A DNA stretch of 64,000 bases. It comes from Candidatus Moraniibacteriota bacterium. Its GTDB lineage: Bacteria; Patescibacteriota; Minisyncoccia; Moranbacterales; UBA9337. Numbering within the stretch: position 1 is the stretch's first letter; every line of letters starts with the position of its first letter. Below are positions 1 through 64,000 of this stretch, in pieces. The stretch is taken from assembly GCA_038331135.1 (NCBI GenBank), contig JBBQOS010000001.1, positions 9,140-73,139 on the forward strand. Reading direction: 5' to 3'. A model generated the notes under the pieces. It saw nothing but the letters and a program-made list of their open reading frames with translations. It did not search any database and had not been told where the DNA came from. The translations under genes and the position numbers were made by a program.

Positions 1-357
1 TGATGATGAACGCAAGCTATAATAATTATTTAATTTGTCCTCAAAGAAATAGTTAATCACGCCGTAAAGCAACATTCCCAGTGAAGTGGCAAATATTCCC
101 AAAAGAATAAAAGAAAAGAAATTAATTACAATTTCAACGGTAGTAGATTTTTTACTAAAAACTTTTTGCGCATTTCTACTGGGAGTTGGTACGCCAGCTT
201 TTACCAACCCGATTGCATAAGCACTATCCACTTCATCATCCGACCATCCAACTGCTTGCAATTGTTTTTTTATTTCATCATGCAAAACGCCAGCTTGAAT
301 GCGACCGACTATATAATCAACCAGAGATTGCTCTTCATTTTTAATTTCATCTTCCAT
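1..357 (-). CDS. hypothetical membrane protein (partial, runs off window start)
   Basis: My own minus-strand translation from the ATG at 357 gives MEDEIKNEEQSLVDYIVGRIQAGVLHDEIKKQLQAVGWSDDEV...FFSFILLGIFATSLGMLLYGV. It is open for all 119 codons to position 1. It is not in the supplied track and replaces antisense ORF 166..393. Confidence 0.5.
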   Translation of the reverse strand, partial: MEDEIKNEEQSLVDYIVGRIQAGVLHDEIKKQLQAVGWSDDEVDSAYAIGLVKAGVPTPSRNAQKVFSKKSTTVEIVINFFSFILLGIFATSLGMLLYGVINYFFEDKLNNYYSLRSSS

Positions 358-440
358 AATATTATTTTTATTTTATCGGATTATCTATTATAATGATATC
401 ATACAAAATAATTAATTAATATCTTTTAAACAAAAATATA

Positions 441-2495
441 ATGTTAAAAAAACTAACCCAAATATTTTGGAATAATAACTTGCGCTTTAGGACTAAACTC
501 ATTTTAACTGTAGAAATCCTTGTTATTGCGATTACCATAACTTGTGGTTTTTTAGTTTACAACAACACTCATACCTTAGTAAGAGAAATACTCAGAAATA
601 AGCTTATAGCTATTGCATCTACCACGTCATCCGTTATTGATAGCTCTAAAGTTAAACTACTTCAACTTGAAAAAAATAATCAAGATTCAAATTATTTAGA
701 ATTAAAAGAAACCTTGCAGAAGGCAACTGAAAGCGATGAAGATATCGATTCTATTTATATAATGGAAAAATCAGACAAAGAAAACATTTTAAATTTTTTA
801 GTCGATTCAACTGAAACGGAAGATACCAATAAAAACGGCACCATAGAAGATGACGAAAAAGAAGCTACCATCGGAGAAGAATTTGATATCACGCCCTTTC
901 CTGAAATGAGTAAGGCTTTTGAAGCGAAAACGGCCGATTATGAAACAGCTTGCGATAAATGGGGTTGCTGGCTCAGCGGTTATGCTCCTATTTTAGATGA
1001 AAATAAAGAAACTATCGCCATAGTAGGTGTAGATATATCTGCCAACCAAGTTATCGCTTATGAGAAAAAATTAAAACTTTCGCTTCTCCTAGTTCTCGGA
1101 ATAATTTTTATTTTTTTCCCCATTTTTCTATTCTTTTATCTGAGATATTCATTAATTCCAGTTTCGGAAATATCTAAATCTATCGAAAATTTTAGTGGAG
1201 ATTTATCCACTCGAATGAACTCTGATAGGAAAGATGAGTTTGGCTTGATTGCAAATAATTTTAACCGAATGGCAGATGAATTAACTGATTTGGTAAAAAA
1301 CATAGAAGCCAAAGTAACTGAGAGAACCGCAGAAACAGTTGCTCAAAAAAATTACATCGAATCAGAAAAAAACAAGACTGATTCTATTTTAAAAAGCATT
1401 GGTGATGGGGTTTTCGTAGTAAATACGAATTTCGAAATAACAATGTTTAACAAAACTTCCGAATTGATAACGGGTTTTACTGCCAGTGAAGCTATCGGCA
1501 GAAAATACCATGAAATACTTCAATTTTTTAGCGATTCCGACGAAACTCGAAGAAATGATAGTTTTATAAGAAAAGCTATAGAAACAGGCACTGTCCAAGA
1601 AATGCCACCCCACACTTTATTGATAAACAAAATGGGACAAAAAATTCCAGTAGCCGATAGTGCTTGTCCACTTAAAGATAAAAATGGCGAAATTATAGGT
1701 TGCGTAGTGGTTTTTAGAAATATTACTCATGAATATGAAATAGCTAAAGCCAAGACAGAATTCGTTTCCCTGGCATCTCACCAACTTCGCACCCCTCTTT
1801 CTTCTATAAATTGGCATGCAGAAATGCTGTTATCTGAAGATTCTGGAAAAATAAATGCCAATCAAAAAAAATATTTAGAAGAAATATATTTTGGCAACCG
1901 AAGAATGGTTGATCTGGTGAATTCCCTATTGAACGTATCCCGATTAGAAATGGGCACCTTTTTGGTAGAACCGCAAAAAACAAATATCTTAGAAATGGCT
2001 GATGATGTTATAAAAGAGTTAGCCCCTCGCTCTCTGGAAAAAGATATAAAGATAAAAAAAGATTACGACAAAACACTTCCAGAAATAAATGTTGATCCAA
2101 AACTAATGAGAATTATTTTTCAAAATCTTCTTTCCAACTCACTCAAATATACTCAAACCAAAGGAAAAATTGAGTTAAAAATAAATTATGATAAAAAGAA
2201 TTTAAGCATTGAGATGAAAGACAATGGAATGGGAATTCCAGAAAAACAGAGAGCAAGTATCTTTTCTAAGTTTTTTAGAGCTGACAACGTGCGCCAAACA
2301 GAAACTGAAGGCACCGGCCTAGGTTTATATTTGGTAAAATCAATAATTGAACACTCTGAAGGAAAAGTAAGCTTTGAATCTACTGAAAATAAAGGAACTA
2401 CATTCTTTGTTTCACTACCTCTCTCTGGCATGAAAGCCAAAAAAGGAACCAAAGAAATAAATGAGGTTAATAGAAGGATTGAAAAGATATCCTGA
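441..2495 (+). CDS. sensor histidine kinase (periplasmic sensor, HAMP, PAS, HisKA, HATPase_c)
   Basis: Two TM segments flank an extracellular domain. A HAMP-like segment (FGLIANNFNRMADEL) and a PAS domain (GDGVFVVNTNFEITMFN) follow. The H-box is SHQLRTPLSSI and the G2 box is GTGLGLYLVKSIIE. Confidence 0.85.
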   Translation: MLKKLTQIFWNNNLRFRTKLILTVEILVIAITITCGFLVYNNTHTLVREILRNKLIAIASTTSSVIDSSKVKLLQLEKNNQDSNYLELKETLQKATESDEDIDSIYIMEKSDKENILNFLVDSTETEDTNKNGTIEDDEKEATIGEEFDITPFPEMSKAFEAKTADYETACDKWGCWLSGYAPILDENKETIAIVGVDISANQVIAYEKKLKLSLLLVLGIIFIFFPIFLFFYLRYSLIPVSEISKSIENFSGDLSTRMNSDRKDEFGLIANNFNRMADELTDLVKNIEAKVTERTAETVAQKNYIESEKNKTDSILKSIGDGVFVVNTNFEITMFNKTSELITGFTASEAIGRKYHEILQFFSDSDETRRNDSFIRKAIETGTVQEMPPHTLLINKMGQKIPVADSACPLKDKNGEIIGCVVVFRNITHEYEIAKAKTEFVSLASHQLRTPLSSINWHAEMLLSEDSGKINANQKKYLEEIYFGNRRMVDLVNSLLNVSRLEMGTFLVEPQKTNILEMADDVIKELAPRSLEKDIKIKKDYDKTLPEINVDPKLMRIIFQNLLSNSLKYTQTKGKIELKINYDKKNLSIEMKDNGMGIPEKQRASIFSKFFRADNVRQTETEGTGLGLYLVKSIIEHSEGKVSFESTENKGTTFFVSLPLSGMKAKKGTKEINEVNRRIEKIS

Positions 2496-2678
2496 GTATA
2501 TCAGCATGATAACGAAGAAACATCTTAAGATATATGGATTCAAAAAAAATCTAAATTCATCAGAGACTCCCACATTGAGTCACTATTAAAGCTAGCCTAA
2601 CATGGCTATGAGCACGACACGATCGTCGGGCTTGACCAGGAGTGGTATGCGATTTAAAATAAAAATAATTTTATTTTT

Positions 2679-3056
2679 TTAATACCATATAAATTTATTC
2701 ACTCTTGCGACAATTTCCTCCATTCCCCAATCAGATTTTACTAAATAATCGTTAACGCCCAAGTCTTTCGCCTGAATAAATTTATTCATATCTCCGTAAT
2801 TGGTCAAAATAATAACTTTTAAATCCTTACCTTTTTCATCTTCTCGAAGTTTCTTTAACATTTCCAATCCATCCATTACCGGCATGGCAATGTCCAAAAG
2901 AATCATATCTGGCAATTCCTTTAACGCAATCTCTAGACCGATTAATCCATTTTCTGCTACCACAACATCAAATCTTTCCATCTCAAGTTTGACTTTTAAA
3001 ATTTCTGACAAAGAGGATTCATCTTCCACGATTAATATTTTTTTCTTTTGTTTCAT
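2679..3056 (-). CDS. single-domain response regulator (CheY-like receiver)
   Basis: 125 aa. The motifs ILIVEDE...DMILLDIAMPVMDG...ILTNY are typical of a receiver domain. There is no output domain. Confidence 0.85.
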   Translation of the reverse strand: MKQKKKILIVEDESSLSEILKVKLEMERFDVVVAENGLIGLEIALKELPDMILLDIAMPVMDGLEMLKKLREDEKGKDLKVIILTNYGDMNKFIQAKDLGVNDYLVKSDWGMEEIVARVNKFIWY

Positions 3057-3105
3057 GTTTTATTTTTTGTATTTAATTAAATTGATTTATCGGAAACTCA
3101 CCTAC

Positions 3106-5436
3106 CTATTTCTCATCATCTTCCAACTTTATCGATAATAATTTAGACACTCCATCATCTCCCATCGTCGCACCATAAAGATAAGAAGCTTGGCGCATTG
3201 TTTCTCTATTATGAGTAATTGCGACAAATTGAGTTCGATTTGATAAAGTTTTTAGAATTTTACTAAATCTCCTGGAGTTAGCTTCATCCAAAGCTGCCTC
3301 TACTTCATCTAACATTGAAAAAGGAGGTGGATTATAAGAAATAATTGCAAACAGTAAGGCTAGAGAGGTCAGAGACCTTTCTCCCCCAGAAAGCATTGAG
3401 AGGTTAGAAATCTTTTTTCCTGGAGGGCAAGCAGCGATATCTATTCCCACCTCATCCTTATCATTATCTTCTAGTTCTTCAATCTCCTCTTCTAATTTAT
3501 CTTCTTTTTCTACATCTAATCCGTCTCCCAATATTTGCTTAACTCGATTAATTTTCTTTTTTCTTGTTTTTACCAAGCTAGCCTTTCCTCCTCCAAAAAT
3601 TATTTTAAAATACTTTGAAAATTCATCGTTAATTTTACCAAAGGCTTCAGCAAATACCACATCGATTTTTTTATCCATTTCTTTAGCAATTTCCAAAAGC
3701 GAAACAATGGCTTGCTCCAAATCTTTTGATTCTTGTTGTAAGGTTTCATAACGCTTATTAGTTTCTTCGTATTCCTCCACAATTAATGGATCAATTCCTC
3801 CAATTTGTTCCATCTGAATTTTTAATCTAGAAATTTTTTGCTCCGTATCATATCGATCAATTTTTTCTCCGTCAAATTTAAGGTTAACGATTTCTACATT
3901 TAAATTATTTTTTGCTTCAGCGGTCAAATCTTCTTCGCGCACTTCAATTCTAGCCAGAGACACTTTAGCGTCATTGAACTTGTCTTTCGCGATATCCAAT
4001 TTTCTTTGTCCTTCTCGTAATTTTTCTTCGGCAACAAAAAATTCCTCACGCACCTTAGCATCTCTTTCTACTTCTTTTTGAATCTGAGCATTAATCTCGG
4101 CAATTTTTCCCCTAGCTATTTTAATTTCTTTTCTCAGTTTTTCTAGCTGTTTATTCATTTCTTCCAACTGTTTATTGCCCTCTTTTTCTCCTTCTATTTG
4201 TTCTTGAGTTTTTTTGCCTTCTACCTTGCCCTTATTGATATCTCCCTTGAGTATTACAATATTCTTTTCTATTTTTATAATAAATTCTTTTAGCTCAGTC
4301 AATTCTTCCAATGTCTTAATCTTTTCAATCCTTTCACTCAGCTCTCTTTGGTAGATATGAATTTTTTCTAATTCCTCCTGAATATATCCCTTATCTACTA
4401 GGATTTCCTTAATAATCCCCTGTTGTCTAATTCTATCGCGTAAAATTTCCATTTTTCCCTCAGTCATCATTATTTCTTTTTCGGAAATATTCACAATTCG
4501 ATAAATCTTATCTCTTTCAAATTTTAATTCATCTTGAGCTTTGTTTTGTCTCATTTTTTGAGATTCACTTTCTACGAAGTCGTTAAGTTTATCCAAATCT
4601 CTTTGAATTAAAATCACTTCTTTACCTAAATCTTCTTTTTGTCTAAAAGACTCCTCTCTGTCTGTCTGAAAAGAATGCCACAAAAAAGAAAAATATTTCT
4701 CTTGAATTTCTCTTAACTTACTTTTTATTTCAGCTCCTTTTTGAGCTTTATCGGATTGTCTTTTTAAAATTCGTAAATGTGGCTCTATCTCTCCTAAAAG
4801 AGCACTAACTTGTAAAAGATTTTTACTGGTTGCTTCCAATTTTTTTAAAGCTCGCTCTTTTTTAATTTGATATTGTTTTACTCCCGCCGCATCTTCCAAG
4901 ATCGACTTCCTCTCGCTTATTGAAGCGTTTAAGACCGCATCACTCATGCCCTGGTTGACTACGCTATAGCTATCCTTGCCCACTCCGGCTTTGGCTAACA
5001 AATCAGTTATGTCAGTCAGTCTTACCTTAGAACCGTTAATAAGATATTCACTTTCACCACTACGATAGATTTTTCTACGAATAACCACTTCCGAGAAATC
5101 CAATGGAATTTTTTTATCAGAATTATCTAAATGCAATGACACCGAAGCATAATTTAGTTTTCCCTTATTTCCACTTCCGGCAAAGATAACATCTTCTGAT
5201 TTTTTGCCTCGAAGGTTTTTCATGGATTGTTCTCCCATTACCCAGCGAATTGCATCAGCGATATTTGACTTACCACTTCCATTTGGTCCCACTATGGCAG
5301 TAATGCCCATTTTCTTTTTTTCGCCATTTTCAATATTACCGTTGACTTCATTAATTGAATCCGAGGGCATGAAATCTATAACAGTTTTATTGGCAAAAGA
5401 TTTAAAACCGGCTATTTCTAATTTTTTTAAATACAT
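3106..5436 (-). CDS. smc: SMC-family chromosome segregation ATPase, unusually short (776 aa)
   Basis: The N-terminus is MYLKKLEIAGFKSF with Walker A GPNGSGKSN. The C-terminal signature is LSGGERSLTSLALLFA with Walker B FSMLDEVEAALD. A long coiled-coil middle lacks a recognisable hinge. Confidence 0.75.
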   Translation of the reverse strand: MYLKKLEIAGFKSFANKTVIDFMPSDSINEVNGNIENGEKKKMGITAIVGPNGSGKSNIADAIRWVMGEQSMKNLRGKKSEDVIFAGSGNKGKLNYASVSLHLDNSDKKIPLDFSEVVIRRKIYRSGESEYLINGSKVRLTDITDLLAKAGVGKDSYSVVNQGMSDAVLNASISERKSILEDAAGVKQYQIKKERALKKLEATSKNLLQVSALLGEIEPHLRILKRQSDKAQKGAEIKSKLREIQEKYFSFLWHSFQTDREESFRQKEDLGKEVILIQRDLDKLNDFVESESQKMRQNKAQDELKFERDKIYRIVNISEKEIMMTEGKMEILRDRIRQQGIIKEILVDKGYIQEELEKIHIYQRELSERIEKIKTLEELTELKEFIIKIEKNIVILKGDINKGKVEGKKTQEQIEGEKEGNKQLEEMNKQLEKLRKEIKIARGKIAEINAQIQKEVERDAKVREEFFVAEEKLREGQRKLDIAKDKFNDAKVSLARIEVREEDLTAEAKNNLNVEIVNLKFDGEKIDRYDTEQKISRLKIQMEQIGGIDPLIVEEYEETNKRYETLQQESKDLEQAIVSLLEIAKEMDKKIDVVFAEAFGKINDEFSKYFKIIFGGGKASLVKTRKKKINRVKQILGDGLDVEKEDKLEEEIEELEDNDKDEVGIDIAACPPGKKISNLSMLSGGERSLTSLALLFAIISYNPPPFSMLDEVEAALDEANSRRFSKILKTLSNRTQFVAITHNRETMRQASYLYGATMGDDGVSKLLSIKLEDDEK

Positions 5437-5818
5437 ATATTTTCATAAAACACAAAAAATTTAGCACTAACAAGGTGCTATATGCTACAAAACTATTGTA
5501 CTATAAATATTGAGATTTAGGAAATATATGGAAAAATTTCGAAATCCCAATTTCAAATTTCAAACCAATGACAAAGTGCCGATATCTAATATCAAATTAA
5601 CTAGATTATTTCTATTATGAGATTAGATTTCTGTGCCACCGCTAAAGCTACAGCAACACACGGTCCACTCCGCTAGCGCTCCAGTCCGCTTCGCAGTAGC
5701 TTTAGCGAGACGAGTTCGAAGTGACCCATATTGGTAGTACTTCAATCAATTCGGTATAAATCAAATAATTTTTTCAAGTCTTTATGCTAAATAATTAACA
5801 TTTATTTTTAACATACTC

Positions 5819-5843
5819 AAAAAGCGGACACTTTCGTGTCCAC
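5819..5843 (-). terminator. rho-independent terminator downstream of rnc
   Basis: The minus strand reads GTGGACAC-GAAA-GTGTCCGC followed by TTTTT. Confidence 0.6.
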
Positions 5844-5880
5844 TTTCTGGGGTACAGTTCACAAGTATATACTTTTATTT

Positions 5881-6570
5881 CTACATCCATCCTTTCGCCC
5901 TTAATCCTTCCTGTGCTGCTTCTCTTTGAGCTTCTTGCTTACTAGCGCCATTGCCCTGAGCCACTAATTCATCGCCAATGTAAACACCCACAGTGAAATT
6001 TTTATCATGATCTGGCCCCTCCTCTTTTAAAATTCGGTAAGAGGGCGTTAATTTAAAGTGTTCTTGAGAGTTTTCTTGAAAATAACTTTTGGGATCAAGG
6101 TATAATTTATTAGCAATCACATTCTCAATCTTAATTACTATATTTTCCAAAATAAATTTTTCCGCCACTGCATAACCCTGGTCCAAATAAATTGCTCCAA
6201 TAATAGCTTCCAAGGCATTAGCTAATAAATATTGTCGAGCTCGTCCCTTATCGCTAGACTCTCCTCGGCTCATTAGCACATATTCATCCACCTTTAATTC
6301 GGCAGAAATTTTAGCTAGCATTTCTCCATTTACCAAAGCCGCTCTCCAGCTGGTCATTTCACCCTCTTGATTATTTCTATAATTTTTAAACAAATAATCA
6401 GTTACCACCAACTCCAAAACCGCATCTCCCAAAAACTCCAACCTCTCATTGTGATTTAATTTATACTTTTTATTTTCATTTAGATAAGAGCGGTGGGTTA
6501 AAGCTTCCTGAATTAAATCCGGATTATTGAACTCTATTCCGATACTTTTAGCAAAACTACTTTTTGTCAT
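5881..6570 (-). CDS. rnc: ribonuclease III
   Basis: It has the RNase III signature ERLEFLGDAVLELVV and a C-terminal dsRBD (GPDHDKNFTV...GNGASKQEAQREAA). Confidence 0.9.
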   Translation of the reverse strand: MTKSSFAKSIGIEFNNPDLIQEALTHRSYLNENKKYKLNHNERLEFLGDAVLELVVTDYLFKNYRNNQEGEMTSWRAALVNGEMLAKISAELKVDEYVLMSRGESSDKGRARQYLLANALEAIIGAIYLDQGYAVAEKFILENIVIKIENVIANKLYLDPKSYFQENSQEHFKLTPSYRILKEEGPDHDKNFTVGVYIGDELVAQGNGASKQEAQREAAQEGLRAKGWM

Positions 6571-6660
6571 CTCGATTAAGAACTTCTAGTTAGAAATTTT
6601 TAAAAAATCGCCATTGGGACGAAAAATTAAAAACTTTTAATTAGAAATTATTATAAATAA

Positions 6661-7176
6661 TTAATTATTTTCTTGAATGATTTTTTTAGCATCTTCTAGC
6701 TTTTCTTTTTCTTCTTTTTTAACTTCTCTTTTTCTTTTATCATCATCCCTTAACGGCTCTCCCATTTCTCGATAAATTGTTCCCAATACTCCGTTTACAA
6801 ATTTAGCTGAGTTTGGTCCACCAAAAGTTTTAGACAATTCTATAGCTTCGTTAATAGCTACCTTGGGAGGAACATTTTCATAATTTCCATAGAGTAATTC
6901 GTAAATTCCAATTCTCAAAATATTTCTATCCACAACAGTAATTTGGCTAAGCGGCCACTCGGGAGCACATTGCTCAATGAGCTCATCAATATCAGTTTGA
7001 TTTTTTAATACACCTTCAACTAAATTTAAAACAAGATCTGTCTCCTCTATTCCAATAGCTAGCTCTTCGATATTCTTATCAACAATATTCAGAATATTCT
7101 CATTATTTCCACCATTAAAATCCCACTCAAATAAAGACTGCATTGCTATTGACCTTTGAAGGTGCCTATTCGCCAT
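6661..7176 (-). CDS. nusB: transcription antitermination factor NusB with Lys/Glu-rich tail
   Basis: NusB-like motifs are present: [13 protein letters not shown]...[14 protein letters not shown]...[17 protein letters not shown]. Confidence 0.85.
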
Positions 7177-7219
7177 TTTAATTTATAAATCAAAGAAAAA
7201 ATTTCTTTGAAAAAGTTAT

Positions 7220-7435
7220 TTATTTTTTTATTTTAGTTGCTTTCTTAGTTATTTTAATAACCTCTCTTCCTTTGTAAAAACCGCATTTTGGACAAGCCCG
7301 ATGAGGAAGAATTTTTTCTTCACAATTACTGCATTTAGCAGCTTGAACTTTAATAATGCTTTTTAATTTAATAACCTGACCGGCTCGTCTTCTTCCTTTT
7401 CGAGCGGTATTATGTCGTTGTTTTGGTACTGGCAT
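7220..7435 (-). CDS. rpmF: 50S ribosomal protein L32
   Basis: It has MPVPKQRHNTARKGRRRA and a zinc ribbon (CSNCEEKILPHRACPKCGFYKGREV). Confidence 0.9.
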   Translation of the reverse strand: MPVPKQRHNTARKGRRRAGQVIKLKSIIKVQAAKCSNCEEKILPHRACPKCGFYKGREVIKITKKATKIKK

Positions 7436-7578
7436 ATAATTAAATTTCTATAATCTATATAGTATTATCTGATTAAACTCTTGCTGTTTAAATTTATCAC
7501 TACTTTTTAATTTTGGCAAGAGCTAAGCTAGGCAACAATTAAAAATTCATCCACCAGACAAGAAACAATTTAAGTACA

Positions 7579-8665
7579 CTATTTATTTCTTTTTTTCAAA
7601 AACGCTTCAATAAATTCATCAATTTCACCATTTAAAACTGCATCCGGATTAGTGCTTTCAAATTCTGTGCGATGATCTTTGACCAATTTATAGGGATGGA
7701 CCACATAAGATCGGATTTGGCTTCCCCATTCAGCGCTCTGATGCCCTCCTTTTAATTTTCTTTTTTCAGCTTCTTTTTGCTCGAGAAATTTTTTATGCAA
7801 TTTTGCCATCAATAATTTCATGGCTCTTTCTTTGTTTTGCAATTGTGACCGCTCTGTCTGACAGGTGGCTACAGTATTGGTTGGCAGATGAGTTATGCGA
7901 ACTGCACTGTCAGTAGTATTAACACTTTGACCTCCCGCTCCCGAAGATCGAAAAGTATCTATTTTTAAATCATCGCTTTTTATCTGCACTTCTTTTAAGC
8001 TCTCAATTACTGGCAAAACTTCAATCAGGGCGAAAGATGTTTGTCTCAAATTATCCGAATTAAAAGGAGATAGTCGCACCAAACGATGAGTTCCTGCTTC
8101 TCCCCTTAGTAATCCATAAGTATACAGTCCAGTTATTTCGAAAGTTACACTTTTTATTCCGGCCTCTTGTCCTCTTGATTCATCAATTATTTTTGTATTA
8201 AAATTTTTCAATTGTGCATAACGCAGATACATCCGCATCAACATTTCTGCCCAGTCCTGAGCATCTACTCCTCCCGCTCCGGCATGAATTGAAATTATTG
8301 CATTATTTTTATCATATTTATCGCCCAGCAATGTCTCAATTTCTAATTCCTTAAAGTCTTTTTCTAGCTGTAATATCTGTTCTGACAAATCTTTTTTTTC
8401 TTTTTCATTATCAACCACTTCCAGTATTTCTAAAAAATAATCAATTTGCCTAGAATCTTCTTCTATTTTTTGAATAATTTTTTTCAAAGATTCCAACTCT
8501 TGCATTATTAGATTTGCTTCTCCATGGTTATCCCAAAAACCTTCTGTATTTATTTTATCCTCCAACTCGCTGATTTTATTTTTTTTGTTTTCTACGTCAA
8601 AGGCATTCCCGCAAGGACGGGATTTTAGATTTTATTTCTTCTAATTTCTTTTTCAATTCAATCAT
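7579..8665 (-). CDS. prfB: peptide chain release factor 2, requires programmed +1 frameshift
   Basis: Frame 0 reads ATG(8665) MIELKKKLEEIKSKIPSLRECL, then TGA at 8599..8597. The +1 frame continues DVENKKNKISELEDKINTEGFW into the track ORF 7579..8565. SPF and GGQ motifs are present. Confidence 0.9.
8596..8602 (-). other. RF2 autoregulatory +1 frameshift site CTT TGA C
   Basis: The exact heptamer CTTTGAC was read on the minus strand. A weak SD-like GGGAA lies a few nt upstream. Confidence 0.85.
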
Positions 8666-8915
8666 ATTTAAAATATAAATTTTTAATCCCCCCCATTACC
8701 CGTACGGCTGATATGTCCTCTACCGTTTATTTTAGAACGTACCGGTTGCGAAATTTTATCTACCTGTATTTCTATGAATTATAATTGGAAATTAAAATAT
8801 TGAATGCTCGCCTGCCGGTAGGTATTAAAATTGATTATTGAGCATTGAAAATTATTTACAGATTGTTTTTTGCTTTAATGCTATTTTGTTTCAATGTCTT
8901 CATGCTCTATATGTT

Positions 8916-9734
8916 TTATTCACCCATCACCAATCTAAATTCAGCTTGAGCTGTTTTCATATCAGCTTTAAATTTATCTATTGCATTTTTAACTGAAAGC
9001 TTTCGATCATCTCTCAAGACTTGAATTTCTTCTTGGGATTTCTTATTTTCAATCACCTTGGATTTATATTCTTTACTGATTAATTTAATTTCTTCCTTTA
9101 AATTATTGGTGACTTTTCTCAAGTCATCTGAAGTAGCATCTTGGCTACAAGAATTTTTGGCCGTGGCTATGGCAGCGTTTGTTCTTTTTTTAAGCTCTAC
9201 CTTTAATGACTCCATAGATTTATCACGATTACTAATCGCACTATCAATTCCCCTATTCATTATTTCTCGAGCTTGGTCAATAGAAGTTCGTCTAACTTCA
9301 ATAGCTTTCTCAACAGCCACTTTAAATTTAATTACTGCAGACTTTTTAGTTGCATCAGCGCCTGCCTTGGTTTCCAATTTATTATAAAAATTATCCCTAT
9401 CCTCATCCCGCATATTCCTTCTATTGTCCAGTTCCGCATCTCGAGAAACTCTACTTTCCTCCATTTCTTTAACTCTGCTTTTTATCCTATCTTTTGATTG
9501 ATTCCCGCTATCTCCAATCTTAGCTTCTAATCTACTAGCTATACTGGCTATTCTATCGCAAATTTTTTCGTTTATTTTATCTTCTCGCTGGGATTTTCTA
9601 TCATCTTTTGTGGCGCTCAAATTTTTCATATTAGTTCCCACTGTCTCACTTTCATTTACTGCTCTAACATTATTAGCTAATCCAGCTAAAAATATTAAAG
9701 CTAACCAACTTATTATTTTTATGTTTCTTTTCAT
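8916..9734 (-). CDS. hypothetical secreted coiled-coil protein
   Basis: It has an N-terminal signal peptide (IISWLALIFLAGLANNVRA) and a charged, repetitive helical body. No family was recognised. Confidence 0.5.
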   Translation of the reverse strand: MKRNIKIISWLALIFLAGLANNVRAVNESETVGTNMKNLSATKDDRKSQREDKINEKICDRIASIASRLEAKIGDSGNQSKDRIKSRVKEMEESRVSRDAELDNRRNMRDEDRDNFYNKLETKAGADATKKSAVIKFKVAVEKAIEVRRTSIDQAREIMNRGIDSAISNRDKSMESLKVELKKRTNAAIATAKNSCSQDATSDDLRKVTNNLKEEIKLISKEYKSKVIENKKSQEEIQVLRDDRKLSVKNAIDKFKADMKTAQAEFRLVMGE

Positions 9735-9766
9735 AGTTATTTAGATTTAAATGTAAAAAATTATTA

Positions 9767-10078
9767 TTAATAAACTTCATTTTCGATAGAATCAAAATCC
9801 GCACTTTCATCAAATTGTCCGTCATCCACCAATCCATCAGCCAAATCATCAGCATCTTCTTCAAAATCAACATCTGTTTGCATCAAGTCAGCTTTTTCTT
9901 GGTTGGAATTTTGAGTACCAGTTCCTTTTGCTGATTCTATCTTAGATTTAGCAATACCGTTGAGAGATTGGATATCGGCGTCGCCCTTGTTTGAAATATT
10001 TTTTGACATAACCAAAAAAATTCCGCACAAAACTACTGCTACGGCTATAAATACCCACAGATACATATTTTTCTTCAT
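9767..10078 (-). CDS. hypothetical small membrane-anchored acidic protein
   Basis: It has a single N-terminal TM segment and an Asp/Glu-rich C-terminus. Confidence 0.45.
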   Translation of the reverse strand: MKKNMYLWVFIAVAVVLCGIFLVMSKNISNKGDADIQSLNGIAKSKIESAKGTGTQNSNQEKADLMQTDVDFEEDADDLADGLVDDGQFDESADFDSIENEVY

Positions 10079-10461
10079 ATCCTACTATTTCTGTTAAATT
10101 GCATTAAGTTGCATTATTTAACTAGATTTTATTTATTATTTATTTTAAATTATTATACCACACTTTAATTAAAAACAAAATAAAAATGTATTTGCATAAT
10201 TTTTAACATTTAGCATTTTATATATTCCAAGGTTCAATCTTTGGCTAGCCAAATGTTGAACCTTGAAGCTGGAAGATATATCAATTGAGATTGCCACGGT
10301 TGGCTTGATTACAAACCTCGCTCCCTCCAGAGGCGGGCACGGCGCAAAGACGACAAACAGAAACTGTATTTGGAGAAAGGTGAACAGTTAGGGCAGCGCT
10401 GTTTGACTAAAGACTATAATAGATATAGAATTTACTTGGGTTTTTAAAGGAATAAAATATT

Positions 10462-11541
10462 ATGATAAACAAAATTGAAAGCATAAAAAAAGAATATTTA
10501 AATCTGCAAATTGAATTAAATTCTTCAGAAATTTCATCCAATCCATCCAAAATGGCTAAGTTGGGCAAGCGTCAATCTGAGTTGGAAAAAACGATAACTC
10601 TTATTAATCGTTTAGAATCTATAGAAAAAGAACTCAAAGAAAACGGAGAAATAATCAACTCTCACGAAGATGAAGAAATGACCGTTATGGCTATCGAGGC
10701 TAATTCAATTTTGCACAAAGAAAAAGAAGATTTAGAAAAAAAATTAGAATACCATCTTTTACCCAAAGATCCTAACGACTTCAAAGATGTTATTATCGAA
10801 ATTCGAGGCGGTGCGGGCGGTGATGAAGCCAGTCTTTTTGCAGCTACTCTTTTTAAGATGTACTCCCGTTACGCCGAAAATAATCATTGGAAAATATCAA
10901 TCATAAGTTCAAATACTACTGAAATGGGAGGCTACAAAGAAATTATTTTTACTCTTTCATCTTCAGATAATGAAAATCCTGTTTTTAGAAAAATGAAATA
11001 TGAATCGGGTGTGCATCGCGTGCAAAGAATTCCTGAAACTGAAAAATCCGGACGAATCCATACCTCTACGATAACTGTAGCAGTTTTACCCGAAGCTGAA
11101 GAAGTTGATATTAAAATTGATGCCAAGGATTTACGTATCGATACTTTTGCCTCATCGGGTCCTGGCGGTCAAAGTGTTAATACCACTATGAGCGCGGTTC
11201 GAATCACCCATATTCCAACTGGCATCGTAGCCTCTTGCCAGGATGCCAAATCTCAGCACAAAAATAAAGATCAGGCTATGAAAGTTTTGCGTTCTAGAGT
11301 AGTCCAAGTCCAATTGGATGAAGAATCTAAAAAATTAGGCGATGCGCGACTGAGCCAAATCGGAACTGGCGACCGCAGTGAAAAAATCAGAACCTACAAT
11401 TTTCCTCAAGATAGAATTACTGATCACCGCATCAAAGTTTCGTGGAGTAATATGGAAAATATTTTAGACGGAAACATCGATGAAATTATAAAAACTCTTC
11501 AGGAAGAAGATATCAAAAAGAAATTAGATAAGCAGTCATGA
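10462..11541 (+). CDS. prfA: peptide chain release factor 1
   Basis: It has the PET variant of the PxT motif (RIPETEKSGRIHTS) and the GGQ motif (SSGPGGQSVNTT). Confidence 0.92.
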   Translation: MINKIESIKKEYLNLQIELNSSEISSNPSKMAKLGKRQSELEKTITLINRLESIEKELKENGEIINSHEDEEMTVMAIEANSILHKEKEDLEKKLEYHLLPKDPNDFKDVIIEIRGGAGGDEASLFAATLFKMYSRYAENNHWKISIISSNTTEMGGYKEIIFTLSSSDNENPVFRKMKYESGVHRVQRIPETEKSGRIHTSTITVAVLPEAEEVDIKIDAKDLRIDTFASSGPGGQSVNTTMSAVRITHIPTGIVASCQDAKSQHKNKDQAMKVLRSRVVQVQLDEESKKLGDARLSQIGTGDRSEKIRTYNFPQDRITDHRIKVSWSNMENILDGNIDEIIKTLQEEDIKKKLDKQS

Positions 11542-11687
11542 AAATAAATAAGTATTGATGGAATGAATTATGTATTATGCTGAATATTTAAGCACTTTCA
11601 TTTAAAAATGGCTCAGTCTCTTTTACTTTTTAGATTGCGCCTCTAGATGAACAACCTGGTCAATTTTAAAAACCCCAAGCATATTTT

Positions 11688-12752
11688 ATGCCATTTGTCA
11701 AGAGTACCATTATAACAATTAAATCTTTTTATAAAAATAAAATAGATTCTTTTGATCTAGATCTTTTAATTGCACACGTGCTAAAAAAAGAAAGGGAGTT
11801 TATTTTAATTCATCCGGAACATATACTAACCAGCAATCAGCAATCAATAATCGGTGCAATGATTGATAGACGCCTTAAAAACGAGCCTCTGGCTTATATT
11901 TTGGGAGAAAAAGAGTTTTATAGCTTAAACTTCAAAATCAACCGCCACACCCTCATTCCACGCCCCGAGACGGAGCTGATGGTGGAGATGGCACTCGAAA
12001 ACATTAAGGCACACAAGCATGAGCCCATTAAAACATTGAAACATAACAAAATAAAAACAACTTCCACCAATAATAATACTACCATTCATCAGTCATCAGT
12101 CATTGATGTTATAGATATTGGCACGGGTAGTGGAAATATTGTTATTTCGCTTGCACATAACATAAATTATGGAGCATATGCCATAGAACATGGGACATGG
12201 GACATGAAACAAAAAGAAATAAAAAAATACAAACTAAAAAACACAGATTGCAAAAATATAACATCTGTGAACTGTGCACCAAAAACTGTAAACTATTTTG
12301 CTACAGATATTTCTCTTGACGCTTTAAAAATTGCTAAACAAAATGCTAAACTCCACAACGTAAACAAAAAAATAAAATTCCTCCATGGAAATCTCCTGAG
12401 TCCGTTTCTTAAATCTAAAATTATAAATCATAAATCTTCCCTATTAATTTTGGCCAATCTTCCCTACCTCTCCAAGGATATCTATGATTCCTGTGCCGAC
12501 AATGTAAGAAAATACGAACCCAAATCCGCCCTTTACTCAGCTAATTGTGGTCTCGCCCACTACATTACTTTACTTCCTCAAATAAAATTGCTAGCTACGA
12601 GCTACAAACTACAAGCTACAATCTTAATGGAAATAAGTCCCGAACAAAAAAAGATTCTCCCACCTATAACAAAAAAAATTTTTCCTCAAGCCAAAATAGA
12701 ATTCAAAAAGGATCTAGCACAGAAATGGAGAGTTTGTAAGATTACAATTTAG
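11688..12752 (+). CDS. prmC: release-factor glutamine N5-methyltransferase (PrmC/HemK) with insertions
   Basis: It has LAYILGEKEFYSLNFKINRHTLIPRPETE, SAM motif DIGTGSGNI, and catalytic tetrapeptide NLPY in place of NPPY. It sits directly after prfA. Confidence 0.75.
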   Translation: MPFVKSTIITIKSFYKNKIDSFDLDLLIAHVLKKEREFILIHPEHILTSNQQSIIGAMIDRRLKNEPLAYILGEKEFYSLNFKINRHTLIPRPETELMVEMALENIKAHKHEPIKTLKHNKIKTTSTNNNTTIHQSSVIDVIDIGTGSGNIVISLAHNINYGAYAIEHGTWDMKQKEIKKYKLKNTDCKNITSVNCAPKTVNYFATDISLDALKIAKQNAKLHNVNKKIKFLHGNLLSPFLKSKIINHKSSLLILANLPYLSKDIYDSCADNVRKYEPKSALYSANCGLAHYITLLPQIKLLATSYKLQATILMEISPEQKKILPPITKKIFPQAKIEFKKDLAQKWRVCKITI

Positions 12753-12989
12753 GTCATCATTCAAAATTCATCAGTCTATCAGTGATAATTTTGAATCATC
12801 AAATAGTTAGTTGTTCCATAAAACTTGTATTTATCCCTCTCCCGTCTAAAATACCAGACATCCTCTCCCAAGTACGGGCGAAGAGGCTATTTATTATTTA
12901 TATTTTCCCTAATTGCTTAAACAAAAAACACCCCAAATCATCGGGATGTTTTTGTATCTTTAAAACCTAAAGGCTTCTAGTTAACGGGC

Positions 12990-14126
12990 CTATTTACTTT
13001 CTTTTACGGTTTCTACACTCTCAACTGATTTAGTAGGTTGTGTAACCTCTCCTCCATTTAATTCTGCATCAATTATAGCCTTTAGCTCTGTTACGCTTAC
13101 TGCTCCATTTTTAAATTTATCATTGATAAATAATGCTGGTGTTCCAGAAATACCAAAATCATTGGCTTCCTTTAAATCAGCCTCTATTTTACTTGCATAT
13201 TTTCCATCATTTAAACATTGAGTAAATTGAGCAGTGTTTATTTTTAATTGTGTAGCGTAACTTATAAACATTTTGTTATCTTTTGATTCTCCCCAAACCT
13301 TTTGGTTAGCAAAAAGTTTATCACCATATTCGATGAATTTTCCTTGCTCATTAGCGCATTCAGCTGCCATAGCGGCTGATTTGGCTTTTGGATGGATAGA
13401 TTCTAGGGGAAGATTCTTAAATACAAACTGAACTCTGTCTCCATATTCCTTAATTATCTCGTTCATAGTCTTTTGAAAAACTTGGCAATATGGACATTGA
13501 AAATCTGAAAATTCTACCAATTTAACTTTAGCATCATCTGGTCCAAACTTTATTACATTTTCTCCAATAGTTGGAGTTTGTAAATATTTACCTACAGGTA
13601 AGCCCGCCTTGGCTGAATCCATAAAATACTTGCCATTTTTTTCGATAAAAATAGTTTTGGCTTGCTCAAAAAGCTCAGTATCTTCTATTTCCTTACCAAA
13701 AACAAACGCTGGCAAAGATTTAATTCCAAATTCTTCAATCATTTTCTTTCCTTCCGCTGAAGAATAATCAATCTTATTGGAAAGCATAGTTGGCATAACC
13801 TTTCTCAAAGAAAGCATAACTTCATCTACGCTACAATTTTCACAGCTATCATCGTTAATAACCGCCACATCAATCATCGGCTCAGGATAAGCCACCCAAG
13901 TTTTTCCATCTAATTGAAAAACATCTTTATTGTTAAGAATTTTTTGAGATATTCCTCCACCTTTAATCAGTTGAGAAAAATCAACAAACAGACTTCCGAC
14001 AAAAAGACCAGCAATCAATATAACTAAAGAAGTTAGGTTTTTAATTTTTTTATTCTCATTATCTTTTTTATCTAAATTATTCATATTATTTTCATCCATT
14101 ATCTCGGTTTTGTTTTCTTCGCTCAT
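12990..14126 (-). CDS. membrane-anchored DsbA/thioredoxin-fold oxidoreductase (two thioredoxin-like modules)
   Basis: It has an N-terminal TM segment, CENC in the first module and the DsbA-like FSDFQCPYC in the second. Confidence 0.7.
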   Translation of the reverse strand: MSEENKTEIMDENNMNNLDKKDNENKKIKNLTSLVILIAGLFVGSLFVDFSQLIKGGGISQKILNNKDVFQLDGKTWVAYPEPMIDVAVINDDSCENCSVDEVMLSLRKVMPTMLSNKIDYSSAEGKKMIEEFGIKSLPAFVFGKEIEDTELFEQAKTIFIEKNGKYFMDSAKAGLPVGKYLQTPTIGENVIKFGPDDAKVKLVEFSDFQCPYCQVFQKTMNEIIKEYGDRVQFVFKNLPLESIHPKAKSAAMAAECANEQGKFIEYGDKLFANQKVWGESKDNKMFISYATQLKINTAQFTQCLNDGKYASKIEADLKEANDFGISGTPALFINDKFKNGAVSVTELKAIIDAELNGGEVTQPTKSVESVETVKESK

Positions 14127-14208
14127 AAAAATTTTACTACTGCTTAAGCGCCTCTAGGCACATGAGAATAGCCACCTTATTTAATTAAAATATTTTTAAA
14201 TTAATTTA

Positions 14209-14529
14209 TTACTCTCCTGCTTGAGGAGCGACCTCTTGATTCACTTGGGGCTGAGGTGCTTCTGATTGCTCTTTTTTCATTTTTTCCGTTACCTGTTTTT
14301 CTATTTCATCCAAGTCATATCCTTGAGTACCACCGCTCACCTTATAATCGCTAAAACCCATGCTAACCTTTTTTAATGCTTCCGCTTTTACCATTACTCC
14401 CAAAAGTAAGCCGATAATAAAAATTAAAATAATTTCTGTATGATAATTTTTATTTTTTATTTTCTTATCAGTAGTGCCAACCTCACTAATCTGAGCATCT
14501 TGAATATCATTTTTTTCTTGATCTTCCAT
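14209..14529 (-). CDS. hypothetical small membrane protein
   Basis: It has a single TM segment (IILIFIIGLLLGVMV). No family was recognised. Confidence 0.4.
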   Translation of the reverse strand: MEDQEKNDIQDAQISEVGTTDKKIKNKNYHTEIILIFIIGLLLGVMVKAEALKKVSMGFSDYKVSGGTQGYDLDEIEKQVTEKMKKEQSEAPQPQVNQEVAPQAGE

Positions 14530-14696
14530 ATTTTTTTTATATTAAGATATTATTCTCCTCAATATTTATTAAAGCCCATTAAGTATAGCAACTACATTAA
14601 ATACCGCAATATTGACAAGGCTTTTATTTTATTGCATTGAAAAATATACTACTTCAAGCTCTAGCCAACGCCAAATTATGCCCATAATTAGCCAGT

Positions 14697-14727
14697 TTGA
14701 CACGTTTTTTTTCAAAATTATTATAAT
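14697..14727 (+). promoter_or_regulatory. candidate sigma70-type promoter for csp with long 5' UTR
   Basis: TTGACA at 14697-14702 is followed by ATTATAAT 17-19 nt downstream. This leaves a roughly 140-nt leader before the csp ATG, as is typical for cold-shock mRNAs. Confidence 0.4.
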
Positions 14728-14873
14728 TTATTTTTAAAACTGTTGACAAAAAGCTTTAAATATGCAACTATTAATATAATCAGATCGGAACTGTAAGAAA
14801 AGCAAAGTCGAGTTTTATCAAACAGTCCATTAGATTTGAAAATTAATCAACAAGCTTTATCTTACAAAAAACG

Positions 14874-15074
14874 ATGAACAAAGGAAAAATTGCTCGTCTT
14901 ACTGATAAGGGATTTGGTTTTATATCACAAGATGGAGAAGAGAAAGATTTATTCTTTCATGCTTCTGAATTGCAAGGTGTAGAATTCAATGAACTTAAAG
15001 AAGGAGACGCAGTTACATTTGAAGTGAAAGAAGGTCCTAAGGGTCTTAACGCTACAAATGTTTCTCTAGCGTAA
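14874..15074 (+). CDS. cold-shock protein (CspA family)
   Basis: 66 aa. RNP1 is KGFGFI and the RNP2-like motif is LFFHAS. Confidence 0.9.
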   Translation: MNKGKIARLTDKGFGFISQDGEEKDLFFHASELQGVEFNELKEGDAVTFEVKEGPKGLNATNVSLA

Positions 15075-15088
15075 TACAAACAAACTTA

Positions 15089-15119
15089 AAAACATCTCAA
15101 TTTATTGAGATGTTTTTTT
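15089..15119 (+). terminator. rho-independent terminator after csp
   Basis: AACATCTCAA-TTTA-TTGAGATGTT is followed by TTTTT. Confidence 0.7.
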
Positions 15120-15180
15120 GTTTTAACAACCTTACTCTTTCTTTATTAAATTGCTAAAATACTATTGTGTTAATGAGGAA

Positions 15181-16335
15181 TTATTTCATTCCATCAATAA
15201 CACTTAAAAACTTTTTGGCTGATTTTGTCCAAGAAAATTTTTGAAGTTGCTTGAGTCTGCTAATTGAAAAACTTTCCGCAAAGTCTTTATCTAACAAAAA
15301 TTCTCTCGAGGCCAAGGCAATTTCATCGGGGCGATTAGCATCTACTAGCACCCCACCAGTGCCCACGGTCTCAACTAAAGAAGAATTATTAGCCGCCACT
15401 ACTGGCACCCCGCATTTCATTGCTTCCAATGGTGGTATTCCAAATCCCTCAAAAAAAGAAGGGTACACAAACAGCGAGGCTAGATTATAAACATAGAGTT
15501 TATCTTCGTTTTCTATAAATTTTATCCATCGAATGTCTTTGCTATATTTAGAATTTTTTATACTTTTTTTAATTTTATCAGATTTCCAACCTGCCGAACC
15601 AGCAATAACCAGCTTATATTTATCCAAATATTTATTTTCCTCGCTTCTTAAGATTTCATAAGCCTTAATGAGTCCTATAATATTTTTTCTGGGCTCAAAT
15701 GTTCCTAAAAAAAGGATAAACTTAAAGGGAAGCTTATATTTCTCTTTCACTTCTAATAATTTTGGATCATTTCTATTCAGTCTTTCGAGATTATCCGAAA
15801 CACCATTGTAAATAACTTCTATTTTATCGGGCCTAACTTTATAGTAATGTAACAAATCATCCCTAGTTGATTTAGAAACAGCCAAAATCTTATCCGCCCG
15901 ATTGATTAATCTCTTTGGATTAATAAAAACATGCCACATACGGCGCTTGAGTGAAAAAGACTCTGGAAAATATTCAAAAGAAAGATCATGTATTGTTAAA
16001 ATTAACTTACTTTTTCGAGAAAGAGCCACAAAATTCAAGTTAGGCATAAAAAAGACATCCACACCTCCCAAAAGTTTGTCTATTTTAGGCCAATTCAAAT
16101 ACCACAACAACAAGTTTAATATCTTGTTGGGAAAATTAAAAGTTTTTATAGTTACATTTTTATATTTTCTAGCCCAATTTAGATCTGGGTTAGCAGTTTT
16201 CCAAGAATTCAAAAAAAGGACATAACTATTTGCTTTGTCTTCCTTGAAAATTTTATCCAAAAGATTAATACTATATTCCTCTACCCCGGTTCTCCTACCT
16301 CCAGATAGACATCGGATGTCTATACCTATTTTCAT
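15181..16335 (-). CDS. glycosyltransferase family 4 (GT-B, group 1)
   Basis: It has a C-terminal EGFGIPPLEAMKCGVPVV motif. Confidence 0.8.
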   Translation of the reverse strand: MKIGIDIRCLSGGRRTGVEEYSINLLDKIFKEDKANSYVLFLNSWKTANPDLNWARKYKNVTIKTFNFPNKILNLLLWYLNWPKIDKLLGGVDVFFMPNLNFVALSRKSKLILTIHDLSFEYFPESFSLKRRMWHVFINPKRLINRADKILAVSKSTRDDLLHYYKVRPDKIEVIYNGVSDNLERLNRNDPKLLEVKEKYKLPFKFILFLGTFEPRKNIIGLIKAYEILRSEENKYLDKYKLVIAGSAGWKSDKIKKSIKNSKYSKDIRWIKFIENEDKLYVYNLASLFVYPSFFEGFGIPPLEAMKCGVPVVAANNSSLVETVGTGGVLVDANRPDEIALASREFLLDKDFAESFSISRLKQLQKFSWTKSAKKFLSVIDGMK

Positions 16336-16382
16336 ATATGATAATAATTATTTTTATAGCTATAAATTATATCACATTGTTC

Positions 16383-16967
16383 TTATTTTAGGTAGTGTCT
16401 TATCAGAACTGTCCAAAATCCTAAGAAAAACCCGATTACTAAGAGTATTCCTATTAACTTTATCCAAGACGGCTCATAATTATTTACGACTGGATAACTA
16501 ACTAATACTTTGAACCATTGGGGATTTTTTTGCTCTAAATTTAATTCAGCTATGTTTTTATTTAAAACTTCATTAATTGCTTGAGTTACTTGCTTGGCAT
16601 CTTCTTGATTGTAAATTAAAAATGAAACTTTAATCATTTGCGATGACAACCTCTCCGCTTTCAGTTTTTCAAATAAAATTCCGCTTACTTCTTTTGAAAT
16701 ATCATTTTTAATAACCACTGAGCCCAGCCAGCGTACCAAAGTATCAGCAAATCGCTCATCCGCCTGCAATCTATAGAACTCATCATATCGATAATCCGAA
16801 GTATCTTTTTGGTAACCCGTTCTAGTTACATTTAAATCTACTTCTGCTTTATATTTATTTTTAATTACCAACTGAAAAGATAATCCCACTACCAAAACAA
16901 CTCCCAAGGTAATAAAAAAAACTTGATAGTTGTCTTTAAACATTTTAAGATATTCTTTTAATTCCAT
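16383..16967 (-). CDS. possible polysaccharide chain-length determinant (Wzz-like) protein
   Basis: The topology (N- and C-terminal TM segments around a periplasmic domain) and the N-terminus ELKEYLKMFKDNYQVFFI resemble Wzz. It sits between glycosyltransferases. Confidence 0.4.
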   Translation of the reverse strand: MELKEYLKMFKDNYQVFFITLGVVLVVGLSFQLVIKNKYKAEVDLNVTRTGYQKDTSDYRYDEFYRLQADERFADTLVRWLGSVVIKNDISKEVSGILFEKLKAERLSSQMIKVSFLIYNQEDAKQVTQAINEVLNKNIAELNLEQKNPQWFKVLVSYPVVNNYEPSWIKLIGILLVIGFFLGFWTVLIRHYLK

Positions 16968-17196
16968 AATGGTGCCATTTTAGATTGATAATTATTATAA
17001 TTTATCATTCTTTAATTAGGAAATTAGATTAACCCACCTTAAAAATCACAAGCTCCAAGAAACAATTTCCAAACAATAACCAATAGCTAAGGCTAGAATA
17101 ACCAAACCATCTTCAGCTTATTTTTTAATTTGTCTGCATCTTTTTTTTAGAATTTGGAAATTTATTTCACGCGCAATGTATTATATTAAACACCGC

Positions 17197-18876
17197 TCAT
17201 TTATCCTTGGGTGTTACCCAAAATTCAGTAAAATATTTTTTAATCAAAATTCTGGTTTGAGAATCTATGGCCGGCATCGCCCCCAAAGTAGGCGCAATTA
17301 TTGGAATCAATAGCCACTGAAAAAACATATTCAAATACTTCCAGCGAGAATATTTAGCTGGTCGCTCTGGCATCAAAATAAAACTCAATGACATTGATAT
17401 AACCAATCCAAACATTGCCAAACTCATCAGTCCTCTAGTTATAAAGGGTAAATTATGTGCCAAGACGCTTTCATTAAATTCACTTCCGCCAAAAATAAGC
17501 GGCATCCAACCTAAGAAAGCAAGGATAAAAGGCGCAGTCGCCCAGGAATGATGACCCTCAAGCATCTCAAAAGCAATGCGAAATTTTTTAGATAGTTTAA
17601 TTTTTTTATTTTTCCAGATAGAGCGCATTATAATCGGAAAATTCTCAATTCCATAAGCCCAACGTCTTTTTTGAAAATATTGATTTTTAATTGTTTGCCA
17701 ATAAGTTTTAGCCAAAACTGCATCTAGAGAGATGGGTAAATAAATTGGAGTTACTCGATAATCTCCATTGTAAAAAGAAAAACATTTCCAATAAATTATT
17801 GAGTCTTCGCTGATCATATTAACAGGCCAAAAATCAACATTAACCAAAGTGGCAAAAGGCTCACTATGCGATGAAAATGTAACCATTTCTTTTCGCGTAC
17901 TTTGAAACATATGCCAAAAAGATGAGCTCGTCACAATCACTCTCACAAAGGCATTGGTATCCCATAAATTATTGTGATACATTGGAATCGGCTGGTAGGA
18001 TCTCTGTAATCGTTTGGGGTCAATTATATAGTTATAAGTAAGGGCGGCAAAATATTCACTATGACAGACACTATCGCAATCAAAATTAGAAAAAATCACT
18101 TTTTCCAGGTCAATTTCTCGTTCGTCCAGATACTTCTTAAGCTCTCTGGCGGCAAATGTAGCATTGGAAGCCTTGCACTTCATCTCACCATCAGCCACAA
18201 TATGAGTAGTCACAAGAAAATCACGGAAAACACCGTCAAATTTATTTCTTAAATAGTTCACTTTTTCCAATCTGGTTTCTTTGTTTTCCCGCTCCTCGGT
18301 AGCTAATAATAATATTATTTGTTTATTGGGAAAATTACTGTTTGCGATAGCCTTGATGGTAGGCTCTATGACACTAGCGGGCTCACCAGCCGTTGGAAGC
18401 ATTACGACGTGGATAATTTTTCTCCAATCAAGTATCTCGGAATCTCTTCCTTTTAATTTTGAAACCTCCGCACATTCCAGTTTTAATAATTTTATTTCTT
18501 TCCTTATTTTTCCTTTTTCAGAAAAAGGCATTTTTTCTGATAAAACTTTTTTCAGGTCGCCTATTTTTTCCGTTAGAATTTTTAAATAATTTTCTGGATC
18601 ACTAATGTTTTGACACCTTCTCCACCAGTCAGTATGCTTTCCTCTTACCAACTTTCGGTAAGCCGAGACTGAATAAGTGGATATAAAAATTGTTCTATGA
18701 ATCCAATAGATATCAAACATTATGACAAAAACCGCCACCCACACGGGCAGAAAAAAAGAAAAAATTGGCATTCCAATCAAAGTGGTCCAAGTTAAAATAC
18801 CTGGTATCACTTCAAGCGCTCTTTGTATCTTTTTATCTTTTTCTTCTTTGGGATATGGACTGGGAAAATAAAACAT
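17197..18876 (-). CDS. integral-membrane family 2 glycosyltransferase (synthase-like)
   Basis: It is multi-TM with a cytoplasmic GT-A-like core (VMLPTAGEP...SNFDCDS...QRRWAYG, a QxxRW-like motif). Confidence 0.65.
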   Translation of the reverse strand: MFYFPSPYPKEEKDKKIQRALEVIPGILTWTTLIGMPIFSFFLPVWVAVFVIMFDIYWIHRTIFISTYSVSAYRKLVRGKHTDWWRRCQNISDPENYLKILTEKIGDLKKVLSEKMPFSEKGKIRKEIKLLKLECAEVSKLKGRDSEILDWRKIIHVVMLPTAGEPASVIEPTIKAIANSNFPNKQIILLLATEERENKETRLEKVNYLRNKFDGVFRDFLVTTHIVADGEMKCKASNATFAARELKKYLDEREIDLEKVIFSNFDCDSVCHSEYFAALTYNYIIDPKRLQRSYQPIPMYHNNLWDTNAFVRVIVTSSSFWHMFQSTRKEMVTFSSHSEPFATLVNVDFWPVNMISEDSIIYWKCFSFYNGDYRVTPIYLPISLDAVLAKTYWQTIKNQYFQKRRWAYGIENFPIIMRSIWKNKKIKLSKKFRIAFEMLEGHHSWATAPFILAFLGWMPLIFGGSEFNESVLAHNLPFITRGLMSLAMFGLVISMSLSFILMPERPAKYSRWKYLNMFFQWLLIPIIAPTLGAMPAIDSQTRILIKKYFTEFWVTPKDK

Positions 18877-18925
18877 ATTTTAAAATCTATTTAAAATTTA
18901 AACACAGCTTAAATGCAAATTTTTA

Positions 18926-19282
18926 TTAAAAGTAATTTACTAGAATTAGTGATCCGCTAGCCACGCTTATTCCCAGCTGAATTATAAAGGTAGTCAGGGA
19001 TAAAATATGAGACAACATCCTTTCTTTTTTGGAAAAAAAATAAATTGCCAACACTAAATTAGTTAAGGCAAAAAATAACCCCACTGCAGGAATAAGAAAA
19101 ACTTGAGTACCTTCACCCATTAAATCCACCCCTAAATAAACATTATAGTGCAATATTATTAAATTATTTAATTTCTTTATAAAGTAAAAAAGAAATAAAA
19201 AATTTAAAATATTTATCAAAATAGAAGAGATAAACAAAATTAATAGTAGTTTATTTTTAAAAAATTCTTTTATATTATCCAT
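18926..19282 (-). CDS. hypothetical membrane protein
   Basis: It has three or four hydrophobic segments. No family was recognised. Confidence 0.4.
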   Translation of the reverse strand: MDNIKEFFKNKLLLILFISSILINILNFLFLFYFIKKLNNLIILHYNVYLGVDLMGEGTQVFLIPAVGLFFALTNLVLAIYFFSKKERMLSHILSLTTFIIQLGISVASGSLILVNYF

Positions 19283-19292
19283 CTTATTTAGA

Positions 19293-19901
19293 TTATTTTT
19301 TTAAAACAGAAACTGCCTGTTTTATTTTAGGCATTTTACTGAAAAAAATTTCATGTGGTTCTTTAAATATATTAATCAAGAACCTATCCAACATATTTAA
19401 CCGATAAGTCAATTCTTCTCCGGTTAAAAGCATATAGCGTATCTCTTTGCCGACTTCTGCTTCCAAATGATTGATGAGAGTTTTTAGTTTAGCTCTACTC
19501 GCATTATCCACCACCAACAAAAGATCCAGCTTTCCTTTGGCATAATTCATAAAAACACCTGTTGTTAAAACTAGCTTCACATCTCCAATTTTTTTAACAT
19601 TATTCAAACTACTGCATTGCGGAAAAATATCAGATTTTATAACTAACCTTTCAAGCTCTTGATAAAAAGGAAAAGTAATGTTGGTGTGGTAATATTTTTT
19701 TCCTTTCTTGCTTTTCTCTTTTACGAACCCAGCTCGCTTAAAAGCATTTAGTTCTTTTCGAGTTTCTGCTGAATTAAGAATATTTCTACTGACAATATCA
19801 GAGAAAGAATAATCTTGATTATTGTTCAAAATAAAAAAACGCATCATCCTTGCTCTTGATTTAGAGCCAAATAGTATTTCTAAAACTTGCACTGAAGACA
19901 T
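19293..19901 (-). CDS. hypothetical protein, possible winged-helix N-terminal domain
   Basis: There is a weak wHTH-like N-terminus (SRARMMRFFILNNNQDYSFSDIV). The assignment is uncertain. Confidence 0.35.
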   Translation of the reverse strand: MSSVQVLEILFGSKSRARMMRFFILNNNQDYSFSDIVSRNILNSAETRKELNAFKRAGFVKEKSKKGKKYYHTNITFPFYQELERLVIKSDIFPQCSSLNNVKKIGDVKLVLTTGVFMNYAKGKLDLLLVVDNASRAKLKTLINHLEAEVGKEIRYMLLTGEELTYRLNMLDRFLINIFKEPHEIFFSKMPKIKQAVSVLKK

Positions 19902-20115
19902 ATTTTATAAAATTAGTTAATTAAAATTTAAAAACTTACTCCAAGCTATAGTTTAATCCCAAAAAGCTAAAAAGTAAATATTTGGTAAAAAATGCCTAAA
20001 TCGAAAAAGCTCTCTAATTGAATTAAGTGAAATTATCATCCACCTTGAGATTTAGGCTCAAATTTAGGCCCCAGGGGCCATCTCAGACCCTTGGAGCATA
20101 AATTTCAGGAAACCT

Positions 20116-20613
20116 CTAAGTAGATTTATTCAAATCTTTGACCTGATAAAAATTCAAAAAATCATTAAGGGCTTCTTTTTGCTCCGATATCAAATTAAGC
20201 TTATCTATTTCATCCTTATTCAAATCCATCCATTGAAATAAAACTAAATTTTCTTTAGTTTTTATTTTACCACTTATGGTTCCGTAAAAATAAGACGCTT
20301 TTTTTATAAAATTATCCGAAATATTATAGAAATAAAGATTAAAATAAATGCACTCCCCCAATTCGCAATCCAAACAATCTTTTACTTTTTTCTTTATTAT
20401 ATCCCTTAAGTCATCATCTTCTTCTAGATTTCCAAAGGGGATTGTCCATTCTTCTTCTGCCTCATTTTCTTTCTCCTCTTTAATTTTTAGCACTGCTATC
20501 TTTCCATTATTTTCAACCTCCTCTGCTTTTTTCTCTTTGCACTGCTTAATAAGAAGAATTTTATTCTCCTCATTTAAAATAATAAAACCCACCGTACTAA
20601 TTAATTTAATCAT
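20116..20613 (-). CDS. hypothetical protein (possibly degenerate Nudix-like fold)
   Basis: The N-terminus GFIILNEENKILLIKQ resembles Nudix, but the Nudix box is not intact. Confidence 0.3.
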   Translation of the reverse strand: MIKLISTVGFIILNEENKILLIKQCKEKKAEEVENNGKIAVLKIKEEKENEAEEEWTIPFGNLEEDDDLRDIIKKKVKDCLDCELGECIYFNLYFYNISDNFIKKASYFYGTISGKIKTKENLVLFQWMDLNKDEIDKLNLISEQKEALNDFLNFYQVKDLNKST

Positions 20614-20642
20614 TTTAATAGAAATTATTTCTTAAAATTTAT

Positions 20643-21200
20643 CTAAACTGTTAGTATCTCTTGCTCTTTCTTTTCTCTCATGTCATCCACTTTTTTGTTA
20701 TAATCGTTAACTACTTCCTGTAATCTCTCCTTGCCTCTAAATTTGTCATCTTCTGCAATTTCTCCTGTTTTTTCTAGCTCCTGAATTTCTCGCCAAATAT
20801 CTTCACGAATATTTCTCACAGATATTTTAGCATCTTCTGCTTTTTTGTTTAAAATTTTCACCAAATCCAACCTTCTCTCCTCATTAAGAGCTGGTATGTT
20901 GATTCGAATAACGTCCCCGTCGCTGTTAGGAGTTAAATTTAAATCAGAAACTTTAATAGCAGCTGCGATATTTGCCACACTATCCTTACTCCAAGGCTGG
21001 ATAAGCAAAGTTCTCGGCTCAGGAACATTGATATTGGCCAATTGCTTTAACGGGGTTTTTGTTCCATAATAATCCACCAATAAATCTTCAATAATTGAAG
21101 GATTGGCTCGACCTGTTCGTATTTTTGACATTTCAAATTTAAAATGTTCAATCGCTCCATCTAACTCATTTTTTTTTCCTTCTATTATTTTTTTATACAT
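20643..21200 (-). CDS. frr: ribosome recycling factor
   Basis: The call rests on MSKIRTGRANPSIIEDLLVDYYGTKTPLKQLANI...RNIREDIWRE. I prefer the ATG at 21200 over the TTG-initiated track start at 21242. Confidence 0.9.
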   Translation of the reverse strand: MYKKIIEGKKNELDGAIEHFKFEMSKIRTGRANPSIIEDLLVDYYGTKTPLKQLANINVPEPRTLLIQPWSKDSVANIAAAIKVSDLNLTPNSDGDVIRINIPALNEERRLDLVKILNKKAEDAKISVRNIREDIWREIQELEKTGEIAEDDKFRGKERLQEVVNDYNKKVDDMREKKEQEILTV

Positions 21201-21262
21201 ATTATTTTTGATTTTCCTACTTATATTATTAATTTTAGACAAATAATAAAATTCACTTAGGT

Positions 21263-22315
21263 TTATTTAAAATTTCTCAATCCTGAGTAAACAACGTTTA
21301 CATCACTTGGGTTATAAACAATTCCTGAAATTAGTTTACCTGTGTTTAACTGATAAGTCGACCAATTTCCACCACCATCAACGGATTTGTATATTGCTTG
21401 AGCAGCACTATAAATTATCTCTCTGGAATTTCTTGGATTAATAGCTACTGATCGAATAGGAAATCCTTTGGAAGTGTCCAATACCCCTATCTCCTCGATA
21501 TTTTCTCCGGCATCATAACTTCTAAAAATACCACTATCCGTACCTATAAAAATACCATTCCTGTCACCCTGACTAACTGCTATAGAATAAGCCTTGCCCA
21601 TTTTATTTTTTATATCTGCTAGTTTTCCTTCAATAACTTTAAAATTATCCCCATTAATATCTGATGATAATATGTCATTTTCATGAACCAAAAAATAAAT
21701 ATGACTGTCTAAACCTCCGCCAAAAAGTATTTTCGTAACTGGTCCAGTTGCTTTATAAACACTTCTCCATGTATCTCCGCCATCCACTGTTCTCAAAATA
21801 GCACCTTCGGAAGTGCCTATATATAGAATCATTGGATTTTTTCTATCCATGGCCAAAGAAACAATAACTGTACCATCAGCTGGTTCGGTATAAATTTCCT
21901 GCCAATCCTCTCCATAATTATCAGTTTTATATACCTTTCCTCGTTTTCCATAAACACCTAGCGCTACTACGTTACTTGGCTTGAAATAATTTACCGCCAC
22001 CCCATAAACTTTACTGGCTGGAAACTTTAATTTTTCCCAGCTCTCTGCTCCGTTTTTTGAAACAACCACGCCCTTATCTCTAGTTCCCAGATAAATTCTT
22101 TTATTATCCACTGGGTCAATAGCTATATCAAAAATATCAACTTTGGATATGTTTTGTTTATCGTTAACCTGATTTTTTAAATCCCAGCTTACGCCGCTAT
22201 CTGCTGATTTTAAAATTCCACCAATTTCCCCCGCCGTGCTACTTCCTGTCAATGAACATCCAGAAAGAATGGCAACTCCAAGTAAAAGTACACAAAATTG
22301 ACCATATTTTTTCAT
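21263..22315 (-). CDS. BNR/Asp-box repeat beta-propeller lipoprotein
   Basis: It has a lipobox (LSGCS) and repeated SxDxGxxW motifs: SADSGVSWD, SKNGAESWE, TDNYGEDWQ, TVDGGDTWR, SVDGGGNWS. Confidence 0.7.
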   Translation of the reverse strand: MKKYGQFCVLLLGVAILSGCSLTGSSTAGEIGGILKSADSGVSWDLKNQVNDKQNISKVDIFDIAIDPVDNKRIYLGTRDKGVVVSKNGAESWEKLKFPASKVYGVAVNYFKPSNVVALGVYGKRGKVYKTDNYGEDWQEIYTEPADGTVIVSLAMDRKNPMILYIGTSEGAILRTVDGGDTWRSVYKATGPVTKILFGGGLDSHIYFLVHENDILSSDINGDNFKVIEGKLADIKNKMGKAYSIAVSQGDRNGIFIGTDSGIFRSYDAGENIEEIGVLDTSKGFPIRSVAINPRNSREIIYSAAQAIYKSVDGGGNWSTYQLNTGKLISGIVYNPSDVNVVYSGLRNFK

Positions 22316-22572
22316 ATTGCAAAAATTTTAAAATATTATTATTTAATTTAATTATATTACAATAATAAAAAAAACTCAATGCGCAACAGGATCACTGATC
22401 ATAAAACATGCCAACAATAAAAATTATTCTTCTAAAAATATTATGCAGAGATTATTTTTAGTTTTGAGTTTTTTCCAATGGATATTACCTAAATGATTTA
22501 GATTAATTTAGCATAGTAGCTAATTGAAAATAGTATAAATATTTAGCAAAAAGATACTATTTATCCAGTCTA

Positions 22573-22610
22573 ATTGTACAGACGAGGCATACCTCGTCTG
22601 TACAATTTTT
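22573..22610 (+). terminator. strong terminator-like hairpin with no upstream ORF
   Basis: ATTGTACAGACGAGG-CATA-CCTCGTCTGTACAAT is followed by TTTT. Confidence 0.5.
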
Positions 22611-22646
22611 AATTAAGCCTAAATATAAAATATTCAGTAAATCTAT

Positions 22647-22694
22647 CTATATTTCTTTCTATATTTCTTTCTATGTTTCTTTCCATGTTTCTGT
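22647..22694. repeat. 4 x 12-bp tandem repeat (CTATRTTTCTTT)
   Basis: Read directly as ctatatttcttt ctatatttcttt ctatgtttcttt ccatgtttctgt. Confidence 0.8.
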
Positions 22695-22733
22695 TAGTGT
22701 CTCTTTTAATAGCCTCATTTAAAATTTATTTTT

Positions 22734-22780
22734 CAGTCAAATTGATACATACGTATCAATTTGACTGGATTTTTATTTTT
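22734..22780 (+). terminator. second terminator-like hairpin, 15-bp perfect arms
   Basis: CAGTCAAATTGATAC-ATAC-GTATCAATTTGACTG is followed by a T-rich run. Confidence 0.5.
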
Positions 22781-22903
22781 TAAATCTCTTTGCGGTCCTG
22801 AAAGCTATTCACTTTCAGCTCTCCCGACTGAGCTTCTCAAATACTAAGATGCTAAATTTCTAAAACAAAAAACACTAACCAAAAGATTAGTGAATTTAAT
22901 ATG

Positions 22904-22976
22904 TGCGCCGTGGGGGATTCGAACCCTCGACCATCAGCTTAAAAGGCTGTTGCTCTACCAACTGAGCTAACGGCGC
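22904..22976 (-). tRNA. tRNA-Lys (anticodon UUU)
   Basis: Manual cloverleaf: GCGCCGT/ACGGCGC acceptor, anticodon loop CTTTTAA, T-loop GGTTCGAATCC. Confidence 0.9.
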
Positions 22977-23262
22977 ATATTGCATATTTAGAAAAATAAA
23001 ATATTCCCCAATGCTGGGTTTATTTATTTCTTATACTTTATATTAATTTTAAGCAAATATAGAATACTATAAAATTATAGCTTTTTCAAAATAAAAGTCA
23101 ACCCCGCCAGAGATGAAAATGCTTAAATTAGTTACTTCCCTCTCGAACTGAGGCTAAATCAGCTTTTAAACACACGAACTATTGATTTTAATTAACCAGC
23201 ATGCTATTATTTTTAGGTATTGTTTTTGATTATGTTTTCAGAAAAGCAGAAGTCTATAGAGT

Positions 23263-23334
23263 GGCGATCATAGTTCAGTGGTAGAACATCGGTTTGTGGT
23301 ACCGAGTATCAGGGTCCGATTCCCTGTGATCGCC
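23263..23334 (+). tRNA. tRNA-His (anticodon GUG) with encoded G-1
   Basis: Acceptor GCGATCA/TGATCGC, an extra 5' G opposite discriminator C, and anticodon loop TTGTGGT. Confidence 0.9.
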
Positions 23335-23428
23335 CCTTTGTAGATTTCAAATAAAAATTATTTAATTAAAAATAAGCTCTTGTGGTGAAATAGATATCAC
23401 ACTTGGCGGAGTTTATCCCGCTTAACGT

Positions 23429-23501
23429 GCGCCCATAGCTCAACGGATAGAGTGTCTGGCTTCGGACCAGAAGGTTCTAGGTTCGAGTCCTAGTGGGCGC
23501 A
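23429..23501 (+). tRNA. tRNA-Arg (anticodon UCG)
   Basis: Acceptor GCGCCCA/TGGGCGC, anticodon stem TCTGG/CCAGA with loop CTTCGGA, and T-loop GGTTCGAGTCC. Confidence 0.9.
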
Positions 23502-23524
23502 CATTGTGCGGGAGACCAAGCGTT

Positions 23525-23552
23525 TCAGGTTCGATTCCTGGCAAGAGCACCA
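23525..23552 (+). pseudogene. orphan tRNA 3' fragment (T-arm, acceptor 3' strand, discriminator A, encoded CCA)
   Basis: It reads TCAGG-TTCGATT-CCTGG-CAAGAGC-A-CCA. No matching 5' half (GCTCTTG) lies upstream. It begins 24 nt after tRNA-Arg. Confidence 0.6.
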
Positions 23553-23597
23553 ACAACGAACTATTTGAAAAAGGAAAGGGTGTTTTTCTTTCGAGGT

Positions 23598-23852
23598 TCT
23601 GCCCGTAAAGATATTCGGGCAGTGTGGCAGGGCGAAATGCGGACTCGGTTTTGCGAAGCTATTTTCTGGGGAAAGGATTTGGCAAAACCTCGGCTGATTT
23701 TTGGTGGTGGTTTCCCGCCCGCAGAAAAGGGTCTGGGGAATGAATGCGGGCGGGGCTTGTGTTAACTACAAAATCATGGTAGGGTAGCTTCAGAAGAAAT
23801 CCTTTGGATTTCTCGAAAATTGTACATTCACAAACTAAACAAGGAGACGACA
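23598..23852 (+). promoter_or_regulatory. structured 5' leader of trpS (copy A of inverted-repeat leader)
   Basis: Hairpins are CTGCCCG/CGGGCAG (23599-23622), GTTTTGC/GCAAAAC (23648-23688), CCCGCCCGCA/TGCGGGCGGG (23714-23754) and AGAAATCC/GGATTTCT (23793-23813). An AAGGAG SD lies 7 nt before the ATG. Confidence 0.6.
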
Positions 23853-24845
23853 ATGGAAACAGTTCTATCAGGAATCCGCGCCACGGGGCGCCTACATTTT
23901 GGCAACTTTCTTGGAGCCGTGCAAAACTTCGTGAAGTTCCAACAACCCGGCAATACCTGCCTCTACTTCATCGCCGATTGGCACACACTGACAACACTCG
24001 AAAATCCAGAAGATCTTCGAGGTAATCTGGTTGAGATTGTGAAAGATTACATTGCCGCTGGTCTCGATCCAGAGCAATCAATCATTTACGCTCAGTCAAG
24101 TGTGCCGGAAATCTCCGAACTGTGTCTGTATCTTTCCATGATTCAGCCAATTGGTGAGCTTGAACGCGTTCCGACATTCAAAGATTTGATTCGTAAGAAT
24201 CCAGACAACGTGAATCTTGGGCTCGTGACCTATCCCGTTCTTATGGCGGCAGATATTCTCGGTCCTAAAGCGACACTCGTGCCGGTTGGCGAGGATCAGA
24301 TTCCAAATGTTGAAATGGCGCGCAATCTCGCGAACAGATTCAACAAACGTTTTGGAAACACCTTCGTCATCCCCGAGATGATGGCGCAAATGATAAAAGT
24401 GCCAGGGCTTGACGGCGCAAAGATGGGAAAATCGGAAGCGGACAACGCTATCGACATCAATGTCTCTATTGAAGCAATCCGCGACCAGTATCTGAAGAAG
24501 GGAATTACGGATCCACAACGTCTCCGAGTTACTGATCCCGGCGATCCATACAATCGTTGCCAGTCTGTGTACCCTGTGCACGAACTGGTGACGAATGGCG
24601 AGACAACAACTCGAGAGATTGCCAATCTCTGCATCTCGGCTCAAATCGGCTGTGTTGCCTGTAAGCATCGTTTGGTTGATGGCATCGCAAAGATTCTGGA
24701 ACCCTTTCAGGAAAAACGTGCCGGTCTCGTCAACCAAAATGATTACGTCAAAGATGTACTTCATGAGGGTGGCAAGAAAGCTCGCGTCAGAATCAAGGCA
24801 ACCACCGAGCTTGTTCGAGAGAGAATGGGCATTGTTCTCTATTAA
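23853..24845 (+). CDS. trpS: tryptophanyl-tRNA synthetase (C-x23-C-x6-C-x2-C type)
   Basis: It has a HIGH-like HFGN, YFIADWHTLT, YPVLMAADIL, VPVGEDQ and a KMSKS-like KMGKS, and is 330 aa. I place the start at ATG 23853 (SD AAGGAG), not the track's 23820. Confidence 0.85.
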   Translation: METVLSGIRATGRLHFGNFLGAVQNFVKFQQPGNTCLYFIADWHTLTTLENPEDLRGNLVEIVKDYIAAGLDPEQSIIYAQSSVPEISELCLYLSMIQPIGELERVPTFKDLIRKNPDNVNLGLVTYPVLMAADILGPKATLVPVGEDQIPNVEMARNLANRFNKRFGNTFVIPEMMAQMIKVPGLDGAKMGKSEADNAIDINVSIEAIRDQYLKKGITDPQRLRVTDPGDPYNRCQSVYPVHELVTNGETTTREIANLCISAQIGCVACKHRLVDGIAKILEPFQEKRAGLVNQNDYVKDVLHEGGKKARVRIKATTELVRERMGIVLY

Positions 24846-24860
24846 GATCGAGTATACTTA

Positions 24861-24902
24861 ATGGGCACCTAAAACCGCAAGATTTTAGGTGCCCATTTTT
24901 TA
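24861..24902 (+). terminator. rho-independent terminator after trpS
   Basis: ATGGGCACCTAAAA-CCGCAAGA-TTTTAGGTGCCCAT is followed by TTTTTT. Confidence 0.8.
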
Positions 24903-24904
24903 AT

Positions 24905-24948
24905 TTGACAACGATAGCCTAACCATGATAAGCTTACTCATGGTTAGG
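24905..24948 (+). promoter_or_regulatory. candidate promoter (TTGACA) overlapped by 11-bp perfect palindrome
   Basis: TTGACA is at 24905-24910, with TGATAAGCT as a possible extended -10. The palindrome is CCTAACCATGA-N9-TCATGGTTAGG at 24918-24948. Confidence 0.4.
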
Positions 24949-24974
24949 TTGCTGTACATTTATAGATACTAAAA

Positions 24975-25226
24975 CTCACATCTGGTTCCCTTGATTAATC
25001 AAGGGGTTGGGGCTAGATAGTTTCGCGATATACTATCCGAGACAAAGTGGTCTTTGCATAAGTGAAGACTCGGCATTCCTCCGTAATCATAGGAAAAACC
25101 GAAATCGGCTGAAAAGCATAGAGTCGGTATGAGTCCCGAGAGTAATCAAGGGAGAAGTAAGGTGGCACCGCGGAAATCCGCCCTTACGATATGAGCAATT
25201 TTGCTTGTATCGCAAGGGCGGTTTTT
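24975..25226 (+). promoter_or_regulatory. T-box riboswitch leader (antiterminator/terminator clearly readable; Stem I not resolved)
   Basis: The T-box sequence is GTAAGG-TGGCACC-GCGG-AAAT-CCGC-CCTTAC (25157-25187). The overlapping terminator is CCGCCCTTACGATATGAGCAA/TTGCTTGTATCGCAAGGGCGG plus TTTTT (25178-25226). Confidence 0.75.
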
Positions 25227-25255
25227 CATTTATTAACTCTTAAAACAACATTACT

Positions 25256-26320
25256 ATGAGTAAAGACAATCACTGCTACAAAGAACCAAATATAGAAACA
25301 AATATGTTTGAGGTTCAACAAACAAATAAACATGAGAAATTGATTTTTGGATCAGACGCAAAGTCTGGTCTGAAAATTATTCTCGCCATTCATAATACTA
25401 CCTTAGGGCCAAGTACCGGTGGTACACGAATGGCACTCGTCCCAGAAAAAACAGCTATTGATGAAGCTCTCCGTCTTTCGTATGCAATGACATTTAAATG
25501 CGCGATTATGGATGAACCTTTCGGTGGTTCAAAAGCTGTTATTATTGGTGATCCATCAAAACCAAAATCAAAAGAATTTCTCCACGCTCTTGGTGATTTT
25601 ATTGAATCACTCGGCGGAGCATTCCTGACTGGTGTAGATATGGGTCTTTCGTTAGAGGATGCAAAAATTATCGGCGAGCGGACAAAATATATTTTTAACT
25701 CCCAAGGTTCTTCTGGTGTTACTACTGCCCATGGCGTTTTCAAGGGTATTAAGGAAACGGTCTCTTATGTGTTACATAAAAACAGACTAAAGGATGTACG
25801 TATCGCGGTCCAAGGACTTGGGGCTGTCGGCGGTACGCTTGTTGAACTACTCTTTGCTGAAGGTGCGAGGGTTTTTGTTTCAGATATTGATCCTAAAATG
25901 ACAGAGAAGTATAAAATGATGGCAACCGTTGTTGATAATGATACGATACACAGTATTGATTGTGATGTATTTGCGCCTTGTGCTGTTGGAGAAATTGTCA
26001 ATGATAAAAGCATCAAGGAATTTCGGTGTAAGATTATTGCTGGAGGTGCCAACAATCAATTAAAAGACGAAACCAAACATGCCAAGGAATTACACTCTAT
26101 GGGAATCCTTCATGCTCCAGATTTTGTAATTAATGGTGGTGGTGTATGCCATGGTATGTGTGAAGTAAAAGGAATTGATGTGTCCAACGCTCTTAAAAAG
26201 ACAGATATTATCCCAAGTATATTGCGTACCATTTATGATCGGTCAAAGCAAACAAATACACCACCGCTCCATATAGCCTATGAAATAGCCTATGAAAAAC
26301 TCAAAGTCACCAAAAAATAA
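25256..26320 (+). CDS. Glu/Leu/Phe/Val-family amino-acid dehydrogenase (substrate unknown)
   Basis: It has LGPSTGGTRM...ALRLSYAMTFKCAIMDEPFGGSKAVIIGDP (catalytic Lys context) and a Rossmann motif VQGLGAVGG. Confidence 0.8.
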   Translation: MSKDNHCYKEPNIETNMFEVQQTNKHEKLIFGSDAKSGLKIILAIHNTTLGPSTGGTRMALVPEKTAIDEALRLSYAMTFKCAIMDEPFGGSKAVIIGDPSKPKSKEFLHALGDFIESLGGAFLTGVDMGLSLEDAKIIGERTKYIFNSQGSSGVTTAHGVFKGIKETVSYVLHKNRLKDVRIAVQGLGAVGGTLVELLFAEGARVFVSDIDPKMTEKYKMMATVVDNDTIHSIDCDVFAPCAVGEIVNDKSIKEFRCKIIAGGANNQLKDETKHAKELHSMGILHAPDFVINGGGVCHGMCEVKGIDVSNALKKTDIIPSILRTIYDRSKQTNTPPLHIAYEIAYEKLKVTKK

Positions 26321-27425
26321 TCCGATTTCAGATCGAGTTAAAAACATACAATACTCGGCAATCAGAAAAAGTTTTACCACCGGATCGAGTAAAAATATCA
26401 TAAATGCGACCATCGGTCGTCCTGATTTTGATGTGTCGAGTGAAGTCAAAGAACAAGCAAAATTACATATTGATCTCGGACATAATGCATATACGGAAAC
26501 AAAAGGTGTGTTGTCTCTACGACAAGCAATATCCGAATATTTACGAAAAAAGAATATCAGCCGCACCGCAGATGAAATCATTGTTACATCCGGTACAACC
26601 TCTGCAATTTTTATGGTGATATCCTCTCTCGTTAATCCCGATGATGAAGTGATTATTTTTGAACCATATTTCGTAGCGTATCCTGAAGTAATAAAAATGG
26701 TTGGCGGCAAATGCATCATTCTAAAAACGACTTCTGATTTTCACCCAGACATCGCGTTGTTAGAAAAAACTGTTACAAAAAAGACAAAATTGATAATTAT
26801 AAATAGTCCAAACAATCCTACCGGTGCGGTGTACTCGTCAGAAACAATAAATCATATTGTGCGTATTGCGAAGAAAGTAGGTGCGTACATTCTTTCGGAC
26901 GAAATTTATCACGATTTCATATATGGTGAGACTCCATATTATTCGCCCGCCGAAATATATAGCAAAGCGATAATCGTTGACGGTCTTTCAAAATCAAAAG
27001 GTATGTCCGGCTGGAGAATAGGGTTTGTGGCAGGTCCTAAGAATATTATTGACGCTGTTGAAAAATTGCAACAGTTTACTTCAGTGTGTGCTCCTGCCCC
27101 GCTCCAGCATGCTTCAATCTTAGCTTTTACTGACCCGCTCGCCCCAAGTTACCTAGAAAAATACAAACAGAAAAGAAATTTGCTTATTGAAGGAATCAAG
27201 AATGAATATCAGGTAATAATACCCACTGGAGCTTTTTACCTATTTTTAGAAACACCAATTTCTGCTGATAGATTTACAGCTATTTTGGCAAAAAAAGGAC
27301 TAGCCGTGGTACCGGGTAGTGCGTTTGGTAACTACAAAAACTTTATTAGAATTTCGTATGCAGTCAGTGATAAAGAGATTGCACAAATGATTAAAATACT
27401 AAAAGATGCTGTTAAAGAAAAATGA
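26292..27425 (+). CDS. class I/II pyridoxal-phosphate aminotransferase (Asp/aromatic-type)
   Basis: It has N-terminal SAIRK, NSPNNPTG and the PLP-lysine context LSKSKGMSGWRIGF. It overlaps the dehydrogenase by 29 nt. Confidence 0.8.
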   Translation: MKNSKSPKNNPISDRVKNIQYSAIRKSFTTGSSKNIINATIGRPDFDVSSEVKEQAKLHIDLGHNAYTETKGVLSLRQAISEYLRKKNISRTADEIIVTSGTTSAIFMVISSLVNPDDEVIIFEPYFVAYPEVIKMVGGKCIILKTTSDFHPDIALLEKTVTKKTKLIIINSPNNPTGAVYSSETINHIVRIAKKVGAYILSDEIYHDFIYGETPYYSPAEIYSKAIIVDGLSKSKGMSGWRIGFVAGPKNIIDAVEKLQQFTSVCAPAPLQHASILAFTDPLAPSYLEKYKQKRNLLIEGIKNEYQVIIPTGAFYLFLETPISADRFTAILAKKGLAVVPGSAFGNYKNFIRISYAVSDKEIAQMIKILKDAVKEK

Positions 27426-27459
27426 CGCCATACTCGAAAGTACAGCGTCATTAAGTTTT
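27422..27459. terminator. bidirectional terminator between convergent operons
   Basis: ATGACGCCATACT-CGAA-AGTACAGCGTCAT has T-runs on both strands. Confidence 0.55.
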
Positions 27460-27472
27460 ACTAGTAGTGCGT

Positions 27473-28435
27473 TCAAGAGATGATTCCCTTGATTGCATGG
27501 AGCGTATCATGTTGGCTCTGTGGAAGCACATTGCCAATCACGTTGTTGAGAACAGTCACGACACCTTGCAGTTTGACACCGATTGGCTCCACGATGAGCG
27601 CCATACCCTTGGCAAAATACTTGGTGCTGATCAAAAATTTCTCAGGACCAAAAACATTTTGAACAAGTTTATGAATTCCGTTCGGCGTATACCAATGAGA
27701 CAGGAAGAATCCATCTCTACCTTGTGTCTGCCCAACAATCTGAAGGGCCGAGATAGATGGAATTGAGCCACTGGAAACCTGCCTTTGTATTGCCGAAAGA
27801 GAATCCCTCACAGCATTCTTCGTGGTTTCCTCGTCGAAAGTCGAGACCTTGGCTCGAACACCTATCGATAGGAGCTCTCTCTTTACCGAGAATCCTATCC
27901 AATCGAACAAGAATTCTTCGCCGAGAATCCGACCGTTCCGAAGATACTCGTCGTATCCACAGAACGGATATCCGGATTCCGGTTCAGCTTTGAAGAAGCT
28001 CTGACAGTTGTAGACCCCTATAATGAGGCGCCGGGGCTTACTCGCGATCTGCTGGCAAATGACGGAAATCTCACCCGGCAAGAATGTCATCTCCACACCA
28101 TGGTCGATGAACGGCTTGAGGATGGAAGACCTTGCCCGTTCGACTTGTTTAGGTGCAAGGTCGTTGAATACAACCTTGGAAACATACACCCCTATTCGGG
28201 AGAACATGTCCTCAAGAATCACCTTTGGATCACGACAACCGACGGCTCCGCCGAGTGTGATGATATCTTCGCAATCGATTTCTCGATACGCCGCAAGAGT
28301 AGCATCCAATTCCCCTTGGTTATCCGTCGTCATCTCTTCCGTTTCGTACGTACTGGACTGAGCGTCCCAGAAAGCCTTTTGGCCTTCGACTGTGAGGTTT
28401 GGCTTTTGCCAACCATCTTCTCTTGACTTACTCAT
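27473..28435 (-). CDS. hypothetical protein, weak class I SAM-methyltransferase-like N-terminal half plus unknown C-terminal domain
   Basis: It has FWDAQSSTYE, a motif I-like ITLGGAVGCRDP and a motif II-like VVFNDLAPKQVERA. An AAGGAG SD is present. Its ATG overlaps the upstream stop (ATGAGTAA). Confidence 0.35.
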   Translation of the reverse strand: MSKSREDGWQKPNLTVEGQKAFWDAQSSTYETEEMTTDNQGELDATLAAYREIDCEDIITLGGAVGCRDPKVILEDMFSRIGVYVSKVVFNDLAPKQVERARSSILKPFIDHGVEMTFLPGEISVICQQIASKPRRLIIGVYNCQSFFKAEPESGYPFCGYDEYLRNGRILGEEFLFDWIGFSVKRELLSIGVRAKVSTFDEETTKNAVRDSLSAIQRQVSSGSIPSISALQIVGQTQGRDGFFLSHWYTPNGIHKLVQNVFGPEKFLISTKYFAKGMALIVEPIGVKLQGVVTVLNNVIGNVLPQSQHDTLHAIKGIIS

Positions 28436-36285: not shown

Positions 36286-38067
36286 TTATTTAATTTTAAT
36301 ATTCACTTCATTAAGCTGTTTAGTTTCCACTTCACTAGGACTATTCATCATTAAATCATTCCCTCTTCCATCTTTAGGAAAAGCATAAATATCTCGAATC
36401 GAATCCAAATCTAAAAGAGCCATCAATATCCTATCAATACCAGGAGCATTACCACCATGCGGAGGCGCACCATATTGAAAAGCTTCTAATAACGCACCAA
36501 AGCGAGCGGCAACCTGTTCTTTGGTATAGCCCGCAATCTCAAAAGCCTTATACATTATTTCCGGGTTATGATTCCTAATGGCTCCACTGGAGGCTTCAAA
36601 ACCATTCAGCACTAAATCATATTGATACGCTAAAATTTCTAAAGGATTTTTTTCTTCCAAGTCCTGCATTCCCCCTTGTGGCATCGAGAAGGGATTGTGT
36701 TCAAAATCAATTTTTCCCGGTTCAATTTCTGAATAGGAGTACATCGGAAAATCCACAATCCAACACCAAGCGGCTTTTGTATTATCTTTAAGTCCCATTT
36801 TCTGTGCACAAGCATTGCGAACCACGCCCAATGCACCACACACCGTTTTCCAGCTATCTGCTCCGAAAAAAATAATATCGCCAGCTATCGCGCCCACCTC
36901 AGTAATAATTTTTTTTGCCAAATCCTGACCTAAAAATTTAACAATTGGAGATTGCAACTCTCCATCTTCTTTGATAATTATATAGGCCAAACCTTTGGCT
37001 TCTTTGCTTATAGCCAGCTGAGTTAACTCGTCAATTTCTTTTCTGGTAAATTTAGCGCCCCCAGGTACTTTCATAGCATGCACCACGCCCTCATTTTTTA
37101 CTACTCCAGAAAAAACAGAAAAACCGCAATCTCTTACCATTTCAGTAATCGGTTTAATTTCTAAATCAAATCGTAAATCTGGCTTATCACTCCCATATCG
37201 AGTCAATGCCTCTCGCCAAGGGATTTGTCCAAATCTACCATCTTTATTTAAATTAATTATTTTCTTATTCGAAAATTTTTCAGTGAGTTCAATCATCAAC
37301 GGTTCTATAATCGCAAAAATATCTTCTTGTGTTACAAAACTCATTTCCATATCCAGTTGATAAAATTCCCCATAGTGTCTGTCCATACGAGGATCTTCAT
37401 CTCTGAAACAAGGAGCTACTTGAAAATATTTATCTACTCCCCCTACCATCAATAATTGCTTGAACTGTTGAGGTGCTTGAGGAAGAGCATAAAATTTCCC
37501 AGGATGAAGCCTAGATGGAATAAGAAAATCTCTCGCTCCTTCTGGCGAAGAATTAGCTAAAATTGGAGTTTGAATTTCGGTAAATCCGAGCTTATGAAAA
37601 TAATCTCGGATGTATTGAATATATTTATCTTTCAATACTAATATTTTTTGCAGTTCCGGCCTTCTCAAATCAATAAATCGATATTGCAATCGCAAATTTT
37701 CATTGGCTTCTCCGGGCTTTTCTTCGTCAATTTCGAAAGGGGGGGTCTTGGATTTATTTAAAATTTCCAACTCAATTACTCCAACCTCAATTTCTCCTGT
37801 AGTTAATTTGGAATTAAGCATATCCGCTGGTCGTCCCAAAACATTGCCCTTAGCCAAAACCACCCATTCGCTTCTCAATTTATCCGCTTCTTGCCAAGCC
37901 ACCTCGTTAATTGCCGGGTCAAACTTTATTTGGGTTAAGCCATAACGATCCCGTAAATCAATAAAAATTAGTCCGCCATGATCTCTACGACGATGTACCC
38001 AACCAGCCAAAGCTACTACTTGCCCAACATTGGATTTATTTAATTCCCCACAAGTATGTGTTCTCAT
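36286..38067 (-). CDS. aspS: aspartyl-tRNA synthetase (bacterial type)
   Basis: 593 aa. It has an OB-fold N-terminus, class II motifs (FRDEDPRMDRHYGEFYQLDME, GGNAPGIDRILM) and the bacterial insertion domain. Confidence 0.9.
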   Translation of the reverse strand: MRTHTCGELNKSNVGQVVALAGWVHRRRDHGGLIFIDLRDRYGLTQIKFDPAINEVAWQEADKLRSEWVVLAKGNVLGRPADMLNSKLTTGEIEVGVIELEILNKSKTPPFEIDEEKPGEANENLRLQYRFIDLRRPELQKILVLKDKYIQYIRDYFHKLGFTEIQTPILANSSPEGARDFLIPSRLHPGKFYALPQAPQQFKQLLMVGGVDKYFQVAPCFRDEDPRMDRHYGEFYQLDMEMSFVTQEDIFAIIEPLMIELTEKFSNKKIINLNKDGRFGQIPWREALTRYGSDKPDLRFDLEIKPITEMVRDCGFSVFSGVVKNEGVVHAMKVPGGAKFTRKEIDELTQLAISKEAKGLAYIIIKEDGELQSPIVKFLGQDLAKKIITEVGAIAGDIIFFGADSWKTVCGALGVVRNACAQKMGLKDNTKAAWCWIVDFPMYSYSEIEPGKIDFEHNPFSMPQGGMQDLEEKNPLEILAYQYDLVLNGFEASSGAIRNHNPEIMYKAFEIAGYTKEQVAARFGALLEAFQYGAPPHGGNAPGIDRILMALLDLDSIRDIYAFPKDGRGNDLMMNSPSEVETKQLNEVNIKIK

Positions 38068-38169
38068 ATTGATAATTCCATTGTCCTAAAAACAATTCAT
38101 TTATATAGATTATATTCTAAGATACATTATGCCTCGAATTTCTATTTTTATCAAGAGCCGTAATAAAAA

Positions 38170-38832
38170 TCAAACTTTGTTAAAATATTCAATTATCTCC
38201 TCAAAATTATCAACTATCATGTCTGATTGCTTCAAAACCTTTTTGCGAGTTATATTTTCGGTATAAGCGATAAACTTATCTACTACACCAAATTCTCTGG
38301 TCTGATAATCTGTCCAACCATCTCCCACCATAATTAATTCTCCAGCTAGGTTGAGAGCTTTTATTTGATTAACTTTACCATTAGTTTGAGCCATTAAATT
38401 TTCCTTATTCACTCCAGCTAAAATTCCATTTTCATCAAAGACAAACTCATTGGCTAAAATATTCATTAGATGAATTCCCAATATCTCAGCAGTGGGGAAA
38501 ATTAAATCTTTGAATCCTCCAGAAATTATAAAAATATTATCTTTATTATCTTTAAAGAAACTTAAATTATTTAAAACTGAATCAGACAGTTCATCTTTGA
38601 TAATTTGAGCTAAGTCATCAACAACATCTTTATTTGTTTTTATCAGATTAATTCTTCTTTCCAGTGACTCGGGAAAAGTAATTTCTCCATTCATTCCCAT
38701 TTCCGTAATTCTTTTTATCTCCCAGACAATTTCATCCCTGTTTTCATTTTCTGCCAAGGCTAACTCAGCCAACTTATCCAAAGTCTCAATTTTTACCAAC
38801 GTACTATCAAAATCAATTATCAACTTTTTCAT
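38170..38832 (-). CDS. HAD-superfamily phosphatase (SerB-like subfamily IB)
   Basis: It has DFDSTL (motif I), ISGGF and VGDGWTD. I place the start at ATG 38832 (MKKLIIDFDSTL). The track's 63-aa N-terminal extension is judged noncoding. Confidence 0.7.
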   Translation of the reverse strand: MKKLIIDFDSTLVKIETLDKLAELALAENENRDEIVWEIKRITEMGMNGEITFPESLERRINLIKTNKDVVDDLAQIIKDELSDSVLNNLSFFKDNKDNIFIISGGFKDLIFPTAEILGIHLMNILANEFVFDENGILAGVNKENLMAQTNGKVNQIKALNLAGELIMVGDGWTDYQTREFGVVDKFIAYTENITRKKVLKQSDMIVDNFEEIIEYFNKV

Positions 38833-39226
38833 AATTAATAAATACGCTTCTTCTCCTTTGGGAGAAAGTGCCCAAATGGGCGGATGAGGGTTATTTAGAA
38901 TTACACCTTCCTTTTCTCCGACTTGAGAACAGAGGGGTAAAATTATTTTTTGAACATTTCTCAAATATATGCTATATTTATAGCATATATTAGCGATATT
39001 TATATTATATCCAAAGCTCACATTTGATACAACACTTAATCAACTATACGAAACAAGTTTCGTATATAAAACAGTTATATAAAATCCACTCGCTCCGCTT
39101 CATTTACTTCTCTCCCTAAGATTTTGTATAACGTGCGCGGATACCTCCGCTGTCATACTCCATTCCGATCCGCGGAACTCCGTATAACAACGAACATCCA
39201 ATTAGGGAGTTAATGGTTCTCAAATG

Positions 39227-41086
39227 TTATCCAACAAACTCCAAAATTGATTTTTCAATTCCTTCTTCTGAAAGACCAGCTTCAGCTAGAACTTCATCTC
39301 GGCTACCATGCTCGAGAAATTTATCTGGCAAGCCTAAGTTTTTAACAAAAACTTCTATTTTATTATTCAAGAAAAATTCACCCACTGCGCTTCCTGCTCC
39401 ACCCGTAAAGGTGTTATCCTCAACTGTTATAAAACATTTATGAGTCTGGGAAAGATTTAATAATAATTCTTCATCCAAAGGTTTCACAAATCGCATATCC
39501 ACCAAAGTTGCATCCAATTCTTGGGCAATATTTTTACATCTTTGAAGCATTGTTCCAAAAACTAAGATGGCCGTTTTCTTACCCATTCTTATAACATTAC
39601 CTTTTCCTATAATTATTTCATTATCTATTTTTTTAAAATATTCTTCTGACACTCCACCGCGAGGATAACGCACCATGACTGGACCCTTATGGGCATAACC
39701 CGCTTCCAACATCGCATAACATTCACTTTCATCTGATGGGGACATAATAACTACATCAGGGATTAACCGACTAAAAGATAAATCAAAACTCCCATTATGC
39801 GTAGCACCATCAGCTCCCACAATTCCCGCCCTATCCACTGCAAATAACACATCCAGCTTTTGCAAAGCCACGTCATGAATCAATTGATCATAAGCGCGTT
39901 GTAAAAAAGAAGAATAGATTGCCACTACTGGTTTTTTGCCCGCCACAGCCAAACCAGCCGCAAATGTTACAGCATGTTGTTCAGCAATTCCTACATCATG
40001 ATAGCGACTGTTAAATTTCTTGCAAAAAATATTTAAACCCGAACCATCACACATAGCTGGGGTAACAGCGTGTAAATTTTTATCTTTTTTTGCCCTATCG
40101 CATATCCAGTCGGAAAAAACTTTAGAAAAAGTCAACTTGCTTTTATTATCAGTAATTTTTTCGCCTGTCTTTATATTAAATGGCTTTACTGAATGCAAAG
40201 AAAAACAATCTTTTTCGGCTGGAGCATATCCCTTACCTTTAGTAGTTATGATATGCAAAAATCTAGGACCTTTTATTTTTTTTAAATTTTCCAAAACTTC
40301 CACCAAGGTTTTTACATCGTGTCCGTCAATCGGTCCATAATAACCAAAACCTAATTCTTCAAAAAGTGTTCCAGGCGTAATCATACCCTTTGTGTAAACC
40401 TCGGCTTTACGCACGAATTCTTGCAGTGGAGGAACTGCTCCCAAAAAATCCCGACCCTTCTCTTTTAACTTGTTATATGAAGGAGAAGAAATTAATCGAG
40501 TTAAATATTTACCCATTCCTCCCACATTGGGGGAAATAGACATTTTATTATCATTGAGAATTACCAAGATATCGACCATCGCATCCCCAGCATGGTTAAG
40601 CGCCTCCATCGCCATCCCCCCAGTTAAAGCCCCATCTCCAATTATAGCTACTACGTGAGGATGATTCTTCTTACTTTTATTAGCCATTGCCAAACCAGTG
40701 GCCACACTAATTGAGGTGCTGGAATGACCTACCCCAAAAACATCGTATATACTTTCTTCTTTTTTTGGAAAAGGTGCCAACCCTCCTTTTTTTCTAATAG
40801 TATACAATTTATCTTTTCTACCAGTAAGAATTTTATGCGGATAAGATTGGTGTCCCACATCCCAAATTAAAGCGTCTTTGGGAGTATCAAAGACCTTGTG
40901 CAAGGCCACTGTGAGTTCCACTACGCCCAAATTTGAGCCAAAATGTCCGCCAGTCTTTGCTACGCTCTCTATCAAAAAATTTCGCACATCATTACACAAA
41001 TCTATCAATTTTTTATCAGAAAAATTTTTAAAATCCTGAGGGGTATTTATTTTATCCAACATTTTTTTAGGTTTAGTCTTTTTCAT
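39227..41086 (-). CDS. dxs: 1-deoxy-D-xylulose-5-phosphate synthase
   Basis: It has GGHFGSNLGVVELTVALH, GHSSTSISVATG and IGDGALTGGMAMEALNHAG. Confidence 0.9.
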   Translation of the reverse strand: MKKTKPKKMLDKINTPQDFKNFSDKKLIDLCNDVRNFLIESVAKTGGHFGSNLGVVELTVALHKVFDTPKDALIWDVGHQSYPHKILTGRKDKLYTIRKKGGLAPFPKKEESIYDVFGVGHSSTSISVATGLAMANKSKKNHPHVVAIIGDGALTGGMAMEALNHAGDAMVDILVILNDNKMSISPNVGGMGKYLTRLISSPSYNKLKEKGRDFLGAVPPLQEFVRKAEVYTKGMITPGTLFEELGFGYYGPIDGHDVKTLVEVLENLKKIKGPRFLHIITTKGKGYAPAEKDCFSLHSVKPFNIKTGEKITDNKSKLTFSKVFSDWICDRAKKDKNLHAVTPAMCDGSGLNIFCKKFNSRYHDVGIAEQHAVTFAAGLAVAGKKPVVAIYSSFLQRAYDQLIHDVALQKLDVLFAVDRAGIVGADGATHNGSFDLSFSRLIPDVVIMSPSDESECYAMLEAGYAHKGPVMVRYPRGGVSEEYFKKIDNEIIIGKGNVIRMGKKTAILVFGTMLQRCKNIAQELDATLVDMRFVKPLDEELLLNLSQTHKCFITVEDNTFTGGAGSAVGEFFLNNKIEVFVKNLGLPDKFLEHGSRDEVLAEAGLSEEGIEKSILEFVG

Positions 41087-41090
41087 AAAG

Positions 41091-42563
41091 TTACTTTATA
41101 AAATATAAAATTCCCCCTGTTGTAATGGCGCTTATTATAAATATTATCGCGCCCCAGCCGAAAAAATTTACCCATATTGGATTAGTTTCTCGGCCCATTA
41201 TTTTTTTATCATTACCCACCACCATTATAGCAATTAAAAGTGGCAACGATATTATTCCATTCAAAAAAGCTGCATAATAAAGTGCCATTATTGGATTGAT
41301 ATTGAGAAGATTCAGACTTAACCCTACTAAAATTGAAAATATTATAACCAAATAAAAACCCTTGGCGTGAGAAAATTTATTATCCAATCCTTCGCGCCAC
41401 TTCATCACCTCTGCGAGAGCATAAGCTCCACTTCCAGCCAGTATCGGTACTGCCAAAAGTCCAGTTCCAATTATTCCAAAAGCAAACAATAAATAAGCGT
41501 AGTCACCAGCTAGGGGTCGCAGAGCTTCGGCTGCCTGTTGAGCTGATTCTATATCATGCATGCCATTCTTAAACAAAACTTGAGCCGTAGTCAATACTAT
41601 AAAAAAGAAAACTAAATTCGCCAAAATCATCCCAGTCCCCACGTCAGTTCTCATTTTATTAATCCTAACATGATTGTTAATTTTAAATTTTTCATGCATT
41701 AATTTTTGCACTTTTTTCTTAAATTTATTTTCCTCAACTTCGCCAGAAGCTTGCCAAAAAAATAAATAAGGAGTAATGCTAGTGCCAAAAATAGCTATGA
41801 CAGCAAAAACATATTCCTTGCTAAAGACAATATGTGGAATGAAAGAAAAACTCAAAATTTCTCGCCACTGGGGATTAATTATTATACCCGTTACAATATA
41901 AGCTAAAACTGAAAAAGCTAGCCATTTTAAAATTCTTACATAGACATAATAACCGACAAAAACCTCCAGCATAATAATTAAAATTGCAAAAAAAATAGCT
42001 GCCACATAAAAATTTATATTGGTTAACATTTGTAACGATGCAGCCATAGCGCCTAAGTCAGCTCCAATATTGACTACGTTGGCAATAATTAACAATATTA
42101 CTATCACTGTGACTATTTTTTTTCGATAATGTTTTTGCAACACTCCAGCTAAACCTCTATTAGTCACGATGCCGATTCTGGCACAAACTTCTTGAATAGC
42201 CATCATCATTGGAAGCAACCAAGCAGCCATCCAAATAATTCCCAATCCAAACTTAGCCCCCACGGATGAATAAGTTCCGATTCCGCTCGGATCATCATCG
42301 GACGCTCCCGTAATAAAACCAGGCCCCATGGCACGGAAAAAATAATAACTCTTAATCCAAGGTTTTTCAATTATTTTAACAAACCTCATCACTTCTGATT
42401 CCGATACTCGCACTATTCCATTCTCATCGTTGATTGCTTTAACTTCTTTCCAGGAAATTAATTTTTTAGCCAAAATCAATGGGATGCCAGCTTTATGACG
42501 AAACTCTGAAAGGGTGAAAAAATTTTCGGTGTTTAAATTATTTTTATTTGCTACTTTAGCCAT
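41091..42563 (-). CDS. NRAMP-family divalent metal transporter with N-terminal excisionase-like HTH extension
   Basis: It has GPGFITGASDDDPSGIGTYS and about 11 TM segments. The first ~65 aa resemble an HTH_17-type domain (FTLSEFRHKAGIPLILAKKLI...IVRVSESEVMRFV). Confidence 0.7.
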   Translation of the reverse strand: MAKVANKNNLNTENFFTLSEFRHKAGIPLILAKKLISWKEVKAINDENGIVRVSESEVMRFVKIIEKPWIKSYYFFRAMGPGFITGASDDDPSGIGTYSSVGAKFGLGIIWMAAWLLPMMMAIQEVCARIGIVTNRGLAGVLQKHYRKKIVTVIVILLIIANVVNIGADLGAMAASLQMLTNINFYVAAIFFAILIIMLEVFVGYYVYVRILKWLAFSVLAYIVTGIIINPQWREILSFSFIPHIVFSKEYVFAVIAIFGTSITPYLFFWQASGEVEENKFKKKVQKLMHEKFKINNHVRINKMRTDVGTGMILANLVFFFIVLTTAQVLFKNGMHDIESAQQAAEALRPLAGDYAYLLFAFGIIGTGLLAVPILAGSGAYALAEVMKWREGLDNKFSHAKGFYLVIIFSILVGLSLNLLNINPIMALYYAAFLNGIISLPLLIAIMVVGNDKKIMGRETNPIWVNFFGWGAIIFIISAITTGGILYFIK

Positions 42564-42686
42564 GTTTTTATTTTAAGTTTATTATTTTTAAAATTTCATC
42601 AAAATCTAAAAAAATTAACATATCTTTTAGTACTGCTATTATGAGGGACAAAGTCCCCAAATAAGGGTTCAGATCCTATCAAATTA

Positions 42687-43622
42687 TTAAAATCTAAATT
42701 CTTGCACTTTATTTTTAAATTTTTCAAAAACTTCCGGACCTTGAGGATTGGGCAGAAAAATCAAAGCATTTTCATCTACATCAATTAAACTATTTTCGTT
42801 ATTAGTTTTTGGATTTTCTTTAATTTTTTTAGTTTCTAATTTCTCCAAGTATCTTTCCAAAAAATCGTAATCAAATAAATTTTCTGCCAAAGCTCTTGTA
42901 AATTTAGTAATTACCGTATCTCCAGAACTACATAAATTATCCATAAGTGATAAATAATAGTTAGGCTTATATTTTCTAATCCAGTGATTTTTTAATTGAA
43001 ATCTTTTGAAATAATTTTTGGCATCAAAAAGAGGAAAACAAAAAAAATACTCATTAGCTGAATAAAGATCCTTATTCCTAATCTCCAAAGAGTTGGTAGT
43101 AATAAAATAATTAAAACATACTCTGTTTATTATTTTATCATGATGTCTCCTTTTTCCAAAAAAATGAGCTAGCAAAGTTATCAGAGTTCTTCCTATCCAA
43201 ATTCTTCTTTCCTTCAAGACCACCATCACATCCCAGTCGCTCTTGGGATGAGCGTTTCTCATTGCTAGCTTCCCTGTAACTAAAATCATTCTAACAAAAG
43301 GAGCGCTTCGCAATAATCCCACAATTCTTTTCATTTTTTTTATTTTCAGAAGAGAAATCTTGCTTCTATTTATTCGATCTCGCACCAAATTATTTTTTCC
43401 CCTCAAAAAATACATACCGTCCTCGCTATCAATAAATCTTTTCAAATCAGGATCTTCTAAACTCAAAAGAATATTTTTTAATGTAATTTTAATATTGCCT
43501 TCCGTATTAATTTCTTCATTTGCTAAAAGATGTTTCCAAACTTCAAAAAGGGTCAATGGATAATTCAAAACATCATAATAGCAAAAAGTGTTGAGGATAT
43601 TTTTTTTGAAATCGTCACCCAT
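42687..43622 (-). CDS. hypothetical protein (possible minimal nucleotidyltransferase fold)
   Basis: The only hint is KSDWDVMVVL. No confident family was recognised. Confidence 0.3.
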   Translation of the reverse strand: MGDDFKKNILNTFCYYDVLNYPLTLFEVWKHLLANEEINTEGNIKITLKNILLSLEDPDLKRFIDSEDGMYFLRGKNNLVRDRINRSKISLLKIKKMKRIVGLLRSAPFVRMILVTGKLAMRNAHPKSDWDVMVVLKERRIWIGRTLITLLAHFFGKRRHHDKIINRVCFNYFITTNSLEIRNKDLYSANEYFFCFPLFDAKNYFKRFQLKNHWIRKYKPNYYLSLMDNLCSSGDTVITKFTRALAENLFDYDFLERYLEKLETKKIKENPKTNNENSLIDVDENALIFLPNPQGPEVFEKFKNKVQEFRF

Positions 43623-43683
43623 ACAATTATTTTTATGCTAAAAACAAAAACTGTTTACAAATATAATGCCCCCATTTTAGTTA

Positions 43684-46482
43684 TTATAAAAACTTTCCAG
43701 TAGGACTATCCTTTTTACTCTTTAATTTATCCGGCAAACCCTCAAAAACTATCTTGCCACCATCATTACCACCATCAGGACCCAGCTCAATTACCCAATC
43801 TGCACCTTTTATCACGTCTGTATTATGTTCCACTATTAAAACTGAGTTTCCCTTTTCTACAAGAGCATCACAAACATTTAATAATTTTCGAATATCATCA
43901 AAATGTAAACCAACAGTTGGTTCATCTAAAATATACAACGTTCTTCCGCTTGATTTTCGAGCCAACTCGGTAGCTAATTTTATTCGCTGCGCCTCACCAC
44001 CAGAAAGTTCTATCGCGCTTTGCCCCAATTTTAAATATCCCAATCCCACTTCTTCCATAATCCTTAATTTTTCATAAATCAAATTATGTTTTTTAAAAAA
44101 TCTAGAAGCATAGCTAACGCTCATCTCAAGAATTTCTGAAATGTTAGCCCCTTGATATTCTATTTCCAATGTTTTTTTATTATAGCGAGTGCCTTCGCAA
44201 GACTCACATTCCACATACATATCTGGTAAAAGATGCATTTCTATTTTTTTCTTACCATCCCCTTGACAGACATCACATCGTCCGCCTTTCATGTTGAAAC
44301 TAAAACGACTAGCACTATAATGTCTAATTTGTGACTCTTCCTCCTGAGCAAACAATTCTCGAATATGAGAAAAAACTCCGGTATAAGTAGCCGCATTTGA
44401 TCTAGGAGTTTTACCTATCGGAGATTGCGTAACGTTGACGACTTTATTAATGTTCTTTAAACCCTTAATTGATTTGTGCGCTCCGGGCTGAGCCTTGGAA
44501 TTATAAAAATATCTATTTAGCACACGAGCTAAAATATCATTTACTAAAGTAGATTTTCCGCTACCAGAAACTCCACAAATAACCACCATTCTTTCTAGGG
44601 GAATGCTTACTGAAATGTTTTTCAAATTATGTTCTGTAGCACCAACAATTTCTATAAATTTATCTGATTTTTTACGTTTATTACTCTTTTCAAAAACTTT
44701 TTTCCTCTCTGTCAAATATTGAGCAGTTCCAGTTTTGCTTTTCAACATCTTATTTATCTCTCCGCTAAAAATAACCTCTCCTCCTTCTTCCCCTGCCCCT
44801 TTGCCCATATCTATTATCCAATCAGCCTCCTTGATAAAATCCCGATCATGCTCAACTACTATTAAAGAGTTATCTCTATCTCTCAACGATTTTATGGTAT
44901 CAATTAGCCTTTTATTGTCTCGGCTATGCAAACCGATTGATGGTTCATCTAAGACATAAATTATTCCTGTTAATTTTGATTTTATTTGAGTAGCCAATCT
45001 TATTCTTTGAGATTCTCCTCCGGAAATAGTTTGAGTTCCACGGCCCAAACTGAGATAACCCAAGCCGACATTTTCCAATATCTCCAACCTGCTAAAAATT
45101 TCACCCACCAGCGTAGATATTATTTTATTATTTGCTTTTTCACTTTTGAATTTTTTTAAGTATTCTATCAATGATTCTATGTCCATATTAATCCAATCAT
45201 TAATAGATTTTCCGTCAATAAAAATATTCACAAATTCATTTCTTAAACGCTTGCCATCACAAACAGGACAAGTTTCACTAGTCATATATCTCTCAATCTC
45301 AGTTCTGGCATGATCTGATTTGGTATTTCTGTATTTATCCTCCATCATTCCAATTACGCCGTCAAATTCAAAATTATGATCTCCATAAAGAATTATATCC
45401 AAATACTTTTTTGATAATTTATTCACCGAAACATTCAAAGAAAATCCTATTTTTTTAGATAAACTTTCCAATAATTGCATACCCTGCCCACTGTTGCCAT
45501 TTCTACCTCTTACGCTCCCCCAAGGCTTTATTGCCCCTTCCGCCAAAGATAACTTCTTGTTAGAAATAACTAAATCTGGAGAAATTTTCATCTTTACTCC
45601 AAGACCGGAGCACTCCAAACAAGCTCCTTCTGGATTGTTGAAAGAAAAGTGTCTGGGAGTTATTTCTTTTATTTTAACTCCACAATCGCCACAAACGAAA
45701 TCTCTGTTATACAAAGATACATCTTTATTATCCAAGGCAATCTTCATTGAACCAGAACCTATTTTCATGGCTGTTTCGATTGAATCCATTATTCGCTCCT
45801 CGTCTAAATTTTTTAAAGTTAAAACTATCCTATCTATAACAATATCTACTGTTGATGTAGCTTCCCGCTCTTTAATTAAGGAGAAAGCCTCTTCAATAGT
45901 TAATATTTTTTCATCAATTCTTACTCGAGCATAACCTAACTGACTTATATGATTTAAATTTTCTATAATATTTTTTTCTTTTTTATTATAAGGAGAAAGA
46001 ATAAATAGCATAGATTTGTCTGGCATTTTCTTTATTTCAGTCAAGATATCTTTATTGCTTTTCTTTTCCATTAAAACCCCACAAATAGGGCAGTGTGGTT
46101 CTCCTATATTAGCGAATAAAATTCTTAAATAATCATATATCTCCGTTAGCGTCCCGACTGTAGAACGCGGGCTTCTAACGACGCTTTTTTGATCAATGGA
46201 TATAGGTGGACTAAGATTTTCTATGCTATCTACATCAGGCTTAGAAGAAACATCTAAAAAACTCCTAGCATAAGAACTCATTCCTTCCACATAACGCCTA
46301 TTTCCTTCTACAAAAATTGTATCAAAAGCCAATGAAGATTTTCCGCTGCCAGAAAGTCCTGTAATTACTACAAATTTATTTTTAGGGATATCAATATCAA
46401 TATTCTTTAAATTATTCACTCTCGCACCTCTAACTAAAATAAAATCTTTTTTATTTTTATCTTTCGCTTTATTGTTTTTCAT
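43684..46482 (-). CDS. uvrA: excinuclease ABC subunit A
   Basis: 932 aa. It has two ABC modules ([23 protein letters not shown]), zinc-finger Cys clusters and LSGGE signatures. Confidence 0.95.
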
Positions 46483-46590
46483 TATGTTTAATTTAAATTA
46501 CCGCTCGGGGCCATTTAAAAATTTAGGTGTTATCTAATTAAAAATTTTATCACAAAAATTGAGGGATGTAAACAGGCGGTCTTTCTTACT

Positions 46591-46702
46591 AATTACGAAT
46601 CAATACAAATTTACAAATTAAAAATTTTGATATCTCCATTCTTAAGTTCCCAGATTCTTGAATATAGTTCTCATGTTCGTATATTTGTATTGATTCGTAA
46701 TT
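46591..46702. repeat. perfect 20-bp inverted repeat separated by 72 bp, upstream of uvrA
   Basis: AATTACGAATCAATACAAAT (46591-46610) is the exact reverse complement of ATTTGTATTGATTCGTAATT (46683-46702). Confidence 0.85.
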
Positions 46703-46936
46703 CGTAAAAAAGTAATTAGTACAGATCCGAATATTACGCCTTAAATAAGGGTTTTTGTCTAGTTGACTATGATTCACTATTAAACTAAACTAAAGAAACA
46801 ATAGGACAAACAGGCTCAAGTGCCAAAAGTCAATTGTTAGTTTTGTTTCTATTTTTAAACAAAACTAAAAGCTTCAATGCAAGCTGCACCTTAAAAATTA
46901 AACGTTGTCAGAAAATGGCAACCACTAGAAAGGTAG

Positions 46937-47620
46937 GTGAAAAAAATAATGAATAATGATTTTAATCATGATGATATGAATGAAACTGAAGAGCCCACTG
47001 CTTTACAAAAATTTAAAGAATGGCTACAGGAAAATCTTCGAATTATAGTTAGTGTTTTGATAGTTTTTTTAATTGCCTCATCAATTTACTCCTATTCCAA
47101 AAGAGGTGCTGAAAATACTCAAATAGCCAAAGATAGCAATGAACTAGAAGATATTTTAACTAATCTATCCTCTGAAGATGCCACTGATGAAACAGAAACT
47201 CCAGCTGAACCTGAAGATGGAAAAGATGAAGTTGCAACCACAACTCCTGAAGCTCCTACAAAAGTAGAAGCACCTCAAGCAGAGCCTCAAAAAGAAGCTC
47301 CTCAACAAGCAACTGAAGCCAGAGAGACAGAGAATTCTTTTGTCGAAACAGCTCAGCGTGGTGACGGTACAACACATCTAGCCAGAAGAGCTTTGGCTCA
47401 TTACTTAGAAAAGAATGCTGACTCAAGCCTAACGGCTGAACACAAAATTTATATCGAAGATTACCTTCGCAAAAATGTTTCCGCAACAGGACACATTACG
47501 GTTAGTACCTCAGTTGAATTTTCCAAAAGTTTGATCAAACAAGCAATTGACGCTTCAAAAAATTTAAATGATGCTCAATTGAAAAACTTACAAAAATACT
47601 CAGCTAATGTTAATTTCTAG
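46937..47620 (+). CDS. hypothetical membrane-anchored protein with low-complexity Pro/Glu/Ala linker
   Basis: It has a single TM segment (IIVSVLIVFLIASSIY). The start could instead be the ATG at 46949. Confidence 0.45.
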   Translation: MKKIMNNDFNHDDMNETEEPTALQKFKEWLQENLRIIVSVLIVFLIASSIYSYSKRGAENTQIAKDSNELEDILTNLSSEDATDETETPAEPEDGKDEVATTTPEAPTKVEAPQAEPQKEAPQQATEARETENSFVETAQRGDGTTHLARRALAHYLEKNADSSLTAEHKIYIEDYLRKNVSATGHITVSTSVEFSKSLIKQAIDASKNLNDAQLKNLQKYSANVNF

Positions 47621-47675
47621 AAATTTTCAGAAGAACTAAAAAATAACTATAGAACATAAAGACCTTTATATAATT

Positions 47676-47702
47676 AAAACCCCGGCAACGACTGGGGTTT
47701 TA
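47676..47702 (+). terminator. rho-independent terminator
   Basis: AAACCCCGG-CAACGA-CTGGGGTTT is followed by T residues. Confidence 0.6.
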
Positions 47703-47936
47703 ATATTGAAAAAATTAGATATCTATCTACAATTGCCAGCCTGTTTTGTTAAATACCTTCGCGAATAAAAACAACTAGCAACACTGCAAGCTTCTATCTT
47801 GCCAATCTTGCGGGTTTTACCAGGCTTCACCTGCCTACGTAACATCCAGAAGCGGTAATTTTTCTATCTAGAAAGCACACCAAACCTCATGCTGGTATCT
47901 CCCCATAACAAATGAAAAATAAATTCCTAAAAAAAT

Positions 47937-49055
47937 TTACTTCTTTTTTTTCATATAATACAATCTTTGCTTTTCTGGCAACTTTTCTAGCGAATAACGC
48001 AGCATCGTTCGAGGCATGACCAGGGCATGTTTATCCAAAAATTTTATCAATTCTGTTAAATTTCGCTTACCTATCTCTCGCAGCATCCAGCCCGTGGCCT
48101 TATGAATTAAGTCTTCCTTGTCTTGCAATAACATTTTTGCTAATTTCAAAGCATCTTTAAAATCTTTATTTTTTAAAAAATAAAAGGTAGCTAAAATGGC
48201 GATTCTTCTTTCCCATAATTTTTTTGAATTAACCAATTTATAAAGTACCGCCCTATCTCCTCCTCTTTCCCAAAGATATCTACCCACGATATTGGGCACA
48301 GTCAAGTCTACTAGGTCCCAATTATTGACTGCTTTTAAATTTTTTAGATAAAATCGATAAATTTTTTGACGTAGTTTATCATCTCCTTTTTCATATTTGT
48401 AAGTTAAGATCAAAAGTCCTATCATCCTGCAGTCGTGATATTCACTTTTTAACAATTGCTTGATGCAGCTAAAGTTAAGCATACTAAATCTTTTGGCAAT
48501 TTCTCTTTGAATCGGCATTATTAATCCTAAAAATTTATCCCCTTGTCCATATTGACCTTCACCTGTTTTAAAAAAACCAGACAAAACTACTGCTTTTTCT
48601 TTATTTCTATATTTATCTATTTCTTTAGCAATATCTTTAAATTTCATAATTTTATTTTTTAGTTTTGATGATTTGTATATTTGTGGATGATAAGATTTTA
48701 ATCTAACAATTTCTGTTTTTTCTAAGTCAAGTCTAAAAAGCTCATCTTTTAATTCATCAATAAAAAACCTCTGATCATAACCTAAGCAAATAACTGCTGG
48801 CTTATGTTTTTTTATTACTCCATATTTATTTTTTAATTCTCCCAAAATGACACTGTCGGACAAATTGCTAATTTTAATTGATTTAGCCCTATCAGTTTCT
48901 TTGTTTTGCGGAAACTCCCCTTTCACTTTTTTTACTGTTTTATCGCGTGCTACTACCACAATTAAATAATCTCCGTATTTTCGAGCTTGTTTTAAAAAAT
49001 TAACATGACCCTTGTGAAAAATATCAAAAGTTCCAAAAATCATTACTTTTTTCAT
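47937..49055 (-). CDS. fusion protein: cytidylyltransferase-like (HxGH) domain plus AlkD-like DNA alkylation repair HEAT-repeat domain
   Basis: The N-terminus is IFGTFDIFHKGHVNFLKQARKYGDYLIVVVARD. The C-terminal ~235 aa resemble the DNA alkylation repair enzyme family (NNWDLVDLTVPNIVG...HKATGWMLRE). Confidence 0.6.
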   Translation of the reverse strand: MKKVMIFGTFDIFHKGHVNFLKQARKYGDYLIVVVARDKTVKKVKGEFPQNKETDRAKSIKISNLSDSVILGELKNKYGVIKKHKPAVICLGYDQRFFIDELKDELFRLDLEKTEIVRLKSYHPQIYKSSKLKNKIMKFKDIAKEIDKYRNKEKAVVLSGFFKTGEGQYGQGDKFLGLIMPIQREIAKRFSMLNFSCIKQLLKSEYHDCRMIGLLILTYKYEKGDDKLRQKIYRFYLKNLKAVNNWDLVDLTVPNIVGRYLWERGGDRAVLYKLVNSKKLWERRIAILATFYFLKNKDFKDALKLAKMLLQDKEDLIHKATGWMLREIGKRNLTELIKFLDKHALVMPRTMLRYSLEKLPEKQRLYYMKKKK

Positions 49056-49294
49056 AATTATATTCCCTTATTCTCTCGCCAGTTTCTAAATTTATTACTC
49101 TTTTTTACTGAACCACCAAATTGTGATAGCACCTAACGACTTTGGAAATTACTTTTTCAATCAAAAGCTCCCCCACCTTTAAATCATCTTGGAGTTTCAA
49201 TCTTATTTTTCCAAAATATTAAATCTGTTTATTTAAAAATTCCCTATGAAAGCATATGACATAATAATAAATACCAAAAAGATTTGACTAATCG

Positions 49295-50887
49295 CTACCC
49301 AATCGGCAACTCTATAATAAAAGTCGAGCCTTTTTCTATGCCAGATGACTCGGCCCAAATTTTACCATGATGAGCCTGTATTATTTTTCTTCCGACATAA
49401 ATACCCAATCCAATTCCGCCAGTCGCCAATTGATTAGCGTTGCTTCCTCTAGAAAATTTCTTAAATAAATCACCTATTTCACTTTTTGATATACCCATTC
49501 CTGTATCAGAAATAGCTATCCTAATCATTCCATAATTTGTTTTTTCTAGGCTTATCTTAATAAATCCCTTAACTGTATATTTAATAGAATTGTCGATAAG
49601 ATTAGAAATAACTTCACGAATTTTCCCCGCATCCATGGTTATATTGGGAATTTTATCTTTACTTATTTCCAATTTCAATTCCAAGCCTCTATCTCGGGCT
49701 CTTATCTTAAAAGTTTCATTTAACTCTTTTACAATTTTTTCGCAAGATTGGTTTGGCTTAAAATCATATTGCATCTTTCCAGATTCAATCCTTGAAATAT
49801 TAAGAATGTCCTCCACTAATTCTATTAATCTCTCATTTGATGCAAATGCTCTCGATAGCGAATCTCTGGTTTCATTGTCTAAATTATTATTAGGATCTTC
49901 TTTGGCCAAAGCTAAATAACCCTTAATAACGGTGGGTGGAGTCCTGAGCTGATGGGCCGCGATTGATATAAATTCATTTTTAGCATCATCTAATTTTTTT
50001 AACTTCTTATTACTAATTTCCAACTTTTTGCCCATCTTTTCCAATTTTTCCTTTTGAGAAACATCCTGCTTATAATTTTTAATTAGTAAATTTGCAAATA
50101 TTAACAAAAACAAAAGCATTACTATTCGATAAACAATCTCAAAAAAACTATCTAAAAAAAATATCTCAGCTATACTAACCGTCAAAATTAAACCGATTAA
50201 CGCTTGCGCAAAAAATATCTTCACATTTATTAAATTCTTTTTAATTGCCACATACACAAAAAGAAAAACAGTTAAAAATATTGACACTATTCCACTATAA
50301 AGATAATGTTCTATGCCGTAAAAAACAGGCAGACTAAAAAACCCCAAAATAGCAATTAAAAATGAGCCCAGTAATATATTTCTATTGATTAGCTTAGTCT
50401 CTATATCTTTATTTTTGAGAGTAGCATTAAATAATTCTGCGATTGTTAACAGGTAAAATCCTATATATACAAAAATTAAATATCCCACAAATGCTAGCCC
50501 ACTTAACGAAATTGGACTAAATATTTCCAGGTTACCTTCTCTCAAATTATACAGATAAAATAACCCAAAAATAAAAGACGCCAGGTAGCCTAATGATACA
50601 ATTAATTTTCTTTTTTTATTTAATAAGACAGTTATCCAGCAATAATAAGTAACTGGGCTAAGTATCAAGCCTAGATTAAAGATACCAAAGAAAATATCTA
50701 AAAAACTTCGCGATTCGGATATGAGCCAAAAATAATAACCGAAGCTCCACCAGCCCAAAAGAAATAAGACCATTACAGAGATAACATTAACTTTTTTTAC
50801 TTCTTCAAATAAAAAAGCTACAATCAAAACCACAGTAAAAATACCTCCTGCAAAATAAAGTGCTGCCAATAAATTACTTAATTCCAT
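49295..50887 (-). CDS. polytopic membrane sensor histidine kinase
   Basis: It has about 8 N-terminal TM segments, H-box AAHQLRTPPTVI and an ATP-binding region GIGLGIYVGRKIIQAHHG. Confidence 0.85.
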   Translation of the reverse strand: MELSNLLAALYFAGGIFTVVLIVAFLFEEVKKVNVISVMVLFLLGWWSFGYYFWLISESRSFLDIFFGIFNLGLILSPVTYYCWITVLLNKKRKLIVSLGYLASFIFGLFYLYNLREGNLEIFSPISLSGLAFVGYLIFVYIGFYLLTIAELFNATLKNKDIETKLINRNILLGSFLIAILGFFSLPVFYGIEHYLYSGIVSIFLTVFLFVYVAIKKNLINVKIFFAQALIGLILTVSIAEIFFLDSFFEIVYRIVMLLFLLIFANLLIKNYKQDVSQKEKLEKMGKKLEISNKKLKKLDDAKNEFISIAAHQLRTPPTVIKGYLALAKEDPNNNLDNETRDSLSRAFASNERLIELVEDILNISRIESGKMQYDFKPNQSCEKIVKELNETFKIRARDRGLELKLEISKDKIPNITMDAGKIREVISNLIDNSIKYTVKGFIKISLEKTNYGMIRIAISDTGMGISKSEIGDLFKKFSRGSNANQLATGGIGLGIYVGRKIIQAHHGKIWAESSGIEKGSTFIIELPIG

Positions 50888-50970
50888 AAAATAAGATTAA
50901 TAAAAAGTATTTTAATTATACCAAAGATAGCCCAAAATTCAAAACTTATTTTTAAATATTATATCTGAGA

Positions 50971-51285
50971 TTATTTAAATTTTTTTGAAATATCTATAAC
51001 TACACTAAAATCATCTTTATCATTAATGCCATTATATCTCTGGAAATCACACTTTTTACATCTGTGCAATATAAAATATCTTCCACCTTTTCTCAATTCT
51101 AATCCCACTGGACTCATTAATCCTCCACATTTCTCCATTCTATCGCCGGGATTTATATCCACATGCTTGCTCCAAAGACATTTTTGACAATGATTAGTAT
51201 ACCCATCGCCACCAACCTCAAAACCGCAATTTTCACAAATAAAATCTTCTTTTTTCTTTTGAAATTTTTTAGTTAACATCGACAT
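50971..51285 (-). CDS. RNHCP-domain zinc-ribbon protein
   Basis: CENCGFEV...TNHCQKCLWSKHVD...CGGLM...CKKCD matches the RNHCP family pattern. Confidence 0.6.
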   Translation of the reverse strand: MSMLTKKFQKKKEDFICENCGFEVGGDGYTNHCQKCLWSKHVDINPGDRMEKCGGLMSPVGLELRKGGRYFILHRCKKCDFQRYNGINDKDDFSVVIDISKKFK

Positions 51286-51290
51286 TGTTG

Positions 51291-51740
51291 CTATTTCTTA
51301 AGCTTATCACCTACTTGGATCTCGCATCGACTTGCATCATTAGCGTTTAATTCTAAAACTTTATCTGATTTTTCGTTAGAATCATAAACGTTCTTAGATT
51401 GATGATTAACATTTTGAATAATATCGACAACTTTATTATCGCGCAACCAAATTATATCTATCGGAAAGCGCATATCTTTCATCCAAAAAAAATAATCACC
51501 CTCTTTGTCAAATACAAATAGCATTCCACAGTCATTGCAAAGAGTGTCTCGACCGGCGAGACCTTTTTTTCTATCATCTTCACCACTAACTGCCTCTATA
51601 TTAAAAACGCAATTTCCAAGAGAAGCTCGCCTCCCATTACTATCATAAATACTGTTTTTATTTTTCAGGTATAAAAATATTCCTAATGCCAAAAGAACCG
51701 CCAATAAAATCAACATAGCCAAAATTTTATTTTTTTTCAT
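51291..51740 (-). CDS. DUF192-family protein with signal anchor
   Basis: GMLFVFDKEGDYFFWMKDMRFPIDIIWL is typical of DUF192/COG1430. Confidence 0.6.
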   Translation of the reverse strand: MKKNKILAMLILLAVLLALGIFLYLKNKNSIYDSNGRRASLGNCVFNIEAVSGEDDRKKGLAGRDTLCNDCGMLFVFDKEGDYFFWMKDMRFPIDIIWLRDNKVVDIIQNVNHQSKNVYDSNEKSDKVLELNANDASRCEIQVGDKLKK

Positions 51741-52779
51741 ATATTTTTTTTGATATCAATTTTTCTTTTTTATTAATAAATCCATAAAAAAACAGCATTA
51801 AAAATAGCAAACAAAACATTATCAATACCTTTTCTAAACCTTTAGCGTTTAACGCCACAATCGCCACCAAGATAGTAACTGAATAAAAAAATATATTTAT
51901 CTGCCAATACGACCAACCTATTTTCATTAATTTATAGTGCAAGTGCTCTTGATCGGCAGCAAATATCGATTTTCTATCCAATAATCTTTTTAAAATCACC
52001 CAAAAAAAATCGATTAACGGAATAAATAGAATTAATAAAGTAGTGGCTATTTTTGTTCCGGCAAAAATAGATAATCCCGCCACAATAAATCCCACAAAAA
52101 AAATTCCACTACTCCCTACTATTATTTTAGCGGGTGGAAAATTAAATGTCAAAAATCCCAAAATCGATCCACTTAAAGCCATGGCAAGTATTCCAACGGG
52201 CGGTTGATTTACCTCAGGCTTTAAGGATAACAGAAATATGGCCAATACTCCAACCAAATAAACCCCCATACTTAATCCATCCATTCCATCCAGCCAGTTC
52301 ATGGAATTTATTAAAATTATGGACCAAATACTTGCCAGCAGAATTACTATTAAAATTTTTAACGCATTATCAAGTAAGATAACATCGCCTAATGGATTTG
52401 ATATAGAATATATCTTAACTCCGCAAATAAAAATCAAAACTACGGACAGTGTTTGAAAGAATAGTTGTTTTTTCCAGCTGACTTCTTTAAGATCATCCCA
52501 AAATCCCACTGCAAAAATTATCAAGCTACCCAATAAGATACCTCCAATATCCTGAGTTATCACCAAATTTTTATCCAATAAAATAACACTCAAAAAAGAA
52601 ACTGCAATGGCAATTCCTCCCCACCGAGATATGTTTTTGCTATGAATATGACGGTTTTCTTTCCTATTTTTTTCTCTACCTAAAAAAAATTTACCTGTAA
52701 TATATTTGATAACAAAAATTAAAACTACGCTTGTGCTAAAAGCGAAAATAAAAGGAAATAAATATAGATTTAAATTCAT
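51727..52779 (-). CDS. polyprenyl-phosphate N-acetylhexosamine-1-phosphate transferase (MraY/WecA family)
   Basis: It has ~10 TM segments, NSMNWLDGMDGL and FWDDLKE motifs. Confidence 0.75.
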   Translation of the reverse strand: MNLNLYLFPFIFAFSTSVVLIFVIKYITGKFFLGREKNRKENRHIHSKNISRWGGIAIAVSFLSVILLDKNLVITQDIGGILLGSLIIFAVGFWDDLKEVSWKKQLFFQTLSVVLIFICGVKIYSISNPLGDVILLDNALKILIVILLASIWSIILINSMNWLDGMDGLSMGVYLVGVLAIFLLSLKPEVNQPPVGILAMALSGSILGFLTFNFPPAKIIVGSSGIFFVGFIVAGLSIFAGTKIATTLLILFIPLIDFFWVILKRLLDRKSIFAADQEHLHYKLMKIGWSYWQINIFFYSVTILVAIVALNAKGLEKVLIMFCLLFLMLFFYGFINKKEKLISKKIYEKK

Positions 52780-52852
52780 ACTAGCAAATTAACACATCAA
52801 CATTAAAACAAAATAACAATTTAGCAATCCAACTTCTTAACTAATCAACTGC

Positions 52853-53968
52853 TCAACTATTTAGCGCCTTAAACTTATCGTATTCTTCTTTAATATATTT
52901 TTTAATCTTTTCTTTAAAAATGTTTTTATTAAATTTTAATGCTTTGGATCTTATATAGTCACCGTCAAATTCCAGCTTTAAAAATTCATTAACCGCTTTG
53001 ATTACTGAAGTGGCTGTTTGCTTTTCAATAAAAATTCCCGTCTTGCCTTCTTCCAAGTTTTCTACTATATCTCCACCTCGATAAGCAATTAACGGACGTC
53101 CGGCAGCCATCGCTTCAATAGCCACAATCCCAAAATCCTCTTCTTGCGGAAAAACGAAAGCTCTACAATTGGCATAATATTTAGGAAGATGCACGTCATC
53201 CACTCGTCCCAAAAATTCTATATTATCCTTGGCAATTTTTTTCATTTTTTTTAGTTCCGGACCTCGACCAATAATTTTAAGTGGCAACCCCAATTCATTA
53301 AAAGCTTCAATTACAATATCGTGTCTTTTGTATGTTATTAATCTACCTACGATTAAAAAATAATCCTCCCTCTTAGCGGCGCCTTTTTCTATATAAAAAT
53401 TTTCCACATTTACTGGGGGATTAATTACTATGGAATCTTTTTTATAATATTTTTTTATCCGCTTGGCGACAAAATTGGAATTAGCAATAAAATTATCCAC
53501 ACGAGTAGCGCTGACTGAATCCCAAATTCTAATGTAATTCATAAAAAATGGAACCATTTTTTTTATAAAAGATGGCAAACCAAAATCATCTGTATATTTC
53601 TGACAATCATCCCAAGCATAACGCATCGGAGTATGCATATAACAAATATGCAAAGTGTCGGGTGAAGTAATAATACCTTTGGCGTAGCTAGAAGAATCAG
53701 AAAGAACAATATCGTAAGACGAGAAATCAAATTGCTCGATTGCACTCGTCATCAAAAGCGGAAAAATCCTATGCCTTTTTCGAGCCAAGGGAAAATGTTG
53801 CAAAAAAGAAGTGTGAATTTTTTTGTCCGCAAAAACACCATGCATTAATTTTTTATCATACATAATAGTATAGATATGTGCCTCGGGAAAAATTTCTGTA
53901 AAACACTCAAGAACTCTTTCCGCTCCCCCGCATTGGACTAAATAATCATGGACTAAAGCAATCTTCAT
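52853..53968 (-). CDS. glycosyltransferase family 4
   Basis: It is a GT-B with EDFGIVAIEAMAAGRPLIA. Confidence 0.8.
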   Translation of the reverse strand: MKIALVHDYLVQCGGAERVLECFTEIFPEAHIYTIMYDKKLMHGVFADKKIHTSFLQHFPLARKRHRIFPLLMTSAIEQFDFSSYDIVLSDSSSYAKGIITSPDTLHICYMHTPMRYAWDDCQKYTDDFGLPSFIKKMVPFFMNYIRIWDSVSATRVDNFIANSNFVAKRIKKYYKKDSIVINPPVNVENFYIEKGAAKREDYFLIVGRLITYKRHDIVIEAFNELGLPLKIIGRGPELKKMKKIAKDNIEFLGRVDDVHLPKYYANCRAFVFPQEEDFGIVAIEAMAAGRPLIAYRGGDIVENLEEGKTGIFIEKQTATSVIKAVNEFLKLEFDGDYIRSKALKFNKNIFKEKIKKYIKEEYDKFKALNS

Positions 53969-54134
53969 AAAGCATTCACTTTAACATATTAACATTTTAG
54001 CAAGACAATTTCGTAATTTGCACAAATTTTTCAATTATGTCATCTCGACCTTATGGAGAGATCTAAATAAGCGAATAAATTTAAAACACTAAACAATATA
54101 TCATTAAAACAATTAAACCAAATTTCCTATCATA

Positions 54135-55094
54135 TTATTTGTAAATTTGTACCAGATTCGTACTTTTGTAGTGGGTCAAATAAACATTTTCCAAAAGACA
54201 CGCCACTGTCACTGGTCCCACTCCTCCTGGAACTGGAGAGATAAATGCATTAGTATTTTCAAATGATTTAGTGTCGACATCCCCCACGGTTTTTCCATCA
54301 ACTTTATTTATCCCACCATCAATTATAATTACATCATCCTTGATCATACTGCTATTTAATAAGTTGGGTACTCCACAGGCCACTACAACGATATCAGCTT
54401 CTCTTAAAATATTTTTATTTTCATCAATTTTATCAGCCATAAAATACTGGGATTTTATTTTTATTTTTCGAAAATATTCTTGCATCACTAGTCCGAAATC
54501 ATCTGATTTACAAATAATTATCGCTTTACTACATTTAAATAATTTCGATCCATTAAATTTACGAACGACAGTCTCCTCTCCATCTTTGTACTCAAGGGGG
54601 GAGATGTTCAGCAAGACAGAGGGGGTTTCATTTTCTATTTCCAAATCCATCAATACGCTTTCCACCATTTTAATAATCGCCTTGGGAAAAACAGGAAAAA
54701 GAGTTGCTTGATTTTTTGAAAAACACTTTTGATTCTCATCACAAAAACCATCCACATCTTTTTTAGGCGAAATAGCATTAATAATTTTATTCTTATCTAA
54801 ACCATCAGGCAGTGGCAGTTGCACAATCACTCCGTCAATATTGTTATCATCATTTATTTCTTTTATTTTTTCCAGAATAATTTCCTCTTTTACATTTGCG
54901 TCATATTTGTAAAGAAAGAAATTAAAGCCAATTTTTTTGGCTGCTTTTTCTTTTAAGCCCACATAAATTTTAGAGGCCTCGTCTTTTCCTATTAGAATAA
55001 CCGCCAAAGTCGGTTTGGTTTCTCTATCTTCTATATGGCTTTTAATATTGGTTAAAATATCGTCAGCTATTTTTCTACCTTCGATCAACTGCAT
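54135..55094 (-). CDS. folD: bifunctional methylene-THF dehydrogenase/methenyl-THF cyclohydrolase with ~30-aa internal insertion
   Basis: It has LAVILIGKDEASKIYV, DGVIVQLPLP, KDVDGF and PVPGGVGPVTVACLLEN. The insert is LEIENETPSVLLNISPLEYKDGEETVVRKFNGS. Confidence 0.8.
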   Translation of the reverse strand: MQLIEGRKIADDILTNIKSHIEDRETKPTLAVILIGKDEASKIYVGLKEKAAKKIGFNFFLYKYDANVKEEIILEKIKEINDDNNIDGVIVQLPLPDGLDKNKIINAISPKKDVDGFCDENQKCFSKNQATLFPVFPKAIIKMVESVLMDLEIENETPSVLLNISPLEYKDGEETVVRKFNGSKLFKCSKAIIICKSDDFGLVMQEYFRKIKIKSQYFMADKIDENKNILREADIVVVACGVPNLLNSSMIKDDVIIIDGGINKVDGKTVGDVDTKSFENTNAFISPVPGGVGPVTVACLLENVYLTHYKSTNLVQIYK

Positions 55095-55152
55095 AAATCA
55101 AGCACCTTCTCCACATTGTACCCAAGGGGGAGATTGAGAGGGGATTATTCTT

Positions 55153-55161
55153 ATTATACCA
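55153..55161 (-). promoter_or_regulatory. candidate extended -10 promoter for folD
   Basis: The minus strand reads TGgTATAAT, 58 nt upstream of the folD ATG. Confidence 0.4.
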
Positions 55162-55852
55162 ACATTTTCCCTCCCTGTCTTTGCCTGCCCGCTTCACTGA
55201 GGCGAGCCCCGTCAAACAATATTTGATTAGGGGTGGTATTCAAAGGAAAGATTAAGAGAGATTATTTCTATAATTTCAATATTTCAATATTAACACAAAC
55301 CCTAAAATACCGCTATTGACTTTTTGCCTAAAATGTGCCATCACTTAAAGTCAGCTAAGGATATTTATTTCAACGCCTGCTACGCTAAGTACAAACTCAA
55401 CCCAGGAGACTTGCTATGTCAAGAATACTAACATCATAAAAAAATTAAGCACTTTTTTGCATAAAAAAATCACGTTAAGTGTGATTTTATATTTGAAGTA
55501 AGATTTAAAGAATTAACATTTTTGATGCAATTTTAAATTTTTATATTTATCAACAAGATTTTTCTGATCATTTGCTGATTACCTGGTAGCTTTCAAAATT
55601 GCCTTTTTCTGCTCTCTTGAGTTAATAAGCTCTTTCAAAATTATACGCTTGGCCTCTTCTTTCTTATTTTTTGTAAATATATTTTCCATATAATTAATTC
55701 GATATAGAGCATCTTCATCTTATTGTTTTTTAGCAACCTAGCCACTAAATTAAAAATAATTGTCATTTTAGACGCACGTGCTATATTTTGACAACTTTTA
55801 TTTTAAAAGCTTATCTTTTTTATATTTTCCTCGATACCCGATTTTTAATTTC

Positions 55853-56713
55853 TTATAACGTAAAAGCACCACTCCTTTTATTGCCGTCCGCAAAAGGATG
55901 GTTTTTTACCATGAAATATAAAAGATGAGTCGCTTTTTCCTCAACACTCGGATAAAGATCCTTTCCCCCAAAGGATTGCATCACATTTCCGACAATTCCC
56001 GCTGTAGCTTCCCTACTTCTTTCTTTTGCAAAAAGTTCTGTAGCCTGTTTTCCGATAATCAATTTTTTCTTGAGTTCCAAAATAGCTAACATTAACTCGT
56101 CTGCTGTAAAAACGACTTGTTTTTTTGTGGCTCCAGTCCCAGGTAATCTATCACTATCATATGCGTCCAACGAAAACCAAGTGTCTGCAAAAGCATTCAC
56201 TAATTCCAAAATGTCTTGGGCTTTTATCTTATTACCTTTTGGTAAAAGAGCTTTCACATCAGAAACTGCTTGCAAGAATTTTTCATAATTTTGGGCAACA
56301 CGATTTCTGTTTATAGTATATCCACTAATTATATGCTGTTTAAGTATTTTATTGGCCCATTTCCTAAAATCTATTGCTTTTTTAGAGCTTGTCCTATATC
56401 CCACAGATAAAACCACATCTAATGAATAAAAAGCTACGGGCTTATCAGAATTTGCAATATGCATTTTTTGCATATTGCTTCTCTCATCTATTTCCTTGTC
56501 CTTAAAAATGCTTCTTACATGCCTTGAAATAACTGACTGATCTTTTTCATATAACTTAACGATTTGAGCCTGATTTAATCAGACACTTTCATTTTCAAAA
56601 TAAACATTCAAATCAACCTCTTTTCCAGCGGTTTTATAAATCACGATTGATCCCCTATTCTTTTTTTTCTTGCCCGCCTTAGCCTTGGCGGCGGCGAGTT
56701 CCTTCTTTTTCAT
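55853..56713 (-). pseudogene. RhuM-N-terminal / Doc (Fic-fold) family gene, disrupted
   Basis: ATG 56713 opens MKKKELAAAKAKAGKKKKNRGSIVIYKTAGKEVDLNVYFENESV, followed by an in-frame TGA (56581..56579). It continues LNQAQIVKLYEKDQSVISRHV... into track ORF 55853..56473, which carries HPFADGNKRSGA. The C-terminus is truncated, with out-of-frame remnants down to ~55570. Confidence 0.65.
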
Positions 56714-56889
56714 TTTATTTTTTATTAATAGACTACACCGCTATTATACCATCACTATAATTACTATCAACAGATATCAAACCCAAATGATTTTTTACTT
56801 CTTACGAAGGGTATCTTAAAAGGTACCTTTGGGGGTACCTTTTAATTATATAACGTTTTAAATATAAAACAAATTTAATTTATATTAAA

Positions 56890-57930
56890 TTATTCTTTAA
56901 TTTCTGTAGCGGCCGCTTTCAATACTTCCTTGGCAATTACATCAAATAATTTTTGGTTTTCTTTAAGATAAGCCTTGGCTTTTTCTCGACCAGTGCCCAG
57001 TTTTTCTTCACCATAAGCGTAAGAATTACCAGCCTTTTTAATCACCTCTAACTTAACACCTGTGTCCAATAAATCTCCACTGCGAGAAATTCCTTCGTTG
57101 TACATAATATCAAACTCGGAAGTTTGAAAAGGCGGAGCAACTTTATTTTTTACCACTTTAACTTTTACTCTATTTCCCACTACTTGCTCGCCTGATTTAA
57201 TTTGAGCACTTCGTCGCACATCTATTCGCACTGAAGAATAAAATTTTAATGCTTGTCCTCCACTAGTAGTTTCGGGATTGCCAAACATCACGCCGATTTT
57301 CATTCTTATCTGGTTAATGAAAATAACGACCGTGTTAGATTTGCCCATTATAGGAGTCAACTTACGCAAAGCTTGTGACATCAACCTAGCTTGACGACCG
57401 ACATGATGATCCCCCATCTCGCCTTCAATCTCAGCTCGTGGCACCAAAGCTGCTACGGAGTCAACAACGATTAAATCGATAGCGTTACTCCGAACCAGTG
57501 TTTCTACAATATCCAATGCCTGCTCTCCTGAGTCTGGTTGAGAAATTAACAATTCATTAATATTCACTCCAATTTTTTTGGCGTAAGACGGATCCATAGC
57601 ATGTTCAGCATCCACAAAAGCCACAGCTCCTCCCGCTTTTTGCGCATTGGCCGCAATATGCAAAGAGAGAGTTGTTTTACCCGATGACTCTGGTCCATAT
57701 ATCTCAATAATACGTCCTCGAGGAACGCCACCGATACCTAAGGCAATATCCAAAGATATCGATCCGGTAGGAATAGAAGCTACATCCACCCTTTTTACAT
57801 CACCTAATTTCATTATCATCCCATCCCCAAATTTTTGTCTTATTTCATCTACGACACCATCTAACTTTTTTTCCATTGATTCTGTATTGGTAGGTTTTAG
57901 TTCTTTGAGCGGTTTATTTTTTGTTGCCAT
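56890..57930 (-). CDS. recA: recombinase RecA
   Basis: It has [18 protein letters not shown] and the L2 loop region. Confidence 0.95.
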
Positions 57931-58008
57931 AAGCTTTACACATTAACATATTAGCATTTTAACATTTAAACAATAAAGGCTATATGTAATTTTTATATAA
58001 ATTAATTA

Positions 58009-58902
58009 TTAATTACTGCTAGTTTTTTTCTTTTTATTATCTAATGGTTTAATTTTAGCTGACTCACTACTGTCGACACCTAGTACAGCACCCTCAGTTT
58101 GCGAAACTTCATCTGCTTCAATTTCCTCTTGCGAACCATCGGGAGATTGCATATTGTTTTCATCCACCTTTAGTTCTTCTTGAGGAGCGACATTTTCTAT
58201 AGGTCTTATTTCTTCCGGTTTATTATAATGAGCCTCCACAGAAATTGATTCCACTACTTCTTTATTAAACTGATTAACACTCTTTACTGATATAACATTT
58301 TTTCCTTCTCGTAATACAATACTTTCTGCAAAAACACCCTCATCATTCACCATAACCAATTGATTATTTATAAATAATTCATTACCTACGTCTGTTTTTC
58401 CTTTTACCAGAACCTTTGTGTCGTTAATCACTGAATCAGCCTCTGGATTTATTATCAACAACTCTGGATTAGAAACAAAATTGTTTAGATTTTTAAATAA
58501 ATAAAAAGATAATGCTATAAAAAATAATGAAACAAAAACAATCGAAATTATTTTAGGCGTAACTGAAAATTTAGATAAATTTATTTTATTTAAATTAGTT
58601 TTCTCCTTACCTTTATTATTGCCCGCTATGTTTTTTTGAATACTTTTTTCTTTATTAAATGACTTTATTAGGTAATCTTCATTTATCCCCAAATAATCGG
58701 CGAAACTTTTTAAAAATCCCTTAACATACACATCTGCTGGTAAACCATTATAATTTCCACTTTCCAAAAACTCCAAATATTCTAATTGAATTTTAGTATT
58801 TTTAGCTATTTCTGACAATCCAATCCTTTTTTCAGTCCTAGCTCTTTGCATCTTTTCTCCTAGAGTCAAAGATTGAATTTTTTTTACTTTGAATCCATTC
58901 AT
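58009..58902 (-). CDS. RodZ-like cytoskeleton-associated protein (XRE HTH, TM, C-terminal beta domain)
   Basis: It has an N-terminal HTH (LGEKMQRARTEKRIGLSEIAKNTKI), a mid TM segment, and a C-terminal domain with an acidic tail. Confidence 0.6.
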   Translation of the reverse strand: MNGFKVKKIQSLTLGEKMQRARTEKRIGLSEIAKNTKIQLEYLEFLESGNYNGLPADVYVKGFLKSFADYLGINEDYLIKSFNKEKSIQKNIAGNNKGKEKTNLNKINLSKFSVTPKIISIVFVSLFFIALSFYLFKNLNNFVSNPELLIINPEADSVINDTKVLVKGKTDVGNELFINNQLVMVNDEGVFAESIVLREGKNVISVKSVNQFNKEVVESISVEAHYNKPEEIRPIENVAPQEELKVDENNMQSPDGSQEEIEADEVSQTEGAVLGVDSSESAKIKPLDNKKKKTSSN

Positions 58903-59104
58903 GAATTAAGTATAAAGTATTATGAATTATAAATTTTTAAACCGTATCTCACGCTCAACTCTGTTTAGGTCCCTTAAAATTATTACAGAATTTGGATGAA
59001 GGAATTTTTCTTACAATTAAAAAATGAATTCCCAAATCTTGTTTTAATTGCTATTCCTAATTACCAGTTACCAGTTTAATGGCTGCTAGTTACTAATTAC
59101 CAAT

Positions 59105-61537
59105 TTAGATCTGCCACTTTTCTCTTTGCTCTTGGGTTACATCCTCTCCATCGTCTTTAATTTGATTGTCAGGGCTCTCTTTATTATCTGGATTATTTCC
59201 GCCAGATAAAATCTCTCGAGGTTTAGAACCATCCGCCTCTCCCACTATGCCATCTCTTTCTAGACTATCAATTAACCGCGCAGCTCTATTATAACCGATT
59301 CTAAATCTTCTTTGCAACAATGAAGCTGAAGCCTTGCCCACTTTCAAAACGAATTCTTTAGCTTCGCTATAAATAGCATCTTCATCTTCACTCTCTTGAG
59401 AAATAGAAAAATCAACTTTTCCGAAATTATCTACAGTGGCATCATGTCGAGAGCTAGCGCCGATACTTATTTCATCTTCTATATCGTCATCCTCATCTTT
59501 TTTATAAATTCGCTCAGCTTGCTCTATAATGTGATCGACCACCCTTCTTACTTCCTGCTCTGAAACAAAAGAATTTTGCAATCTCCTTGGCTTAGGAGAC
59601 TCCGAAGATAAAAATAATAAATCACCTTTGCCCAAAAGATTTTCCGCCCCGCGCATATCAATAATTGTTCTTGAATCAATTTGGCTTGCCACCTGAAGAG
59701 CAATCCTAGTAGTAATATTAGCTTTAATAATACCAGTTAAAACTTCCACACTGGGGCGCTGAGTAGAAATAATTAAATGAATTCCAACGGCTCTAGCCAT
59801 TTGAGCTAAACGCATTATCGCACCCTCCACATCTTTTCCATGCGAGACCATCAAATCCGCCAACTCATCTATTATAATAACAATAAAAGGTAACTTCTTT
59901 AATTGCTCTTTCACTACCTCGCTCGTATCAGGATCGATAATATCGCGCGTCATACCTTTTTTAAACTTTTGCAAATACGACTCCAAATCTCTTGATCCAA
60001 CTGATTCTAGAATTTTATAACGCTCCTCCATTTCTCTCACTGCCCATTTCAATGAGTTAACTACTTTTTTATTATCTGTAATAACTGGCGATAATAGATG
60101 TGGAATCTTATTGTAAAGAGAAAGCTCTACTCGTTTGGGATCAACTAAAATCATTTTTAAATCATCGGGAGAATTTTGAAAAAGTAAGGATAAAATTATT
60201 GAATTTATACAAACACTTTTGCCGGTTCCAGTTGCTCCGGCAATTAATAAATGTGGCATCTTTCCCAAATCTCCGATAATAAAATTACCTTCAACGTTTT
60301 TTCCCAGAGCCAACGATAATGGAGATTTACTCTCTTTAAACTCTTGACTATCTAAGGCATTTTTTAATCTTATCATGATTGACTTTTTATTAGGGACTTC
60401 TATTCCAATCAATGATTTTCCGGGAATGGGTGCTTCTATTCTAATTGGATGAGCAGCCAATGCCAAAGCCAAATCATCACCCAAAGCTACAATTTTACTC
60501 AATCGAACACCGACAGCTGGACGAAAACTATACTGAGTTACAGCTGGTCCTATTTTTACTCCTCCGTCTTCTAGGGCAATTCCAAAATTAGAAAAAGTAT
60601 CTTTAATGATATCTATATTTTCGTCAATGTTCCCGCTATACGCCTCTCCTATGGATTCATCTAGCAGCGTAAGGGGCGGCAATTTCCATAAATCTGCAGA
60701 AATTTTATTTATTTTAATAGGCTTAATATTTTTAGGCTTATTTCCAAAAGATGCGCTTTTGATATTAAATTCACCATCTTCATCGACTGAAATATCTTCA
60801 TCATTCTTTTTATTAGCGCTTGGTCCTTCGACAAATTTAACCTCCTTGATATTATAGGCTAGACTTTCTCTTTCTACATCAACTGAAATATCTTCTTTTT
60901 TATCATCACTAAAATCCTCTTCTTTTAAGCTAGACCCTCCACTGTTATTAATTTTTTCAGATTTATTTTTTATTTCTTCTGTTTGCGCTTTTTTAGTTTT
61001 AATTAAATTAATAAAAAATTCAACCACTGAAAAATTAAAAGCAATCATAACTCCTATAGAAAAAAATGCTATCAGAAAAATAATTCCCACAATTTTACCC
61101 GTTAACTTTATCAAATAAAAAGCTATTAAATATCCGATATACCCACCACCTTGTCCATTCTTGGCTACGGTTAATAGCAAATTACTTTCATAAAAAATAT
61201 GAAAAAATCCCAATAAGCTCAAGAAAGCAATAATTAAACCGGCTATTTTAACTACATAAAAAACTGTTTTTTTCTTGTATAACAAAACTATCGCCATTAA
61301 AAATAAAGTGATTGGAAATAACCATTTTCCCCAACCAAAAATCATCCCACCTATTTTATCCAAAAAATTGCCAAAAGCTCCCCCTGAATCAAGAAATCCA
61401 AAAGAAAATAAAATAGTCATCAGCAACAAAAGCACAATCGCTATTCCGCGTTTAACACTATTTTTTAAATTCAAATTAAAATCTTCTTCGATATTTTTTT
61501 CTTCTTTTGTATTTTTCTCCCTTGATTTATTTCTCAT
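59105..61537 (-). CDS. ftsK: DNA translocase FtsK/SpoIIIE
   Basis: It has an N-terminal 4-TM domain, Walker A GATGTGKSV, Walker B IVIIIDELADL and a C-terminal gamma wHTH (LLQRRFRIGYNRAARLID). Confidence 0.9.
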   Translation of the reverse strand: MRNKSREKNTKEEKNIEEDFNLNLKNSVKRGIAIVLLLLMTILFSFGFLDSGGAFGNFLDKIGGMIFGWGKWLFPITLFLMAIVLLYKKKTVFYVVKIAGLIIAFLSLLGFFHIFYESNLLLTVAKNGQGGGYIGYLIAFYLIKLTGKIVGIIFLIAFFSIGVMIAFNFSVVEFFINLIKTKKAQTEEIKNKSEKINNSGGSSLKEEDFSDDKKEDISVDVERESLAYNIKEVKFVEGPSANKKNDEDISVDEDGEFNIKSASFGNKPKNIKPIKINKISADLWKLPPLTLLDESIGEAYSGNIDENIDIIKDTFSNFGIALEDGGVKIGPAVTQYSFRPAVGVRLSKIVALGDDLALALAAHPIRIEAPIPGKSLIGIEVPNKKSIMIRLKNALDSQEFKESKSPLSLALGKNVEGNFIIGDLGKMPHLLIAGATGTGKSVCINSIILSLLFQNSPDDLKMILVDPKRVELSLYNKIPHLLSPVITDNKKVVNSLKWAVREMEERYKILESVGSRDLESYLQKFKKGMTRDIIDPDTSEVVKEQLKKLPFIVIIIDELADLMVSHGKDVEGAIMRLAQMARAVGIHLIISTQRPSVEVLTGIIKANITTRIALQVASQIDSRTIIDMRGAENLLGKGDLLFLSSESPKPRRLQNSFVSEQEVRRVVDHIIEQAERIYKKDEDDDIEDEISIGASSRHDATVDNFGKVDFSISQESEDEDAIYSEAKEFVLKVGKASASLLQRRFRIGYNRAARLIDSLERDGIVGEADGSKPREILSGGNNPDNKESPDNQIKDDGEDVTQEQREKWQI

Positions 61538-61719
61538 AATTAGCTTTTTAGTTTCTTAACAAGCAACTTTTTATTTCTTTTTAGTTTTTTAATTTTTGGA
61601 TTTATAAAATTATAATATTTTTCCCAAAACACTACACTAAAACATGGTTGACTATAGACCGCTAAGCCAAAAACACCAGCTAAGTCAATTTTAACACAAA
61701 AAATGTTTTTTCGATAACA

Positions 61720-62892
61720 TTAAAATTCTACTGTTATTTCAATGCTTTTGCCCCCCCTTAGCACTCCCAAAACAGCTGAGTTTCCCTTCTCGTATTGGTT
61801 TATAAAATTTGATAAAGGATGAGTAGTATTAATTTCATTTCCATCTATTGAAAGAATTAAATCATTTATTGCTAGTCCATTTTTTTCAGCTGAACTATCT
61901 GCCAGTATAGCTAAACCTTGCTTGCCGGTAGCAGAATAAATCAGAGCGCCCTTGTCTGATGAAAGATTTTTTAAATTTTTGTAATAGGGGTTAACTGAAA
62001 TATAGTAAATTCCCAACTTGGCGGATTGCTCAACTCTGTTTTCAACAATCTTTTGCATAGACTCTCTAATTACTTCAATTGGGATTTGAAAATATTTTTT
62101 ATTACTGTCAACTTCAATTTTTGCATTTATAGCTAATAGTTCTCCCTCATAATTTATAATTGGCCCACCGACATATTTATCATCTTCGTTAAAATCAACA
62201 CGCAAAACACCCTCCAGCTTTTCAGATGAAGCAATCTCTCCCCCTGCCAAATTAAAACTCTCATCAAAACCAGTTAATATCCCGTCAGTCAAATAAACTT
62301 TTTGTAATCCTGATAAATTTCCAATAACTATAACTTTTTTACCTGAATTGCTGATACTGCTACTCGCAAAAGGTATGGTGGTTAAATTAAATCCTTCTAC
62401 TTTTAGATATGCTAAGTTGGTAAAGTCATCTATACCCAAAAGTTTTGCATCCAAAACATTGCCACCCAATGTGACTACTTTATACTCAGCATTTTTTTCG
62501 ATGATGTTAGTTCTATAGGTAACAATGATACCATCATTAGTCAAAATAGTCCCTGCTCCCTCTTGCCCACTAGAATATTTTTCAGCGTCGATAACTGCCG
62601 GATTAATTTTTTTGTTATCTTCGCGTTTCTCAAAAGAAAGAATATTTACCACAGCATAAACCGCACTTGACGCTATTTCGCTTATTGAATCATCCTCTCT
62701 AACTATGACTCTCTCTGTTTTAGTAATAAACGTAGTGTTTTTGTTATCACTATTAAAAATTTCCAATCTAGAGAAAACTTTGGATTTAACAAATAACGGC
62801 GTCAGATATCTACTTAAGAACAAATTTCCCACCCAACCGAAAAACATCACCGCTACTAAAATTAAAAATATTTTAAACATTTTTTTCTTCAT
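61720..62892 (-). CDS. HtrA/DegP-like trypsin-fold plus PDZ protein lacking the catalytic triad
   Basis: It has the fold-typical TILTNDGIIVT, TNLAYLKV and KYVGGPIINYEGELLAIN, where HtrA has TNxHV, DxAxLK and GNSGGP. A C-terminal PDZ domain is present. Confidence 0.6.
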   Translation of the reverse strand: MKKKMFKIFLILVAVMFFGWVGNLFLSRYLTPLFVKSKVFSRLEIFNSDNKNTTFITKTERVIVREDDSISEIASSAVYAVVNILSFEKREDNKKINPAVIDAEKYSSGQEGAGTILTNDGIIVTYRTNIIEKNAEYKVVTLGGNVLDAKLLGIDDFTNLAYLKVEGFNLTTIPFASSSISNSGKKVIVIGNLSGLQKVYLTDGILTGFDESFNLAGGEIASSEKLEGVLRVDFNEDDKYVGGPIINYEGELLAINAKIEVDSNKKYFQIPIEVIRESMQKIVENRVEQSAKLGIYYISVNPYYKNLKNLSSDKGALIYSATGKQGLAILADSSAEKNGLAINDLILSIDGNEINTTHPLSNFINQYEKGNSAVLGVLRGGKSIEITVEF

Positions 62893-63013
62893 TTTTTTAT
62901 TGAGCCTAAATTAATTACTTAAATACATTATACAATATTTATGCCAAGCTAGTACATCTTTAAATTTTTTAACCATATCGTTTGGACGTCCGACTTTTTT
63001 GCAATCAAACTAT

Positions 63014-63754
63014 TTAAATATTGGGCAACCATATTGAACCATACAAAACAACACTGCTTGCAATTATGAAAAATATCAAATTTACTAATACTCTTTTGAC
63101 TGACAGGATGTTTTTAAAATAATTTTGAGATAAGTCCCAAATTATATAATAAAACATTAGCAACACAATTCCAGTAGTGAGATATCCAAATGGCCAAAAA
63201 TTTATTACCCAGCCCATTTCCAAGACTCCGAAGCCTATAATTAGACTATACACTAGGACCTTTTTTTTATTTTCTTGACCGATTAATAAGAAATATTGAT
63301 AGCTAATGAGCGCTATATTACAAAAATAAAAAGACATTAGCATCCAGGAAGGAATGTCAAAATTCAAGTAAATGCCATACGAGGCTGAAAAAAACAAAAA
63401 AATAACAGCCATCGTTGACATTGCAATCGAACCCTTGGCTGTTTCACTCTCGGGCTTTTTTGATATTCGATAGATTCCAAATAGAAAAAAGTAGTTTACT
63501 AATCCGCTGATTGCTATAAAAATATGTTTTTCAACGCTATAATCTATAAGATGCAAAATTGTCCAAACTGAAACATACAACACAGTAATAATGAACAATC
63601 CTGACTGAACTTTGGAATAAATCCGAAAAGAAGCTAATGAAGAAAACAAAAAGACAAAAAATAAAATCCAAAAAGATCCTCTGTAGAAAAGCATTAACTC
63701 CAACAAGAAGATGAAAATAATTGATTGAAATATGGCTGGCAGATATAGAAACAC
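63014..63754 (-). CDS. hypothetical polytopic membrane protein
   Basis: It has about 7 hydrophobic segments. No family was recognised. Confidence 0.45.
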   Translation of the reverse strand: MFLYLPAIFQSIIFIFLLELMLFYRGSFWILFFVFLFSSLASFRIYSKVQSGLFIITVLYVSVWTILHLIDYSVEKHIFIAISGLVNYFFLFGIYRISKKPESETAKGSIAMSTMAVIFLFFSASYGIYLNFDIPSWMLMSFYFCNIALISYQYFLLIGQENKKKVLVYSLIIGFGVLEMGWVINFWPFGYLTTGIVLLMFYYIIWDLSQNYFKNILSVKRVLVNLIFFIIASSVVLYGSIWLPNI

Positions 63755-63865
63755 GGAATAAATAGAAAAAAATTAAAAACACATCTCACTCAAAAATAAC
63801 GCAGCGAAAAAAATAATTCGAAATCCATAAGCATATTCTTGTTGCAAAATGGAATGACCGATTTT

Positions 63866-64000
63866 CTATTGCTCAAAAGAAATAGCGTTAACTGGACAGC
63901 TATCAATAGTTTCCTGACAATTGCAATCTCCACATTCATCGGCGATAACCACTGATTTTCCTTTCTCTATATCCATTTTAAAAACAGTTGGACAAATAGC
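63866..64000 (-). CDS. small ferredoxin-like protein, C-terminal part (partial at window end)
   Basis: My own translation gives AICPTVFKMDIEKGKSVVIADECGDCNCQETIDSCPVNAISFEQ with a stop at 63866-63868. The Cys-Pro motifs are typical of Fe-S ferredoxins. Confidence 0.45.
   Translation of the reverse strand, partial: AICPTVFKMDIEKGKSVVIADECGDCNCQETIDSCPVNAISFEQ

Follow-up and report, generated by a model that had tools for sequence, protein, structure and literature searches.

A probable tryptophan-specific T-box riboswitch of divergent architecture upstream of a dehydrogenase–aminotransferase operon in Candidatus Moranbacteria

Introduction

T-box riboswitches have been treated mainly as a feature of Firmicutes and Actinobacteria, and the closest described architectures to the one reported here are actinobacterial. 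Class IV T-boxes have an intermediate Stem I whose specifier lies within a side bulge, as in Actinomyces odontolyticus ileS, and class III T-boxes have a short Stem I with the specifier in the apical loop, as in the ileS leaders of Nocardia farcinica and Mycobacterium tuberculosis (PMC10482949). Reviews associate the IDTM (the AG bulge and distal loop that serve the tRNA elbow) with fast tRNA capture in transcriptional T-boxes, and a Stem I lacking it with translational control. The K-turn is considered essential for T-boxes with a short Stem I and a Stem II, and whether a Stem II-containing T-box works without one is a stated open question (PMC7583486). In the library that we could search, we found no earlier report of T-boxes in CPR, Patescibacteria or Parcubacteria.

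Here we describe an element within a 64-kb stretch of CPR DNA, referred to below as the window, in whose numbering all coordinates are given (plus strand). Given that the MAG labels conflict and are unsafe on their own for CPR assignment, the affiliation was settled by RecA, which places the window in Candidatus Moranbacteria. Positions 24974–25226 very probably constitute a tryptophan-specific T-box riboswitch that exerts transcriptional control over an operon encoding an amino acid dehydrogenase and an aminotransferase.

Detection and distribution of the element

At the Rfam gathering thresholds, only three tRNAs were detected in the window; the T-box surfaced just in a permissive search, the check suggested by a reading made earlier from the sequence alone. 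The match to RF00230 covers 25027–25188 and scores 27.7 bits (E = 2.3e-4) with 91 Stem I positions deleted, the gathering threshold of this family being 93 bits. The leaders of related loci, drawn from genome and metagenome collections, also fall below the threshold, at 27–72 bits, and the number of deleted model positions ranges from 72 to 91 across the window and its relatives. The element has a Stem I without an elbow platform, a replaced K-turn, a miniaturized Stem II and an inserted extra stem.

Among 31 related loci with enough upstream DNA, 29 carry a T-box leader upstream of the dehydrogenase gene, and in one of the two remaining loci the leader lies farther upstream, before trpBA. Such recurrence goes well beyond chance. 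The dehydrogenases of the leader-bearing loci share 62–88% identity. The window contains a single T-box core, as does each related locus, and none was found upstream of trpS in the window. Minus-strand matches in two loci (L018 and L019) involved a single motif and were taken as chance.

Antiterminator and terminator

The antiterminator that had been read directly from the letters was reproduced exactly by ViennaRNA, which folds 25157–25187 at -11.6 kcal/mol. It comprises the A1 helix GUAAGG/CCUUAC (25157–25162 with 25182–25187), the 7-nt T-box bulge UGGCACC (25163–25169) and the A2 helix GCGG/CCGC (25170–25173 with 25178–25181), closed by the loop AAAU. The segment AAGGUGGCACCGCGG...CCGCCCUUAC aligns to the RF00230 consensus with high posterior probability. 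Both helices covary over 23 leaders, with pair counts such as UA:9/CG:6/GC:4, AU:16/GC:6 and GC:12/AU:6. Across the 3' half of the leader, the proposed structure gives 89.8% paired cells, compared with 38–57% when the partners are slid. One feature counts against a T-box: the basal pair of A2 is G25170–C25181 in the window, and the G.U wobble to which aminoacyl sensing is attributed is absent. Across the family this pair is GU in 10, GC in 8 and AU in 5.

An intrinsic terminator hairpin follows at 25178–25221, with U5 at 25222–25226. It folds at -34.9 kcal/mol (z = -8.2), a value equalled by no shuffle. A2 and A1 both lose their 3' strands to the terminator, and the two structures are therefore mutually exclusive, as had been proposed; its helix, described at the time as 21 bp, consists of 19 pairs and two 1x1 mismatches. 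The U5 tract lies 29 nt upstream of the dehydrogenase start codon. An equivalent hairpin with U5–7 occurs in all leaders examined, ending 6–59 nt before the start codon.

This arrangement bears on whether the leader acts on translation, through SD sequestration as in actinobacterial class III/IV T-boxes, or through ribosome-mediated attenuation at a leader peptide. Class III/IV Stem I architectures are mostly translational (PMC10482949), and one related locus, L028, does employ a Trp leader peptide. However, a U tract of five to seven residues follows the competing hairpin in every leader, and any recognizable SD in the leaders examined lies downstream of it. Leader-peptide attenuation was rejected for the window, whose leader has no ORF with Trp codons. 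We consider either form of control hardly credible here, and transcriptional control by a terminator remains the preferred reading.

A truncated Stem I carrying a UGG specifier

The sequence-only reading had been unable to fold a canonical Stem I because this element is truncated and class IV-like, with its specifier in a side bulge. Stem I spans 24980–25018 and consists of a lower helix (24980–24986/25012–25018) and a cap hairpin with the loop UUAA (24987–24994/24999–25006). A bulge on its 3' side (25006/7–25011) holds the specifier UGG at 25008–25010, followed by the purine G25011. Without any prior structure, RNAalifold recovered both this short Stem I and Stem II. The two Stem I helices are 98.9% and 99.1% paired, with double changes at 4 and 3 pairs, and the single-sequence fold reaches -16.6 kcal/mol (z = -3.0). 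For the 5' half as a whole, 99.4% of cells are paired in the proposed structure, compared with 31–57% when the partners are slid, and its 14 pairs with double changes were reached by 0 of 500 shuffles.

The specifier and its purine, UGGG, do not vary among the 27 leaders that precede the operon, and GAA-UGG-G fits the canonical pattern of GAA, codon and purine. UGG followed by G is kept in both styles of Stem I found among the relatives, namely the side bulge GUUGGG and the apical loop AGAAUGGG, the latter in L006, L007, L026, L027 and L030. No S-turn was found in Stem I, and the AG bulge and distal loop of the IDTM are absent; the cap hairpin varies from 7 to 18 bp across leaders and has no conserved T-loop motifs. 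Given that transcriptional T-boxes are said in reviews to need an IDTM, its absence counts against our interpretation.

A three-way junction replacing the K-turn

Below Stem I, a P0 helix (ACU/AGU, 24974–24976 with 25046–25048) closes the junction. P0 and the C-stem of the relatives' K-turn are homologous. P0 is present in the same register in each of the 19 type-A leaders, in variants such as ACUC/GAGU, AUCU/AGAU, ACCUU/AAGGU, AUCCU/AGGAU and GCCUU/GAGGC; at least 4 bp are formed in 95% of them, compared with 39% in shuffles. The window has the weakest P0 of this set, with 3 bp and a C.A mismatch, which counts against a T-box. Between Stem I and P0 lies an inserted hairpin, GUUUCG...CGAGAC (25020–25043), folding at -9.0 kcal/mol (z = -5.8), and a hairpin of varied sequence occupies this site in 13 of the 19 type-A leaders. 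The inserted hairpin is missing from the L004 clade, from L013 and from all type-B leaders, which have a canonical GA K-turn instead; L004, L007 and L013 are among the relatives with a K-turn. In the window, no tandem GA or K-turn was found at the base of Stem I, and P0, Stem I and the inserted hairpin form a three-way junction. Given the requirement attributed to the K-turn (PMC7583486), this absence also counts against the T-box reading.

Stem II, the linker stem and Stem III

Stem II is a miniature 6-bp helix, GGUCUU/AAGACU, with the invariant loop UGC-NNN-AGUG (25049–25070). It is paired in 100% of cells and shows double changes at 5 of 9 pairs. Rfam aligned the UAAGUG of its loop to the consensus uaAGUA; only the AGUG/AGUA half of an S-turn is present, within the invariant loop UGCNNNAGUG, and the apical-loop relatives retain the full S-turn, GUGAA...AAGUA. 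Stem IIA (CGG/CCG, 25071–25073/25081–25083), which is invariant, and Stem IIB (UCCU/AGGA, 25077–25080/25091–25094) together form the IIA/B pseudoknot, which carries the F-box. Pairing in IIA/B is 98.7–100%, IIB being at 98.7% with 2 covarying pairs and with the compensatory variants GUUC/GAAC, GCUC/GAGC and AGACU/AGUCU in L006, L007 and L013.

A family-specific linker stem, handled by RF00230 as an insertion, follows at 25098–25128. Its outer helix ACCGA/UCGGU (25098–25102/25124–25128) encloses a conserved internal loop (consensus UGUC...GGAG; AAUC...AGAG in the window) and an inner hairpin, GCU-GAAA-AGC. Because MAFFT scrambled the linker stem and Stem III, the antiterminator was the sole structure that RNAalifold returned for the 3' half, and the helices of this half were therefore read by an anchored parse instead. 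In this parse the linker stem was detected in 21 of 23 sequences, in some 12 distinct duplexes that include AUCAA/UUGAU, GUUGA/UCAAU, AUCG/CGAU, AAGACA/UGUCUU and GGGCA/UGCUC. On the MAFFT alignment, in which the type-B rows are out of register, it is 77–81% paired, with pair counts of UA:10/CG:7 and CG:14/AU:3/UA:3. Given that the search was permissive, the shuffle controls of the anchored parse are only moderately discriminating, and it is chiefly the diversity of compensatory duplexes, together with the MAFFT pair counts, that supports the linker stem and Stem III.

The first part of the discriminator (25129–25156) comprises the purine string AUGAG (25129–25133), Stem III (UCCC/GGGA, 25134–25137/25150–25153) and GAA (25154–25156); the Stem III region folds at -7.1 kcal/mol. 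A hairpin whose sequence varies is present here in every relative, flanked by GARAG-type purines and AA, in agreement with the RRRxG–Stem III–AA motif described previously (PMC7583486). The string immediately before the T-box sequence that had been taken for a K-turn/AGAGUA-like element is instead the 3' strand of the linker stem and the purine string, followed by Stem III.

The sequence-only reading had also pointed to competing pairings, which could act as an extra switch in competition with Stem I and Stem III. The repeats lie where it placed them, CCCTTGATTA at 24988–24997 and TAATCAAGGG at 24996–25005 and again at 25143–25152, but they do not form a conserved switch. The pairing of 24988–24997 with 24996–25005 is not a competitor at all, being the Stem I cap hairpin. 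The 5' strand of the cap is indeed complementary to the 3' side of Stem III, with a match of 10 nt in the window and of 9 nt in L008, and the whole-leader MFE fold employs this long-range pairing; however, it is kept in the closest relative only and is missing in L001, L011, L012, L034 and most others, whose Stem III is a strong hairpin of unrelated sequence. A long-range match of equal length arose in 26 of 500 shuffles, and covariation backs the local cap hairpin. CTCGG and the second CCGAG are present one base away from the positions originally given, at 25069–25073 and 25136–25140, and conservation is likewise lacking for the CTCGG/CCGAG pairs, whose strands belong to the inserted hairpin and the boundary of Stem II with IIA. 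A long-range switch is thus highly improbable. The MFE fold, built on a non-conserved pairing, was misleading and was superseded by the comparative analysis.

The departures described above might also indicate a decayed T-box whose terminator is constitutive or whose leader is inert. The score of 27.7 bits with Stem I deleted, the missing K-turn and IDTM, the weak P0 and the G-C pair at the base of A2 would all fit a relic. Nevertheless, every helix is upheld by compensatory changes among leaders whose dehydrogenases have diverged to 62–88% identity, and neither the specifier and the T-box bulge nor the F-box and the purine strings vary. Moreover, a constitutive terminator of -35 kcal/mol before a conserved operon would silence it. 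We regard decay as very unlikely and favour a working T-box.

tRNA-Trp as the probable effector

The bulge UGGC pairs with G73-CCA, which excludes A73 tRNAs and leaves tRNA-Trp among the candidates. Ten tRNA-Trp(CCA) genes were identified in related loci, all with G73-CCA and all in loci whose leader has a UGGC bulge, which bears out the earlier proposal that the bulge calls for a G73 tRNA and excludes those for Leu, Ile, Val and Phe. No tRNA-Trp gene is present in the 64-kb window; its own gene lies outside, and its discriminator is taken from the relatives. Eight relatives have UGGU instead of UGGC, with no tRNA-Trp gene available in those loci; this and the absence of such a gene from the window count against tRNA-Trp. 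A U.G wobble between a UGGU bulge and G73 is possible.

Genomic context is consistently linked to tryptophan. The gene trpS (23820–24845), encoding tryptophan–tRNA ligase (TIGR00233, 254 bits, cutoff 176.75; Pfam tRNA-synt_1b), adjoins the operon in the window and in many related loci. A sequence scan placed its own terminator at 24860–24897. In L013, a T-box of the same type precedes orf80-trpB-trpA and the dehydrogenase and aminotransferase genes. In L028, the operon lies behind a leader peptide, MNKINYKILSINWWWFLWRWSRKVRP, and a terminator instead of a T-box; five of the eight residues in its WWWFLWRW stretch are Trp. A candidate promoter was read from the window sequence at 24905–24934, with a -35 element TTGACA (24905–24910), an 18-nt spacer and an extended -10 element TGaTAAGCT (24926–24934), which would place the transcription start near 24941. 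It was missed by a consensus scan because of its weak -10, and the pattern TTGACA-N-TGnTAAnnT occurs at the same place in L001, L008, L010 and L016.

Since triplets overlap in the bulge GUUGGG and in the loop AGAAUGGG, leaders of the window type might present GGG (Gly), UUG (Leu) or GUU (Val) as specifier, and the apical-loop relatives AUG (Met), in which case another tRNA would be sensed. In L006 and L007, AGAAUGGG occurs together with a UGGU bulge, a combination that would suit an A73 tRNA such as tRNA-Met as well. However, an identical apical loop occurs with UGGC in L026, L027 and L030, and a G73 tRNA-Trp adjoins it in L026 and L030. UGG and GGG are the only triplets common to both Stem I styles. 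Bacterial tRNA-Gly has U73 and would require UGGA, and bacterial tRNA-Leu and tRNA-Val have A73; none of the three fits UGGC. UGG conforms to the order GAA, codon, purine, and all the genomic linkage, to trpS, tRNA-Trp, trpBA and a Trp-rich leader peptide, is to tryptophan. We give very little weight to another specifier. The specifier, G73, the adjacency of trpS and the Trp-linked regulation in L013 and L028 support tRNA-Trp as the predicted effector.

The regulated enzymes

The first gene (25256–26320) encodes a 354-aa amino acid dehydrogenase of the Glu/Leu/Phe/Val family (Pfam ELFV_dehydrog_N and ELFV_dehydrog). The second (26292–27425), which overlaps its end and follows it in every locus, encodes a class I/II PLP aminotransferase of 377 aa (Pfam Aminotran_1_2, 220 bits), whose closest solved structures are Thermus AspAT and the Pyrococcus aromatic aminotransferase 1dju. 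The pair clusters with trpS, tRNA-Trp, a YbaK-like deacylase and an uncharacterized protein. For orf320, no Pfam or PDB match was found, and a single-sequence AlphaFold model had a pLDDT of 36.

An exact-protein look-up of the dehydrogenase returned no record. Its best NCBIfam match is the ScyB Trp dehydrogenase (NF035922), at 301.4 bits and below the cutoff of 600. Against the PDB it scored 253 bits with LeuDH and 243 bits with the TrpDH of Nostoc (5b37); given that these scores are about equal, overall similarity is uninformative about the substrate. The pocket has T54, G126 and G300 at the positions of LeuDH L40, A113 and V294, and is enlarged relative to LeuDH; G126 is common to TrpDH. PheDH also has Gly at the position of LeuDH A113. 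The protein carries an invariant motif of its own, GGVCHGMCEVKG. We propose that it may act as an indole-3-pyruvate/L-Trp dehydrogenase; its equal closeness to LeuDH and its score below the ScyB cutoff count against this.

Proposed mechanism and significance

The analysis shows a conserved structure, the UGG specifier, a terminator that alternates with the antiterminator, the match to G73 and the genomic linkage to tryptophan; we infer tRNA binding and readthrough, what the junction and the linker stem do, and the substrates of the enzymes. Transcription would begin near 24941, and the anticodon CCA of tRNA-Trp would pair with UGG at 25008–25010 in the side bulge of Stem I. The three-way junction of P0, Stem I and the inserted hairpin, in place of a K-turn, may set the miniature Stem II and IIA/B beside Stem I, where they would clamp the codon–anticodon duplex, by analogy with actinobacterial class III/IV T-boxes. 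If the tRNA is uncharged, its 3' G73-C-C-A would pair with U-G-G-C at 25163–25166, stabilizing the antiterminator and allowing RNA polymerase to read through. With charged tRNA, the antiterminator would not be stabilized, and the hairpin at 25178–25221 with its U5 would end transcription 29 nt short of the start codon. Once induced, the enzymes would raise the supply of tryptophan by converting indole-3-pyruvate to L-tryptophan, possibly through reductive amination, through transamination or in a scheme where the dehydrogenase regenerates the amino donor.

More broadly, and as a suggestion to which we lean a little less than to its opposite, the T-boxes of Moranbacteria and related CPR may be a previously unannotated structural class that terminates transcription without a platform for the tRNA elbow. 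One clade would also dispense with the K-turn, its three-way junction and linker stem (UGUC...GGAG) arranging or supplementing the tRNA contacts. The class would turn on a two-enzyme route leading from indole-3-pyruvate to tryptophan, in organisms regarded as dependent on others for their amino acids.

The current detection model fails on these CPR leaders, and a dedicated model could uncover amino acid sensing that is at present unannotated in CPR genomes. Contrary to the pairing made in reviews, every member couples a Stem I lacking the IDTM to a terminator. Within the family, one switch occurs naturally both with a K-turn and with a three-way junction, so that the two can be compared directly. 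The regulon points to a role in tryptophan salvage for an uncharacterized dehydrogenase–aminotransferase pair, and the Trp-linked cluster provides a testable handle on tryptophan acquisition by ultra-small bacteria.

Comparison with known systems

Like the actinobacterial class IV and class III T-boxes, the element in the window has a Stem I without an IDTM, a Stem II domain with IIA/B and a canonical discriminator and T-box bulge. Its side-bulge specifier is class IV-like, and the apical loop of L006, L007, L026, L027 and L030 is class III-like. Unlike those T-boxes, every member has an intrinsic terminator rather than an SD sequestrator, the specifier is for Trp (UGG) rather than Ile, the host belongs to CPR/Moranbacteria rather than Actinobacteria and the regulated genes form a dehydrogenase–aminotransferase operon instead of encoding an aminoacyl-tRNA synthetase. 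In addition, a three-way junction replaces the K-turn in the clade of the window, Stem II is reduced to 6 bp with a conserved 10-nt loop, and IIA/B is separated from Stem III by an additional conserved stem.

With class I T-boxes (RF00230), such as Bacillus subtilis tyrS and the Trp-specific T-boxes of Firmicutes trp genes and transporters, the element shares the match of UGGN to the discriminator base, the F-box pseudoknot and the purine string at Stem III, and it would share the tRNA-dependent choice between antiterminator and terminator, a response to the tRNA of one amino acid and control over genes supplying that amino acid. It lacks their long Stem I, the platform of AG bulge and distal loop, the S-turn of the specifier loop and the K-turn. 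The dehydrogenase has the same ELFV fold and length as Nostoc punctiforme ScyB (5b37) and the Leu and Phe dehydrogenases, but it reaches 301 bits against the ScyB cutoff of 600, scores similarly with LeuDH and has GGVCHGMCEVKG as its own motif. The classical trp leader-peptide attenuator serves the same purpose and, in L028, the same operon; the T-box proposed here would sense tRNA-Trp directly, by RNA–RNA pairing rather than by ribosome stalling.

A T-box leader with a competing terminator

The sequence-only reading had described, at 24975-25226, a T-box antiterminator and a mutually exclusive terminator followed by U5, and had proposed a search with the Rfam T-box model; ViennaRNA reproduced both folds. 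In a fold of 25153-25188, the antiterminator consists of helix A1 (GUAAGG/CCUUAC, 25157-62/25182-87), the 7-nt bulge UGGCACC (25163-69) and helix A2 (GCGG/CCGC, 25170-73/25178-81) with the loop AAAU. The terminator is a long hairpin followed by U5 (25178-25221; -34.9 kcal/mol, z = -8.2, fold of 25170-25232) that draws on the 3' strands of both antiterminator helices, A2 and A1, so that antiterminator and terminator are mutually exclusive. At the gathering threshold, the Rfam T-box model had no match in the window. A permissive local search placed it at 25027-25188 (27.7 bits, E = 2e-4; threshold 93), with the T-box sequence aligned very well, 91 positions of Stem I deleted and 32 nt inserted.

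Using the dehydrogenase to scan genome and metagenome collections, we obtained 40 related loci (designated with L numbers). A sub-threshold Rfam T-box of 27-72 bits lies just upstream of the dehydrogenase gene in all eight genome loci, and, among loci with sufficient upstream DNA, only L013 and L028 lack the T-box core at that position. Removal of duplicates left 27 leaders, including that of the window. One 621-kb contig (JGI1356J14229_10000004) carries two copies of the operon (L024 and L025; 174770-181825 and 380500-387555), about 206 kb apart, whose leader sequence is identical as far as compared. In all leaders, a competing hairpin overlaps the antiterminator 3' strands; a run of 5-7 U comes after it, and the hairpin's end lies 6-59 nt upstream of the start codon. 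The Shine-Dalgarno sequence, where recognisable, is located downstream of this hairpin. No ORF with Trp codons was found in the window's leader. Given these features, the element is a transcription attenuator. The window and its close relatives have G-C, not G.U, as the basal A2 pair (25170/25181); across 23 leaders, the pair is GU in 10, GC in 8 and AU in 5.

Architecture of the leader

Two styles of leader are distinguished by Stem I. In the window type (n=22), a lower helix (24980-86/25012-18 in the window) carries a cap hairpin of variable length (24987-94/24999-25006) and a 3' side bulge, G-U-U-G-G-(G), in which the specifier UGG occupies 25008-25010, followed by G at 25011. In the apical-loop type (n=5; L006, L007, L026, L027 and L030), the loop AGAAUGGG is closed by a 4-bp stem above a canonical K-turn. 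Overlapping GGG aside, the two loop styles share only UGG plus a purine. With no structure supplied, RNAalifold recovered the lower helix, cap and Stem II from 19 window-type 5' halves. The proposed 5' structure, including the IIA/IIB pseudoknot, has standard pairs in 99.4% of 507 cells, compared with 31-57% when partners were slid by 1-3 columns; 14 of its 27 pairs show changes on both sides, and none of 500 shuffles reached the observed values.

The junction of all 19 window-type leaders is closed by a short helix, P0, whose register does not vary and for which compensatory variants are numerous. One P0 strand follows directly on a conserved UAAAA, and the other immediately precedes Stem II. 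The P0 of the L004 clade, L013 and the apical-loop leaders forms the C-stem of a textbook K-turn (for example, AUC-UUU-GA-C-UCGGG / CCCGA-U-GA-GAU) and is aligned as such by Rfam. The tandem GA is absent from 13 of the 19 window-type leaders, the window's among them, and in these same leaders the 3' strand contains an additional hairpin of variable sequence (25020-25043 in the window), lying between Stem I and P0, so that the junction becomes three-way. Stem II is a covarying 6-bp helix with the invariant loop UGCNNNAGUG, its S-turn reduced to the AGUG half, and the IIA/B pseudoknot, F-box included, is complete. All leaders of the two styles carry, between this pseudoknot and Stem III, an extra linker stem that Rfam treats as an insertion. 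Its helix of 4-6 bp is followed by an internal loop (consensus UGUC...GGAG; AAUC...AGAG in the window) and a variable hairpin, and about a dozen distinct duplexes occur at this position. Ahead of A1, the 5' part of the discriminator runs from a purine string through a variable Stem III hairpin to AA, in agreement with the RRRxG-Stem III-AA motif described for discriminator domains (PMC7583486). The string UAUGAGUCCCGAGAGUAAUCAAGGG, initially taken as K-turn-like, is really the end of the linker stem, the purine string and Stem III.

The sequence-only reading had also noted competing pairings. That of CCCUUGAUUA with 24996-25005 is just the Stem I cap hairpin. Complementarity to the alternative partner, 25143-25152 (in the window, the 3' side of a weak Stem III), is present but not conserved: it spans 9-10 nt in the window and L008 only and is absent in L001, L011, L012, L034 and most other leaders, where Stem III is an unrelated strong hairpin. 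An equally long match arose in 26 of 500 shuffles. The CUCGG/CCGAG options, which involve Stem III, the Stem II/IIA boundary and the inserted hairpin's 3' strand, are not conserved either. We count none of these pairings as belonging to the mechanism.

In the window's subclade, the leader's 5' end (ACUCAUAUC, 24974-24982) is complementary to GAUAUGAGU (25125-25133), just past the linker stem. This match has 9 bp in five leaders (L001, L011, L012, L014 and L034); in L016 it has 8 bp and shows a double change from AU to GC. The window's own match contains an interruption, and in L008 and L010 the pairing is broken. Such complementarity may represent an alternative pairing, or it may echo the P0 partner GAGU by chance.

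tRNA-Trp as the probable effector

ARAGORN identified 10 tRNA-Trp(CCA) genes in the related loci, most often located in the interval from trpS to the leader. G73 and a following CCA are encoded by all ten, and the T-box bulge of each of these loci is UGGC. As a direct test of the original argument from UGGC to a G73 tRNA, this result favours Trp; that argument is thus supported and its tRNA resolved to Trp. Eight leaders (L004, L006, L007, L016 and L021-L024), and also L013, have a UGGU bulge, and none of the ten tRNA-Trp genes comes from these loci; the U of that bulge might form a wobble with G73 or pair with A73.

The two exceptional loci also point to tryptophan. At L013 (395-625), a T-box of the same family (K-turn, GUUGGG bulge, UGG specifier, UGGU bulge), with its IIB helix changed compensatorily to AGACU/AGUCU, precedes a longer operon (616-5161) encoding an 80-aa ORF with no Pfam match, trpB, trpA (Pfam PALP and Trp_syntA), the dehydrogenase and the aminotransferase. 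At L028 (2834-2985), no T-box lies ahead of the operon; instead, a 26-codon ORF, MNKINYKILSINWWWFLWRWSRKVRP, with 5 Trp within 8 residues, is followed by a terminator. This leader is a classical Trp attenuator standing in place of the T-box in a relative of a CPR bacterium, so at least two different reporters of tryptophan shortage would act on the same operon.

A conserved 'Trp island' (27473-28967, minus strand, in the window) also occurs in L002, L003, L010, L011, L018-L020, L026 and L030. Besides trpS and tRNA-Trp, it includes in most loci a protein with a YbaK-like aminoacyl-tRNA deacylase domain and a 320-aa protein that has no Pfam or PDB match and whose single-sequence AlphaFold model is unusable (pLDDT 36). 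In L026, the ybaK-like gene is flanked by two tRNA-Trp copies.

Genomic context and regulated enzymes

The window has a G+C content of 34%. MAG labels of the related contigs conflict with one another; the window's RecA is 94-96% identical to that of Candidatus Moranbacteria/Moraniibacteriota and Parcubacteria-group genomes, and the window therefore comes from a CPR/Patescibacteria bacterium. RF1 and RF2 (two PCRF/RF-1 proteins) are encoded along with a PrmC-like methyltransferase (7579-8565, 10462-11541 and 11688-12752); the presence of both release factors implies the standard genetic code, with UGA not recoded in this CPR lineage.

Directly upstream of the leader lies trpS (TIGR00233 above cutoff), with its own terminator, preceded at 22903-23502 by tRNA genes for Lys-UUU (minus strand), His-GUG and Arg-UCG (both plus strand). 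Unlike many related loci, the 64-kb window contains no tRNA-Trp gene. An 11-nt inverted repeat (CCTAACCATGA / TCATGGTTAGG, 24918-24948) spans the extended -10 of the leader promoter and may serve as an operator or form a 5' hairpin; L008 has a repeat with another arm sequence at the same place.

The dehydrogenase downstream belongs to the ELFV family, and its gene is overlapped by that of the class I/II aminotransferase. Its best NCBIfam match is the ScyB tryptophan dehydrogenase (301 bits, cutoff 600), and in the PDB it scores about equally against LeuDH (253 bits) and Nostoc TrpDH 5b37 (243 bits). T54, G126 and G300 stand at the positions of LeuDH L40, A113 and V294, G126 being shared with TrpDH ('ITGQD'), and GGVCHGMCEVKG is an invariant motif particular to the family. 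Such an enlarged pocket would fit a bulky substrate. The aminotransferase is nearest to Thermus AspAT and Pyrococcus aromatic aminotransferase. Given that a T-box activates its genes in response to uncharged tRNA, the most straightforward interpretation is that the enzyme pair makes tryptophan from indole-3-pyruvate; either both enzymes would act on the indole substrate or the dehydrogenase would regenerate the amino donor.

Comparison with known T-boxes

The element is thus a bona fide T-box, conserved and unusually built. Our full-text search of the searchable literature found no T-boxes reported in CPR, Patescibacteria or Parcubacteria; the T-box database sought truncated-Stem I (translational) T-boxes in Actinobacteria only, plus Rfam model hits (PMC7778990). 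Class I T-boxes are transcriptional and have a long Stem I with the IDTM, plus Stem II; class II are glycine-specific and lack Stem II; class III have a short Stem I with the specifier in the apical loop; and class IV lack the IDTM and have an intermediate Stem I whose specifier sits in a side bulge (PMC10482949). Classes III and IV, exemplified by actinobacterial ileS, exert mostly translational control (PMC10482949). Kinetics are given as the reason why transcriptional T-boxes generally need the IDTM, and whether any T-box functions without a K-turn is posed as an open question (PMC7583486). The window's Stem I resembles class IV and that of its apical-loop relatives class III, but the element differs from both classes in its terminator, Trp specifier, CPR host, miniature Stem II and extra conserved stem. 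Its clade also has a three-way junction in place of the K-turn, and the base of A2 is G-C in the window instead of the G.U wobble that has been described as sensing the aminoacyl group sterically.
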